A stretch of 38,478 nt of DNA from Candidatus Methylomirabilia bacterium (lineage in GTDB: Bacteria > Methylomirabilota > Methylomirabilia > Rokubacteriales > CSP1-6), in the NCBI GenBank assembly GCA_041478145.1, contig JBGOVO010000003.1, positions 1 to 38,478 on the forward strand. Direction: 5' to 3'. Shown here piece by piece: positions 1-38,478 of this stretch (positions are counted from its first letter, which is position 1; every line of letters starts with the position of its first letter). Under the pieces are notes generated by a model. It did not search any database. It saw nothing but the letters and a program-made list of their open reading frames with translations, and was not told where the DNA came from. Both the position numbers and the translations under genes were made by a program.

Positions 1-1193
1 GCGACCGAGCCGCGGGCCGGCAGCCGCGGCACGAGCACGATCAGGAGGAGGCCGCCGATCAGAAGCGCGCCGACCTCGATCCACTGGACGAGGCGCGGCC
101 GCGAGAGCAGCGAGCCCTCGACCATGTTCTCGAGGAGCTGAGCGTGAATCTCGACGCCCGACATGCGATCGGCGACCGGCGTCGCCTGGTAGTCCGCAAG
201 CCCGAGCGCGGTCACCCCGATCAGCACCAGGCGATCCTTGAAGAGCCGGGGGTCCGCGCGACCCGCGAGCACGTCGGCGGCCGAGACGAAGCGGGTCGGA
301 TCCTGGCGCGTGTAGTGAATCCAGGCGCTGCCGTCCGGCGCGCTGGGAAGGACGAAGCCTCCGACGCGCACGGCCTCGATGCCGGAGGCGGCGACGCGCA
401 CGAGGAGCGGGGGCGCTCCTTCCGCGACGCGGAGCATCTCGACGCCGAGACTTGGAACCAGCGTGTCGGCCACCCGGGCCAGCAGGGGCGCCCGTCGGAC
501 CACACCCCGCTCCGGGTCCATGCTGGTCAGCCCGTGGCCGACCGCAGCGCGGTCGATCTCGTCCAGGCTCCGCAGCGCGGCCTCGAAACGGCGGACGAAC
601 GGCGCGGGATCACCCCCGATGGAGCGCACCGGAACCTGGCGCGCTGCCTCGGTCGCCTCCGGACCTCGGGTCTCGAGCCCGGCGATGCCCAGCACCACTC
701 GCCGCCCCCGCATCGCCTGGGCGAGAACGACATCGTTGCTTGGGAGGCTCGCGAGACGCTGCGCCACCTCGCGGTCCATGCCCGCGACCAGCTCCGGCAG
801 TCGGGCCGGCGACAGACGGTCGGGCTCCGGCATCAGGATATCGATGCCGATCGCGGCCGGCCGCGCGTCGGAGACGGTTCCGACGATCCGGGCAAGCCAG
901 GTACGCGGCCAGAGCCACTGGCCGTAGCGCTGCAAGCTTTCCTCGTCGATCGCGACGATCACCACGGGGCCGGCGCGGCGCACCCGCGGGACCAGGCTCT
1001 GGTAGGCGTCGAAGGACACCGACCGCAGCGCGCGGAGCCCCGGGACCTCCGGGATCAGCATGAGGACCACGAGGAGGGCGAGCAGCAGGACTCCGAGCGG
1101 CCGGCCCCGCCCGCCGCGGAGCACGCGGGCCCACTGCCGCTCCGCCCAGTGCGGCGGCGGGTCGGGGGGCCAGCGCGGGGGGTCGGCGCTCAG
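1..1193 (-). CDS. CHASE2-domain membrane sensor protein (partial; C-terminal output domain, e.g. cyclase or phosphatase, lies outside the window)
   Basis: Not in the ORF track because it runs off the edge. My minus-strand translation gives an N-terminal TM helix, then VVIVAIDEESLQRYGQWLWPR, IGIDILMPEPD, DRLVLIGVTALGL, TPVADRMSGVEIHAQLLEN (CHASE2 hallmarks) and further TM helices. Start uncertain: CTG at 1193 after GAGGGG, or a later GTG/ATG. Confidence 0.85.
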   Translation of the reverse strand, partial: MSADPPRWPPDPPPHWAERQWARVLRGGRGRPLGVLLLALLVVLMLIPEVPGLRALRSVSFDAYQSLVPRVRRAGPVVIVAIDEESLQRYGQWLWPRTWLARIVGTVSDARPAAIGIDILMPEPDRLSPARLPELVAGMDREVAQRLASLPSNDVVLAQAMRGRRVVLGIAGLETRGPEATEAARQVPVRSIGGDPAPFVRRFEAALRSLDEIDRAAVGHGLTSMDPERGVVRRAPLLARVADTLVPSLGVEMLRVAEGAPPLLVRVAASGIEAVRVGGFVLPSAPDGSAWIHYTRQDPTRFVSAADVLAGRADPRLFKDRLVLIGVTALGLADYQATPVADRMSGVEIHAQLLENMVEGSLLSRPRLVQWIEVGALLIGGLLLIVLVPRLPARGSV

Positions 1194-1203
1194 GTCCGTC
1201 CCC

Positions 1204-2160
1204 TCAGAGCGCGATCTCCAGGCCGTCGTAGGCGGCCCACACCTCCACCCGGTGGTCGCCGCGGGTGATCTCCTCGAGCCGCCGCGTCTCGGCCAGCAGG
1301 GTCGCGATGCGCTCGTCGTCGAAGATCGGCTCGTGGTGATAGAGGCAGAGCCGGCGCGCCCGCGCGAGCTGGCACAGCTCCACGCCCACCACGTTGCTCG
1401 AGTGCCCCCAGTCCTCCTTGACCGAGATGGAATCCGCCAGGGAGTACTGGGCGTCGAAGATCACCAGGTCGGCGTCGCGGAAGAACTCGACGAACGTCTT
1501 CATCTTCTCCGGATCGTCCTGCTTGTGCTCGGAGTCGGTGGAGTAGACGACCACCTTGCCGTGCCGCTCGAGGCGGTAGCCGTAGGAGTCGCCGCCGTGA
1601 TGCTGCAACTTGGCCCGGACGCGGAACCCTGCGATGTCGTAGTCGCGCTCCGGCTCCAGCCGGATGAACTCGATCCGCGCATTCATCCGAGAGAAATCCA
1701 CCGGGAACGAGGGCGCCGCATTCTGGCGACGGAAGGCCTCCTCGAGCGTGTCGTGGCAGCCGTAGATGCGCACGTGATTGCCGGGCAGGTAGGCGGGCAT
1801 GAAGAAGGGAAACCCCATGATGTGGTCCCAGTGCAGGTGCGACATGAACACGTGGAAACGGTGGCCGGCGGGCCCCCGCGTGGCCAGCACGCTGTTGCCG
1901 AGCACCCGCGCCCCGCTGCCGAGGTCGCACAGCACGTAGTCCTCTTCGCCGGTGTCGATCTGCACGCACGAGGAGTTGCCGCCGAAGGTGTGGGAGACCG
2001 AGAAGTCCAGCTCCTGCTCGACGAAGGCGCGCGCCTTGCCCGTGGTGTCGAGCCCGCGCCCGGCTCCCTGGACCAGCGCGGTGACGAGCTTGCGCTTCAC
2101 CTCGGCCGAGGACATGGCGACCGGGATCGAGCCGCGGGTGCCCCAGAAGCGGACGAGCAT
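1204..2160 (-). CDS. MBL-fold metallo-hydrolase (phosphodiesterase-like)
   Basis: N-terminal FWGTRGSIP, GGNSSC, HLHWDH metal motif, DAQY, WGHSS, YHHEP. Confidence 0.9.
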   Translation of the reverse strand: MLVRFWGTRGSIPVAMSSAEVKRKLVTALVQGAGRGLDTTGKARAFVEQELDFSVSHTFGGNSSCVQIDTGEEDYVLCDLGSGARVLGNSVLATRGPAGHRFHVFMSHLHWDHIMGFPFFMPAYLPGNHVRIYGCHDTLEEAFRRQNAAPSFPVDFSRMNARIEFIRLEPERDYDIAGFRVRAKLQHHGGDSYGYRLERHGKVVVYSTDSEHKQDDPEKMKTFVEFFRDADLVIFDAQYSLADSISVKEDWGHSSNVVGVELCQLARARRLCLYHHEPIFDDERIATLLAETRRLEEITRGDHRVEVWAAYDGLEIAL

Positions 2161-2170
2161 GGGATCGCCT

Positions 2171-2545
2171 TCAGGCTCCGTCGAAGGCGGCCAGCCCGGG
2201 CGGCGAGAGCTTGGCCAGCGCCTCGCGCAGGGTGGGGAACACCTCGAGGACCAGATTGAACCGGCTGATCTCGAAGATCTCGCGCACCACCGGCTGGAGA
2301 TCGGTCACCGCGAGCGCTCCCCCCTGGGCCTTCGCCTGCTTGGACGCGAGGATGAGCACGCGCAGGCCCACGCTGCTGATGTACTCCACGCCGGCCAGGT
2401 CGAGGACGACGCGATCGCGTCCCGCCGCGCACGCGGCCAGGTGGGGCTGGAGCGCGGCCTTGAACCCCTCCGCGGTGGCGTGGTCGATGCGCCCCGCGGG
2501 GAAGAGCGCCACCGTGTCGGCGAAGCGCTTCGCGGCCAGCTCCAT
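2171..2545 (-). CDS. STAS-domain anti-sigma factor antagonist
   Basis: GRIDH...VVLDLAGVEYISSVGLRVL...VREIFEISRF. ATG 2545 follows GGGGAG RBS. Confidence 0.9.
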   Translation of the reverse strand: MELAAKRFADTVALFPAGRIDHATAEGFKAALQPHLAACAAGRDRVVLDLAGVEYISSVGLRVLILASKQAKAQGGALAVTDLQPVVREIFEISRFNLVLEVFPTLREALAKLSPPGLAAFDGA

Positions 2546-2586
2546 GTCCACTCCCCAGGCGTCGAATCGGTCGGAATCGGGGGCCG

Positions 2587-2595
2587 ATTCTACCA
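2587..2595 (-). promoter_or_regulatory. Extended -10 promoter for the STAS operon
   Basis: TGGTAGAAT on the minus strand about 40 nt upstream of the STAS ATG. Confidence 0.5.
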
Positions 2596-2644
2596 CCGAG
2601 GGGCGCTTGGGGCACAGTGGGACCTCGGCGATTCCGCCCGTCGG

Positions 2645-2673
2645 TTGACTCCCCGCTCCGCCCGGGCTAGCCT
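2645..2673 (+). promoter_or_regulatory. sigma70-type promoter
   Basis: TTGACT-17bp-TAGCCT upstream of GTG 2709. Confidence 0.6.
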
Positions 2674-2708
2674 CAGGCCGTCACGCCAGCCCGCACCCCG
2701 GAGGCCCC

Positions 2709-3984
2709 GTGCACGATCTCGTCATCGACAACGCCCGTCTCATCGATGGTCTCGGCACTCGCGCGCGCGACGGCAGCCTCGCGGTCACGGACGGGCGCAT
2801 CGCGGCCGTCAGCGACGACCGCGGCGGCGCCGATCTTGGCTCCGCCCGCGCGCGCGTCGACGCGCAGGGTCTGGTCCTGGCCCCCGGCATCGTGGACCTG
2901 CACACCCACTACGACGCGCAGCTCACCTGGGATCCGTACGCCACGCCCTCGACCGCCCTCGGCGTGACCACCGTGGTGATCGGCAACTGCGGCTTCACGA
3001 TCGCGCCCTGCCATCCCGCGCATCGCGACCTCATCGTCAGGAACCTGACCCACGTGGAGGGCATGTCGCTCGAGGCGATGCGGGCGGGCATCCAGTGGGA
3101 CTTCGAGGCTACCCGGAGTACCTGGGCTCGCTCGAGCGCCGCGGGCTCGTGCCCAACGTGGCCTCGTTCGTGGGCCACTCGTCGGTGCGCACCTACGTGC
3201 TCGGCGAGGAGGCCAGCCAGCGGAAAGCCACCGACGCCGAGATCGCGGAGATGCGGCGCATCGTGCTGGAGGCGCTGCGGGCGGGCGCCGTCGGCTTCGC
3301 CACCTCGACCCTCGAGCAGCACAACGGCGAGAACGGCATCCCGATGCCCTCGCGCCTGGCCGACGAGCGCGAGATGGCCGCGCTGACCGGCGCCCTGGGC
3401 GAGGCGGGCCGCGGCATCTTCATGCTCACCAAGGGCATGACCTCCACGGTACCGTGGCTCGAGGGAATCGCGGCGGCGAACCGCCGCCCCGTGATGATCG
3501 CGGCGATGTTCGTGGACCCGGGCGATCCGACTCGCGTGTTCCGCGAGCCCGCCGAGATCGAGGCCGCGCGCGCCCGCGGGCGCGAGCTCTGGGCGCAGGT
3601 CGGCTGCTTCCCGCTCGGCATGGAGTTCACGCTGCGCCACCCCTACCCGCTCGAGGCGTTTCTCTCCTGGCGCCCCGCGATCGTGGCCCAGAGCGAGGCG
3701 GCCTACCGCGCCGCGCTCGCCGATCCCTCCTTCCGCGCCGCGCTCAAGAAGGAGATCATCCAGCCCGGCGTGCCGAACCGCTTCAGCGACAAGAACTGGG
3801 AGCACCTGACCATCGCGGAGGTGACGCGGCCCGAGCACCGGGATCTCGAGGGCAAGACCATCGGGGCGCTGGCGCGCGAGCGCGGCCAGCATCCCTGGGA
3901 TACGGGATGCGGACCGTGGGCGAGCGGGGAGTGGTGAAGGACTGCGGCCGGCCCGGCCGCCTGCTCCGCGACTTCGCGCCCTGA
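2709..3984 (+). pseudogene. N-acyl-D-amino-acid deacylase / amidohydrolase, frameshifted and internally deleted
   Basis: APGIVDLHTHYD, GVTTVVIGNCG in frame 1. One base is missing near 3108 (WDFE|YPEYL continues in another frame). After HPWDT (~3903) the sequence jumps to a C-terminal tail (...GRPGRLLRDFAP*) in a different frame. Confidence 0.8.
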
Positions 3985-4024
3985 CGCCTCCCGGGCGCCC
4001 CGGCCGGCCCGCTTCAAATTATGG

Positions 4025-4055
4025 TTGACATCCCTCCGTAGTTAGGGTTACCTAA
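4025..4055 (+). promoter_or_regulatory. Promoter (-35 TTGACA) overlapped by a DtxR/IdeR-like iron box
   Basis: TTGACA 4025-4030. GTTAGGGTTACCTAA 4041-4055 resembles the DtxR/IdeR consensus TTAGGTTAGGCTAACCTAA and covers the expected -10 position. Confidence 0.6.
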
Positions 4056-4132
4056 TGCCGCCCTGCTAGCCAGCTCCCGGCGCAGCGACCTACGCGAGCC
4101 AGCCCGGCCAACTCATCTCTCGGGAGGCATGC

Positions 4133-6322
4133 ATGGGTCGCCGTCGGTCATTCATCAGACACATCGCGCGCGCCAGGCGCCGCGGTCTCGCTCTCAACCG
4201 TGTGGTCGGTTCCACCGTCGGGATGAGCCTCGCGCTCGCCGCCTCGAGCGCGTGGGCGCAGACCCCGGCTCCCGCCGAGCCGAAGGGCTCCAAGGACGAC
4301 GTGGCCCTGCCGGGCGTTGACGTCCGGGGCCAGCGCAACCAGTACAAGATCGAGGAGCCGGGGCTCTTCAAGCTGCCGGACCCGATCAAGGACACCCCGC
4401 AGTCCATCACGGTCATCCCCGAGCAGGTGCTCGACGAGCGCGCGCTCTTCACCCTGCGCGACGCGCTGCGCACCGTGCCCGGCATCAGCCTGGCCGCGGG
4501 CGAGGGGGGCGGGCGCCAGGGCGACAACCTCACCCTGCGCGGCTTCCCGGCCGGCAACGACATCTACATCGACGGGGTGCGCGACCTGGGGCAGTACTCC
4601 CGCGACACCTTCAACCTCGAGTCGGTCGAGGTCCTCAAGGGGCCCTCCTCGGTCCTGTTTGGCCGCGGCTCGACGGGCGGCATCATCAACCAGGTCAGCA
4701 AGTCGCCGAAGCTCGCTCCGTTTTACGAGGTCAGCGGCACCGTCGGCAGCGGGCCGCAGGGGCGCGCCACGCTCGACTTCAACCAGCCCTTCGGCGGCTC
4801 GGCCGCGCTGCGGCTGAACCTGATGGGCTTCAAGGGCGACACCCCGGGGCGCGACCTGGTCACGAGCGAGCGCTGGGGCGTGGCCCCGGCGTTCGGCATC
4901 GGGCTCAACGGCCCGACCCGCCTGATCGTGAGCTACTTCTACCAGGGGGACGACAACCTGCGGGACTACGGCCTGCCGTATCTCCGCGGCGGCCCGGCCA
5001 AGGTCGACACCGAGAACTTCTACGGGCTGCCCCAGCGGGACTACGAGCACGACGACGTCCACATCGGCACGATCCGTCTCGAGCACGACTTCAACGAGAA
5101 CATCCGCTTCCGTAGCACCCTGCGCTTCGCCCTGATCGACCGCGGCTCGCTCGTCTCCATCCCGGCCATCGTGGGGACGCCCGGACCGGCCGTGCCCCTC
5201 GGCGCCATCCAGGTCTCGCGCACCGGCACCCAGCGGTCCCAGGTGGACACGAGCGTCCTCAACACCACCGAGGTGGTCGCGAAGTTCGACACGTGGCGGT
5301 TCAAGCACACGCTGGTCGCCGGGTTCGATGCGTCCCGCGAGAACTCGGACGTGAGGCGCTACACGTTCACCGGCGTGCCCAACACCGAGCTGGTCAACCC
5401 GAACCCGGACCCGAATCTCTCCGCGATGGGCCGGGTGAAGAACTTCGACGGCACCTCGGGCGCCACCTCGGTCGGCGTCTACGCGGTGGACGAGATGGCC
5501 ATCACCGAGCAGTGGAAGATCATGGGCGGGCTCCGCTACGACCTCTTCGACGCGGATTTCCGCAACATGTTCCTGGGGCAGAAGCTCTCGCGCACCGACG
5601 AGGCCCTGAGCCCGCGCGCCGCCCTCGTATTCCTGCCCACCAAGATCCAGACCTATTACTTCTCCTACGGCACCTCGTTCAACCCCTCCGCCGAGGCGCT
5701 CGTGCTCGCGCTCAACAACGCGGGCACCGAGCCCGAGAAGAACGAGACCTTCGAGCTGGGCGCCAAGTGGGACCTGCTCGGCGGGGCCCTCGGCATCCGC
5801 ACCGCCTTCTTCCGGACCTACAAGAACAACGCGCGCACCACCGATCCGGTACTGGGCATCCAGGTGACCGACGGCAAGCAGCGCGTGCAGGGCGCCGAGC
5901 TCGAGGTGGTGGGGCGGGTCCTGCCCGGCTGGAACGTCTGGCTGAGCTACGCCTACCTCGACTCCCGGGTCCTCGAGTCCATGGACATCCAGAACGGGGT
6001 CCCGGTCCAGGGCAAGCGCCTCGCCAACGTACCGGAGCACTCGGCGAGCCTGTGGACCACCTACGACTTCAACCCCCAGTGGCAGGTGGGCGGCGGCGCG
6101 GTGTTCGTGGACAAGCGCTACGCCAACACCGACAACCTGAACGTGGTGCCATCGTACGTGCGGGGCGACATGACGGTGGCCTACCGGCCGATCAAGCCGC
6201 TCGAGCTGCGCTTCAACGTCATCAACATCTCCGACGAGCGGTACTTCGACGCCATCCACCCGAGCCACGTCATCCCGGGGAACGCGCGCACCTTCCTGCT
6301 CACCGGAACCTGGAGGTTCTAG
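4133..6322 (+). CDS. TonB-dependent siderophore receptor (Fiu/PiuA-like)
   Basis: Signal peptide; plug motifs [41 protein letters not shown]; beta-barrel; C-terminal aromatic WRF. Confidence 0.95.
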
Positions 6323-6330
6323 GCCGCGCG

Positions 6331-7011
6331 ATGCTCCTGCACATCCCCAGGGTCCTGACCGAGTCGCAGGTGGCGCGCGGCCGCGCGCTCCTGGAGGACG
6401 CCAAGTGGGTGGACGGACGGACCACCGCCGGCCACCTCTCGGCTCGGGCCAAGCACAACCTGCAGGTGGCGGAGGGCACGCCGGAGGCGCGCGAGATGGG
6501 CGAGGTCATCGTGACCGCGCTCGAGCGCACGCCGCTGTTCATGTCCGCCGCGCTGCCCCTGCGGGTCTTCCCGCCCCTCTTCAACCGCTACGAGGCCGGC
6601 ATGGCCTTCGGGGCGCACGTGGACAACGCCATCCGGCAGGTGGCGGGCGGCCCGCTCCGCGTGCGCACCGACCTGTCGGCGACGCTCTTCCTGAGCCGCC
6701 CCGAGGAGTACGACGGCGGCGAGCTGGTGGTCGACGACACCTACGGCGCCCACTCGGTCAAGCTGCCGGCCGGCGACATGATCCTCTACCCGGCCACGAG
6801 CCTGCACCGGGTGCAGCCGGTGACCCGCGGCGCCCGGCTCGCGTCCATCTTCTGGGTGCAGAGCATGGTGCGCGACGATGGGAAGCGCTCGCTGCTCTTC
6901 GATCTGGACATGGCCATCAGCCAGGTGACCGAGACCCAGCCCGACAATCCGGGCGCGGTCGCGCTCACCGGCTGCTACCACAACCTCCTGCGCCGCTGGG
7001 CGGACGCCTGA
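6331..7011 (+). CDS. piuC: PKHD-type Fe(II)/2-oxoglutarate hydroxylase (PiuC/YbiX)
   Basis: [57 protein letters not shown]. Confidence 0.93.
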
Positions 7012-7022
7012 GGAGACGCGCG

Positions 7023-7763
7023 ATGACCGACGGGCGACTCACGGGCTGGCCGATCTGGATCTCCCTCGGCGCGCACGTGGTGGGCCTCGCCACCGCGTCC
7101 TCGGTGGTGGCGCTCGCGCCCCACGAGACGGAGCGCGTGCTCGTGCCCGTCGAGATAGTCCGGGTGGAGCCGCCGGCGCCGCCCGAGAAGCCGAAGCTGT
7201 CGCGTCTCATCTCGCGGCTGAGCCGCGCCGTTCGCCCCGCCCCGACGACGCAGACGCTGCTGCAGGATCCGACCCCGCGGCCCGAGCCCGCGCCCGAGCC
7301 GGAGACCGCCTCGCCCGAGCGCCGCTACATGGCCTCGGCCGAGGTGCCCGGCCCCGCGCTGCCCATCCCGGGCCCGGCCGGAGCGGGCGGCCTGTTGCTC
7401 CCCTCGCCCGAGATCCCCGGCGCGCCGAGTGGCAGTGGGCGCGTCGGCACCGGGGTGGCCCGTAGCGGCGGCGAGGGCGTCACGTCGTTCGCCCGCCCGC
7501 TGGGCGGCTATCAAACCACCCCTCACTACCCGGAGGCCGCGCGACGCGAAGGCGTCGAGGGCACGGTCACCCTTCGGTTCGAAGTGCTCACGAGCGGAAA
7601 GGTCGGCGCCGTGCAGGTGCAGCGCTCCGCGGGGCGCGCCGACATGGACCGCGCCGCCGTCGAAGCGATCCGGACCTGGCTCTTCGAGCCCGCCCGCCGT
7701 GGAAAGGAGGCAGTCGCCCTATGGGTCACCTTACCGGTACGCTTCGAGCTGAACGCCCGCTGA
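7023..7763 (+). CDS. tonB: Energy transducer TonB
   Basis: N-terminal TM with SxxxH, Pro-rich linker, C-terminal PHYPEAARREGVEGTV...DRAAVEAIRTWLFEPA...VTLPVRFEL. Confidence 0.9.
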   Translation: MTDGRLTGWPIWISLGAHVVGLATASSVVALAPHETERVLVPVEIVRVEPPAPPEKPKLSRLISRLSRAVRPAPTTQTLLQDPTPRPEPAPEPETASPERRYMASAEVPGPALPIPGPAGAGGLLLPSPEIPGAPSGSGRVGTGVARSGGEGVTSFARPLGGYQTTPHYPEAARREGVEGTVTLRFEVLTSGKVGAVQVQRSAGRADMDRAAVEAIRTWLFEPARRGKEAVALWVTLPVRFELNAR

Positions 7764-8611
7764 GCCGGACGCGCTCGCCGCGAATCCCCCGCGGCCATCG
7801 CTGGACCGCGGTGGGCCTCGCGTTCTGCGCCATCGCCACCACCGGAACCGCCGGCGCCCAGGGCATCTGGGACGATCCCGCTTTCTCCCTCTACCGCCAG
7901 GCCGTCGAGGCCATGGACAAGAAGGACTACGCTCGGGCCAGCGAGCTGAGTGGGCAGGCCATCGCCCAGCAGCCGACTCACGTGCTCGCCTACTACCTGC
8001 GCGGCCAGGCCGCCATGTTCCAGTCGCGCTGGGACGACGCGGCCACCGCGTTCGGCAAGGTGGTGGAGCTCTACCCCACCTCGTTCGCGGGGCACCGCGA
8101 TCTGGGCGGCGCCTACGAGCAGCTCACCCGGGTGGACGACGCCGCGCGCGAATACGAGGCGGCCATCGCGCTCCGCGACCAGGACGACCTGCGCGTGCGC
8201 CTCGCCTTCATGCTGCTCAAGGCCAACCAGCAACCGCGCGCCCTGACCCACCTGCAGGCCCTGGCCGACCGCGGCTCGAAGGCCCCCGAGGTGTGGAGCG
8301 CCCTCGCCCGCGTGGCCTACGAGAAGAGCGACCTGCCCGCCGCCGAGAAGAACTTCACCCGCGCGACCGCCCTGCGCGACGACGGGCGCACGTGGTTCAA
8401 CCTGGGCGTGGTCCGCACGCGTCTCAACGACCTGCCCGGCGCGCTCCAGGCCTTCGAGAAGGCGGCCCAGCACAGCGAGACGCGGGAGCCCGCGCAGAAG
8501 GAAGTGGCCAAGGTCCGCGAGGCGATGAAGCAGCCGACCACCGGGGCCGCTCCCGACCGCGTGATGCCGGGCAGCGCGCCGGGGCAGCCGGTACCGAGCC
8601 GCCGCTACTAG
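7760..8611 (+). CDS. Secreted tetratricopeptide-repeat protein
   Basis: Signal peptide ending AGAQ, multiple TPRs (AYYLRGQA, HRDLGGAY, WFNLGVV). Start uncertain: CTG 7760 overlapping the tonB stop, ATG 7721 or GTG 7811. Confidence 0.8.
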   Translation: MSRTRSPRIPRGHRWTAVGLAFCAIATTGTAGAQGIWDDPAFSLYRQAVEAMDKKDYARASELSGQAIAQQPTHVLAYYLRGQAAMFQSRWDDAATAFGKVVELYPTSFAGHRDLGGAYEQLTRVDDAAREYEAAIALRDQDDLRVRLAFMLLKANQQPRALTHLQALADRGSKAPEVWSALARVAYEKSDLPAAEKNFTRATALRDDGRTWFNLGVVRTRLNDLPGALQAFEKAAQHSETREPAQKEVAKVREAMKQPTTGAAPDRVMPGSAPGQPVPSRRY

Positions 8612-8619
8612 GCGCGGCC

Positions 8620-9837
8620 GTGTCGCTCCGCACGCTCGTCTTCTGGCTGCACCTGCTGGTGGGCGTGACCGCCGGCGCGGTGATCCTGTTCATGTCGGTG
8701 ACGGGCGTGCTGCTCGCCTTCGAGCCGCAGATCACCGAGTGGCTGGAGCGCGACCGGCGGGTGGTCACGCCTCCGCCGGACGCCCAGCGGCTCACCGTGG
8801 TGGTCCTGCTCGCGAGGGCGCGGGAGGCGCGCCCCGACGTGCGGCCCACCATCGTGACCCTGCGCTCCGACCCGACCGCCTCCGCGGTGGTGAGCTTCGG
8901 CCGTGACGGCGGCGCGCTCTTCGTGGATCCCTATCGCGGCACGGTGCTGGGCGGCCTCTCGCCCGGGCACGACTTCCTCCACGAGGTGGTGGAGTGGCAC
9001 CGATGGCTCGGCTCGCGCGAGATCGGTCAGCCGATCACCGGCGCCGCCAACCTTGGGTTTCTCGGCCTGGTCGTCTTCGGCGTCTTCCTCTGGTGGCCGC
9101 GCCGATGGACGCGCGAGGCCCTCCGTCAGGTCACGCGGTTCAACCCGCGGCTCAGCGGGCGCGCGCGCGACTTCAACTGGCACAACGTGATCGGCATCTG
9201 GTGCGCGCCCGTGCTCCTGATCCTGACGCTCACCGGGCTCGTCATGTCCTACCCGTGGGCGAACAATCTCCTCTACACGCTGACCGGCAACGAGCCGCCC
9301 CCGCCGCAGGCGGGCCCCGCCGAGCGCCCGGCCCAGGGGGCGGCGCGCGAGAGCCAGCGCCCGGGCGAGCGGCGCCCGCGCCCGCCTTCCGAGACGGGCC
9401 GCGCGTCGGTGAGCCTCGACGTGTTGTGGGCGCGGGCGGAGCGGCAGGTGTCGGGCTGGGTGCTGATCAGCCTCCGCATGCCCCCGCGGCCCGACGGACC
9501 GGTCACCTTCATCATCCAGGAGCCGGTGTCCTGGCATCCCGCGCCACGCTCGCAGCTCACGCTCGATCCGTCCACCGGCGCGATCGTCAAGTGGGAGCCC
9601 TTCGCCGGTCAGAATCTCGGGCGCCGGCTTCGCAGCTGGGTGCGCCCGCTCCACACGGGCGAGGCCGGCGGGGTCCCCGGCCAGGCCATTGCCCTGGTGG
9701 CCTCTGCTGGCGGCACCGTGCTCGTGTGGACCGGGATCGCGCTGGCGTGGCGGCGATTCGGCGGCTGGCGTCGGCGGACGGTCCCGGCGGAGCCGGCGCT
9801 GGCCGGCCACCCGGAGCAAGAAGTGTCAGCTGACTGA
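8620..9837 (+). CDS. PepSY-associated TM helix protein (PiuB-like, putative ferric-siderophore reductase)
   Basis: FWLHLLVG, SVTGVLL, FVDPYRG, WHRWL, FNWHNVIG, LTGLVMSY, RPLHTGE; His-bearing TM helices. Confidence 0.9.
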   Translation: MSLRTLVFWLHLLVGVTAGAVILFMSVTGVLLAFEPQITEWLERDRRVVTPPPDAQRLTVVVLLARAREARPDVRPTIVTLRSDPTASAVVSFGRDGGALFVDPYRGTVLGGLSPGHDFLHEVVEWHRWLGSREIGQPITGAANLGFLGLVVFGVFLWWPRRWTREALRQVTRFNPRLSGRARDFNWHNVIGIWCAPVLLILTLTGLVMSYPWANNLLYTLTGNEPPPPQAGPAERPAQGAARESQRPGERRPRPPSETGRASVSLDVLWARAERQVSGWVLISLRMPPRPDGPVTFIIQEPVSWHPAPRSQLTLDPSTGAIVKWEPFAGQNLGRRLRSWVRPLHTGEAGGVPGQAIALVASAGGTVLVWTGIALAWRRFGGWRRRTVPAEPALAGHPEQEVSAD

Positions 9838-9911
9838 CACACCCAGCCACGCGCGGCGCCAATAGCGTCGCGTCTCTTCAATCTTTCCAGCCTGTTAGTC
9901 CTCAATATCGA

Positions 9912-9927
9912 TGGCAATCCGTTTGCA
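9912..9927 (+). promoter_or_regulatory. sigma54 (-24/-12) promoter
   Basis: TGGCAATCCGTTTGCA (GG-N10-GC) with an AT-richer upstream segment, about 50 nt before ATG 9979. Confidence 0.75.
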
Positions 9928-9978
9928 CACTCCCCGGCTGGTCCGGGCACCGCCCGACCAATCGAGAGGAGGCTCCGC

Positions 9979-10479
9979 ATGGGTGTCACCGTCGCCAGCA
10001 GGCTCGAGCGGCTGGTCCGCTTCGTTCCCGGAGTGGCCGGCTACCAGGACCGGGAGAACGCCCGCGCCACCGACAAGCAGGTCCGCATGCGGCTCGTCGA
10101 GGAGATGCGGCGCCTCATGCTCGCCCTCGAGGAGGACAAGCAGCGGCTCGCCGAGTCCGGTGATCTCTCCTCGCCGCCACGTCTCGATCGCCTGTCGGGA
10201 CGGCTCGAGCGTCTGAGCCGCAGCGTCGAATTCGCGGGGCGGGGTTACGCCGGCCTCTTCGATCTCCCCAAGGTGGACGGGGACACGCTCGATCAGCTCT
10301 ACGCGTTCGACCTCGGCCTCTTCGAGGCGCTGAGCACGGTGCGGGCCCGGGCGGAGGCGGTGCGCGCCGCGCTCGCCGACGCGGCCGGGCTCGCGAGCGC
10401 GGCCCTGCACATGACCGAGGCGCTCGACGACTTCGGACAGCTCTTCGACAAGCGCCGGCTCATCGTCGACGCGGACTGA
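9979..10479 (+). CDS. Conserved hypothetical all-helical protein, first gene of the SPFH operon
   Basis: GAGGAGG RBS; PGVAGYQDRENARATDKQVR and GYAGLFD...LYAFDLGL look like conserved motifs. Confidence 0.75.
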   Translation: MGVTVASRLERLVRFVPGVAGYQDRENARATDKQVRMRLVEEMRRLMLALEEDKQRLAESGDLSSPPRLDRLSGRLERLSRSVEFAGRGYAGLFDLPKVDGDTLDQLYAFDLGLFEALSTVRARAEAVRAALADAAGLASAALHMTEALDDFGQLFDKRRLIVDAD

Positions 10480-10491
10480 GGACGGCACGCC

Positions 10492-11550
10492 ATGTCACCG
10501 ATCATGATGGAAGTCATCGAGTGGTTCGACCAGACCGGCACCGGCATCGTCCATCGCTATCCCGAGCAGGGCTCGGGAGACATCAAGATGGGCGCGCAGC
10601 TCGTCGTGCGCGAGAACCAGGCCGCGGTCTTCTTCCGCGACGGGCAGGGGCTCGACGTGCTCGGACCCGGACGCCACACGCTCTCGACCCAGAACCTGCC
10701 GGTCCTGACGCGCCTGCTCTCGCTGCCGTGGGGCTTCACGAGCCCGTTCCGCGCCGAGGTCTACTTCGTCAACCTGAAAGTCTTCACCAATATGCGCTGG
10801 GGCACGCGCGATCCGGTGGCCTTCAAGGACAGCCAGCTCGGCCTCATCCGGCTGCGCGCCTTCGGCAGCTTCACGATGCGGGTCAGCCAGCCGCTCCTGT
10901 TCGTCAACAGCCTGGTGGGCACGCAGGGCTCCTACACCACCGACCAGATCGAAGACTACCTGCGCGAGGTCATCGTCGCGCGGCTCAACGACTTCCTGGG
11001 CGAGACGGTGCAGAGCCTCCTCGACCTGCCGAAGCAGTACGACGAGATGGCGGTGGCGATCAAGACCCGCCTGGCCGAGGAGTTCCGGAAGTACGGCACC
11101 GAGATGGTGGACTTCTACATCAACCGCATCACTCCGCCCGAGGAAGTCGAGCGGATGATCGACGAGCGCTCCGGCATGGGCGCGGTCGGCGACCTCGACC
11201 GCTTCCTCAAGTTCAAGGCCGCGAAGGCCATGGGCGACGCCGCCCAGGGCAACGGCGGCGGGGTGGGCGGCGGGGCGGCCGCCGGCGTGGGCGTGGGAGT
11301 GGGCGCGGGCCTCGGCATGATGATGCCGGGCATGCTCGCCAAGAGTCTCGGCACGGAGCCCGCCGCTTCCCCGGCAACCGCGATCGTCACGTGCCCCGGC
11401 TGTCAGGCGGCGGTCCCCGCGGACAGCCGGTTCTGCGCCCGTTGCGGCCGGCAGCTCGCCGCGACCGCGCGGTGCGCGCGCTGCCAGGCCGAGCTGCCCG
11501 GCGGCGCCCGCTTCTGCGCCACGTGCGGCCAGGCGGTGGCCGGCAGCTGA
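10492..11550 (+). CDS. SPFH/band-7 domain protein with C-terminal double zinc ribbon (YdjI-like)
   Basis: GAQLVVRENQAAVF, GPGRHTLSTQNLP, SPFRAEVYFVN, WGT, LRAFG; Gly-rich linker; four CxxC motifs. Confidence 0.9.
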   Translation: MSPIMMEVIEWFDQTGTGIVHRYPEQGSGDIKMGAQLVVRENQAAVFFRDGQGLDVLGPGRHTLSTQNLPVLTRLLSLPWGFTSPFRAEVYFVNLKVFTNMRWGTRDPVAFKDSQLGLIRLRAFGSFTMRVSQPLLFVNSLVGTQGSYTTDQIEDYLREVIVARLNDFLGETVQSLLDLPKQYDEMAVAIKTRLAEEFRKYGTEMVDFYINRITPPEEVERMIDERSGMGAVGDLDRFLKFKAAKAMGDAAQGNGGGVGGGAAAGVGVGVGAGLGMMMPGMLAKSLGTEPAASPATAIVTCPGCQAAVPADSRFCARCGRQLAATARCARCQAELPGGARFCATCGQAVAGS

Positions 11551-11591
11551 CGCCGGCCCGCCCGCCCGCGCGGCGTCCCGAGGGCACCTCC

Positions 11592-13109
11592 ATGAGCCAG
11601 GTCGTCGTCTCGACCGAGTGCCCCACCTGCAGCGGCCCCCTCGACTTCTCGGAAGGGGCCAACGCCATCCGCTGCCCGAGCTGCGGCTCCACGCTGCTCG
11701 TCACCGGCCGCAAGCAGGTGCTGAGCTACTGGGTCGCGCCCAAGGTCAAGGCCGACGTGGCGGGCGCCGCCGCGCGCACCGGCCGGCTCGAGGCGCAGGT
11801 GGCGCGCGCGCAGCTCTTCTTCGTCCCCTTCTACCGGCTCACCGGTCACGATTTCCAGTGGCAGGACGTCCCGCCCAAGCCGGCGCCTGAGAGTCCGGCG
11901 CTCCCGTCGATGATGGTCGGGGGAACCGACCGGGCCGCCGACCGCCCCGAGATCGAGATTCCCCTCGGCGCGGTGCTGGGCTGGGGCGCCGACCTCGTGC
12001 TGGGGAAGCGGGCCGGCGACGTGGTGCGCGACCTCCTGCGAGCTGCCCCGAAGCCGGAGCGCTCGCTCGAGGCGGCGGTGCTGACCGCCCCGCGGCCGCT
12101 CGCCGCGCCCGGCGCCGACGCGCCCGTGCAGTTCCTCGATCGCTACGTGGAGAAGACCTTCCCGGCCGCGGATCTCCCGGGGCTCGGCGTCTACTCGCTC
12201 GGGGTGCGCGCCCAGGCGCTCCGGGTCTCGCTCTTCCGGCGCGAGGCGCTGGCCGCGCTCGGCACGATCGTCCCGGTGCAGCTCGCCGAGGCCGCGGCCA
12301 TGGCGCAGGGCCTGGCCTCCCCCGGCTTCGACCACGTCGTGTACCGCCAGGTCCTCGGTCGCATCCTCTCGGTGATCTTCTTCCCGTTCTGGGTGGTCGA
12401 GCTGGCTCAGGGCGACCAGAAGTGGCTCACCGTCGTGGACGGTGTGGCCGAGAGCGTGGTCCAGCCTCGCGTGCCGGTCGCGCTGTACGATGCGCTCACG
12501 CGCGGGGCGGCGGCGGAGCAGCGGACGGTGGGGCTCCGGCCCCTCGTGTGCCCGAACTGCGGATGGACCCTGCCGCTCGAGCCCGACGACGTGATCTTCC
12601 TCTGCGCGTCCTGCAACCGGGCCTGGCAGGTCCACGGCGCCGAGCTGACCGAGACGCCGCACGAGATCGCCGAGATCGCCGCGCCCGGCGCGCCCGACGT
12701 CGCCCACGCGAGCGACCCGGCGAGCGCCGTCTACCTGCCGTTCTGGCAGCTCGAGCTCGCGACCGCGGGGCCGGAGGGCCGCGCGTGGGCCCCCGCGTTC
12801 CGCTATCGCCGGCTCAAGGCCCTCCACGATCTCACGACGCGGCTGTCCGCGAAGCCGCCGGCGTATCGCCCGTGGACGGGCGAGCGCCCGGTGGCCCAGG
12901 GCTGCTTCTACGACGCCGAGGACGCCGTGCTGCTGGCGCGCTTCGCGGCGGCGGGCCGGCGACGGACCCCGGATGCGGTGAAGGCGGCCGCCGGCTCGGA
13001 GCCGGACTTCCAGGCCGCGCGGCTCACCTGGATTCCCTTCAAGCGTGAGAGCCAGTCCCTGCTCGATCCCTCCACGGGGCTGGCGCTCCAGGAGGCGCTG
13101 CTTGGTTAA
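11592..13109 (+). CDS. Zinc-ribbon protein (YdjG-like, two CxxC...CxxC modules)
   Basis: CPTCSGPL...CPSCGS and CPNCGWTL...CASCN; repeated FVPFY / FFPFW / YLPFW motifs. Confidence 0.75.
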   Translation: MSQVVVSTECPTCSGPLDFSEGANAIRCPSCGSTLLVTGRKQVLSYWVAPKVKADVAGAAARTGRLEAQVARAQLFFVPFYRLTGHDFQWQDVPPKPAPESPALPSMMVGGTDRAADRPEIEIPLGAVLGWGADLVLGKRAGDVVRDLLRAAPKPERSLEAAVLTAPRPLAAPGADAPVQFLDRYVEKTFPAADLPGLGVYSLGVRAQALRVSLFRREALAALGTIVPVQLAEAAAMAQGLASPGFDHVVYRQVLGRILSVIFFPFWVVELAQGDQKWLTVVDGVAESVVQPRVPVALYDALTRGAAAEQRTVGLRPLVCPNCGWTLPLEPDDVIFLCASCNRAWQVHGAELTETPHEIAEIAAPGAPDVAHASDPASAVYLPFWQLELATAGPEGRAWAPAFRYRRLKALHDLTTRLSAKPPAYRPWTGERPVAQGCFYDAEDAVLLARFAAAGRRRTPDAVKAAAGSEPDFQAARLTWIPFKRESQSLLDPSTGLALQEALLG

Positions 13110-13578
13110 GAAGCGAGTGCAGTCTCGCCGATTCTCGATCCCCCGCGCCATCGTGCGCGGCGTACTGCTGCTCCTCTTCGCCGCCGTGCTCGGGGTGGCC
13201 GGCTTCCAGGCGGTACGGTTTGCTCGCTCCTGCTGGACGATCGACGGCGCGCGCGAGGCCATCGAGGCTCATCTCAAGGGCAAGCAGGTGCGGCGGATGG
13301 CGCGGATCCTGAAGGCCGCCGATCGCGAGGTGCTGGCCGCGCGGACGGCGGTGCGGGTGACCGCGCTGACCTGCGGGCCGAGCCTGCTGGGCGGCATGAC
13401 GTGCCGCGCGCGCTACGTGGTGAACGGGCAGAGCGTGGGGATGGACGCGGCCGACCACTACTTCCGGATGCGCTATTCCGTGCTGACGGGCTGGCAGGCC
13501 GCCAGCGTGACCGAGACGTCGGGGCTACGCTACTCGCTCACGCCCTGCCGGTGCTCGTGGGGCGGCGACGGGCGATAG
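13102..13578 (+). CDS. Hypothetical membrane-anchored protein
   Basis: GGAGG RBS then TTG 13102, overlapping the upstream stop; one TM helix; Cys-containing extracytoplasmic part. Confidence 0.6.
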   Translation: MVKKRVQSRRFSIPRAIVRGVLLLLFAAVLGVAGFQAVRFARSCWTIDGAREAIEAHLKGKQVRRMARILKAADREVLAARTAVRVTALTCGPSLLGGMTCRARYVVNGQSVGMDAADHYFRMRYSVLTGWQAASVTETSGLRYSLTPCRCSWGGDGR

Positions 13579-14195
13579 CCCTGGGGATCACCCGCCGGCC
13601 GCGGCCGGCGGTGGCCGCGGCCCTCGCTGCGCCCGGGCACCCGCGCCTCCGGCCTCCGCGCCCAGTCGCCGTTCCCGCTTCGTGATCCCCCGGTTCTAGA
13701 TCCGAAAATCGGGAAGATCTCCCGGACAAGCCCCTCGTACTCCTCCACCGTCCGCGGATAGATGTCGAGGTCCGGCACCAGGTGGAGATCCCGCGTGACG
13801 GGCGACTTGCGCGGGGGCTGGGCCGAGACGTGGACCGCCTGGAAGCACGAGCGGCCGGCGTCGGGTCGGTCGGTCACGATGATCTCGTAGAGCTCCGGCC
13901 CCTGCTGGCTCACCTCGGGTGCGCGGGAGGGCGAGTCGCGACGGAGGTACTCCTCGAGGTCGGCGCGGTACTTCACCTCGATGGCGAGCAGCCGGTACGA
14001 GTGCCGATCCGGGCCCGGCCCGCCCAGCGCTCTCCACACCACGAAATCGGGGGTGAACTCGGCCCGCCCGGTGCGCATGAGCGCCGGCACCTGCGTCTCC
14101 CGCCCCACGCGCGCCACCGTGTACTGGGCGCGCTTGAAGATACCCTCGACCAGCGCCTCCGCCATCCGGCCCTTCAGGAGATTGATCTGGTCCAT
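13530..14195 (-). CDS. PD-(D/E)XK nuclease-fold protein
   Basis: KGRMAEALVE helix, FTPDFVV, LAIEVKYR: the E...PD...ExK catalytic arrangement. Confidence 0.7.
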   Translation of the reverse strand: MDQINLLKGRMAEALVEGIFKRAQYTVARVGRETQVPALMRTGRAEFTPDFVVWRALGGPGPDRHSYRLLAIEVKYRADLEEYLRRDSPSRAPEVSQQGPELYEIIVTDRPDAGRSCFQAVHVSAQPPRKSPVTRDLHLVPDLDIYPRTVEEYEGLVREIFPIFGSRTGGSRSGNGDWARRPEARVPGRSEGRGHRRPRPAGDPQGYRPSPPHEHRQGVSE

Positions 14196-14198
14196 GGA

Positions 14199-14243
14199 CT
14201 TGGAGCCGGGGGCCTTGGAGCCGGGAGCCTTGGAGCCGGGGCT
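14199..14243. repeat. 15-bp tandem repeat x3 (CTTGGAGCCGGG + 3 variable nt)
   Basis: Copies start at 14199, 14214 and 14229, between the upstream stop and the nuclease ATG. Confidence 0.9.
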
Positions 14244-14650
14244 CAGCGCTGGGCGTCGGAGATCTTGGAGGACAGCTCCCGCAACCGCTGGAGCGTCTCC
14301 GGGCGTAGCATCGCGGCGAAGCCGGCGGGATCGGACTTGGCGCGCTCGAGGGCCTCGTTCATGCGCTGCGGGTCTCCGCCCGAGTTCCGGGCGAGATCGG
14401 CGAACACCTCGGCCGCGATCCCGTAGACCTCCTGCGCGAGGGCCGACGAGCCGGCCATGCCCTGCACCTGCTTGTCGATCGCCGCCGCGGCGGGGTCGGC
14501 GGCGAGAACATCGCCCCGGGCGGCGGGATCGGCGAGCATGCGGAGCGTCGTCGCCAGGGCCTCCGCGGACGCCGCATCGAGCACCTGGGCCGGGAGCGGG
14601 GTCGCGATGAGGATGAGCAGGACAAGAGCCGTCGCGAGTCGTTTGATCAT
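14243..14650 (-). CDS. Hypothetical secreted helical protein
   Basis: Signal peptide MIKRLATALVLLILIATPLPA-Q. Confidence 0.7.
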   Translation of the reverse strand: MIKRLATALVLLILIATPLPAQVLDAASAEALATTLRMLADPAARGDVLAADPAAAAIDKQVQGMAGSSALAQEVYGIAAEVFADLARNSGGDPQRMNEALERAKSDPAGFAAMLRPETLQRLRELSSKISDAQR

Positions 14651-14741
14651 GGCGTTCGGAATCAGCAAGAGTCGGACCAGGCGCGGAGCCCCGGAACCCG
14701 CCGGGAACATTCCGACCGGGCGGACGGCCGCGGCGCTCGGC

Positions 14742-14756
14742 TGACAGCCGGTGTCA
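14742..14756. promoter_or_regulatory. Palindromic operator candidate TGACA-N5-TGTCA
   Basis: Perfect 5-bp arms in the divergent intergenic region, upstream of TTGACC-18bp-AATAAT (14783-14812). Confidence 0.4.
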
Positions 14757-14850
14757 CGTCGCGCACAACGGGTGGCCGCGGCTTGACCGCCCGGGCGCCC
14801 CCGGAGAATAATCGCCGGGCGACGCCACCCCGCTGGAAGAGGAGATCACC

Positions 14851-15321
14851 ATGGCGACATCCGCTCACCGGGAAGAGATCTGGGTGCCGGGCATGCCCCA
14901 ACCCATCAGCCACTTCGTCCACGTGGTCCGCGCGGGCCGGCTCGTCTTCGTCTCCGGCTGCGTGGCCAGTGACGACCACGGACGCACGGTGGGCGGCAGC
15001 GACATCGTCGCCCAGACCCGCCAGGTCCACGAGAACATCAAGCGGTGCCTCGCCGCGGCCGGCGCCACCTTCGCCGACGTCTGCAAGGTGACGGTGTACC
15101 TCAAGAACGTGGCGGACCGCGAGGCGGTCAACACGGTGCGGAAGGAGTATTTCGGGGCAAGCCGGCCCGCGAGCACCCTCATCGAGATCTCCCAGTTCGT
15201 CCGCCCGGACCTGCTCATCGAGATCGAGGCGGTGGCGGTGGTGCCCGAACGGAGCCGCCAGAAGGCGCGCGGCAAGGTGCGCGCGGGGCGCGCCGCCTCG
15301 CGGAAGTCGCGCCGCCGCTGA
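14851..15321 (+). CDS. RidA/YjgF family protein with a basic C-terminal tail
   Basis: LVFVSGCV, QTRQVHENIKRCL, KVTVYL, RPASTLIEI, LLIEIEAVA; GAGGAG RBS. Confidence 0.9.
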   Translation: MATSAHREEIWVPGMPQPISHFVHVVRAGRLVFVSGCVASDDHGRTVGGSDIVAQTRQVHENIKRCLAAAGATFADVCKVTVYLKNVADREAVNTVRKEYFGASRPASTLIEISQFVRPDLLIEIEAVAVVPERSRQKARGKVRAGRAASRKSRRR

Positions 15322-15334
15322 GCCGGCCGCGGCC

Positions 15335-16195
15335 TCAGCCCTTGACCGCACCCGCCGACAGCCCCTGGATCAGGTGGCGCTGGAGGTAGGTGAAGAGGAT
15401 CGCCACCGGGATCGTGCTGATGATGACGCCGGCCGAGAGCTGCCCCCACTGGATCTCGTATTGGCCCACCATGAAGAGCAGCCCGGCCGAGAGCGTGCGC
15501 ATCTCGGTCTGCGACGTGAACGTGATCGCGAAGAGCAGCTCGCTCCACGAGGCCACGAAGGCGAAGATCGCGGTGGCGGCCACCCCGGGCGCGGCGAGCG
15601 GCAGGACGATGCGACAGAGCGCGCCGAAGTTCGTGCAGCCGTCGAGCATCGCGCTCTCCTCCAGCTCGCGCGGGATCGACTCGAAGTAGCCCACCAGCAT
15701 CCACACCGTGAACGGCACCGTGAAGGAGAAGTTGGAGTAGATCAGGGCCTGGTAGGTGTCGATGAGCCCGAGCGCGTACCACTGCGACAGCAGCGGCGCG
15801 ATGAGCAGCACCGCCGGGAACATCTGGGTGGCGAGGAACACGAGCAGGAACGTCTGGCGGCCCGCGAAGCGAAAGCGGGCCAGCGCGTAGCCGGCCAGGA
15901 TCGAGACCACCGTGGTGGCCACCATGGTCACCGACGACACCCACAGGCTGTTGGCGAAGAAGCGGCTGAATGGCGTGAGGCGCGACGTCCAGGCTTCCAC
16001 GTAGTTGGCCAGGCTCAGGGAAGCGGGCAGGTACACGATGGGCGTGGCGTAGAGCTCCGCCCGCGTCTTGAACGAGGCGAGGAGCACCCAGACGAAGGGC
16101 GCCACCGCGAAGAGCGTGAGGGCGGCGAGGCCCATCCAGAGCACGGGGCCGCCGAGCACGCGCTCGGCCCAATCGAGGCCGGGCGCGCGCCTCAC
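15335..16195 (-). CDS. Carbohydrate ABC transporter permease (MalG-like)
   Basis: NSLWVS, IPRELEESAMLDG EAA loop, QGLSAGAVKG end; GTG start overlaps the upstream stop. Confidence 0.92.
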   Translation of the reverse strand: MRRAPGLDWAERVLGGPVLWMGLAALTLFAVAPFVWVLLASFKTRAELYATPIVYLPASLSLANYVEAWTSRLTPFSRFFANSLWVSSVTMVATTVVSILAGYALARFRFAGRQTFLLVFLATQMFPAVLLIAPLLSQWYALGLIDTYQALIYSNFSFTVPFTVWMLVGYFESIPRELEESAMLDGCTNFGALCRIVLPLAAPGVAATAIFAFVASWSELLFAITFTSQTEMRTLSAGLLFMVGQYEIQWGQLSAGVIISTIPVAILFTYLQRHLIQGLSAGAVKG

Positions 16196-17124
16196 GCCAC
16201 GCTCTCGAGGCCGCGGGTGAGCCGCAGGTAGACCACGGTGAACGCGAGCATGATCAGGAGCAGGGCCACCGACAGGGTCGCCGCGTAGCCGAAGTCGAGG
16301 TTCGAGTAGGCCTGGAGCAGGGTGTAGGTGGAGGTGATCTGGGTGGCGTTGGCGGGCCCGCCGCTCGTCATGACGAAGATGAGGTCCGCGTAGTTGAAGG
16401 TCCACACGATGCGGGTGGCGGTGGCCACCACGATGATGGGCTTGAGCATCGGCAGCGTGATGAACCGGAAGCGCTGGAAGACGGAGGCGCCGTCCACCCG
16501 CCCCGCCTCGTAGAGCTCGCCCGGGATGGCCTGCAGCCCCGCCAGCAGCATGATCGCGAAGAAGGGCACCCCGCGCCAGACATTGGTGAGGATCACCGCG
16601 GGCATGGCCAGGGCCGGGTTCGCCAGCCACGCCACCCGCTCGGTCATCACGCCGGCGCGGCTCAGGATGTCGTTGAGCAGGCCGTAGTTGGGCTGATAGA
16701 TGAACTCCCAGATCAGGGCCACCACCACCCCCGGGATGATCCAGGGCAGCAGGGTGATCGTGCGGACGAGGGCCCGACCGCGGAACGACTGATGCAGCAA
16801 GAGCGCCGCCGCGAAGCCACCCAGGAATTGGAACAGCACCGAGCCGAACACCCACTGGAACGAGTTCCACAGGCTCAGCCAGAAGGTCTCGTCGTGGAGC
16901 AGGCGCGCGTAGTTGGCGAGCCCCACGTAGCCGTACTCCTGGGGCCTGATGAGCACGTGGTTGTAGAGGCTCATCTGCATCGCCTTGAGGATCGGGAACA
17001 GCACCGTGCCCCCCAGGGCGAGGATGACCGGGATCAGGTAGCAGTAGCCGGTCAGGAGCTCCCGGGCGCGCCGCGAGAGGAGCGGGCGCGCCACGGGAGC
17101 GGTGAGGGTCGCTCCGCGGGCCAT
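16192..17124 (-). CDS. Carbohydrate ABC transporter permease (MalF-like)
   Basis: VGLANY, LAGLQAIPGELYEAGRVDGA, TSGGPANAT. Confidence 0.92.
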   Translation of the reverse strand: MARGATLTAPVARPLLSRRARELLTGYCYLIPVILALGGTVLFPILKAMQMSLYNHVLIRPQEYGYVGLANYARLLHDETFWLSLWNSFQWVFGSVLFQFLGGFAAALLLHQSFRGRALVRTITLLPWIIPGVVVALIWEFIYQPNYGLLNDILSRAGVMTERVAWLANPALAMPAVILTNVWRGVPFFAIMLLAGLQAIPGELYEAGRVDGASVFQRFRFITLPMLKPIIVVATATRIVWTFNYADLIFVMTSGGPANATQITSTYTLLQAYSNLDFGYAATLSVALLLIMLAFTVVYLRLTRGLESVA

Positions 17125-17134
17125 GGGCCGGCGG

Positions 17135-18439
17135 CTACGCCATGTTCTTGGTGAGCACCTCGGCGAACTTGTCGAGGAACTCCTTGGACGACAGCTTGCC
17201 CACCAGGGCCTGCTGGAAGAGGGGCACGCCTTCCGAGTCGATCTTGCCGCCCCAGCCCGCGTAGGCCAGATACGGGCTCACGATCGAGAACGGGAAGGAC
17301 TTGATGAAGCCCTGGTAGGCCGGGTCGTGCATGAACTCCGGCCGCTCGAACAAGGTCTTCCGGGACGGCAGGAGCCCGAGCCCCTTCGTGTACATGAGGT
17401 TCGGCTCGTCTTCCATGAGCCAGCTCATGAAGCGCCAGGCGCCCTCGCGGCTCTTCCCCTTGTTGAACGCGGTCAGCGTCTCCGAGAAGTAGAACGAGTT
17501 GCGCTTCTTGGCGGGGCCGAGCGGCAGCGGCACCGTCGAGAAGTTCTTCTCGCCCACGAACCCCTTCTGCTCCTCGGCGGAGCCGGAGTTGTGGATGTAG
17601 GTATTGGTGATCCCGCGGCCGAAGCCCTCCACGATGCCGCGCCAGCCGTCGGTGGGCACCGAGGGCGGGCAGACCTTGTGCTTGCGGAAGAGGTCCAGGT
17701 ACCAGTCGAGCGCCTCCGCCGCCTCCCTGGAGTTGATGACAACCTTGCCGTCCTTCAGCACCTGGGCGCCGTTGGCGTACATGAACTCGGTGGCGTAGAG
17801 CACCGCCCACGTCCCCTGCCCGCGCATGCCGAATCCGTACTGGTTCTTGTCGGTCCTGGTGAACGCCTTCGTGAAGGCGAGGAAGTCGTCGAAGCCCCAG
17901 TCGTCCTTGGGCGCCGAGAGCCCGTACTCTTTCATGCGATCGGTGCGGTAGTAGAGCGCGTCGTTGGTGACCACCCAGGGCAACGAGGCGATCTTGTTCT
18001 TCACCGTCACCGTCTGCCACGCCAGCGGCAGCACGTCCTTATAGTGCTTCCAGTCCTTGACCTTGGGCGTGAGGTCCTCGAGCGCGCCCATCCCCTCGAA
18101 CTCGCCCACCCAGTTGTCCCAGACCTGGCAGCAGTCCGGCGGGCTGCCCGCGGCCACCGAGGTGATCAGCTTCTGGCGCGCCTGGGCCTGGGGGACGAAC
18201 TCGACCTTCACCTCGAAGTCCTTCTGGGCCTGGTTGAAGCGCTGGACCAGCGACTCCACGAGGGCGTTGCGCTTGGGCTCGGGCACGCTGAACTGGAAGC
18301 GGACCGGCGCGGCGCCCCAGGCCCGCCGGGGGCGGAGCAGCGGCTCCTCCCACCACTTGAGATCGGCGGCGGTGAGGGTGCCCGCGGCGGCCATGGTCTT
18401 GAGCAGCGCCCGGCGGGACAGGATTCGACGTTCGTTCAT
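17135..18439 (-). CDS. Sugar ABC transporter substrate-binding protein, Tat-exported
   Basis: SRRALLK twin-arginine signal; AAGSPPD, LYYRTD, AWRFMSWL (SBP family 1); GGAGG RBS. Confidence 0.9.
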   Translation of the reverse strand: MNERRILSRRALLKTMAAAGTLTAADLKWWEEPLLRPRRAWGAAPVRFQFSVPEPKRNALVESLVQRFNQAQKDFEVKVEFVPQAQARQKLITSVAAGSPPDCCQVWDNWVGEFEGMGALEDLTPKVKDWKHYKDVLPLAWQTVTVKNKIASLPWVVTNDALYYRTDRMKEYGLSAPKDDWGFDDFLAFTKAFTRTDKNQYGFGMRGQGTWAVLYATEFMYANGAQVLKDGKVVINSREAAEALDWYLDLFRKHKVCPPSVPTDGWRGIVEGFGRGITNTYIHNSGSAEEQKGFVGEKNFSTVPLPLGPAKKRNSFYFSETLTAFNKGKSREGAWRFMSWLMEDEPNLMYTKGLGLLPSRKTLFERPEFMHDPAYQGFIKSFPFSIVSPYLAYAGWGGKIDSEGVPLFQQALVGKLSSKEFLDKFAEVLTKNMA

Positions 18440-18554
18440 CGGGAGCCTCCGTGCACTCGTCAGTGAGAGTTGGTGATAGACCGTAGCGCTTCTACCGGGC
18501 CGGAGACAAGCCTCCCCGGACCCGGCCCGAAGCGGATACTACACCAACCGCGCG

Positions 18555-18583
18555 TTGACACCCCGGCACCCGCCCGGTAGCAT
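18555..18583 (+). promoter_or_regulatory. sigma70-type promoter
   Basis: TTGACA-17bp-TAGCAT. Confidence 0.7.
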
Positions 18584-18594
18584 CCTGCCCGACG

Positions 18595-18834
18595 ATGAGG
18601 CGCCGGGGCGGCGAGCAGCAGATCAACGGCCTCTTCCTCCAGGACGTCTACACGCCCGTCTCCATGCTCGAGCTGGTGGGCGGCATCCGCGCCGACTACT
18701 GGCGCGCCTACGACGGCTTCCGGCGCGACACGCCGCCGCCCGCCGGCAACACGTTACCGTTGGGCATCAGTGAGGGCGTCGTCTCCATCGGCGCGCCCTT
18801 CCTGGTCCACGGCGGGGTGCGGCTGCAGTGCTGA
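18595..18834 (+). pseudogene. TonB-dependent receptor remnant (deleted mosaic)
   Basis: GGEQQINGLFLQDVYTP..LELVGGIRADYW is a barrel-strand motif; GAPFLVHGGVRLQ resembles the terminal strand; only 79 codons. Confidence 0.6.
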
Positions 18835-19241
18835 CCCTGATCCGCATCCGCCTCGCGTCGCTTCACTTCACCGCGCGGTGGGAGGAGACCGCCGCGCCGC
18901 GCACCTGCGCCGCCTTCCGCCGGCTCCTCCCGTACCGGCAGCGGATCATCCAGGCCCGCTGGAGCGGCGAGGCGGGCTGGATCCCGCTCGGCGATCTCGA
19001 TCTGGGGGTCGGGCCCGAGAACCCCACGAGCGAGCCCCCGCCGGGCGCGCTGCTCTTCTATCCCGCCGGCATCAGCGAGACCGAGATCCTCTTCCCGTAC
19101 GGGGAGACGCGCTTCGCGAGCAAGCTCGGTCCGCTGGCGGGCAATCACTTCCTCACGATCGAGGAGGGTCGCGGGCAGCTTCCGGAGGTGGGACGGCTCC
19201 TGGGCTGGGCGGGCGCCCAGGACATCACCTTCGAGGCGTAG
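18828..19241 (+). CDS. DUF3830 family (cyclophilin-like fold) protein
   Basis: APRTCAAF, ARWSGEA, ENPTSEPPPG.LLFYPAGISETEILFPYG, GPLAGNHFLTI, GAQDI. Confidence 0.85.
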   Translation: MLTLIRIRLASLHFTARWEETAAPRTCAAFRRLLPYRQRIIQARWSGEAGWIPLGDLDLGVGPENPTSEPPPGALLFYPAGISETEILFPYGETRFASKLGPLAGNHFLTIEEGRGQLPEVGRLLGWAGAQDITFEA

Positions 19242-20181
19242 CCGTCGCCGCGCCGGCCGTCTCGGGCTTCGGGCGCCAGCTCTTCACCAGCTGCTCGCCG
19301 CGGGCGGTCTGCTCCGGCGTGAGCGTGGCCTTGATCGAGTCGCGCGCCTGACGCGCGGTATCCGCCTCCTTGCCGAGCAGGCTCAGCGCGGCGAGGCTGA
19401 ACCACTGGTAGGCGAGCACCGGATCGCGCTCGACGCTCTGCCCGTTGGCATAGCGCACCCCCAGGTTGAACTGCGCGAAGGCGACTCCCTGCTCGGCGGC
19501 CCGTCGATACCACTTCACGGCCTCGGGGTAGTCCTTCGCGACCCCGTCGCCATTGGCGTAGCGGAGGCCGATCTGATACTGCGCCGCCGCGAGCCCCTGC
19601 TCGGCGGCTTGCCGGTACCAGCGCGCGGCCTCCGCCGAGTCCTGGGGCACGCCCTCGCCGCTGGCGTACCGGAGCGCGAGCTGATACTGGGCGGCGGCGC
19701 CGCCCCGATCGGCCGCGCTGCGGAGCAGGAGCGCTTCGCGCGAGCCGTTGGGCCCGGCCAGGCGTCCCTCGTCGCGGAGCTGCTCGAGCGCCGCCTGCGC
19801 CGCGCGATTGCCCTGCGCCGCCGCGCGCCCGTACCAGTCGGCGGCCTCCCCATCGTCACGCTCCACGCCCCGGCCGAACGCGTAGAGAAAGCCCAGACGG
19901 AACTGGGCGTGGACGTCACCCAGCAGGGCGGCGCGACGGTACCACGCGATGGCTTCGACCGGGTCGGCCGGCCGGCCCTGCCCGCGCTCGTACATGAAGC
20001 CCACCAGGAACTGCGCGGCCGCCTCCCCGCGCTCGGCGAGGGGCCGCCACTCGCGGTAGGCGGCGGCATAGTCGGCCTGGTCGTAGGCGCGCCGGCCGTC
20101 CTCGAAGCTGGCCCAGGCGGGCCCGGCGGCCGGCAGGAATGCGAGCGCGGCGAGCGAGACGACGGAGAAGAGATCGCGCAT
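19225..20181 (-). CDS. Secreted Sel1-like repeat protein
   Basis: Signal peptide; repeated AQFxLGxxYxxGxGVxxDxxxAxxWYRxAAEQG. TAGAAT lies 7 nt before ATG 20181. Confidence 0.9.
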   Translation of the reverse strand: MRDLFSVVSLAALAFLPAAGPAWASFEDGRRAYDQADYAAAYREWRPLAERGEAAAQFLVGFMYERGQGRPADPVEAIAWYRRAALLGDVHAQFRLGFLYAFGRGVERDDGEAADWYGRAAAQGNRAAQAALEQLRDEGRLAGPNGSREALLLRSAADRGGAAAQYQLALRYASGEGVPQDSAEAARWYRQAAEQGLAAAQYQIGLRYANGDGVAKDYPEAVKWYRRAAEQGVAFAQFNLGVRYANGQSVERDPVLAYQWFSLAALSLLGKEADTARQARDSIKATLTPEQTARGEQLVKSWRPKPETAGAATATPRR

Positions 20182-20239
20182 CCCGGTCATTCTACGCGGC
20201 CGGGATGCGCGGCCGATCAGTCGTGGAGGCGACCCCGGC

Positions 20240-20521
20240 TCACCGCCAGCGGATCTGCACCTTGATCTTCGGGTACTCCGGCTCGCGGCCTTCCACGTCC
20301 ACGATGCGCAGCATCCCGTCACTGCTCTCGAGCAGGAGGTTGTTGTTGGAGAATCCCACCAGCTTCCCCCACGCCCGCGGGACGCCGGTCTCGTACTTGG
20401 CCGGGGTCTCGGCTCCCGCGGTGGAGGGACGGAGCTCCGAGTGCCACAGGTTGGCCGCGATGGCCACGAGGGCCAGGGCGATCACGGTGAGCACACCCTT
20501 GACGTAGCGATCCGCGAGCAT
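20240..20521 (-). CDS. Small hypothetical membrane protein
   Basis: GAGGAA RBS; DRYVKGVLTVIALAL TM helix. Confidence 0.7.
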   Translation of the reverse strand: MLADRYVKGVLTVIALALVAIAANLWHSELRPSTAGAETPAKYETGVPRAWGKLVGFSNNNLLLESSDGMLRIVDVEGREPEYPKIKVQIRWR

Positions 20522-20548
20522 GTATTCCTCCTGGCGCGAGGGCTCGGG

Positions 20549-21421
20549 TTAGAGCAGGCCGGGCACGAAGGCGTCACGCCCCCGCACGTAGGTGGCCTGG
20601 CGCTGGGCCGCGTTGCGATTCACCAGCGGGCGCATGTACATGGGGTGGGTCGCGCACCGAACCTCGTGCTCGAGCTCGGACAGCTGCTTGCCGCTGTCCG
20701 GGTCCACGATCACCTGGAACCGGTACTGGTAGGGATTGCTCTCCTCGGTGACGAGGCCACGCTCCACGAGCCACGCGTGCGGGCCCGAGAAGTCGGCGAT
20801 GTAGATCGCGACGTGGTGGCCATCGTAGGACGCGATCGGGGCGTCCGTCTCCCGGAACACCAGCTCCTGCCGGTAGCCCACGCTCACGTGGGCGGCGGCG
20901 CCCCGGTCGTCCTGGCTCACGGTGGCGGTGGCGGCCAGCGCTCGCTCGTAGAAGCGCGCGATGCCCGCGGCCGCGCCGCGCCCCACCGGCACTTCCACGC
21001 GGCCGATACCGAGCGTGACGTCGCCCCACTCGGGCCCGGGGCCCACGCAGCGGAACTGGTTGCCCCACGGGCACGTCACCGCCACGTGCTTGTCGCGCAC
21101 TTCGTACGCGAACGCGGTGCCCGCGAGCGGCTCGCGCACCGCGGCCAGCCGGCGCGTCAGCGCGTCGAGATCCGGCACCACGAGCTCCACGTGCCCCTGC
21201 ACCACCTGGGGCTTGGCGGTGGGCAGGTGGAACTGGGTCTGCCCCGCGTTCGCCCACATGTTCTCCACGCTCACCATCAGGTAGGGATCGCGCGTCAGCC
21301 CGAGCCCGGCGATGTAGAAGAGCGTGGCCGCCTGCTGATCCGGAACGCGCACGTTGACGTGCTCCAGCAGCAGGACGTTACCGAGGTCTTGTTCCCGCCG
21401 ATCGTAGGTCATCGCCGCCAT
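20549..21421 (-). CDS. VOC/glyoxalase-like two-domain protein
   Basis: LEHVNVRVPD...FY..GLGL, QFHLP, CPWGNQF, FYERAL, HHVAIY; GAGGAGG RBS. Confidence 0.75.
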   Translation of the reverse strand: MAAMTYDRREQDLGNVLLLEHVNVRVPDQQAATLFYIAGLGLTRDPYLMVSVENMWANAGQTQFHLPTAKPQVVQGHVELVVPDLDALTRRLAAVREPLAGTAFAYEVRDKHVAVTCPWGNQFRCVGPGPEWGDVTLGIGRVEVPVGRGAAAGIARFYERALAATATVSQDDRGAAAHVSVGYRQELVFRETDAPIASYDGHHVAIYIADFSGPHAWLVERGLVTEESNPYQYRFQVIVDPDSGKQLSELEHEVRCATHPMYMRPLVNRNAAQRQATYVRGRDAFVPGLL

Positions 21422-21461
21422 GGCCCGGGCCCTCCTCAGCCCCGCGGCCAAGCATACTACC

Positions 21462-21677
21462 TCATCGGCTCACCCGCACTCCTGCATTCTGGCCGACCTG
21501 GGCGTCGCCCTGGGCCAGCCACTGCCCGAGACGGATGAGGCCGGCCCCGAGGCGCGCACCCATTCCGCGACGGCGCGGCCTCGCCGCCGCGAGCGCCGCC
21601 ACCCGCGCGGACTCGGCCCTCAGCTCGGCCAGCCGCACCGCGACCAGCTTCTCCGTGACGTACACGCCCAGGTCCAT
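21462..21677 (-). CDS. Small hypothetical protein (71 aa)
   Basis: AGGAGG RBS before ATG 21677; MDLGVYVTEKLVAVRLAELR...RLGAGLIRLGQWL amphipathic helix. Confidence 0.7.
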   Translation of the reverse strand: MDLGVYVTEKLVAVRLAELRAESARVAALAAARPRRRGMGARLGAGLIRLGQWLAQGDAQVGQNAGVRVSR

Positions 21678-21694
21678 GTCCGGCCTCCTGTTCT

Positions 21695-22099
21695 CTAGGC
21701 CGCCCGGCTGAGCCGACCGGCCGCCCGCGGGGATCCCGTGGCCATCCGCCGGAGCCCCGGCCGCACTGCCTGGGGCACCAGCACCAGCCGGAGCCGCGGT
21801 GGGTCCTGCCGGTCCAGCCGGCGGAAGAGATCGTGCGTGATCCGGGTGATGGCGCCCACGGTGGTCTCGCGCTCGAGGGGCAGCCGCATCGAGACGATCC
21901 ACTCGCGCGACCAGCTCCGCCGCACCACCGGCGCCGCCGCGGCGCCCAGCTCGCGGTGAATGGCGTCGGTCAACGCGATCTGCCGGGCGATGCGCTCCTC
22001 CCGGTAGTCGGCGATCCGCTGGGTCAGCGCGAGCAAGCCCCAAACCGCCAAGAATGGAATCAGCACGATCATGATCGTCGTCTCTATCGCTCCGCTCAT
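21695..22099 (-). CDS. Hypothetical protein with an N-terminal TM helix
   Basis: AGGAGG RBS before ATG 22099; hydrophobic IMIVLIPFLAVWGLLAL. Confidence 0.72.
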   Translation of the reverse strand: MSGAIETTIMIVLIPFLAVWGLLALTQRIADYREERIARQIALTDAIHRELGAAAAPVVRRSWSREWIVSMRLPLERETTVGAITRITHDLFRRLDRQDPPRLRLVLVPQAVRPGLRRMATGSPRAAGRLSRAA

Positions 22100-22138
22100 C
22101 GTGTCGTCCTCCTGTCGTTGTCCCGTGTGCTTCACCGG

Positions 22139-22168
22139 TTGAGACACCGGTGATCACGCGGCGTGAAA
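22139..22168 (-). promoter_or_regulatory. ECF-sigma-type promoter, copy 2 (TTTCAC-N17-GTCTCAA)
   Basis: Same boxes and same spacing as the copy upstream of the ECF sigma gene. Confidence 0.75.
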
Positions 22169-22194
22169 CGACGGGGACGGGCGCGGGCGGGTGG

Positions 22195-23160
22195 CTACGC
22201 GGACAGCGGATGCAGGTCGGGCCGGCAGGTGGTGCAGGGGGCGAACCCGGCGGCCTCCGCGCGCTCGCGCGCGCCGAACAGCGTGAGCGTGGACAGGGGC
22301 TGGGACATCAGCGACCCGCAGGTCGGCAGGCAGTATTCGCGCTCGCCGTTCATGAGCGTGTACATCGCCTCGCGGCGCACCTTGAAGTCGTGGTGCGAGG
22401 CGACGGTCCTCACACCCTCCACCGCGAGCAGCCGCTGCTTGAGATCGACGTGCTTGCCCGCGTAGCCGGTGAGCGCGCCGGTGCTGCCGATCACCCGGTG
22501 GCAGGGAATGACGATGGGCAGCGGATTCCAGCGCAGGGCCTGCGCCACCGGCCGCACCGCGGACGGCGCGCCGATGCGGGCGGCGATGCCCGCGTACGAC
22601 GTGACCGCACCGTACGGCAGCGCCGCGGTGGCCTCGAGCACGCGCCGCTGGAACTCGCTCCGCACCCGGCGCAGGTCGAGCGCCCAGTCGAGCCGCGCGC
22701 GCCGCCCCTCGAGATACTCCATCAGGTCCGCGCGCAGGCCTTCGGTGGCGGCGCGGTCCTCCACCGCGTCCTCGCCGAGCAGGCGGCGGACGTGGGCGGG
22801 CAGAGATCTCATGGCGGGGAGGTACTGCACGAGCGCCACGCCCTGCTCGGAGCGGCCGATGAGCACCGGGCCGAGCGGCGAGGGAAAGATCCCGAAGCCC
22901 ACCATGCGCGAGCGCACGTCGGCCAGGCGCGCCGCGAGCTGGGCCCGTGCCAGCGTCGCGTCGTCGCCGGGGAGCGGCGCGCGCCGCAGCGTGTGCACCA
23001 TGCCGTCGACCGCTCGATAGTGCCCGAGCTCCTCCCGGCAGGGGCGGCACCCGGCCACGTGCCCCTCGACGCGCTCCACGGCGGCCGGGCCGGCCTCCCC
23101 GATGGCCACGGCCAGGAGATGCGGCTCGATCGCTCGGCAGCTAGGAGGCGGCTTGCTCAT
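22195..23160 (-). CDS. zf-HC2 anti-sigma / methylated-DNA-protein-cysteine methyltransferase / Ada Zn-binding fusion protein
   Basis: N-terminal C...HVAGCRPC (ZAS); central SPLGPV, FQRRVL, YGAVTSY, NPLPIVIPCHRV, GYAG (Ogt); C-terminal YCLPTC...AEAAGFAPCTTCRP (Ada Zn). ATGA overlap with the sigma stop. Confidence 0.9.
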   Translation of the reverse strand: MSKPPPSCRAIEPHLLAVAIGEAGPAAVERVEGHVAGCRPCREELGHYRAVDGMVHTLRRAPLPGDDATLARAQLAARLADVRSRMVGFGIFPSPLGPVLIGRSEQGVALVQYLPAMRSLPAHVRRLLGEDAVEDRAATEGLRADLMEYLEGRRARLDWALDLRRVRSEFQRRVLEATAALPYGAVTSYAGIAARIGAPSAVRPVAQALRWNPLPIVIPCHRVIGSTGALTGYAGKHVDLKQRLLAVEGVRTVASHHDFKVRREAMYTLMNGEREYCLPTCGSLMSQPLSTLTLFGARERAEAAGFAPCTTCRPDLHPLSA

Positions 23161-23684
23161 GACTGGGAGTCCGTTCCCGCGGGGAGATGACCGTCGAGGC
23201 CTCGCCGGATCTTCCGGAGCGCCTGGAAGACGTGCGCGCGGGCGCTCTCCTCCGAGCAGCGGAGGCTCGTCCCGATCTCGGGGTAGTCCAGCTCGTGCAG
23301 CTTTCGCATGATGAAGGCCAGTCTCTGCTTCTCGGGCAATCCGTTGACCACCTGTTCGATCCGCGCCCGCGCTTCCTCCGCGATCACCCGCCCGTCGGCC
23401 CGCTCCGGCGCACCCATCGGCATCTCCATCGCCACCGCGGCGTAGGCCCGTCGCCGGCGCGACTGGCCTCGGAAGTGATTGCGGCCCAGGTTCGTGGCGA
23501 TCGTGAACAACCACGCCCGGACATTGGCGCCCGCCGGCAGCGCGCGGTACGCCCTGAACGCGCGGAGGAAGGTCTCCTGCGAGAGATCGTCGGCATCGCT
23601 CGCGCGAGCCGTGATCCGCAGCAGGTAGCGCCGGATCTCCGCGTGATGGGCCCCCACCACCGCCTCGAAGGCATCCTCTGCCAT
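23157..23684 (-). CDS. ECF RNA polymerase sigma factor
   Basis: Region 2 DADDLSQETFLRAF, RAWLFTIATN; region 4 LPEKQRLAF...YPEIG...SARAHVFQALRKIR. Start placed at 23684/23687, downstream of the promoter motif (the ORF extends to 23738). Confidence 0.93.
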   Translation of the reverse strand: MAEDAFEAVVGAHHAEIRRYLLRITARASDADDLSQETFLRAFRAYRALPAGANVRAWLFTIATNLGRNHFRGQSRRRRAYAAVAMEMPMGAPERADGRVIAEEARARIEQVVNGLPEKQRLAFIMRKLHELDYPEIGTSLRCSEESARAHVFQALRKIRRGLDGHLPAGTDSQS

Positions 23685-23695
23685 CACCCTGCCCA

Positions 23696-23725
23696 TTGAG
23701 ACCCCGGACCCCGGCGGCTGTGAAA
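23696..23725 (-). promoter_or_regulatory. ECF-sigma-type promoter, copy 1 (putative autoregulatory; TTTCAC-N17-GTCTCAA)
   Basis: Ends about 10 nt before the sigma start codon; duplicated at 22139-22168. Confidence 0.75.
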
Positions 23726-23742
23726 GGAGCTCGGCCATTCCG

Positions 23743-24735
23743 CTAACCGCGTGCCGGCTCGCGCTTCTTCGGGGCCGAGGCGGCCTGCTGCTCGCGCACG
23801 AAGCGGACCGCCACCACCGTGCTCACGGCCAGGCTCATGGCCAGCGAGACGAGGAGGGTCGCCCCCAGGGTCAGGAGCACCGCGCGCTGGGCCTCGAGGA
23901 TCTGGCGCACCGAGCCCGCGTACACGAGATTGACCCGCACGGTCGGCATGACCGCCTGGGTCACGAGCCATTCGTCCTCGTCGATGGTGACGAGGCCGTC
24001 GGCGTCCCGGAGGGCCAGCTCCTCGACGACCGGATGGCGTTTCCAGTCCTGCTGGGTGAGCTGGCGGGTCCGGCGGTCGAGGAAGATGGCCTGCTTGTCG
24101 CCGTCGATCATCACCAGCCACCCGCCGGGGCCGGCCGCGGCCTGCTCGATGGCCTCGACGGAGGCCTGCAGCCGGATGCTCCCGAGCAGGTACGCGACGA
24201 TCTCCTGCTCCATCCGGATCGGCACCGCCGCCCCGACGATGAAATCGCGAGTGGCCCGGCCGAAGACGACGCCGGAGACGGCGGGGCGCTGGGTGCGGAT
24301 CACCTCCTGCAGGAGCGGCCGGTCCGCATAGCGCAGGTCGAGGTTGGAGCTGCCATCGGGCGCGGTGAGCGGGCTGAAGGCGAGCGGCCGGCCGTCGGGC
24401 GCCACCACGAACAGCGTGGGCATCTGCAGCATCGCCCGCATCGTATCGATCTCGCGCTGGAGCGCGCGCGGCTCGTGGGAGGCCCAGCTCTGAGCCAGGT
24501 GGGCCGCCACCGGCACGAGCGCGTCGAGCCGGTCGCGCACCTGGGAGTCGGCGAGGTGCGCGAGCACGCGCACGATCTCCTGCCGCTGGGCGCGCGCGTC
24601 CGCGAGGGCCTGGGGCTTGAGCCGCATCGTCCACGCCAGCCCCACCACCATGAGGGCCAGGAACGACACCACCGCCCAGGTCGAGAGGAGGAAGAACAGG
24701 TGCGACCAGCGCAGCCCCACCCCCGGCAATCCCAT
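23743..24735 (-). CDS. Cache-domain membrane sensor without a cytoplasmic output domain
   Basis: TM1, LFVVAPDGRPL, YADRPLLQEV, PAVSGVVFGRAT...AAVPI, LVMIDGD, TM2, then only about 17 residues. Confidence 0.78.
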   Translation of the reverse strand: MGLPGVGLRWSHLFFLLSTWAVVSFLALMVVGLAWTMRLKPQALADARAQRQEIVRVLAHLADSQVRDRLDALVPVAAHLAQSWASHEPRALQREIDTMRAMLQMPTLFVVAPDGRPLAFSPLTAPDGSSNLDLRYADRPLLQEVIRTQRPAVSGVVFGRATRDFIVGAAVPIRMEQEIVAYLLGSIRLQASVEAIEQAAAGPGGWLVMIDGDKQAIFLDRRTRQLTQQDWKRHPVVEELALRDADGLVTIDEDEWLVTQAVMPTVRVNLVYAGSVRQILEAQRAVLLTLGATLLVSLAMSLAVSTVVAVRFVREQQAASAPKKREPARG

Positions 24736-24737
24736 AG

Positions 24738-24792
24738 GCGCCCGATGATACCTCGCTTGACAGGGCCACCGCCCCGCCGCATCATCGGGCGC
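24738..24792. promoter_or_regulatory. Divergent promoters framed by a perfect 12-bp inverted repeat
   Basis: GCGCCCGATGAT (24738-49) / ATCATCGGGCGC (24781-92); TTGACA-17-CATCAT on +, TATCAT on -. Confidence 0.55.
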
Positions 24793-24820
24793 GCAGCGTC
24801 CCGTCCCACCTGGAGGAAGC

Positions 24821-25237
24821 ATGGCCGACGGCGTCAAGATCGACACGGTGCGGTCCGGCTCGAGCGGCGTGCTCGGCCGCTCGCTCAACGGCGCGCGCCA
24901 TCAGCACTTCGTGCTCGATTCGCCCTCCGGGCCCAACGAGGCGATCACCAACGGCGAGGCGTTCCTGGCCGGCATCTCGTCCTGCGGCGTCACCCTGATC
25001 GAGAAGCACGCCCACGACACCGGCGTGCCCCTCGCGAGCATGGAGGTGGTGATCGAGGGCGTCCGCAGCGACGCGGCGCCCAATCGCTTCCAGGCCATCA
25101 ACGTGAAGTTCGCGCTGCGCGGCGTGGACCAGGCCCGCGCCGAGGCCCTGGTCGAGACGTGGCGGGAGCGCTGACCCCTCTACCGCACGGTCGCGGTGGC
25201 GACCGACGTGAAAGTGGAAGTCACCGCCGTTCCCTAG
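24821..25237 (+). CDS. OsmC-family peroxiredoxin-like selenoprotein (Sec at TGA 25172-25174)
   Basis: First Cys in AGISSCG. TGA sits exactly where the conserved second Cys (R-C-P) is expected. Readthrough gives PLYRTVAVATDVKVEVTAVP*, completing the fold. Confidence 0.85.
25188..25205 (+). other. Bacterial SECIS-like hairpin
   Basis: CGGTCGC-GGTG-GCGACCG; the G-starting apical loop begins 21 nt after the UGA. Confidence 0.65.
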
Positions 25238-25246
25238 CCCACACCA

Positions 25247-25282
25247 CCCCTTACCCTGCCCTCTCCCCTGAGGGGAGCGGGA
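25247..25282. repeat. REP-like palindromic element
   Basis: CCCCTTACCCTGCCCTCTCCCCTGAGGGGAGCGGGA; related copy at 31260. Confidence 0.75.
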
Positions 25283-25298
25283 TAGCAAGGAGATCGCC

Positions 25299-26393
25299 GT
25301 GAAAGCCGCCGTCCTCTACAAGGCCAATACCCCGCTCGAAGTCGTCGATCTCGTCCAGGAAGGCCCGCGCGGAGGCGAAGCCCGCGTCAAGGTCAAGGCG
25401 GCCGGCATCTGCCACAGCGACTGGCACATCATGAACGGGGACTGGACGCCGCCGCTTCCGATGGTGCTCGGGCACGAGGCGGCCGGCCTGGTCGAGGAGG
25501 TGGGCCCGGGCGTCACCAACGTCAAGCCCGGCGACCACATCATCTTCTCCTTCCGGCCCCACTGCGGCCGCTGCCTCTACTGCTCGATGGGCCGCTCCAT
25601 CCTGTGCGACGGCCACGCCTCGCCGCGCTGGGGCATGCTCGACGGCACCTTCCGGCTCAAGCGGAACGGGCAGGACATCTTCCAGATGGCGCGCATCGGG
25701 ACCTTCTCCGAGCAGGTCGTATGCCCGGCCGAGATGCTGGTGCCCATCCGCAACGAGATGCCGTGGCCGCAGGCGGCCCTGATGGGCTGCTGCGTGCCCA
25801 CCGGGGTCGGCGCGGTCACCCGCTGCGCTCAGGTGGAGGCGGGCGCCTCGGTGCTCGTCATCGGTTGCGGCGGCGTGGGGCTCAACGTGGTGCAGGGCGC
25901 GAAGCTGGCCGGGGCCGGCATCATCGCGGCCGCCGATCTGCTCGACAATAAGCTCGCCTACGCCAAGGACTTCGGCGCGACCCACACCATCAACGCCAAA
26001 TCAGAGAACGTGGTGGACCGCGTGCGCGCGCTGACGCAAGGCCGCGGGGTGGACTACGCCTTCGACGCCATCGGCGGCGAGGCCACCACGCTCCAGATCG
26101 TGGACGCCATCCGGCCCGGCGGCACCGCGGTGATCGTGGGCATGGCCGCGCTCAACGTGCGCGCGCCGATCACCCCCTACAACATGGCGCTCCAGGAGAA
26201 GGTCATCAAGGGCACGATGTACGGCTCGGTGCGCCCGAACATCGACTTCCCGAAGCTGGTGGATCTCTACCTCGAAGGCCGGCTCAAGATCGACGAGCTG
26301 GTGAGCCGCACCTACAAGCTCGACCAGATCAACGAGGGCTTCACCGCGCTGCGCACCGGCCAGGTCGCCCGCGGCGTGGTCGTCTTCAACTGA
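25299..26393 (+). CDS. Zn-dependent alcohol dehydrogenase (class III-like MDR)
   Basis: GICHSD, GHEAAG, CGRCLYC...C, GCGGVG, GQVARGVV. Confidence 0.93.
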   Translation: MKAAVLYKANTPLEVVDLVQEGPRGGEARVKVKAAGICHSDWHIMNGDWTPPLPMVLGHEAAGLVEEVGPGVTNVKPGDHIIFSFRPHCGRCLYCSMGRSILCDGHASPRWGMLDGTFRLKRNGQDIFQMARIGTFSEQVVCPAEMLVPIRNEMPWPQAALMGCCVPTGVGAVTRCAQVEAGASVLVIGCGGVGLNVVQGAKLAGAGIIAAADLLDNKLAYAKDFGATHTINAKSENVVDRVRALTQGRGVDYAFDAIGGEATTLQIVDAIRPGGTAVIVGMAALNVRAPITPYNMALQEKVIKGTMYGSVRPNIDFPKLVDLYLEGRLKIDELVSRTYKLDQINEGFTALRTGQVARGVVVFN

Positions 26394-27313
26394 GAACGGT
26401 CGCCCACGCGGCGGCCCGACTGCTGCTGCGGTCGCTGGGGCGGTGGCTCAACCGCCGCCCCGGCGGCCCCATCGCCCCGCCCGCGCCGCTCGAGGCGGTG
26501 CTGGTGGGCGACGACGCGCCCGCGGCCCTCGCCCGTCTGCTCTGCGGCCGCGACAACGCGGCGCGGGAAGCCGCTCTCCCCCGCTATCTCCAGTACCGCG
26601 GCATCGCCTTCTCGCGCCATCGCTTCACGCGCCCCGAGGGCCGCGGCGACACCTTCGCGGTCGAGCTGGGCGAAGGCCCGCGCGTCCTCGTGCTGTGCGC
26701 CCACCACGACGCGGTTCCCGGCAGCCCCGGCGCCAACGACAACGCGGCCGCCGTCGGCATCCTGCTGCACCTGATCCCGCGCCTGCCGCCCCGGATCCCG
26801 CGCGGCTGGCGCGTGCGGCTGCTCTTCACGGCGGCGGAGGAGCTCGACTACCTGGGGGCGCGCGCCTACGTGGAGGACGTGCCGCTCGACGGCGTCGCGG
26901 GCGTCCTGAGCCTCGAGCTGTGCGGCATCGGCGACACGGTGGCCCTCTGGGACGCGGAGGAGCCTACACCGTTTCTCGATAGCTTGACGGGGGCGCTGGA
27001 ATCAGCCGGGATAGCCCGCTCCGCGGGCTACGTTGTGGTGGGACGCATCCCGGTGTTCGGCGGCGATCACCGCGCCTTCGCCGCCGCGGGCCTGCCCGCC
27101 TATGGCTTCACCATGGTGCCGGCGGCCCACGCGGACTCGCTGCGCCGCTTCGTGCTGGGCCCCGTGCGCAGCTCGCTCCGGAGCCTGCTCCGGCGCCCGC
27201 CGCCCTTTCACACCTACCACACGAGCGGCGACGCGCTCGAGACGCTCGAGCCGGCCGCCCTCCATCGCGCGGCCGCCGCGCTCACCGCGGTGGTGGCGGG
27301 CCTCCGCGACTAG
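26390..27313 (+). CDS. M28-family metallopeptidase
   Basis: CAHHD, PGANDNAAAV, FTAAEELDYLGA, GDHRAF, YHTSGD. Start is CTG 26390 (overlapping the ADH stop) or GTG 26498. Confidence 0.85.
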   Translation: MRTVAHAAARLLLRSLGRWLNRRPGGPIAPPAPLEAVLVGDDAPAALARLLCGRDNAAREAALPRYLQYRGIAFSRHRFTRPEGRGDTFAVELGEGPRVLVLCAHHDAVPGSPGANDNAAAVGILLHLIPRLPPRIPRGWRVRLLFTAAEELDYLGARAYVEDVPLDGVAGVLSLELCGIGDTVALWDAEEPTPFLDSLTGALESAGIARSAGYVVVGRIPVFGGDHRAFAAAGLPAYGFTMVPAAHADSLRRFVLGPVRSSLRSLLRRPPPFHTYHTSGDALETLEPAALHRAAAALTAVVAGLRD

Positions 27314-28419
27314 CTGAGGACGGCCAGCTTCTTCCGCTCGATCAGGGCGAAGTCGATCTGGGCCCCGAGGCCCGGCGCGGTGGGCGCGCGCACCATGCCG
27401 TGCGAGTCCACCTCGATGTCGGCCACGAGGCCGTACTTCTGCGCCTCCGCGGGCAGCAGCACCTCGAAGAACTCACAGTTCTTGATCGCCATCGCCACGT
27501 GGAGGTTCGCCACGTTGTTGAGCGAGTTGCCCCCGTGGTGGATCTCGAAGTTCATGTGGAAGCCCTCGGCGAGATGGGCCGCCTTGACGAGCGCCGAGAT
27601 GCCACCCTTGACCGCCACGTCTCCTCGCAGGTAATCGGTCGCGCGGGCGACGAGCCAGGGCGCGTAGGCGGTGAAGCCGCCCGGCGCGTATTCGGTGGCG
27701 AGGATCGGGATCGAGAGCTGCTGTTTGAGCTTGACGTAGTTGTAGAGATCGTCGTCGGCCAGCGGATCCTCGTACCAGTAGTAGCCGAGCCGCTCGATGG
27801 CGCGCCCGACGCGGATCGCGGCCGGGTAGTCGTAGGCCCAGGTGGAGTCGAGCATGAGGGTGAAGGCGTCGCCTACCATGCCGCGCACCGCCTCGCAGAT
27901 CTCGATGTCCACCCGCGGATCGGTGGGCGGGTGGATCTTGTACGCCGTCCACCCGGAGGCCTTGAAGCGCGCCGCCTCCTCCGCGTAGGCCTGCTTCGAC
28001 TGGAGCACCGCGGAGCTCGCGTAGGCGGGCACCCGCTCCCGGTAGGAGCCGAGCAGCCGGTGGATCGGCAGCCCGGCCAGCTTGCCGGCCAGATCCCAGA
28101 GCGCCACGTCTACCGCGCCGATGGCGCGCCAGGTGGTGTGCCGGTTCCGCGACAGCAGCGCCTGATAGAGCCGCTCGCGCTCCAGGGGGTCCTGGTCCAT
28201 CACGAGCGGCTTCAGCGCGCTCATCAGCGACTCGGCGTCGAACTGCGCGCCGCGGCTCGCCGAGCCCAGGAAGGCGTGGCCTTCCGCGCCCTCATCGGTG
28301 CGCAGGGTGAGCAGGCCGAGCTGGCTCTGGCCGCCGAACCGGCCGGTGTGCCGGCCGTACGTGGTGGCGGGGATGTTCTCCCAGGCGAACAGCGTGAGCG
28401 TGACGTCCGTGATCTTCAC
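27310..28419 (-). CDS. Mandelate racemase / muconate lactonizing enzyme family protein
   Basis: AIGAVDVALWDLAGK..GLPIHRLLG, YKIH, LMLDS, WYEDP, ATE, PTAPGLG. Confidence 0.92.
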   Translation of the reverse strand: MKITDVTLTLFAWENIPATTYGRHTGRFGGQSQLGLLTLRTDEGAEGHAFLGSASRGAQFDAESLMSALKPLVMDQDPLERERLYQALLSRNRHTTWRAIGAVDVALWDLAGKLAGLPIHRLLGSYRERVPAYASSAVLQSKQAYAEEAARFKASGWTAYKIHPPTDPRVDIEICEAVRGMVGDAFTLMLDSTWAYDYPAAIRVGRAIERLGYYWYEDPLADDDLYNYVKLKQQLSIPILATEYAPGGFTAYAPWLVARATDYLRGDVAVKGGISALVKAAHLAEGFHMNFEIHHGGNSLNNVANLHVAMAIKNCEFFEVLLPAEAQKYGLVADIEVDSHGMVRAPTAPGLGAQIDFALIERKKLAVLS

Positions 28420-28483
28420 GAGGCTCCTCCCCGGCCCTGAGCGTACACCGATTCCGCGGCGCCGCTTCTGCTAGATTACCGCC

Positions 28484-28745
28484 GTGCCCCAGAACGCTCC
28501 GCGCGACGGCGTCGTCCGGATCTTTCGCGATCGCGGCGGCCGCAACGGCAAGACCGTCACCGTGATCCACGGCTTGCCCGAGCGAGGCCCGACGCTCGAC
28601 GCGCGCCTCTCCGAGATGAAGCGGCTCTGCGGCGCCGGCGGCACCCCTCAAGGACGGCGTGGTCGAGATCCAGGGCGACCATCGCGAGCGGCTGGCCGAG
28701 CGGCTGCGCGCCCTGGGCTACACCGTCAAGCTCGCGGGAGGCTGA
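28484..28745 (+). pseudogene. yciH: SUI1/YciH translation initiation factor homolog with a +1 frameshift
   Basis: GGRNGKTVTVIHGL...KRLCGAGGT, then one extra C in CCCC (28644-47), then LKDGVVEIQGDHRERL...GYTVKLAGG*. Confidence 0.85.
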
Positions 28746-28749
28746 GCCG

Positions 28750-29037
28750 CTACTCGACTTCGCGGAGGCGCAAGACCTCGGGGCGCCCGTCCATGAATTC
28801 GCCCATCTTCCGCCCGAGCGCCTTGAAATAGTCGGTGCCGCGGTGGGCCTCCACCGCCGCCTGGTCCGTGTAGCGCTCCATGAACACGTAGGTCAGGGGC
28901 GCCTCGGCACGGTGCAGCGTGTAGAGCCGACAGCCCGGCTCATTGGCGTTGACCTTGGCCACCAGTTCCTTGGCCACGGCCTCGAACTGCGACTCCATCC
29001 CCGGCTTCACCTTGAGCGTCGCGACGATGCCCAGCAT
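28750..29037 (-). CDS. Antibiotic biosynthesis monooxygenase (ABM) family protein
   Basis: ATLKVKPG, NEPGCRLYTL, FMERY...AVEAH..TDYF. Confidence 0.88.
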   Translation of the reverse strand: MLGIVATLKVKPGMESQFEAVAKELVAKVNANEPGCRLYTLHRAEAPLTYVFMERYTDQAAVEAHRGTDYFKALGRKMGEFMDGRPEVLRLREVE

Positions 29038-29117
29038 CGAGAGCCTCCGGACGTGGTGCCCAGCGTCGGCACCACTGTTCTAGGGATGACAACCTCCGGC
29101 TACGGGGGGCCAAATTT

Positions 29118-29214
29118 TGTAGCCCAATGGGCCTCAAATGCCTATCTTGGCTACACATAACTCACAATTAATCAATAGTTTATAGCCAGTGTCAACTGTG
29201 GAACGCGTCTTGCT
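29118..29214 (+). promoter_or_regulatory. Complete sigma54 promoter: candidate enhancer, IHF site and -24/-12
   Basis: TGTAGCC/GGCTACA inverted repeat (29118-29155); AATCAATAGTTTA matches WATCAANNNNTTR (29170-82); TGGAACGCGTCTTGCT (29199-214). Confidence 0.75.
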
Positions 29215-29227
29215 CTTAGGCCCGGGC

Positions 29228-29629
29228 ATGAGAAATCAAGACCGCGTACACGGACCCCGGGAAGCCGCAGCGAGGCAGCACGTCAACGAGCCGCATCCGC
29301 CCGAGATCCGTCGGCGTCGGGGTCGGCCGAAGGGTAGCACCGGCATCAGCCGGCGCCATCCGGATTCGCTCCTGGCCGCGGAGATCGCCAAGTCGCCGCT
29401 CGCGACCGTCTACGCGAGCCCGGACGGCGAGCTCTACCACGCGGTGTGCAAGCAGCCGCTCGAGTTCCAGGGTCGGCGCGCCCAGCTCGAGTTCGACTTC
29501 TACTGCCTGCGCTGCATGGAGCACGTCGCGCTGCCCCAGTTCGCGCTGAGCCGCGTGCGCTTCGACCTGCCGCGTCCGACCGACGTCACGCTGCCGGAGT
29601 GGGCCGTCAGCATCGTCGCCTACCAGTAA
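29228..29629 (+). CDS. Small protein with an AT-hook motif and a putative Zn site
   Basis: RRRRGRPKGS; HAVC...CLRC. Confidence 0.7.
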   Translation: MRNQDRVHGPREAAARQHVNEPHPPEIRRRRGRPKGSTGISRRHPDSLLAAEIAKSPLATVYASPDGELYHAVCKQPLEFQGRRAQLEFDFYCLRCMEHVALPQFALSRVRFDLPRPTDVTLPEWAVSIVAYQ

Positions 29630-29752
29630 GACCGACTCCCCTCCGCGCGTCCGTCGGCGCGCGCCCGCTCTGCCTCCCGCCGGGCCCCGTCCAGGCCCTC
29701 GCCCTTCCCGTCCCTTGCCCGCCGTGTGATCATAGCCGCCACGGAGGCGGCA

Positions 29753-30556
29753 TTGAAGGTCGAGACCATCGAGGATCCCGAGGATCCGCGCATCACGGAG
29801 TATCGTGAGGCGCGCGACGGCAATCTGCGGCGGCGCGAGGGGTTGTTCCTGGCCGAGGGCCGTCTCGTCGTCCGCCGCCTGCTCGAGACCTCCCGCTTCC
29901 AGACGCATTCGGTCCTGCTGACGCGGCCGGCCCTCGACGATTTGGGTGACCTGCTGGCCCGAGATGGCGCGCCGAACGTCTACGTGGCGTCGGCCGAGAC
30001 GATCCGCGCCATCGTCGGATTCAAGTTCCACCGAGGCTGTCTCGCCCTTGGCGTTCGCGGCGAGCCTCTTTGTACCGAGACGCTCATCGATCCGCCAGGC
30101 CCCCGCACGCTGCTGGCGCTCGAGGGACTGGCCGACCCCGACAATGTCGGCGCGGTCTTCCGGAACGCGGCCGCCTTCGGCGCCGCCGGCGTGCTCCTCT
30201 CGGACGATTGCGTCGATCCCCTCTATCGCAAGGCGGTCCGCGTCTCGATGGGCGCTACCCTCTCCACCCCGTTCGCCTGGGTATCGGACTGGTCCGGGGC
30301 GCTCACCGCATTGCGGCGCGCCGAATACCTACTCGTGGCCCTCTGCCCGCGGCCGGAGGCGATAGACATCGCCGAGGTCGCCGCGAAGTCACCGCGCCAC
30401 GCCCGGCTCGCCGTGCTGCTCGGAACCGAGAGCGCCGGCCTCAGCCAAGCAACCCGGGCCGCCGCCGACGTCGAGGTGCGCATTCCCATGGCGCCCGGTG
30501 TCGACTCGCTCAACGTGGCGGCGGCCTGCGGGATCGCGCTCTACCGCCTGGCATGA
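29753..30556 (+). CDS. TrmH/SpoU family RNA 2'-O-methyltransferase
   Basis: FLAEG, DPDNVGAVFRNAAAFG, RKAVRVSMG, LGTESAGLS, IPMAPGVDSLNVAAA; GGAGG RBS + TTG. Confidence 0.92.
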   Translation: MKVETIEDPEDPRITEYREARDGNLRRREGLFLAEGRLVVRRLLETSRFQTHSVLLTRPALDDLGDLLARDGAPNVYVASAETIRAIVGFKFHRGCLALGVRGEPLCTETLIDPPGPRTLLALEGLADPDNVGAVFRNAAAFGAAGVLLSDDCVDPLYRKAVRVSMGATLSTPFAWVSDWSGALTALRRAEYLLVALCPRPEAIDIAEVAAKSPRHARLAVLLGTESAGLSQATRAAADVEVRIPMAPGVDSLNVAAACGIALYRLA

Positions 30557-31254
30557 TCCGCATCGGCACGTCCGGCTACAACTACCCTGAGTGGCGCGGG
30601 ACCTTCTACCCGGAGAAGTTCCCCACCGGCAAGATGCTCCCCTACTACGCCGAGCGGTTCTCCACGGTGGAGATCAACTACACCTTCTATCGCATGCCCA
30701 ACGCCAAGACCATCGCGGGCTGGAGCGCGGAGACGCCCGCGGGCTTCTCCTTCACGCTCAAGGCGCCGCAGCGCATCACCCACTTCGCGCGGCTGCGGGA
30801 GATCGACGACCCGCTACGCTACTTCCTGGACACCGCGGCCGGGCTCGGGCCGAAGCTCGGGCCGGTGCTCTTCCAGCTCCCACCCAACTTCAAGAAGGAC
30901 CTGGGCCGCCTGGGCGGGCTGCTCGACCTGCTGCCCGCGGGCCTCCGCTGCGCCTTCGAGTTCCGCCACGAGAGCTGGTTCGCCGACGACGTGTACACGC
31001 GGCTCCGGGCCGCCAACGCCGCGCTCTGCGTGGCCGACACGGAGGACGCGACCACGCCGCTCGAGGTCACCGCCGACTGGGGCTACCTGCGGCTGCGCGA
31101 TCAGGGCTACACTGCGACGGACCTCGAGGAGTGGAGGCGGACCATCGAGCGGCTCAGCGCCGGGTGGCGCGATGCCTTCGTCTACTTCAAGCACGAGGAG
31201 GCCGGGACCGGGCCCGCCTTCGCCCGCCAGCTCCAGGCCCTCGTGAATCCGTAG
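30553..31254 (+). CDS. DUF72 (YecE-like) protein
   Basis: IGTSGYNYPEW, VEINYTFY, KAPQRITH, LFQLPP, FEFRHESW, YLRLR, YFKHE. Confidence 0.92.
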   Translation: MIRIGTSGYNYPEWRGTFYPEKFPTGKMLPYYAERFSTVEINYTFYRMPNAKTIAGWSAETPAGFSFTLKAPQRITHFARLREIDDPLRYFLDTAAGLGPKLGPVLFQLPPNFKKDLGRLGGLLDLLPAGLRCAFEFRHESWFADDVYTRLRAANAALCVADTEDATTPLEVTADWGYLRLRDQGYTATDLEEWRRTIERLSAGWRDAFVYFKHEEAGTGPAFARQLQALVNP

Positions 31255-33964
31255 CCCCACCCCTCACCCTGCCCTCCCTCCTGGGGGGAGAGGGGGACGC
31301 GAGGCGCGCCTCGACCCGCTCGAGCGCGGCGGCGATGTCGATGCCCCCGCCGAGCACCGGCGTCAGCGGATCGGCCATCTTCTCGAAGCGCGCCGCGATG
31401 GTTTGCAGGTTGAAGCGCGAGGGGTCGAGGCGCGGCGTCACCTCGCGCCACTCGAGCGGGCAGGAGGCGGGCGCGCCGGGCAGGGGCCGCAGGGAGAACG
31501 GCGCCACGATGGTCTGCCCGTGCCCGTTCTGGCCGAAGTCGATGTACACCTTGCCGCCGCGCGCGCGGAGCGGGCGCGCCACCGTCGAGATGGATGGCTC
31601 GGCCTCGACCCCGAGGGCCGCCAGGAGGCGCGCGAAGTTCCGCGTCTGCTCGTAGGTGTAGCGCGCGCCGAGCGGCAGCAGGACGTGGAGCCCGGTCGCG
31701 CCCGAGGTCTTCACGTAGCTCGGCAGCGCGAGGTCGTCGAGGATGCCGCGCAGGGCGAGGGCCACCCGGACCACGTCGGTGAACGGCGCGCCCTTGGGGT
31801 CGAGGTCCAGCACCAGCCAGTCGGGGCGCTCGAGCGACGGGACGCGCGAGGCCCACACGTGCACCGGGATGGCGGCGCTGTTCGCCACGTAGCGGAGCAT
31901 CTCCACGTCGTCGACCACCAGATACGCGATGTCGCGCTCGGTGTCCTTCGAATAGATGCGCTCGGTCCGGACCCAGGCGGGGGCGAACTCGGGCGCGTCC
32001 TTCTGATAGAAGGACTTCCCGCTGATCCCGTCGGGAAAGCGCGTCAGCACCAGCGGCCGGTCCCGCAGATACGGCAGCATCAGGGGGGCGACGCGCTCGT
32101 AGTACGCGATCAGATCACCCTTCGTGTAGCCCTCGGCCGGCCAGAAGACTTTCTTGACGTTGGTGGGCTGAAGCCGCGGTTGCGGTGGCGCTACCGGAGC
32201 TTCTTGTTCTGATTGGGGGGGAGCGAGGGCCGCTCCTCCCCCAAGCCCCCCCACCCCTTCCCGGTCAGCCCGCTCCGGTAACGCCACCGCCTCCGGTTGC
32301 CACGACATCTCTCTCCGGCACGCGTCCGGCTTCTTGTCGTCGCGCAGCCCGATAAAAGTGGGGTGGCGCAGGCCGCCCTCCTCGGTCCAGTCGGTGAAGC
32401 GTACCTCGGCGACCAGGCGGGGCTCCACCCAGTGGTGGCCCCGGCCGCTCGGGACCGCGCCGGCGTCGAACGGGGGCGTCGCGCGCGCCAGCGGCTGCAG
32501 CCGCTCGCGGATCGACTTGAGCGAGGCCTCGTCGAAGCCGGTGCCCACCTTCGACACGTAGACGAGCCGCGGCGCGGACGCGGGACCATCGTAGAGCCCC
32601 AGGTGCAGCGCGCCGAAGTGGCTGCGCGAGCCCTGCGGATCGGAGTAGCCGCCGATCACGAACTCCTGCCGCCGCTGACACTTGATCTTGATCCAGTCGC
32701 GCGTCCGCCCGCCGGTGTAGAGGCTCCGAGCCTTCTTGGCCACGATACCCTCGAGCCGCTGCTCCGAGGCCGCGTCGAAGAACGCCTCCCCCTCCGCCGC
32801 GACGTGATCGCCGTAGCGGGCGGGCCCGAGCGGCGGCACCAGGAGACGCAGGCACTCCTTGCGATCCACCAGCGGCAGGCGCCGCAGGTCGCGGTCGTCC
32901 AGCATGAGGCAGTCGAAGAACACGCCCACCGCGGGCCGCTGCGCGGCCGCCATCTCGATCTCGCGGCGATCGGTGAGCGCCATGCGCGGCTGCAGCCGCT
33001 GAAAGCTCGGCTTTCCCGCGTCGTCGAGAACCACGATCTCGCCATCGATCACGAAGCGATCGATCGCGAGCGCGCGGAGCGCGTGCGCCACCTCCGGATA
33101 GCGGGAGGTCGTGTCCTGGCCACTCCGGCCGTAGAGGGTCACGCGCTCCCCCTCGCGGGAGGCGAGCACGCGCACGCCGTCGTACTTGATCTCGTAGAGC
33201 CAGGCCGGATCCGAGAAGGGGCGCTCGGCGAGCGTGGCCAGCGCGAACGCTTGCGCGCGCGCGTTCACCTCGCCCCGCGGCGCCCCGAGCGCGTCCAGGC
33301 GCGCGCGGATCGCGGTGAGCCGGCCCGAGACGTCCGCCATCTCCTCCACCGTGAGGCCCGAGATCACCGATTGCGGATAGCGCTCGGTCAGCTCGGCCGC
33401 GGGGGGGAGGGCCGCGCCGTCGGCCTTCTTCAGCAGCAGCCACTCGCGGTCCTTGCCCGACATGCGCGCGAGTGTCCAGCGCCCGCGCATCTTATAGCCG
33501 AATATCTCCACCTCGACCTTGCCGCGGGCGAGCTGCTCGAGCGGATCCTGCGGCTTGGTGGAGCGGTACCACCCGCGGTCCCACACGATGACGGAGCCGG
33601 CCCCGTAGTTGCCGGACGGGATCACGCCCTCGAAGTCGCCGTACTCGATCGGGTGGTCCTCGACGTGCACGGCCAGCCGCTTCTCCTCCGGGTGCACGGA
33701 GGGTCCCTTGGGCACGGCCCAGCTCTTCAGCACGCCGTCCATCTCGAGGCGCAGGTCGTAGTGCAGCCGGCGCGCCGCGTGCTTCTGCACCACGAAGAGC
33801 CGCCCGCCCGCGGGCGGCCGTCCGCCGAACGGCTCGGGCGTGCGGTCCGGATCGCGCTTCTTGCGGTACGCGTCGAGCGGCGGCGGCCGCTCGCCCCCGA
33901 GCGAGTCCGGCACAATCCGTCGCCCCTTCGCGGCGGGCTGACCCCTATCCGGTGCGGTGGCCAT
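31187..33964 (-). CDS. ligD: DNA ligase D (phosphoesterase-ligase-polymerase)
   Basis: PE: FVVQKHAARRLHYDLRLE, SWAVPKGPS. LIG: EIKYDGVR, IDGEIV, EGIVAKK. POL: RFPDG, FYQK, DLDP, KTSGATGLH. Start uncertain. Confidence 0.95.
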   Translation of the reverse strand: MATAPDRGQPAAKGRRIVPDSLGGERPPPLDAYRKKRDPDRTPEPFGGRPPAGGRLFVVQKHAARRLHYDLRLEMDGVLKSWAVPKGPSVHPEEKRLAVHVEDHPIEYGDFEGVIPSGNYGAGSVIVWDRGWYRSTKPQDPLEQLARGKVEVEIFGYKMRGRWTLARMSGKDREWLLLKKADGAALPPAAELTERYPQSVISGLTVEEMADVSGRLTAIRARLDALGAPRGEVNARAQAFALATLAERPFSDPAWLYEIKYDGVRVLASREGERVTLYGRSGQDTTSRYPEVAHALRALAIDRFVIDGEIVVLDDAGKPSFQRLQPRMALTDRREIEMAAAQRPAVGVFFDCLMLDDRDLRRLPLVDRKECLRLLVPPLGPARYGDHVAAEGEAFFDAASEQRLEGIVAKKARSLYTGGRTRDWIKIKCQRRQEFVIGGYSDPQGSRSHFGALHLGLYDGPASAPRLVYVSKVGTGFDEASLKSIRERLQPLARATPPFDAGAVPSGRGHHWVEPRLVAEVRFTDWTEEGGLRHPTFIGLRDDKKPDACRREMSWQPEAVALPERADREGVGGLGGGAALAPPQSEQEAPVAPPQPRLQPTNVKKVFWPAEGYTKGDLIAYYERVAPLMLPYLRDRPLVLTRFPDGISGKSFYQKDAPEFAPAWVRTERIYSKDTERDIAYLVVDDVEMLRYVANSAAIPVHVWASRVPSLERPDWLVLDLDPKGAPFTDVVRVALALRGILDDLALPSYVKTSGATGLHVLLPLGARYTYEQTRNFARLLAALGVEAEPSISTVARPLRARGGKVYIDFGQNGHGQTIVAPFSLRPLPGAPASCPLEWREVTPRLDPSRFNLQTIAARFEKMADPLTPVLGGGIDIAAALERVEARLASPSPPRREGRVRGGATDSRGPGAGGRRRARSRPPRA
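31260..31296. repeat. REP-like palindromic element, second copy, read through by the ligD 3' end
   Basis: CCCCTCACCCTGCCCTCCCTCCTGGGGGGAGAGGGGG. Confidence 0.7.
32213..32262. repeat. G/C-tract palindromic element inside the ligD inter-domain linker
   Basis: TTGGGGGGGAGCG-AGGGC-CGCTCCTCCCCCAA hairpin plus a C-tract; similar hairpin at 36574. Confidence 0.6.
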
Positions 33965-34016
33965 CGGAGACTTGGAGCATAGCCGCGTGCGTGGTAGTCT
34001 GCAAAGCCTCATAGCC

Positions 34017-34916
34017 ATGGCGCCTCATTCCATCGGCTCGGGTACCATCTCCTTCGGGCTGGTCTCCATTCCGGTCAAGCTCTACACCGCGGCCTCCGGA
34101 GGCGGCGTGAGCTTCAACCTGCTCCACGCCAAGTGCGGTAACCGCATCCGCCAGCAGACGTTCTGCCCGGTGTGCAACGAGGTGGTGGAGCGCGGCGGCC
34201 TCGTGAAGGGTTACGAGTTCCAGAAGGAGCAGTACGTGCGCTTCAGCGACGAGGAGCTGAAGTCGCTGGAGGGCGAGGCGTCGAAGGTGATCGACATCGC
34301 CGAGTTCGTGCCGCTGCCCTCGGTGGACCCGATCTACTTCGAGAAGACCTACTACCTCGGCCCCGACAAGGGCGGCGAGAAGCCCTACCGGCTCCTCGCC
34401 GACGCCATGGCCAAGACCGATCGGGTCGCCCTCGCCACCTTCGTCATGCGCGGCAAGGAGAGCCTGGTGCTCGTCCGGCCCGCCCAGGACGGGCTGATGC
34501 TGCACACGATGTACTTCGCCGACGAGGTGCGCGACTTCGGCGAGATCGAGAAGGGGAAGTCGGTCAAGCTCCGCGACGGGGAGCTCCAGCTCGCGGAGCG
34601 GCTGATCGACGAGCTGTCGCGCGACGAGTTCAAGCCCGAGCAGTACCAGGACGACTACCGGAATCGCGTGCTCGAGGTGGTGAACTCGAAGGTGGAAGGC
34701 AAGGAGATCACCTCGGCCGCGCCCGAGGCGCAGCGCGCCCAGGTCATCGATCTCATGGACGCGCTCAAGCAGAGCCTCGCCCGGCGGGCGGGCGGCGGCG
34801 GCGAGAAGCCGGCCGCGAAGGACGCGGCCGCCCTCGCCAAGAAGCCCCCCGTCAAGGCGCCGAAGCGCGCCGCCGAGCCCGACAAGGACAGGAAAGCGCA
34901 AGCCGGACGGAAATGA
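34017..34916 (+). CDS. ku: Non-homologous end joining protein Ku
   Basis: GTISFGLVSIPVKLY, LVKGYE, VDPIYFEKTYYL, YRLLADAM, VIDLMDALKQSL, K/A-rich tail. Confidence 0.96.
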   Translation: MAPHSIGSGTISFGLVSIPVKLYTAASGGGVSFNLLHAKCGNRIRQQTFCPVCNEVVERGGLVKGYEFQKEQYVRFSDEELKSLEGEASKVIDIAEFVPLPSVDPIYFEKTYYLGPDKGGEKPYRLLADAMAKTDRVALATFVMRGKESLVLVRPAQDGLMLHTMYFADEVRDFGEIEKGKSVKLRDGELQLAERLIDELSRDEFKPEQYQDDYRNRVLEVVNSKVEGKEITSAAPEAQRAQVIDLMDALKQSLARRAGGGGEKPAAKDAAALAKKPPVKAPKRAAEPDKDRKAQAGRK

Positions 34917-35752
34917 CGTCCTTCTCCACCCCCGAGGTGGCGAAGATCCTTGGCCTGCCGGACTCGAAGATTCGCGCCTGCGCGCGCGCCGCCCTGCTCG
35001 CCCCCACCCGCGGCCCCGGCGGACGGCTCCGGTGGTCGTTCCAGGACCTGCTGCTCCTCAAGACGACCCGGGGCCTGCTCCACGCCCGCGTGCCGGCGCG
35101 CCGCATCCGGCGCATACTCGCGTCGCTGCGTCGCCAGCTCCCCGGCGACCAGGCGCTGTCGAGCGTCACGATCTACGCCGACGGCCGGCGCGTCGTCGCC
35201 TGGGACGGCGCCGCGCGCTGGCAGCCCGACTCCGGCCAGTTCCTCTTCAACTTCGAGGCGCCGGCGGTGGCCGAGCACGCGCCCCCCGCTCCCGCGCGGC
35301 CGGCTCCGGCGGCGGCCGCCGAGCCGGCCGCGCGGACGGCCGAGGAATGGTTCGACCTCGGCTGCGAGCTGGAGGCGGCGTCCCCCGACGAGGCGCGACA
35401 CGCCTATCAGCAGGCGCTCGCGCTCGATCCCGCGCTCACCGACGCGCACGTCAACCTGGGCCGCCTCTGCCATCAGGCCGGAGAGGGGGCGCGCGCCGAG
35501 TCGCACTACCGCGCCGCCATCCGTCACGCCCCGCGCGATCCCGTCGCGCACTTCAACCTTGCCGGGCTGCTCGAGGAGACGCAGCGCGCGGTCGAAGCCG
35601 TCGAGTCGTATCGGCAGGCGCTCGTCGCCGATCCCGAGTTCGCGGACGCGCACTACAATCTCGGGCGGCTCCTCGATTCCCTCGGCCGGCGCGCCGCCGC
35701 CATGACCCATCTGCGCGCCGCCCGCCGCCTCTACGGCCGCCGCTCCGCCTAG
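34913..35752 (+). CDS. MerR-like HTH + TPR protein
   Basis: FSTPEVAKILGL...WSFQDLLLLK (HTH); TPRs AHVNLGRL, AHFNLAGL, AHYNLGRL; ATGA overlap with ku. Confidence 0.82.
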   Translation: MTSFSTPEVAKILGLPDSKIRACARAALLAPTRGPGGRLRWSFQDLLLLKTTRGLLHARVPARRIRRILASLRRQLPGDQALSSVTIYADGRRVVAWDGAARWQPDSGQFLFNFEAPAVAEHAPPAPARPAPAAAAEPAARTAEEWFDLGCELEAASPDEARHAYQQALALDPALTDAHVNLGRLCHQAGEGARAESHYRAAIRHAPRDPVAHFNLAGLLEETQRAVEAVESYRQALVADPEFADAHYNLGRLLDSLGRRAAAMTHLRAARRLYGRRSA

Positions 35753-35834
35753 CCCGGCCGCGTGCCGGAATTTCGCCGCGGGGTGACGGGAGGCGTCAGG
35801 CCTGCGCTGCCTCGATCGCGTTCTTTCCCCGCTA

Positions 35835-35869
35835 TTTCAATAAGTTGTGGCCCTGGCAACCCCATTGCA
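35835..35869 (+). promoter_or_regulatory. IHF-like site and sigma54 promoter
   Basis: TTTCAATAAGTTG (35835-47); TGGCAACCCCATTGCA (35854-69). Confidence 0.75.
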
Positions 35870-35924
35870 GCGGCACCCTCGTGGTCCGAACTCATCCCCC
35901 CATCGATTAGAAGAGGAGCAGACC

Positions 35925-36548
35925 ATGAGGACACTGATCGGCTGGACCGTGGGCGCCGCGTGCGCGACCGTGATCGTGACCGGCCTCTCCGCCCTTCCCG
36001 CGCAAGCCCAGGACGTGAAGGGAGATCGCCAGGACCTGCGCCAGGATCGCACGGACGTACGCCAGGACACGCGCGACATCCGCCAGGATCGGCGGGACGT
36101 GCGCCAGGACACGCGCGACGTCCGCGGCGACCGCCAGGACATCCGGCAGGACACACGCGAGATCCGCGGCGACCGGCAAGAGATCTCCAAGGACACGCAG
36201 GAGATCCGACAGGACCGCAAGGATCTCCAGGGCTCACGCCAGCAGCTCCGCGACGCCTACAAGTCCGGCGACCCCGCGGCCATCAAGGCGGCGCGGGAGA
36301 ACTTTCAGAAGAGCCGCGGCGAGCTGCGGGGCGATCTGAAGGATCGCCGCCAGGACGTCCACGAGCTCAACCGGGACCGGCAGGACCGTCGCGCCGATGT
36401 CCGTGACCTGAACAAGGACAAGCGGGAGCGGCGCGGCGACGTCCGCGAGCTCAAGGACGACAAGCAGGACCGGCGGGAAGACCTCCGCGACGTCCGGCAG
36501 GACCGCCGCGAGCCGAACCAGGACGTGAGCGCCCGCCGGGCGAAGTAG
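35925..36548 (+). CDS. Secreted charged heptad-repeat protein
   Basis: GAGGAG RBS; signal peptide ending AQA; about 20 copies of a (R/K)xDxx(D/E)(I/L/V) 7-residue repeat. Confidence 0.85.
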   Translation: MRTLIGWTVGAACATVIVTGLSALPAQAQDVKGDRQDLRQDRTDVRQDTRDIRQDRRDVRQDTRDVRGDRQDIRQDTREIRGDRQEISKDTQEIRQDRKDLQGSRQQLRDAYKSGDPAAIKAARENFQKSRGELRGDLKDRRQDVHELNRDRQDRRADVRDLNKDKRERRGDVRELKDDKQDRREDLRDVRQDRREPNQDVSARRAK

Positions 36549-36573
36549 CCTTCACCGACCGAGCTGGCCACGC

Positions 36574-36603
36574 GGGGGGAGCGGCCGATCAGGCCCTCCC
36601 CCC
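36574..36603. terminator. GC hairpin between convergent genes (terminator or repeat)
   Basis: GGGGGGAG-C-GGCC-GATCA-GGCC-CTCCCCCC; no long U-tract. Confidence 0.45.
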
Positions 36604-36618
36604 TTGGTGTGTCCAGGG

Positions 36619-38022
36619 CTACGCCTTGGGGGGATGGCGCTGGTGCCAGTCGGTCGCCGACTGATAGGCGCGGGCGGCGGCCAGGATGGTGTTCTCCTCC
36701 CACGCCCGCCCCATGAACTGGAGGCTCGTGGGCAGCCCGCGCGCGCCGAACCCATTGGGTACCGCCACCGCGGGCAGCCCGGCGCCGTTGCCGACCGCGC
36801 CCATCACGTCGCGCGCGGTGCCGCGGATCGCGCTGCGCACCTCGCCCCCCAGCATCGCCGCCACCATCGACCGACCCGGCGCGACCAGGGCGTCGAGCCG
36901 CGCCAGCACGCGGTCGGCCTCGCGCGCCATCACCCCGCGCAGCCGCAGCGCCTTGAGATAATCCTTGGCCAGGATGGCGTCGCGCGCGTAGGCGGTGTAG
37001 TGATCCTCGGGCGCGGTCAGCTCCGCGATGCCGCCGCTCTCGATCAGATCCTCGAAGGCACTGGCCGCCTCCGCGAAGAGAATGGTGCGCGTGATGTCGT
37101 CGTAGGGCAGATCCGGGAGCGCGACCTCCTCGACGGTGCCCACGCCCTTCAGCACCTCGAGCGAGCGCTCGAAGTTCTCGCGCACCGCGTCCTCGCAGCC
37201 GTCGGTGACGTCACGCAGCACGCCGAACCGGAAGCGTCGCCCCGGCGGCGCGGCGCTCTCGTAGCGGAACGCCCGGTCCACCGTCGTCGGGTCCGCGGGA
37301 TCGGGCCCGGCGATGGCGTCCAGCACGAGGCCGCAGTCATCCGCGGTGAGGGCGAGCGGGCCGAGCTTGTCGAGCGTCCAGCAGAGCGCCATCGCGCCGT
37401 GGCGGCTCACGCGGCCGTAGGTCGGGCGCAGGCCCGCGATGCCGCAATTGCCCGCGGGCGAGAGGATGGACCCCCACGTCTCGGAGCCGATCGCGAAGGG
37501 CACGAGCCCGGCGCAGACGGCGGAGCCCGAGCCGCTCGACGACCCCCCGCTCCACGCCTCCAGATTCCATGGATTGACGCCGGGCCCGGTGAAGGCCGCA
37601 TTGGGCTGGCGATAGCCCATGCCGCCCGCCAGCTCCACCATCGCCAGCTTGGCGCAGAGCACCGCGCCCGCGTCCTCCAGCTTCCGGATCGCGGTGGCGT
37701 CGAAGTCGAACACGCGGTCCTTGAACGGCGCCGCGCCCCACGTGGTCGGAATGCCCCCCGACGTGGCGAGGAGATCCTTGGCGCCATACGGAATGCCGTG
37801 GAGCGGCCCGCGGTAGCGCCCGGCCGCGATCTCGGCCTCGGCGCGGCGCGCCTGCTCCAGCGCCCGGGCGCGGGTGATGGTGACCACCGCGTTGTAGCGG
37901 GGGCCCAGGCGCTCGAGCCGGTCGAGGAAGGTCTCGGCCAGCGCCACCGGCGAGATGCGGCGGGCGCGCACACCCTCCGCCAGCCGGCGCACCGGGGTGA
38001 AGACGACGTCGGCGGCCGTCAC
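36619..38022 (-). CDS. Amidase signature family protein (GatA/AtzE-like)
   Basis: GPLHGIPYGAKD, GGSSSGS, GSETWGSI..PA..CG..GLRPTYGRVSR. Confidence 0.93.
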   Translation of the reverse strand: MTAADVVFTPVRRLAEGVRARRISPVALAETFLDRLERLGPRYNAVVTITRARALEQARRAEAEIAAGRYRGPLHGIPYGAKDLLATSGGIPTTWGAAPFKDRVFDFDATAIRKLEDAGAVLCAKLAMVELAGGMGYRQPNAAFTGPGVNPWNLEAWSGGSSSGSGSAVCAGLVPFAIGSETWGSILSPAGNCGIAGLRPTYGRVSRHGAMALCWTLDKLGPLALTADDCGLVLDAIAGPDPADPTTVDRAFRYESAAPPGRRFRFGVLRDVTDGCEDAVRENFERSLEVLKGVGTVEEVALPDLPYDDITRTILFAEAASAFEDLIESGGIAELTAPEDHYTAYARDAILAKDYLKALRLRGVMAREADRVLARLDALVAPGRSMVAAMLGGEVRSAIRGTARDVMGAVGNGAGLPAVAVPNGFGARGLPTSLQFMGRAWEENTILAAARAYQSATDWHQRHPPKA

Positions 38023-38231
38023 GAATCCGCGCGATAAGCCGCGAAGGGTTGCCCGGGCTCGTCGGCATTGGTGAGGCGGACGGCGCGGAGGGCCCGCGCG
38101 GCCTGGACGATACCCACGATGCCCTCGCGCACCGCCTCCAGCTCGTCGGCATTCAGGCGACTGCCGTAGCGCTCGCGCACCAGCGCGAACAGCGTGTCCA
38201 CCTCGGCGCGGAGGGCCTCGGGCTCGCTCAT
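38019..38231 (-). CDS. Small amidase partner protein (GatC/AtzG-like)
   Basis: 70-aa helical protein ending LTNADEP..PF; GTGA overlap with the amidase. Confidence 0.65.
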   Translation of the reverse strand: MSEPEALRAEVDTLFALVRERYGSRLNADELEAVREGIVGIVQAARALRAVRLTNADEPGQPFAAYRADS

Positions 38232-38243
38232 GCCGCCCGCATT

Positions 38244-38478
38244 CTAGCGGAGGCGTGGATCGAGCGCATCGCGCAACCCGTCGCCCAGCAGGTTGAAACC
38301 GAGCACCGCCAGGAAGATAGCCAGCCCGGGCAGGGCCGCCACGTGCGGCGCCACGTTCATGTACTGGCGGCTGCTGGAGAGCATGCTGCCCCAGTCCGAG
38401 GTGGGCGGCTGGACGCCGAGCCCCAGGAACGACAGGCCCGCGAGCGCCGTGATCATGCCGCCCACGTTGAGCGTGACC
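38244..38478 (-). CDS. Peptide/nickel ABC transporter permease DppC (C-terminal part)
   Basis: [21 protein letters not shown]...[15 protein letters not shown]; runs off the window edge. Confidence 0.9.

Follow-up and report, generated by a model that had tools for sequence, protein, structure and literature searches.

The window analysed here is a 38,478-nt stretch of DNA (contig JBGOVO010000003.1, assembly GCA_041478145.1) from a Candidatus Methylomirabilia bacterium of the order Rokubacteriales. On its minus strand lie, in 5' to 3' order, genes for an ECF sigma factor, for a fusion protein, and for a 134-aa protein, P0002 (Table 1). As in group 4 of the sigma-70 family, the sigma factor contains regions sigma-2 and sigma-4 only (Pfam Sigma70_r2, 56 bits; Sigma70_r4_2, 47.6 bits) and scores 81.6 bits against the NCBIfam model sigma70-ECF (TIGR02937, cut-off 42.9). 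Its stop codon is overlapped by the ATG of the fusion gene (ATGA).

The fusion protein combines three modules. The N-terminal ZAS-type site consists of C8 and H34-x3-C38-x2-C41 (HxxxCxxC), with C8, H34, C38, and C41 invariant in 28 sequences; the protein scores 19.1 bits against Pfam zf-HC2, under the cut-off of 22.2, and matches NCBIfam antisig_RsrA weakly (E 0.0015, 18.6 bits, cut-off 62.5). The MGMT module is intact: it scores 100.1 bits against PF01035 (DNA_binding_1) and has the active site PCHR(V), in which P219, C220, H221, and R222 are invariant and V223 nearly so (28 sequences). The NCBIfam Ada model PRK15435 matches the MGMT half only (90.4 bits, cut-off 345). The Ada-type Cys4 module covers profile positions 26-65 of 65 of PF02805 (25.3 bits, cut-off 23), and its residues C277, C281, C309, and C312 are again invariant (28 sequences). 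P0002 has no Pfam or NCBIfam family, and its Atlas neighbours belong to Methylomirabilota clusters only. Its AlphaFold model (mean pLDDT 80.8) has a long helix and a beta-beta-alpha-beta domain, for which no PDB match was found at E <= 0.001 (best 0.037).

Table 1. Features of the locus; promoter elements, transcription start, and protein roles are predictions.
Feature	Positions	Strand	Basis or remark
-35 box TTTCAC, sigma promoter	23720..23725	-	conserved R next to it at 23719; kept in 29/29 order and 19/19 further Rokubacteria loci
Extended -10 CGGGGTCTCA, sigma promoter	23697..23706	-	sequence and relatives' matrix
GTCTCAA box, upstream copy	23696..23702	-	17-nt spacer after TTTCAC
Predicted transcription start, A	23690	-	7th nt past hexamer, conserved YA; from hexamer position and alignment
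ECF sigma factor, 175 aa	23157..23684	-	start ATG 23684, not 23738; Pfam, NCBIfam, conserved start
Putative anti-sigma fusion, 321 aa (ZAS-type N-domain, MGMT, Ada-type Cys4)	22195..23160	-	Pfam, NCBIfam, invariant columns, complex model
-35 box TTTCAC, second promoter	22163..22168	-	27 nt past fusion gene stop
Extended -10 CGGTGTCTCA, second promoter	22140..22149	-	sequence, relatives' alignment, matrix
GTCTCAA box, downstream copy	22139..22145	-	17-nt spacer after TTTCAC
Shine-Dalgarno AGGAGG	22108..22113	-	8 nt ahead of ATG 22099; GGAGG-type at same place in orthologues
134-aa protein P0002	21695..22099	-	N-terminal membrane helix and small beta-beta-alpha-beta domain; conserved putative target of second promoter

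A rare bipartite motif and its conservation

A first-pass annotation of this DNA had reported two pairs of boxes with an identical 17-bp spacer, and a check of the sequence re-found both on the minus strand, as TTTCAC-N17-GTCTCAA at 23725-23696 and 22168-22139. When up to two mismatches are allowed, the window contains two matches to the motif; shuffled sequences give a mean of 0.12, and none of 100 shuffles reaches 2. A search of the whole assembly (3,880,878 bases in 463 contigs, 70.8% G+C) that allowed spacers of 16-18 gave 2 exact matches; none had one mismatch, and 24 had two.

A form of the motif is present within 100 nt upstream of the start of the orthologous sigma gene at all 29 loci from the same order and at all 19 further Rokubacteria-type loci (48/48; the relatives are kin, so such counts overstate independence). 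A related form is present at 12 of 17 Chloroflexota and Actinomycetota loci, at which an MGMT gene follows a sigma gene of that clade, and the remaining 5 have no motif under a loose pattern. The rest of those loci gives a background rate of 0.0076 per 100 nt. When distant sigmas were compared with the genome, the best match was this sigma for 15 of the 15 tested. A scan of 20 genomes of the genus for TTTCAC-N17-GTCTCA yielded 2-5 matches each, 68 in total, with no match to the backward-read pattern in any of the 20. Thirty-nine of these matches belong to the sigma locus, at one or other of its two sites; each of the other 29 is followed, after 5-58 nt, by the start of an ORF on the same strand.

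Among the relatives the consensus is TTTCACR-N12-CGGKGTCTCA. Thus, conservation extends beyond the boxes first noted, to CGGK ahead of GTCTCA and to R behind TTTCAC. The 7-bp box GTCTCAA of the first-pass annotation holds for its first six bases, but its seventh is not conserved (A 0.21, C 0.24, G 0.31, T 0.24 in relatives). CGGKGT is almost invariant throughout the phylum; the last four bases of the extended -10 vary outside the genus. In the alignments of relatives the boxes are kept, and the spacer and flanks are variable. TTTCAC and GTCTCA are 17 nt apart at 68/68 genus sites, for which the pattern fixed N17, and also at every site with up to two mismatches in the first 30 loci, for which N16-18 was allowed. 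Many ECF promoters have an AAC core in the -35; the TTTCAC box is without it.

A weight matrix was made from 80 sites, some of them selected by pattern (29/80 by exact pattern), so the information in its boxes is inflated. With the sites of this genome left out, the matrix gives four matches above 12 bits in the genome (33.3, 32.5, 25.6, and 19.6) and none in the reversed control. A match in one relative (L117, 19.0 bits) was discarded as a promoter; it is internal to the coding sequence of a sigma gene from Chloroflexia.

On the basis of this sequence conservation, the ECF sigma encoded at 23684-23157 very probably recognises TTTCACR-N12-CGGKGTCTCA as its promoter. The first-pass annotation had proposed such a cognate promoter and had pointed to the regions upstream of orthologues as the place where the motif might prove absent; a form of it was found there at every Rokubacteria locus and at most of the loci from other phyla. 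The motif could instead be read by another ECF sigma, which would place the locus below a cascade rather than under its own control. The genome does contain several ECF paralogues (1-11 tblastn matches per distant sigma query), including a second pairing of a sigma with an MGMT/Ada-Zn protein on contig C457, and ECF cascades are known, with HrpL cited as transcriptionally controlled in the consulted part of PMC8999054. However, in three phyla the motif accompanies this sigma clade and invariably lies immediately ahead of the sigma gene, whereas the sequence upstream of the C457 pair is different and without a TTTCAC box, and none of the four matrix matches falls on C457. We therefore consider control by another sigma unlikely.

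Start codon and predicted leader of the sigma gene

The codon aligned with ATG 23684 is ATG at 28 of the 29 loci of the order; the exception, L026, has GTA followed by GTG. GTG 23687 is lost at three loci (L013, L014, and L023), and many loci lack the in-frame ATGs 23738 and 23696. Thus, the choice of 23687/23684 over 23738 in the first-pass annotation is borne out, and narrows to ATG 23684. A start at ATG 23738 would make the upstream motif either coding sequence or an internal promoter of a shorter isoform. In this genome that ATG shares the sigma frame, which stays open down to 23684, and some members of the genus, such as L005 and L007, have an in-frame ATG near the same place. Nevertheless, such a start is not present at L002, L003, L004, L009, L011-L014, or L016, which have there the stop of the upstream gene and non-coding sequence; homology begins at residue 1 of the 23684 form at all loci; ATG 23738 lies 4 nt past the stop codon of the upstream gene, without a Shine-Dalgarno sequence; and conservation falls on the DNA boxes and not on codons. 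A start at 23738 is, in our judgement, most improbable.

ATG 23684 lies 12 nt past the GTCTCA hexamer and has no Shine-Dalgarno sequence; in other lineages the sigma ATG is mostly 3-10 nt past the hexamer, again without one. The sigma mRNA is thus predicted to be near-leaderless, as the first-pass annotation had suggested. A start at position 23690 would give a 6-nt leader, AGGGUG, so that the mRNA would lack a ribosome-binding site, and in other lineages it would be fully leaderless. The corrected start codon, taken together with this predicted leader, points to leaderless translation in Rokubacteria.

The position of the boxes also bears on whether they might be an operator for a DNA-binding regulator rather than a promoter. 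The Ada-like and MGMT parts of the fusion could supply such a regulator, since MGMT is a DNA-binding domain and in E. coli Ada the zinc domain, of the type also found in the fusion, touches DNA. However, the motif is asymmetric, with a non-conserved spacer fixed at 17 nt, and has a single orientation to the downstream gene at 68/68 genus sites. Several start codons (class C) lie just 5 nt past the second box, leaving no room for a separate promoter. In addition, a promoter search revealed no sigma-70-like promoter between 21500 and 24000, and Pfam (E <= 0.01) reveals no AraC-type helix-turn-helix in the fusion. An operator is therefore very unlikely.

Predicted regulon and proposed circuit

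The four matrix sites precede the sigma operon, the 134-aa gene at 22099, an operon for a DinB-like protein and ogt, and a leaderless DUF2652 gene; the last two are the weaker sites. With the assembly 79% complete, these four set a minimum for the regulon. No alkA, alkB, or tag gene, as expected in the first-pass annotation, follows any of the 29 additional sites in the genus or the 4 in this genome. The link to alkylation repair nevertheless holds, through the motif upstream of the DinB-like and ogt (MGMT) operon.

In the proposed circuit, the upstream copy of the motif would allow the sigma/anti-sigma operon to activate itself. The downstream copy would drive the 134-aa membrane-anchored protein through an mRNA with a conventional leader of about 33 nt and a predicted start near 22133, and the two weaker copies would drive the DinB-like and ogt operon and the DUF2652 gene. 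The co-translated fusion would hold the sigma inactive, its N-terminal zinc anti-sigma domain being modelled as a clamp on sigma regions 2 and 4. In this model of the sigma/fusion complex, the median ipSAE of three runs is 0.80 (best control, 0.00), a level that 58/80 solved complexes and 2/110 mismatched pairs attain. Between runs, at least 84% of contacts are shared, with partner pLDDT of at least 85, and the modelled contacts on the sigma involve residues 3-44 and 105-168. Structures of sigma/ZAS complexes have already been solved, and the success of the model may reflect likeness to them. The MGMT partner is likely an anti-sigma factor, here in an uncultured phylum.

As proposed, the circuit is of an ordinary kind, wired to an unusual sensor. 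The signal for release would be alkylation of cysteines of the fusion: MGMT Cys220, the Ada-type Cys4, or the ZAS site. More tentatively, the anti-sigma may be a consumable alkylation sensor, in which irreversible methyl transfer frees the sigma, a sigma-factor version of the Ada response; we regard this as possible, at somewhat less than even chances. Transfer of a methyl group from damaged DNA to Cys220 and/or Cys4, or direct alkylation of the ZAS site, would then inactivate or destabilise the fusion. The freed sigma would remake the spent suicide enzyme from the leaderless, self-activating mRNA and would turn on the second ogt operon.

Four metatranscriptome runs contain parts of this stretch as assembled contigs, which are silent on starts, ends, and strand. 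None of the contigs spans 22058-22245, a gap that carries no weight either way. One 2,476-nt contig from soil (95-99% alike) covers the first promoter, reaching from 22886 into the upstream gene. It could represent read-through from the upstream gene, in which case the motif is not the sole source of sigma mRNA, or it could be DNA in the library.

Comparison with known systems

The promoter nearest in sequence is that of ECF41, given as TGTCACA-n16-CGTC in the consulted part of Wecke et al. 2012 (PMC3426412). As described there, it resembles the motif here in being bipartite and asymmetric, with TCAC(A/G) in the -35 and GTC in the -10, in lying upstream of the sigma's own operon, and in serving a very small regulon; the spacer from TTTCACR to KGTC is 15 nt here, compared to 16 +/- 1. 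The -35 begins with TTT here and with TGT in ECF41, and a conserved CGG precedes the -10 here. Unlike that of the ECF41 system, the sigma mRNA here is predicted to be near-leaderless. Since this sigma ends at 175 aa, with sigma-2 and sigma-4 only and no C-terminal extension, it is not an ECF41.

ECF122 is a group of the 2021 ECF re-classification; the consulted part of the review PMC8999054 lists it with 6-O-methylguanine DNA methyltransferases as neighbours, without an anti-sigma factor, and with a mechanism that is unknown. The locus here is similar in that a conserved MGMT gene comes immediately after the sigma gene. The Actinomycetota loci, whose sigmas are the closest relatives of the one in the window, fit that partial description, with a sigma and an MGMT of about 187 aa without a ZAS domain; relative to it, the MGMT protein here adds the N-terminal ZAS-type and C-terminal Ada-type Cys4 domains. 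The terms methylguanine, MGMT, alkylat, and methyltransferase are absent from the main text of the paper behind the re-classification, PMC7826278. A literature search for anti-sigma factors together with alkylation or O6-methylguanine returned nothing relevant.

The pair formed by SigR and its ZAS anti-sigma RsrA offers another comparison: in RsrA the zinc site is C...HxxxCxxC, the two genes are coupled, the promoter is autoregulated, and disulphide stress is the signal. The locus here likewise has a cytoplasmic anti-sigma candidate with C...HxxxCxxC, co-transcribed and translationally coupled to the sigma, under a promoter that is probably autoregulated. However, the anti-sigma domain here is fused to two more cysteine-based methyl-acceptor modules, so that alkylation, and not disulphide stress, would be expected as the signal. 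E. coli Ada joins methyl-accepting Cys4 and MGMT modules in one autoregulated regulator with alkylation-repair targets. The fusion shares the Cys4 zinc and MGMT modules within one presumably autoregulated system, whose candidate targets include alkylation repair (ogt and the DinB-like gene). Unlike Ada, it has no AraC-type DNA-binding domain, its output would pass through a sigma, its Cys4 is C-terminal rather than N-terminal, and neither alkA nor alkB was found among the sites searched in the genus and in this genome.

These findings provide a compact regulon and a candidate promoter for an ECF group whose mechanism is listed as unknown in the consulted part of PMC8999054, and they describe a putative sigma/anti-sigma switch tied to DNA-alkylation repair. 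With so short and well-defined a promoter, itself rare in the genome, the set of sigma, anti-sigma, and promoter could be tested in a heterologous host, and it might find use as an orthogonal switch. If the sensor reading is true, such a switch would be common, in stepwise simpler forms, to Rokubacteria, Chloroflexota, and Actinomycetota, and it would account for the mechanism, listed as unknown, by which the MGMT-linked ECF group works.

The duplicated TTTCAC-N17-GTCTCAA motif and its conservation

The bipartite motif TTTCAC-N17-GTCTCAA, proposed in the first-pass annotation as the promoter of the extracytoplasmic function-type (ECF) sigma gene, is confirmed at two positions in the window (table below). 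With up to two mismatches allowed, these copies are the only matches in the window, versus a mean of 0.12 in 100 dinucleotide-preserving shuffles of it, none of which reaches two; the motif pair is correct and far beyond chance. The whole assembly (G000; 3,880,878 bases in 463 contigs, 70.8% G+C, 79% complete), searched with spacers of 16-18 nt, contains two exact matches; a further 24 differ from the motif at two positions, and none at just one.

Features of the locus, in window coordinates
Feature	Position	Strand	Comment
ORF without family, 381 aa	23743-24888	-	No Pfam or NCBIfam match; strong coding signal, GC3 0.94
First motif	23725-23696	-	Starts 17 nt past the stop (23743) of the 381-aa ORF
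ECF sigma gene, 175 aa	23684-23157	-	Pfam Sigma70_r2 and Sigma70_r4_2; above the NCBIfam sigma70-ECF cut-off
Fusion protein gene, 321 aa	23160-22195	-	ATG start overlaps the sigma stop codon
Second motif	22168-22139	-	Begins 27 nt past the fusion gene stop
AGGAGG	22113-22108	-	Between the second motif and ATG 22099
134-aa protein gene	ATG 22099	-	N-terminal hydrophobic helix; no family
Glyoxalase-like (borderline Pfam scores), OsmC-like and zinc alcohol dehydrogenase proteins	20549-21451; 24821-26393	-; +	Near the locus

A search with the fusion protein, the putative anti-sigma partner that carries a 6-O-methylguanine DNA methyltransferase (MGMT, or ogt) and an Ada zinc (Ada-Zn) region, finds an MGMT match in 59 of 60 related genomes (a tally that counts G028, a genome flagged as unpublished, from which no examined locus comes) and full-length orthologues (E ~1e-98 or better) in most of the 60. 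Nearly all of the thirty loci examined have the motif at both places (up to two mismatches, spacers of 16-18 nt permitted), and the spacer is 17 nt every time. When upstream sequences are aligned by the sigma start alone, blind to the motif, TTTCAC and GGKGTCTCA fall in register, and the spacer and the sequence upstream of -35 vary freely; the second motif, downstream of the fusion gene, behaves in the same way. The stop of the 381-aa ORF is at the same position in most genus loci.

Scanning species-representative genomes with the fusion alignment gave 19 full-length relatives, titled nearly all as Candidatus Methylomirabilota, Rokubacteria or Rokuibacteriota (one Binatia, one Baltobacteraceae, two "bacterium"). 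The window's organism therefore belongs in this phylum or close to it, and the Atlas neighbors of the 134-aa protein point the same way. A weight matrix built from relatives' sites places one site immediately before the sigma gene in all 19 loci and a second, same-strand site after the fusion gene in 18 (in L107 it lies upstream, on the other strand), although the compared genomes are kin and locus counts are not independent. Within these loci TTTCACR and CGGKGT are nearly invariant, and the last four -10 bases drift. The frequency table of 80 relatives' sites yields the consensus TTTCACR-N12-CGGKGTCTCA, with 1.0-2.6 bits per position in the boxes versus 0.05-0.6 bits in the spacer, the box values being inflated because 29 of the 80 sites were chosen by exact pattern. 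In this table the seventh base (A) of the proposed second box GTCTCAA is not conserved.

The 61 remaining loci match only the MGMT part, and 17 of them, labelled Chloroflexota and Actinomycetota, carry an ECF sigma gene immediately before the MGMT gene. For all 15 distant sigmas tested, the window's sigma is the best match in G000, clearly ahead of the paralogues. A loose pattern, [TC][TC]TCAC[AG]-N15-17-GT[CT], is present in the 100 nt before the sigma gene in 29/29 order-level, 19/19 further Rokubacteria and 12/17 distant loci, against a background elsewhere in the distant loci of 0.0076 per 100 nt; it was not found in the 100 nt scanned upstream of the other five distant sigmas. Lineages have their own forms (TCTCACA...GTT in Actinomycetota, TTTCACA-N16-GTTATA in Anaerolineae). 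Given this conservation and these forms, the motif travels with the sigma clade across three phyla, and the comparison of orthologous loci supports its reading as the cognate promoter of this sigma. One RNA-library contig spans the first promoter, joining the 381-aa ORF to the sigma gene, which may reflect read-through or DNA carry-over.

Start codon and predicted leader of the sigma gene

The first-pass annotation was right to prefer 23687/23684 over 23738 as the sigma start: homology to every orthologue begins at the codon aligned with ATG 23684, and 28 of the 29 order-level loci have an ATG there, the exception being L026 with GTA, then GTG. Of the two positions, 23684 is the start. Three other candidates were rejected. 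L013, L014 and L023 have another codon in place of GTG 23687. ATG 23696, which overlaps the -10 box, is missing in L005, L007, L010, L017, L018 and others; a strain variant in an RNA-library contig also alters it (C>T, plus strand, 23694). Roughly half of the genus has no equivalent of ATG 23738.

GTCTCA is separated from ATG 23684 by twelve nt. The usual -10-to-start distance would place +1 at a conserved A, 23690, giving a predicted sigma leader of 6 nt with no Shine-Dalgarno sequence; the gene at 22099 has AGGAGG. Among other Rokubacteria and other phyla the start codon is mostly 3-10 nt past the hexamer, with the exception of L090 (18 nt, GAGGAGG present). Several predicted targets, in L072, L076, L082, L084, L086, L088 and on a contig of G000 (C342:7293-7259, minus strand), have their ATG only 5 nt past the hexamer, embedded in GGGCATG, which suggests that truly leaderless mRNAs are in routine use in this phylum. 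These short distances across lineages and targets argue that leaderless or near-leaderless expression is a conserved trait of the promoter family. The comparison favors the earlier proposal of a nearly leaderless sigma mRNA.

Predicted targets

TTTCAC-N17-GTCTCA occurs two to five times in each of 20 genus genomes (68 matches in total), and the reversed pattern occurs in none of them. The two sigma-locus sites account for 39 matches; the other 29, retrieved and inspected, form four classes. Seventeen lie upstream of a gene for a 149-153-aa DinB-superfamily/DUF1706 protein, which overlaps a stand-alone MGMT gene; six precede an SRPBCC (Polyketide_cyc2) protein; five are leaderless, upstream of an ABM-like protein plus DUF2652 or of DUF2652 alone; and one precedes an arginase-family gene.

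A matrix built without G000's own sites, from informative columns only, finds exactly four matches above 12 bits in G000, whereas the reversed control has no match. The two best are the promoters of the sigma gene (33.3 bits) and of the gene at 22099 (32.5 bits). A site on contig C52, TCTCAC-N17-GTCTCA, scores 25.6 bits and precedes a DinB-like plus MGMT operon; another on contig C342, TTTCAC-N17-GTCTAC, scores 19.6 bits and lies 5 nt before a DUF2652 ATG. Since the assembly is incomplete, four sites are a minimum. A regulon of repair genes had been expected; the genome scan revealed no alkA, alkB or tag target, and the repair-related target that it did reveal is another ogt gene, paired with a DinB-like gene.

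The second motif is followed by the 134-aa protein gene in most genus loci and in 14/18 further Rokubacteria loci. A 58-62-aa membrane peptide (MEDIV.../MDEMV...) comes first in L002, L004, L013 and L016, and a protein starting MAKRILVPL..., which we take to resemble universal stress proteins, in L024, L091 and L093. The glyoxalase-like, OsmC-like and alcohol dehydrogenase neighbors are of electrophile/oxidant-stress types, and the motif is upstream of none of them.

The putative fused anti-sigma partner and a proposed circuit

In Pfam, the fusion protein matches the MGMT domain DNA_binding_1 strongly (100.1 bits) and zf-HC2 weakly (19.1 bits, cut-off 22.2). The Ada zinc domain scores 25.3 bits (cut-off 23), with its second half represented. 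Invariant in 28 aligned fusion proteins are C8, H34, C38 and C41, the zinc anti-sigma (ZAS) pattern; P219-C220-H221-R222, the MGMT active site; and C277, C281, C309 and C312, which are spaced like the CxxxC...CxxC cysteines of the methyl-acceptor zinc site in Ada. A model of sigma with fusion residues 1-90 gives an ipSAE of 0.80 (median, three runs) versus 0.00 for the best control, a mark attained by 58/80 solved complexes and 2/110 mismatched pairs; since sigma/ZAS complexes already have solved structures, this pass indicates likeness and is no proof of binding. At least 84% of contacts are common to the runs, partner pLDDT is at least 85, and the modelled contacts involve sigma-2 (residues 3-44) as well as sigma-4 (105-168).

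From phylum to phylum the partner is graded in its make-up. Actinomycetota have MGMT alone (~187 aa), Chloroflexia and Dehalococcoidia have ZAS + MGMT, one Acidimicrobiia locus has MGMT + Ada-Zn, and Rokubacteria have ZAS + MGMT + Ada-Zn. G000 also has a paralogous pair on contig C457 (L170:435-1704, plus strand), in which a 180-aa ECF sigma gene overlaps the gene of a 244-aa protein; this protein combines MGMT (LPCHRV) with an Ada-type Cys4 motif at its C-terminus and has no ZAS N-domain. No TTTCAC box was found upstream of this pair, so it probably uses another promoter.

Within the portion of a 2022 review that describes ECF122, exemplified by a Cellulomonas protein, that group has MGMT neighbors, no anti-sigma factor and a mechanism listed as unknown (PMC8999054). 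The main text of the source ECF classification paper (PMC7826278) has no relevant wording on an MGMT-linked group, and a literature search for an anti-sigma factor that is fused to MGMT or senses alkylation brought up nothing relevant besides the ECF122 review. The nearest described promoter is that of ECF41, given in an excerpt of PMC3426412 as TGTCACA-n16-CGTC; the window's sigma is not placed in ECF41 because it is without the ECF41 C-terminal extension.

We propose that the ZAS domain, as modelled, would hold sigma until a signal releases it. Freed sigma would then read TTTCACR-N12-CGGKGTCTCA at its own operon, a positive feedback that would also replenish the anti-sigma, and at the membrane-protein (134-aa), ogt/DinB-like and DUF2652 genes. 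Because one anti-sigma combines three cysteine-based methyl/alkyl acceptor sites and an ogt gene is among the predicted targets, we infer that the signal is alkylation. As a promoter, the motif would be an ordinary autoregulated ECF promoter; its interest is raised by its clean conservation across phyla, the predicted leaderless sigma mRNA, and an MGMT/Ada-fused anti-sigma with an ogt target.

What the first reader, a model, noticed from the sequence alone, without database searches (positions are those of the whole stretch)
22195..23725. ECF sigma factor paired with an anti-sigma/Ogt/Ada-Zn fusion: candidate sigma-based adaptive response to DNA alkylation
Seen: an ECF sigma gene is coupled by an ATGA overlap to a soluble 321-aa protein with three parts. 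These are an N-terminal ZAS anti-sigma motif (C...HVAGCRPC), an intact alkyltransferase (PCHRV), and a C-terminal Ada metal-binding domain with all four Cys (CLPTC...CTTC). There is no TM helix and no AraC HTH. Established: in E. coli Ada, methylation of a Zn-bound Cys converts the AraC-type domain into an activator, and ZAS domains sequester ECF sigmas. Inference: suicide methylation of either acceptor Cys, followed by conformational change or degradation, frees the sigma. The repair enzyme would then be its own damage-counting anti-sigma. The domain order is reversed relative to Ada. I do not know of a characterised example.
Basis: partly seen in the sequence, partly recalled or inferred. 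Interest (0 to 1): 0.93.

Follow-up and report, generated by a model that had tools for sequence, protein, structure and literature searches.

The report
Anti-sigma factor fused to alkyltransferase
A stress sigma factor is paired with an inhibitor-type protein that is fused to a suicide DNA-repair enzyme, which suggests an untested way for bacteria to sense DNA alkylation damage.

Summary
On the minus strand an ECF sigma gene (23157..23696) overlaps by ATGA a 321-aa protein (22195..23160). This protein has a zf-HC2 (ZAS) anti-sigma domain, an intact Ogt (PCHR) and a C-terminal Ada-like Cys4 zinc domain. All eleven diagnostic residues are invariant in 60 homologs.

The pair is conserved across Rokubacteriales. 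A complex model supports sigma binding by residues 1-88 (score 0.78, best control 0.00).

New here:
- A conserved two-block promoter (TTTCACR-N13-GGKGTCTCA) precedes the sigma gene.
- The same motif precedes a conserved small membrane-protein gene just downstream.
- In this genus it also precedes a DUF1706 (ClbS/DinB-like) plus canonical Ogt operon. This ties the sigma to alkylation defence.
- ZAS-less Ogt-AdaZn proteins are coupled to ECF sigmas in the same way in Actinomycetota and in a second operon of this genome.

In print I found only one review sentence: group ECF122 has Ogt neighbours, no cognate anti-sigma factor and an unknown mechanism.

Release of sigma by suicide alkylation is plausible but untested. 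The Ada-like domain of this variant has lost the basic residues of N-Ada, so its role as a DNA-damage acceptor is doubtful.

Verdict: a new variant of a known kind, of high interest.

The parts
23699..23725 (-). Promoter P1, an ECF-type two-block motif TTTCACA-N13-GGGGTCTCA, directly before the sigma coding start
   Evidence: The motif is present before the sigma gene in 25 of 25 loci examined. PWM score is 37.8 bits. It is one of only 4 hits above 18 bits in the own genome, against 0 in the reversed-sequence control.
23157..23696 (-). ECF (group IV) sigma factor, about 175-179 aa. The start is ATG 23696 or 23684. The longer 193-aa ORF to 23738 would start upstream of P1.
   Evidence: Sigma70_r2 and Sigma70_r4_2 hits, and TIGR02937 at 81 bits against a cut-off of 42.9. 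Homologs align from residue 15 onward. It is 31.5% identical to the Ogt-coupled sigma of Nonomuraea, E 5e-23.
22195..23160 (-). 321-aa fusion protein: ZAS anti-sigma domain, Ogt and Ada-like zinc domain. Its ATG overlaps the sigma TGA (ATGA).
   Evidence: The AF2 model has pLDDT 79.3. Foldseek gives Ogt at 1.5e-10, N-Ada 1u8b at E 0.34 (prob 0.82) and ChrR 2q1z_D at E 1.0 (prob 0.33).
22897..23160 (-). Residues 1-88: class-I-like anti-sigma domain with the ZAS ligands C8, H34-x3-C38-x2-C41. It has four helices (6-19, 25-35, 39-60, 68-83).
   Evidence: The ligands are invariant in 60 of 60 homologs. zf-HC2 is hit in 53 of 60, best E 8e-8. TIGR03988 RsrA gives E 0.0015, below its cut-off. The complex model with sigma scores 0.78 against 0.00.
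22411..22896 (-). Residues 89-250: two-domain O6-alkylguanine-DNA alkyltransferase. The active site P219-C220-H221-R222 lies at 22495..22506.
   Evidence: DNA_binding_1 at 100 bits and TIGR00589 at 93.6 bits. The PDB profile hits M. tuberculosis OGT at 5.7e-29 over residues 87-252. PCHR is invariant.
22216..22338 (-). Residues 275-315: truncated Ada-type Cys4 zinc domain. C277, C281, C309 and C312 align with C38, C42, C69 and C72 of N-Ada. The domain is nearly uncharged.
   Evidence: Pfam gives 25.3 bits over profile positions 26-65 of 65. The alignment to 1adn covers its residues 37-76. The Cys residues are invariant.
22142..22168 (-). Promoter P2, a second copy of the motif (TTTCACG-N13-GGTGTCTCA), 26 nt after the fusion stop
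   Evidence: PWM score 32.2 bits. A copy lies downstream of the fusion gene on the same strand in 27 of 30 loci.
21695..22099 (-). 134-aa single-pass membrane protein of unknown family (motif RQIxLTDAIHRELGAxAAP), behind P2 with the Shine-Dalgarno sequence AGGAGGA
   Evidence: A homolog lies downstream in 28 of 30 loci. No Pfam hit. Kyte-Doolittle maximum 2.36. AF2 gives a long helix plus a small beta-beta-alpha-beta domain, pLDDT 78.6. No fold match below E 0.04.
21462..21677 (-). About 71-aa protein (MDLGVYV...), in the same transcription direction behind the membrane-protein gene
   Evidence: Homologs were found in 12 of 30 loci. Similar small 'MDxNDY' ORFs sit behind further motif copies in other genomes. 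No Pfam hit.

Best explanation
This is an autoregulated ECF sigma / cytoplasmic anti-sigma pair that controls a defence against alkylation (electrophile) damage. The anti-sigma factor is itself a suicide alkyltransferase.

Shown by sequence and comparison:
- Sigma and fusion protein are translationally coupled.
- The fusion carries a ZAS-type anti-sigma domain, a catalytically complete Ogt and an Ada-like Cys4 zinc domain.
- One conserved promoter type precedes the sigma operon and the neighbouring membrane-protein gene. In this genus it also precedes a DUF1706 (ClbS/DinB-like) plus canonical Ogt operon.

Modelled: helices I-III of the N-terminal domain hold sigma region 4, and helix IV holds region 2.

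Inferred: in unstressed cells the fusion sequesters sigma. Irreversible S-alkylation then inactivates the fusion. The most likely site is Cys220, after transfer from O6-alkylguanine. Direct alkylation of the zinc-bound thiolates by SN2 agents is also possible. The alkylated fusion is destabilised, or changes shape, so that it is degraded or lets go. Sigma is freed and transcribes its own operon and the other targets. Newly made fusion protein both repairs DNA and re-titrates sigma, so the output follows the amount of damage.

The Ada-like domain of this variant probably no longer docks on DNA. It may be a structural or regulatory zinc module.

The confidence of 0.5 is for the whole statement. 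My rough odds for its parts are: a true sigma/anti-sigma pair 0.85; a regulon that serves alkylation or electrophile defence 0.65; release triggered by suicide alkylation 0.45.
For: 1. ATGA coupling. It is conserved in 23 of 27 measurable junctions. Sigma lies upstream in 29 of 30 loci.
2. ZAS ligands, PCHR and the four Ada Cys are invariant in 60 of 60 homologs. zf-HC2 is hit in 53 of 60.
3. Complex model: 0.78 (runs 0.79, 0.78, 0.77), best of 3 controls 0.00, partner pLDDT at least 86, at least 86% of contacts shared between runs. That mark was reached by 58 of 80 solved complexes and 2 of 110 mismatched pairs. Contacts have the canonical anti-sigma topology.
4. The promoter motif precedes sigma in 25 of 25 loci and follows the fusion gene in 27 of 30. 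The own genome has 4 PWM hits against 0 in the control. One hit precedes a DUF1706 gene that overlaps a canonical Ogt gene by 4 nt.
5. In 5 of 5 same-genus genomes the motif precedes a DUF1706-Ogt operon. The pattern gave 22 hits against 0 for the reversed control.
6. The coupling of ECF sigma with Ogt-AdaZn recurs without a ZAS domain:
- the second operon of this genome, followed by a PF09859 'Oxygenase-NA' gene;
- Nonomuraea;
- 55 of 55 AdaZn-bearing loci, against 5 of 21 Ogt loci without AdaZn;
- 28 of 28 assessable actinobacterial loci.
So the repair body, not only the ZAS domain, is tied to the sigma.
7. A review states that alkylated AGTs are destabilised and degraded (passages read in PMC7216122).
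Against: - There is no experiment of any kind.
- The complex score is a model's confidence. It may reflect likeness to solved sigma/anti-sigma complexes.
- The zf-HC2 hit of the window protein itself is below Pfam's cut-off (19.1 against 22.2 bits). PDB sequence hits to RsrA and DdvA are not significant (E 0.67 and 0.64).
- ZAS domains can sense thiol stress on their own, so the Ogt body need not be the sensor.
- The Ada-like domain lacks the first third of the Pfam domain and the basic residues of N-Ada.
- Other predicted targets are not repair genes: the membrane protein, DUF2652, SRPBCC and arginase-family proteins.
- The DUF1706-Ogt link was not seen in three genomes of other genera. There DUF1706 stands behind the motif without an Ogt.
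- The promoter reading is inferred from conservation only. No transcription start was seen, because the RNA libraries gave contigs only.
Confidence: 0.5

Rival explanations
1. This is an ordinary thiol/redox or electrophile-sensing ZAS pair, like RsrA-SigR or RshA-SigH. The ZAS zinc site alone is the sensor. Ogt and the Ada-like domain are cargo: a repair effector that is made, and perhaps positioned, together with the regulator.
For: The C...HxxxCxxC motif is invariant. The best non-Ogt NCBIfam hit is the RsrA model TIGR03988, E 0.0015. In C. glutamicum the SigH/RshA regulon includes a putative ogt, cg0186, raised 1.91-fold in the rshA mutant (passage read in PMC3489674). Predicted targets include general stress-type proteins.
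Against: ZAS-less Ogt-AdaZn proteins keep the same tight coupling to ECF sigmas in two phyla. A pure passenger role for the repair body does not explain that. The catalytic residues of Ogt and the four Ada Cys are as invariant as the ZAS ligands.
Confidence: 0.25
2. The Ogt-AdaZn body is not an inhibitor. It is a co-factor of the sigma, Ada-like: once methylated it helps or directs the sigma-RNA polymerase holoenzyme at damage-response promoters. Alternatively it tethers sigma to damaged DNA.
For: In the sample the AdaZn domain is found only with a sigma upstream (55 of 55). Ada is known to activate after methylation and to contact sigma70 (recalled, not from a call). ZAS-less forms have no recognisable anti-sigma domain.
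Against: The window protein has a complete ZAS domain, modelled in the inhibitory clamp over regions 2 and 4. Its AdaZn domain is uncharged, which does not fit a DNA-bound activator.
Confidence: 0.1
3. There is no regulatory link. Sigma and repair protein are merely co-transcribed. The sigma is controlled elsewhere, for example by transcription or by the neighbouring membrane protein.
For: The review lists ECF122 among groups without a cognate anti-sigma factor. A conserved membrane protein lies next door in 28 of 30 loci.
Against: ZAS ligands are conserved, the complex model passes, and overlapping stop/start codons are typical of stoichiometric partners. The membrane protein has its own promoter copy and no anti-sigma motif.
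Confidence: 0.05

Closest known systems
E. coli Ada and the adaptive response to alkylation
   Same: A suicide methyl acceptor is both the repair enzyme and the regulator of its own gene. Both have an Ogt-type C-domain with PCHR and a Cys4 zinc site that aligns with C38/C42/C69/C72 of N-Ada.
   Different: There is no AraC-type HTH, and the domain order is reversed. The output would run through release of an ECF sigma, not through direct DNA binding. The Ada-like domain is truncated (profile positions 26-65 of 65) and lacks the basic residues. The mechanism of Ada itself is recalled, not taken from a call.
ZAS anti-sigma factors RsrA/SigR and RshA/SigH (Actinomycetota) and ChrR/SigE (Rhodobacter)
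   Same: A cytoplasmic anti-sigma domain with the HxxxCxxC zinc motif, encoded next to and co-transcribed with its ECF sigma, under an autoregulated promoter. ChrR also carries a C-terminal sensor domain. The RsrA model is the best non-Ogt NCBIfam hit. ChrR appears in the fold search.
   Different: Here the C-terminal partner is a DNA-repair alkyltransferase plus an Ada-like zinc domain. Sequence similarity to RsrA and DdvA is not significant. The signal is unknown.
ECF group ECF122 (Casas-Pastor et al. 2021, as cited in the review PMC8999054)
   Same: An ECF sigma with a conserved 6-O-methylguanine DNA methyltransferase neighbour and an unknown mechanism. The example is actinobacterial. I found the same arrangement in Nonomuraea and in 28 of 28 assessable actinobacterial loci. 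Their sigma is 31.5% identical to the window's and uses a similar promoter.
   Different: The review lists the group as lacking a cognate anti-sigma factor. The window's partner has an explicit ZAS domain. Membership of the window's sigma in ECF122 could not be tested. The group's models and supplements were not available, and the main text of the 2021 paper holds neither 'ECF122' nor 'methylguanine'.
Alkylation-induced destabilisation and degradation of AGT/MGMT
   Same: It provides the proposed switch. Alkylated AGTs are destabilised and degraded (passages of PMC7216122).
   Different: It is shown for human and archaeal enzymes, not for this protein. No link to a sigma factor is known.

Membership tests
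ECF (group IV) sigma-70 factors | Only regions 2 and 4 are present, and the family models are passed | tested here: met
   Sigma70_r2 56 bits, Sigma70_r4_2 47.6 bits, TIGR02937 81.1 bits against a cut-off of 42.9. Length is about 179 aa.
ZAS / class I anti-sigma domain (zf-HC2, PF13490) | An HxxxCxxC motif plus an upstream Cys/His ligand in an N-terminal helical domain | tested here: met
   C8, H34, C38 and C41 are invariant in 60 of 60. The model has four helices. PF13490 is hit in 53 of 60 members at E 0.01 or better. The window protein itself scores 19.1 bits, below the 22.2 cut-off.
ZAS / class I anti-sigma domain (zf-HC2, PF13490) | Encoded next to and co-transcribed with its cognate ECF sigma | tested here: met
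   ATGA overlap. Sigma lies upstream in 29 of 30 loci, and 23 of 27 junctions overlap by 4 nt.
ZAS / class I anti-sigma domain (zf-HC2, PF13490) | Binds and inhibits the sigma; binds zinc | not testable with these tools
   Only a model is available: score 0.78 against a best control of 0.00, with contacts to regions 2 and 4. There are no biochemical data.
O6-alkylguanine-DNA alkyltransferase (Ogt/AGT) | A PCHR active site in the DNA_binding_1 domain, preceded by the N-terminal domain | tested here: met
   PF01035 100 bits, TIGR00589 93.6 bits, PF02870 in 53 of 60 members, PCHR invariant. The PDB profile gives 5.7e-29 and Foldseek 1.5e-10 to M. tuberculosis OGT.
Ada N-terminal methylphosphotriester-repair domain (PF02805) | Four zinc-binding Cys that align with C38, C42, C69 and C72 | tested here: met
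   C277, C281, C309 and C312 are aligned to 1adn residues 37-76 and are invariant. PF02805 is above its cut-off (25.3 against 23 bits).
Ada N-terminal methylphosphotriester-repair domain (PF02805) | A complete domain with a basic DNA-docking surface | tested here: not met
   Only profile positions 26-65 of 65 match. Net charge is about 0, with 0.6-0.7 basic residues in the loop after the first Cys, against +5.2 and 3.6 in ZAS-less relatives. The R/H/K positions of N-Ada are L/G/L/M/T here.
Ada-type transcriptional regulator (Ada/AdaA) | An AraC-type helix-turn-helix output domain | tested here: not met
   There is no HTH_18/AraC hit at E 0.1 or better. NF011964 Ada scores 90 bits against a cut-off of 345, over the Ogt part only.
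ECF122 (ECF classification of 2021) | Match to the group's sigma model; a conserved Ogt neighbour | tested here: inconclusive
   The Ogt neighbour is present. The group model is not available, so only indirect evidence exists: 31.5% identity to an actinobacterial Ogt-coupled sigma and a similar promoter. The group is known to me only from two passages of the review.

The most novel reading that the evidence does not exclude
Suicide alkyl transfer acts as a stoichiometric damage counter that releases an ECF sigma. This would be a second, independently evolved adaptive response to alkylation. It would be spread over at least Methylomirabilota and Actinomycetota, with ZAS-Ogt or N-extended Ogt forms behind ECF sigmas in Chloroflexota. 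In the ZAS-less forms the Ogt-AdaZn body, with a remnant of anti-sigma helices I and IV, would itself be the anti-sigma factor. ECF122 would then have a cognate anti-sigma factor that has been overlooked.
Probability: 0.35. Interest if true: 0.85.

Novelty: new variant of a known kind. Interest (0 to 1): 0.72.

Why it matters
The adaptive response to alkylation is a textbook case in which a repair protein becomes a transcription factor by being damaged (Ada). If this fusion works as proposed, the same logic has been built a second time on a different chassis: a sigma/anti-sigma switch whose sensor is an irreversible, countable chemical event.

It would give ECF122 its missing regulator. It would add 'covalent suicide modification' to the known ways of inactivating anti-sigma factors. 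It would also define a compact, orthogonal switch that responds to alkylating agents, namely sigma, anti-sigma and a promoter of about 30 bp. ECF-based synthetic circuits could use such a part.

The hypothesis can be tested directly in culturable Nonomuraea (ZAS-less form) and heterologously for the Rokubacteria form.

Tried and rejected
- The search of protein representatives was not accepted on four tries (each retry came after 20 or more other calls, as told). There is therefore no exhaustive count of the architecture.
- Complex prediction was busy six times and accepted the same request.
- A PDB profile search with the whole alignment gave only non-significant anti-sigma hits (RsrA E 0.67, DdvA E 0.64).
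- Foldseek with the whole model was dominated by Ogt. The N-Ada and ChrR hits are weak.
- tblastn against plasmids found no record covering 80% of the protein (0 of 347 records). It gave one useful lead, H22.
- A word-based search with the N-terminus of the Chloroflexia ZAS-Ogt (L111) found only 3 proteins.
- The Atlas and the fold search gave no function for the 134-aa membrane protein. The Atlas search was by features only and showed only unnamed clusters. The best fold E-value was 0.042.
- Literature searches found no characterised Ogt-type anti-sigma factor. The only hit is the ECF122 sentence in PMC8999054. The main text of Casas-Pastor 2021 holds neither 'ECF122' nor 'methylguanine'.
- RNA libraries X7, X20 and X24 hold pieces of the locus, but only as contigs. 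They give no start site, no strand and no proof of transcription.
- I rejected a Rokubacteria-only distribution.
- I rejected 'the Ada domain repairs DNA phosphotriesters here' as unlikely.
- Genome G137 gave no exact motif hit. I did not follow this up.
- Sixteen Ogt loci lack an upstream sigma. In four of them (L069, L097, L109, L110) little upstream DNA was available.
Full report
OBSERVATION

On the minus strand an ECF sigma ORF ends with a TGA that overlaps the ATG of a 321-aa ORF at 22195..23160 ('cagtcATGAgc').

Pfam and NCBIfam give Sigma70_r2, Sigma70_r4_2 and TIGR02937 for the sigma. For the 321-aa protein they give:
- zf-HC2 at residues 8-42 (19.1 bits, cut-off 22.2);
- a weak Methyltransf_1N hit;
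- DNA_binding_1 at residues 169-250 (100 bits);
- Ada_Zn_binding at residues 275-315 (25.3 bits, cut-off 23, but only profile positions 26-65 of 65).

No AraC HTH is found. No hydrophobic stretch reaches TM level: the Kyte-Doolittle maximum is 1.14, against 2.36 for the neighbouring membrane protein.

CONSERVATION

The protein search listed its best 120 of 2127 hits. They are 65-99% identical and nearly all about 320 aa long. Their sources call them only 'methylated-DNA-protein-cysteine methyltransferase', and the organism labels are mostly Rokubacteria/Methylomirabilota.

In an alignment of 60 of these, C8, H34, C38, C41, PCHR (219-222), C277, C281, C309 and C312 are invariant. Scanned singly, 53 of 60 hit zf-HC2, 60 of 60 hit Ada_Zn_binding and 60 of 60 hit DNA_binding_1.

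In 151 genomes of the phylum, 140 have some match. By my hand count of the rows, about 84 have a near-full-length match (E 1e-94 or better). All but one of these are in families f1 and f2, that is, the window's order. Three of the counted genomes are unpublished (G058, G029, G101).

In the 30 best loci:
- tblastn finds the sigma directly upstream in 29. The thirtieth contig ends 79 nt upstream.
- 23 of 27 measurable junctions overlap by 4 nt.

STRUCTURE AND BINDING

The AF2 model (pLDDT 79.3) shows four N-terminal helices (6-19, 25-35, 39-60, 68-83), then the two Ogt domains, then a small C-terminal beta/alpha domain with pLDDT about 90.

Foldseek gives Ogt structures at 1.5e-10. It then gives methylated N-Ada/DNA (1u8b, E 0.34, prob 0.82) and the anti-sigma factor ChrR (2q1z_D, E 1.0, prob 0.33).

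The complex model of sigma with residues 1-88 scored 0.78 (runs 0.79, 0.78, 0.77). The best of 3 controls scored 0.00. Partner pLDDT was at least 86, and at least 86% of contacts were shared between runs. That mark was reached by 58 of 80 solved complexes and by 2 of 110 mismatched pairs.

Helices I and III touch sigma residues 109-172 (region 4). Helix IV touches residues 7-48 (region 2). This is the classical anti-sigma clamp. Because such complexes have been solved, the pass may reflect likeness. It supports binding but does not show it.

PROMOTER AND REGULON (NEW)

Upstream of the sigma coding region all 25 loci examined carry TTTCAC[AG]-N13-(C)GG[TG]GTCTCA. In the window this lies at 23699..23725, inside the 193-aa ORF. 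Sigma therefore probably starts at ATG 23696 or 23684.

A second copy lies downstream of the fusion stop on the same strand in 27 of 30 loci. The distance is 0-275 nt in most and 822 or 911 nt in two. In the window it is at 22142..22168. There it sits in front of a 134-aa single-pass membrane protein that is conserved in 28 of 30 loci.

A PWM built from 53 motif instances finds 4 sites above 18 bits in the own genome (79% complete), and none in the reversed-sequence control:
- the two sites in the window;
- one before a DUF2652 gene on contig C342;
- one on contig C52 (TCTCACA-N13-GGTGTCTCA). It precedes a DUF1706 (ClbS/DinB-superfamily) gene whose stop overlaps by 4 nt the start of a canonical 179-aa Ogt.

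In five same-genus genomes the pattern gave 22 hits against 0 for the reversed control. The DUF1706-Ogt operon follows the motif in 5 of 5, and DUF2652 in 3 of 5.

In five genomes of other genera there were 15 hits against 0. DUF1706 follows the motif in 3 of them, there without an Ogt. SRPBCC, arginase-family, ABM and small 'MDxNDY' proteins also appear.

The two-block shape, the fixed spacer and the position before the sigma gene fit an autoregulated ECF promoter. No transcription start was observed.

A WIDER FAMILY

The same genome has a second, unrelated ECF sigma on contig C457; the two sigmas align over only 55 residues (29% identity). It overlaps a 244-aa Ogt-AdaZn protein that has no ZAS Cys. 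A PF09859 'Oxygenase-NA' 2OG oxygenase follows.

Nonomuraea gerenzanensis has an ECF sigma that overlaps a 248-aa Ogt-AdaZn. Its sigma is 31.5% identical to the window's (E 5e-23).

The genome-contig scan returned 76 loci. The sample is biased, because the loci were chosen by two peptide patterns. All 55 loci whose Ogt carries the C-terminal CxxxC...CxxC have an ECF sigma directly upstream. Among the 21 loci without that domain, 5 have a sigma: Stackebrandtia, Frankiaceae, two Chloroflexota, and a Chloroflexia ZAS-Ogt of 244 aa.

In 301 Actinomycetota genomes, 31 have a strong match (E 1e-40 or better, my count). Of the 30 best loci, 28 of 28 assessable have the sigma upstream, and 28 of 30 have AdaZn.

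Promoters before these sigmas resemble the window's: Nonomuraea has TGCAACC-N13-CGGTGTT[CG]TA, and the Chloroflexota loci have TTTCACAAAAC...GG[CT]GTTATA.

An alignment of the N-termini suggests that ZAS-less forms keep short remnants of helices I and IV. The segments are short, so this is a weak inference.

The Atlas also shows Ogt clusters of 237-252 aa in Vulcanimicrobiota and Chloroflexota. In one of them 12% of members carry zf-HC2.

THE ADA-LIKE DOMAIN

HMMER aligns residues 276-316 with N-Ada residues 37-76, so the four Cys correspond to C38, C42, C69 and C72.

The positions that are R/H/K in N-Ada, and in the ZAS-less relatives, are L/G/L/M/T here. The window-type domain has net charge about 0 and 0.6-0.7 basic residues in the 13-residue loop after the first Cys. 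The ZAS-less forms have +5.2 and 3.6.

I therefore doubt that this variant still docks on the DNA backbone to take methyl groups from phosphotriesters. A structural or regulatory zinc site, or a direct target of SN2 agents, seems more likely.

MECHANISM

Shown: architecture, coupling, conservation, shared promoter motif, and a second Ogt behind that motif.

Modelled: the sigma clamp.

Inferred: alkylation of Cys220 (or of the zinc thiolates) destabilises the fusion and frees sigma. The review PMC7216122 (passages read) states that alkylated AGTs are destabilised and degraded. The mechanisms of Ada and RsrA are recalled from general knowledge.

The main rival is a plain ZAS thiol sensor with a repair passenger. 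A precedent for a ZAS pair controlling an ogt gene exists in C. glutamicum (PMC3489674, passage). The ZAS-independent coupling in other lineages argues against a mere passenger.

WHAT IS KNOWN

Seven full-text searches found no characterised case. The review PMC8999054 (two passages read) lists ECF122 among groups 'without cognate anti-sigma factors'. It names 6-O-methylguanine DNA methyltransferases as their conserved neighbours and gives the mechanism as unknown. Its example is from Cellulomonas.

The main text of the 2021 classification paper holds neither 'ECF122' nor 'methylguanine'.

The sigma-Ogt association is thus recorded. I did not find in print the ZAS-Ogt-AdaZn fusion, the promoter, the regulon, the AdaZn-sigma correlation or the proposed switch.

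EXPRESSION

Three metatranscriptome libraries from two studies hold contig pieces of the locus with 0-22 differences. Contigs cannot show starts or strand, and DNA may be present in such libraries. This is only a hint that the locus occurs there.

VERDICT

This is a new variant of a known kind: an ECF/anti-sigma switch whose anti-sigma factor is a suicide alkyltransferase. It is part of a wider, uncharacterised, cross-phylum sigma-Ogt family. Interest 0.72.

Noticed in passing
own genome contig C457 = L004 636..2621 (+): A second, unrelated ECF sigma (180 aa) overlaps a 244-aa Ogt + Ada_Zn protein that has no ZAS Cys (PCHRV present, Ada_Zn 36 bits). A PF09859 'Oxygenase-NA' 2OG-Fe(II) oxygenase follows. 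The promoter type differs (TTCCRCCCGTT...GCGTATAT).
   Followed up: partly
own genome contig C52 = L002 1341..2410 (-): The sigma-type promoter motif (TCTCACA-N13-GGTGTCTCA, 30.4 bits) precedes a 152-aa DUF1706 (ClbS/DinB-superfamily) gene. That gene overlaps a canonical 179-aa Ogt by 4 nt. The operon follows the motif in 5 of 5 same-genus genomes.
   Followed up: yes
own genome contig C342 6645..7293 (-): A fourth motif copy (25.5 bits) precedes a 204-aa DUF2652 protein (88.8 bits). The same arrangement is found in 3 of 5 same-genus genomes. Its function is unknown.
   Followed up: partly
window 21695..22099 (-): A 134-aa single-pass membrane protein specific to this phylum (motif RQIxLTDAIHRELGA), conserved next to the pair in 28 of 30 loci and carrying its own promoter copy. 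It has no Pfam family and no fold match.
   Followed up: yes
window 23157..23696 (-), sigma residue C147: A Cys in sigma region 4 ('SLxCSxESAR') is invariant in all 25 aligned sigmas. It is not among the modelled interface residues. Whether it is reactive is unknown.
   Followed up: no
window 31187..34018 (-) and 33957..34916 (+): A LigD gene (phosphoesterase + ligase + primase-polymerase, 943 aa) lies divergent from a Ku gene. This is a non-homologous end-joining pair, about 8-11 kb from the finding.
   Followed up: no
window 20549..21451 (-), 23743..24888 (-), 24821..25174 (+): Neighbours that are conserved only within the genus: a glyoxalase/VOC-like 300-aa protein behind the small ORF, and a 381-aa protein without a Pfam family upstream of P1. 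An OsmC-like gene (24821..25174) lies just beyond the latter; its conservation was not tested.
   Followed up: partly
L071 and L100 (genome contigs): Two window-type copies have a gap of 156 or 255 nt between the sigma stop and the nearest usable start, and they lack the ZAS part. They may be frameshifted or truncated copies, or assembly errors.
   Followed up: no
L040, L042, L043, L067, L078, L081, L088 (genome contigs record titles): Several MAG records that hold near-identical Rokubacteria-type loci are titled Nitrosotalea, Dormiibacterota, Deferrimicrobiaceae, Limnocylindria, Acidoferrum or Verrucomicrobiia. These labels probably do not reflect the organism.
   Followed up: no
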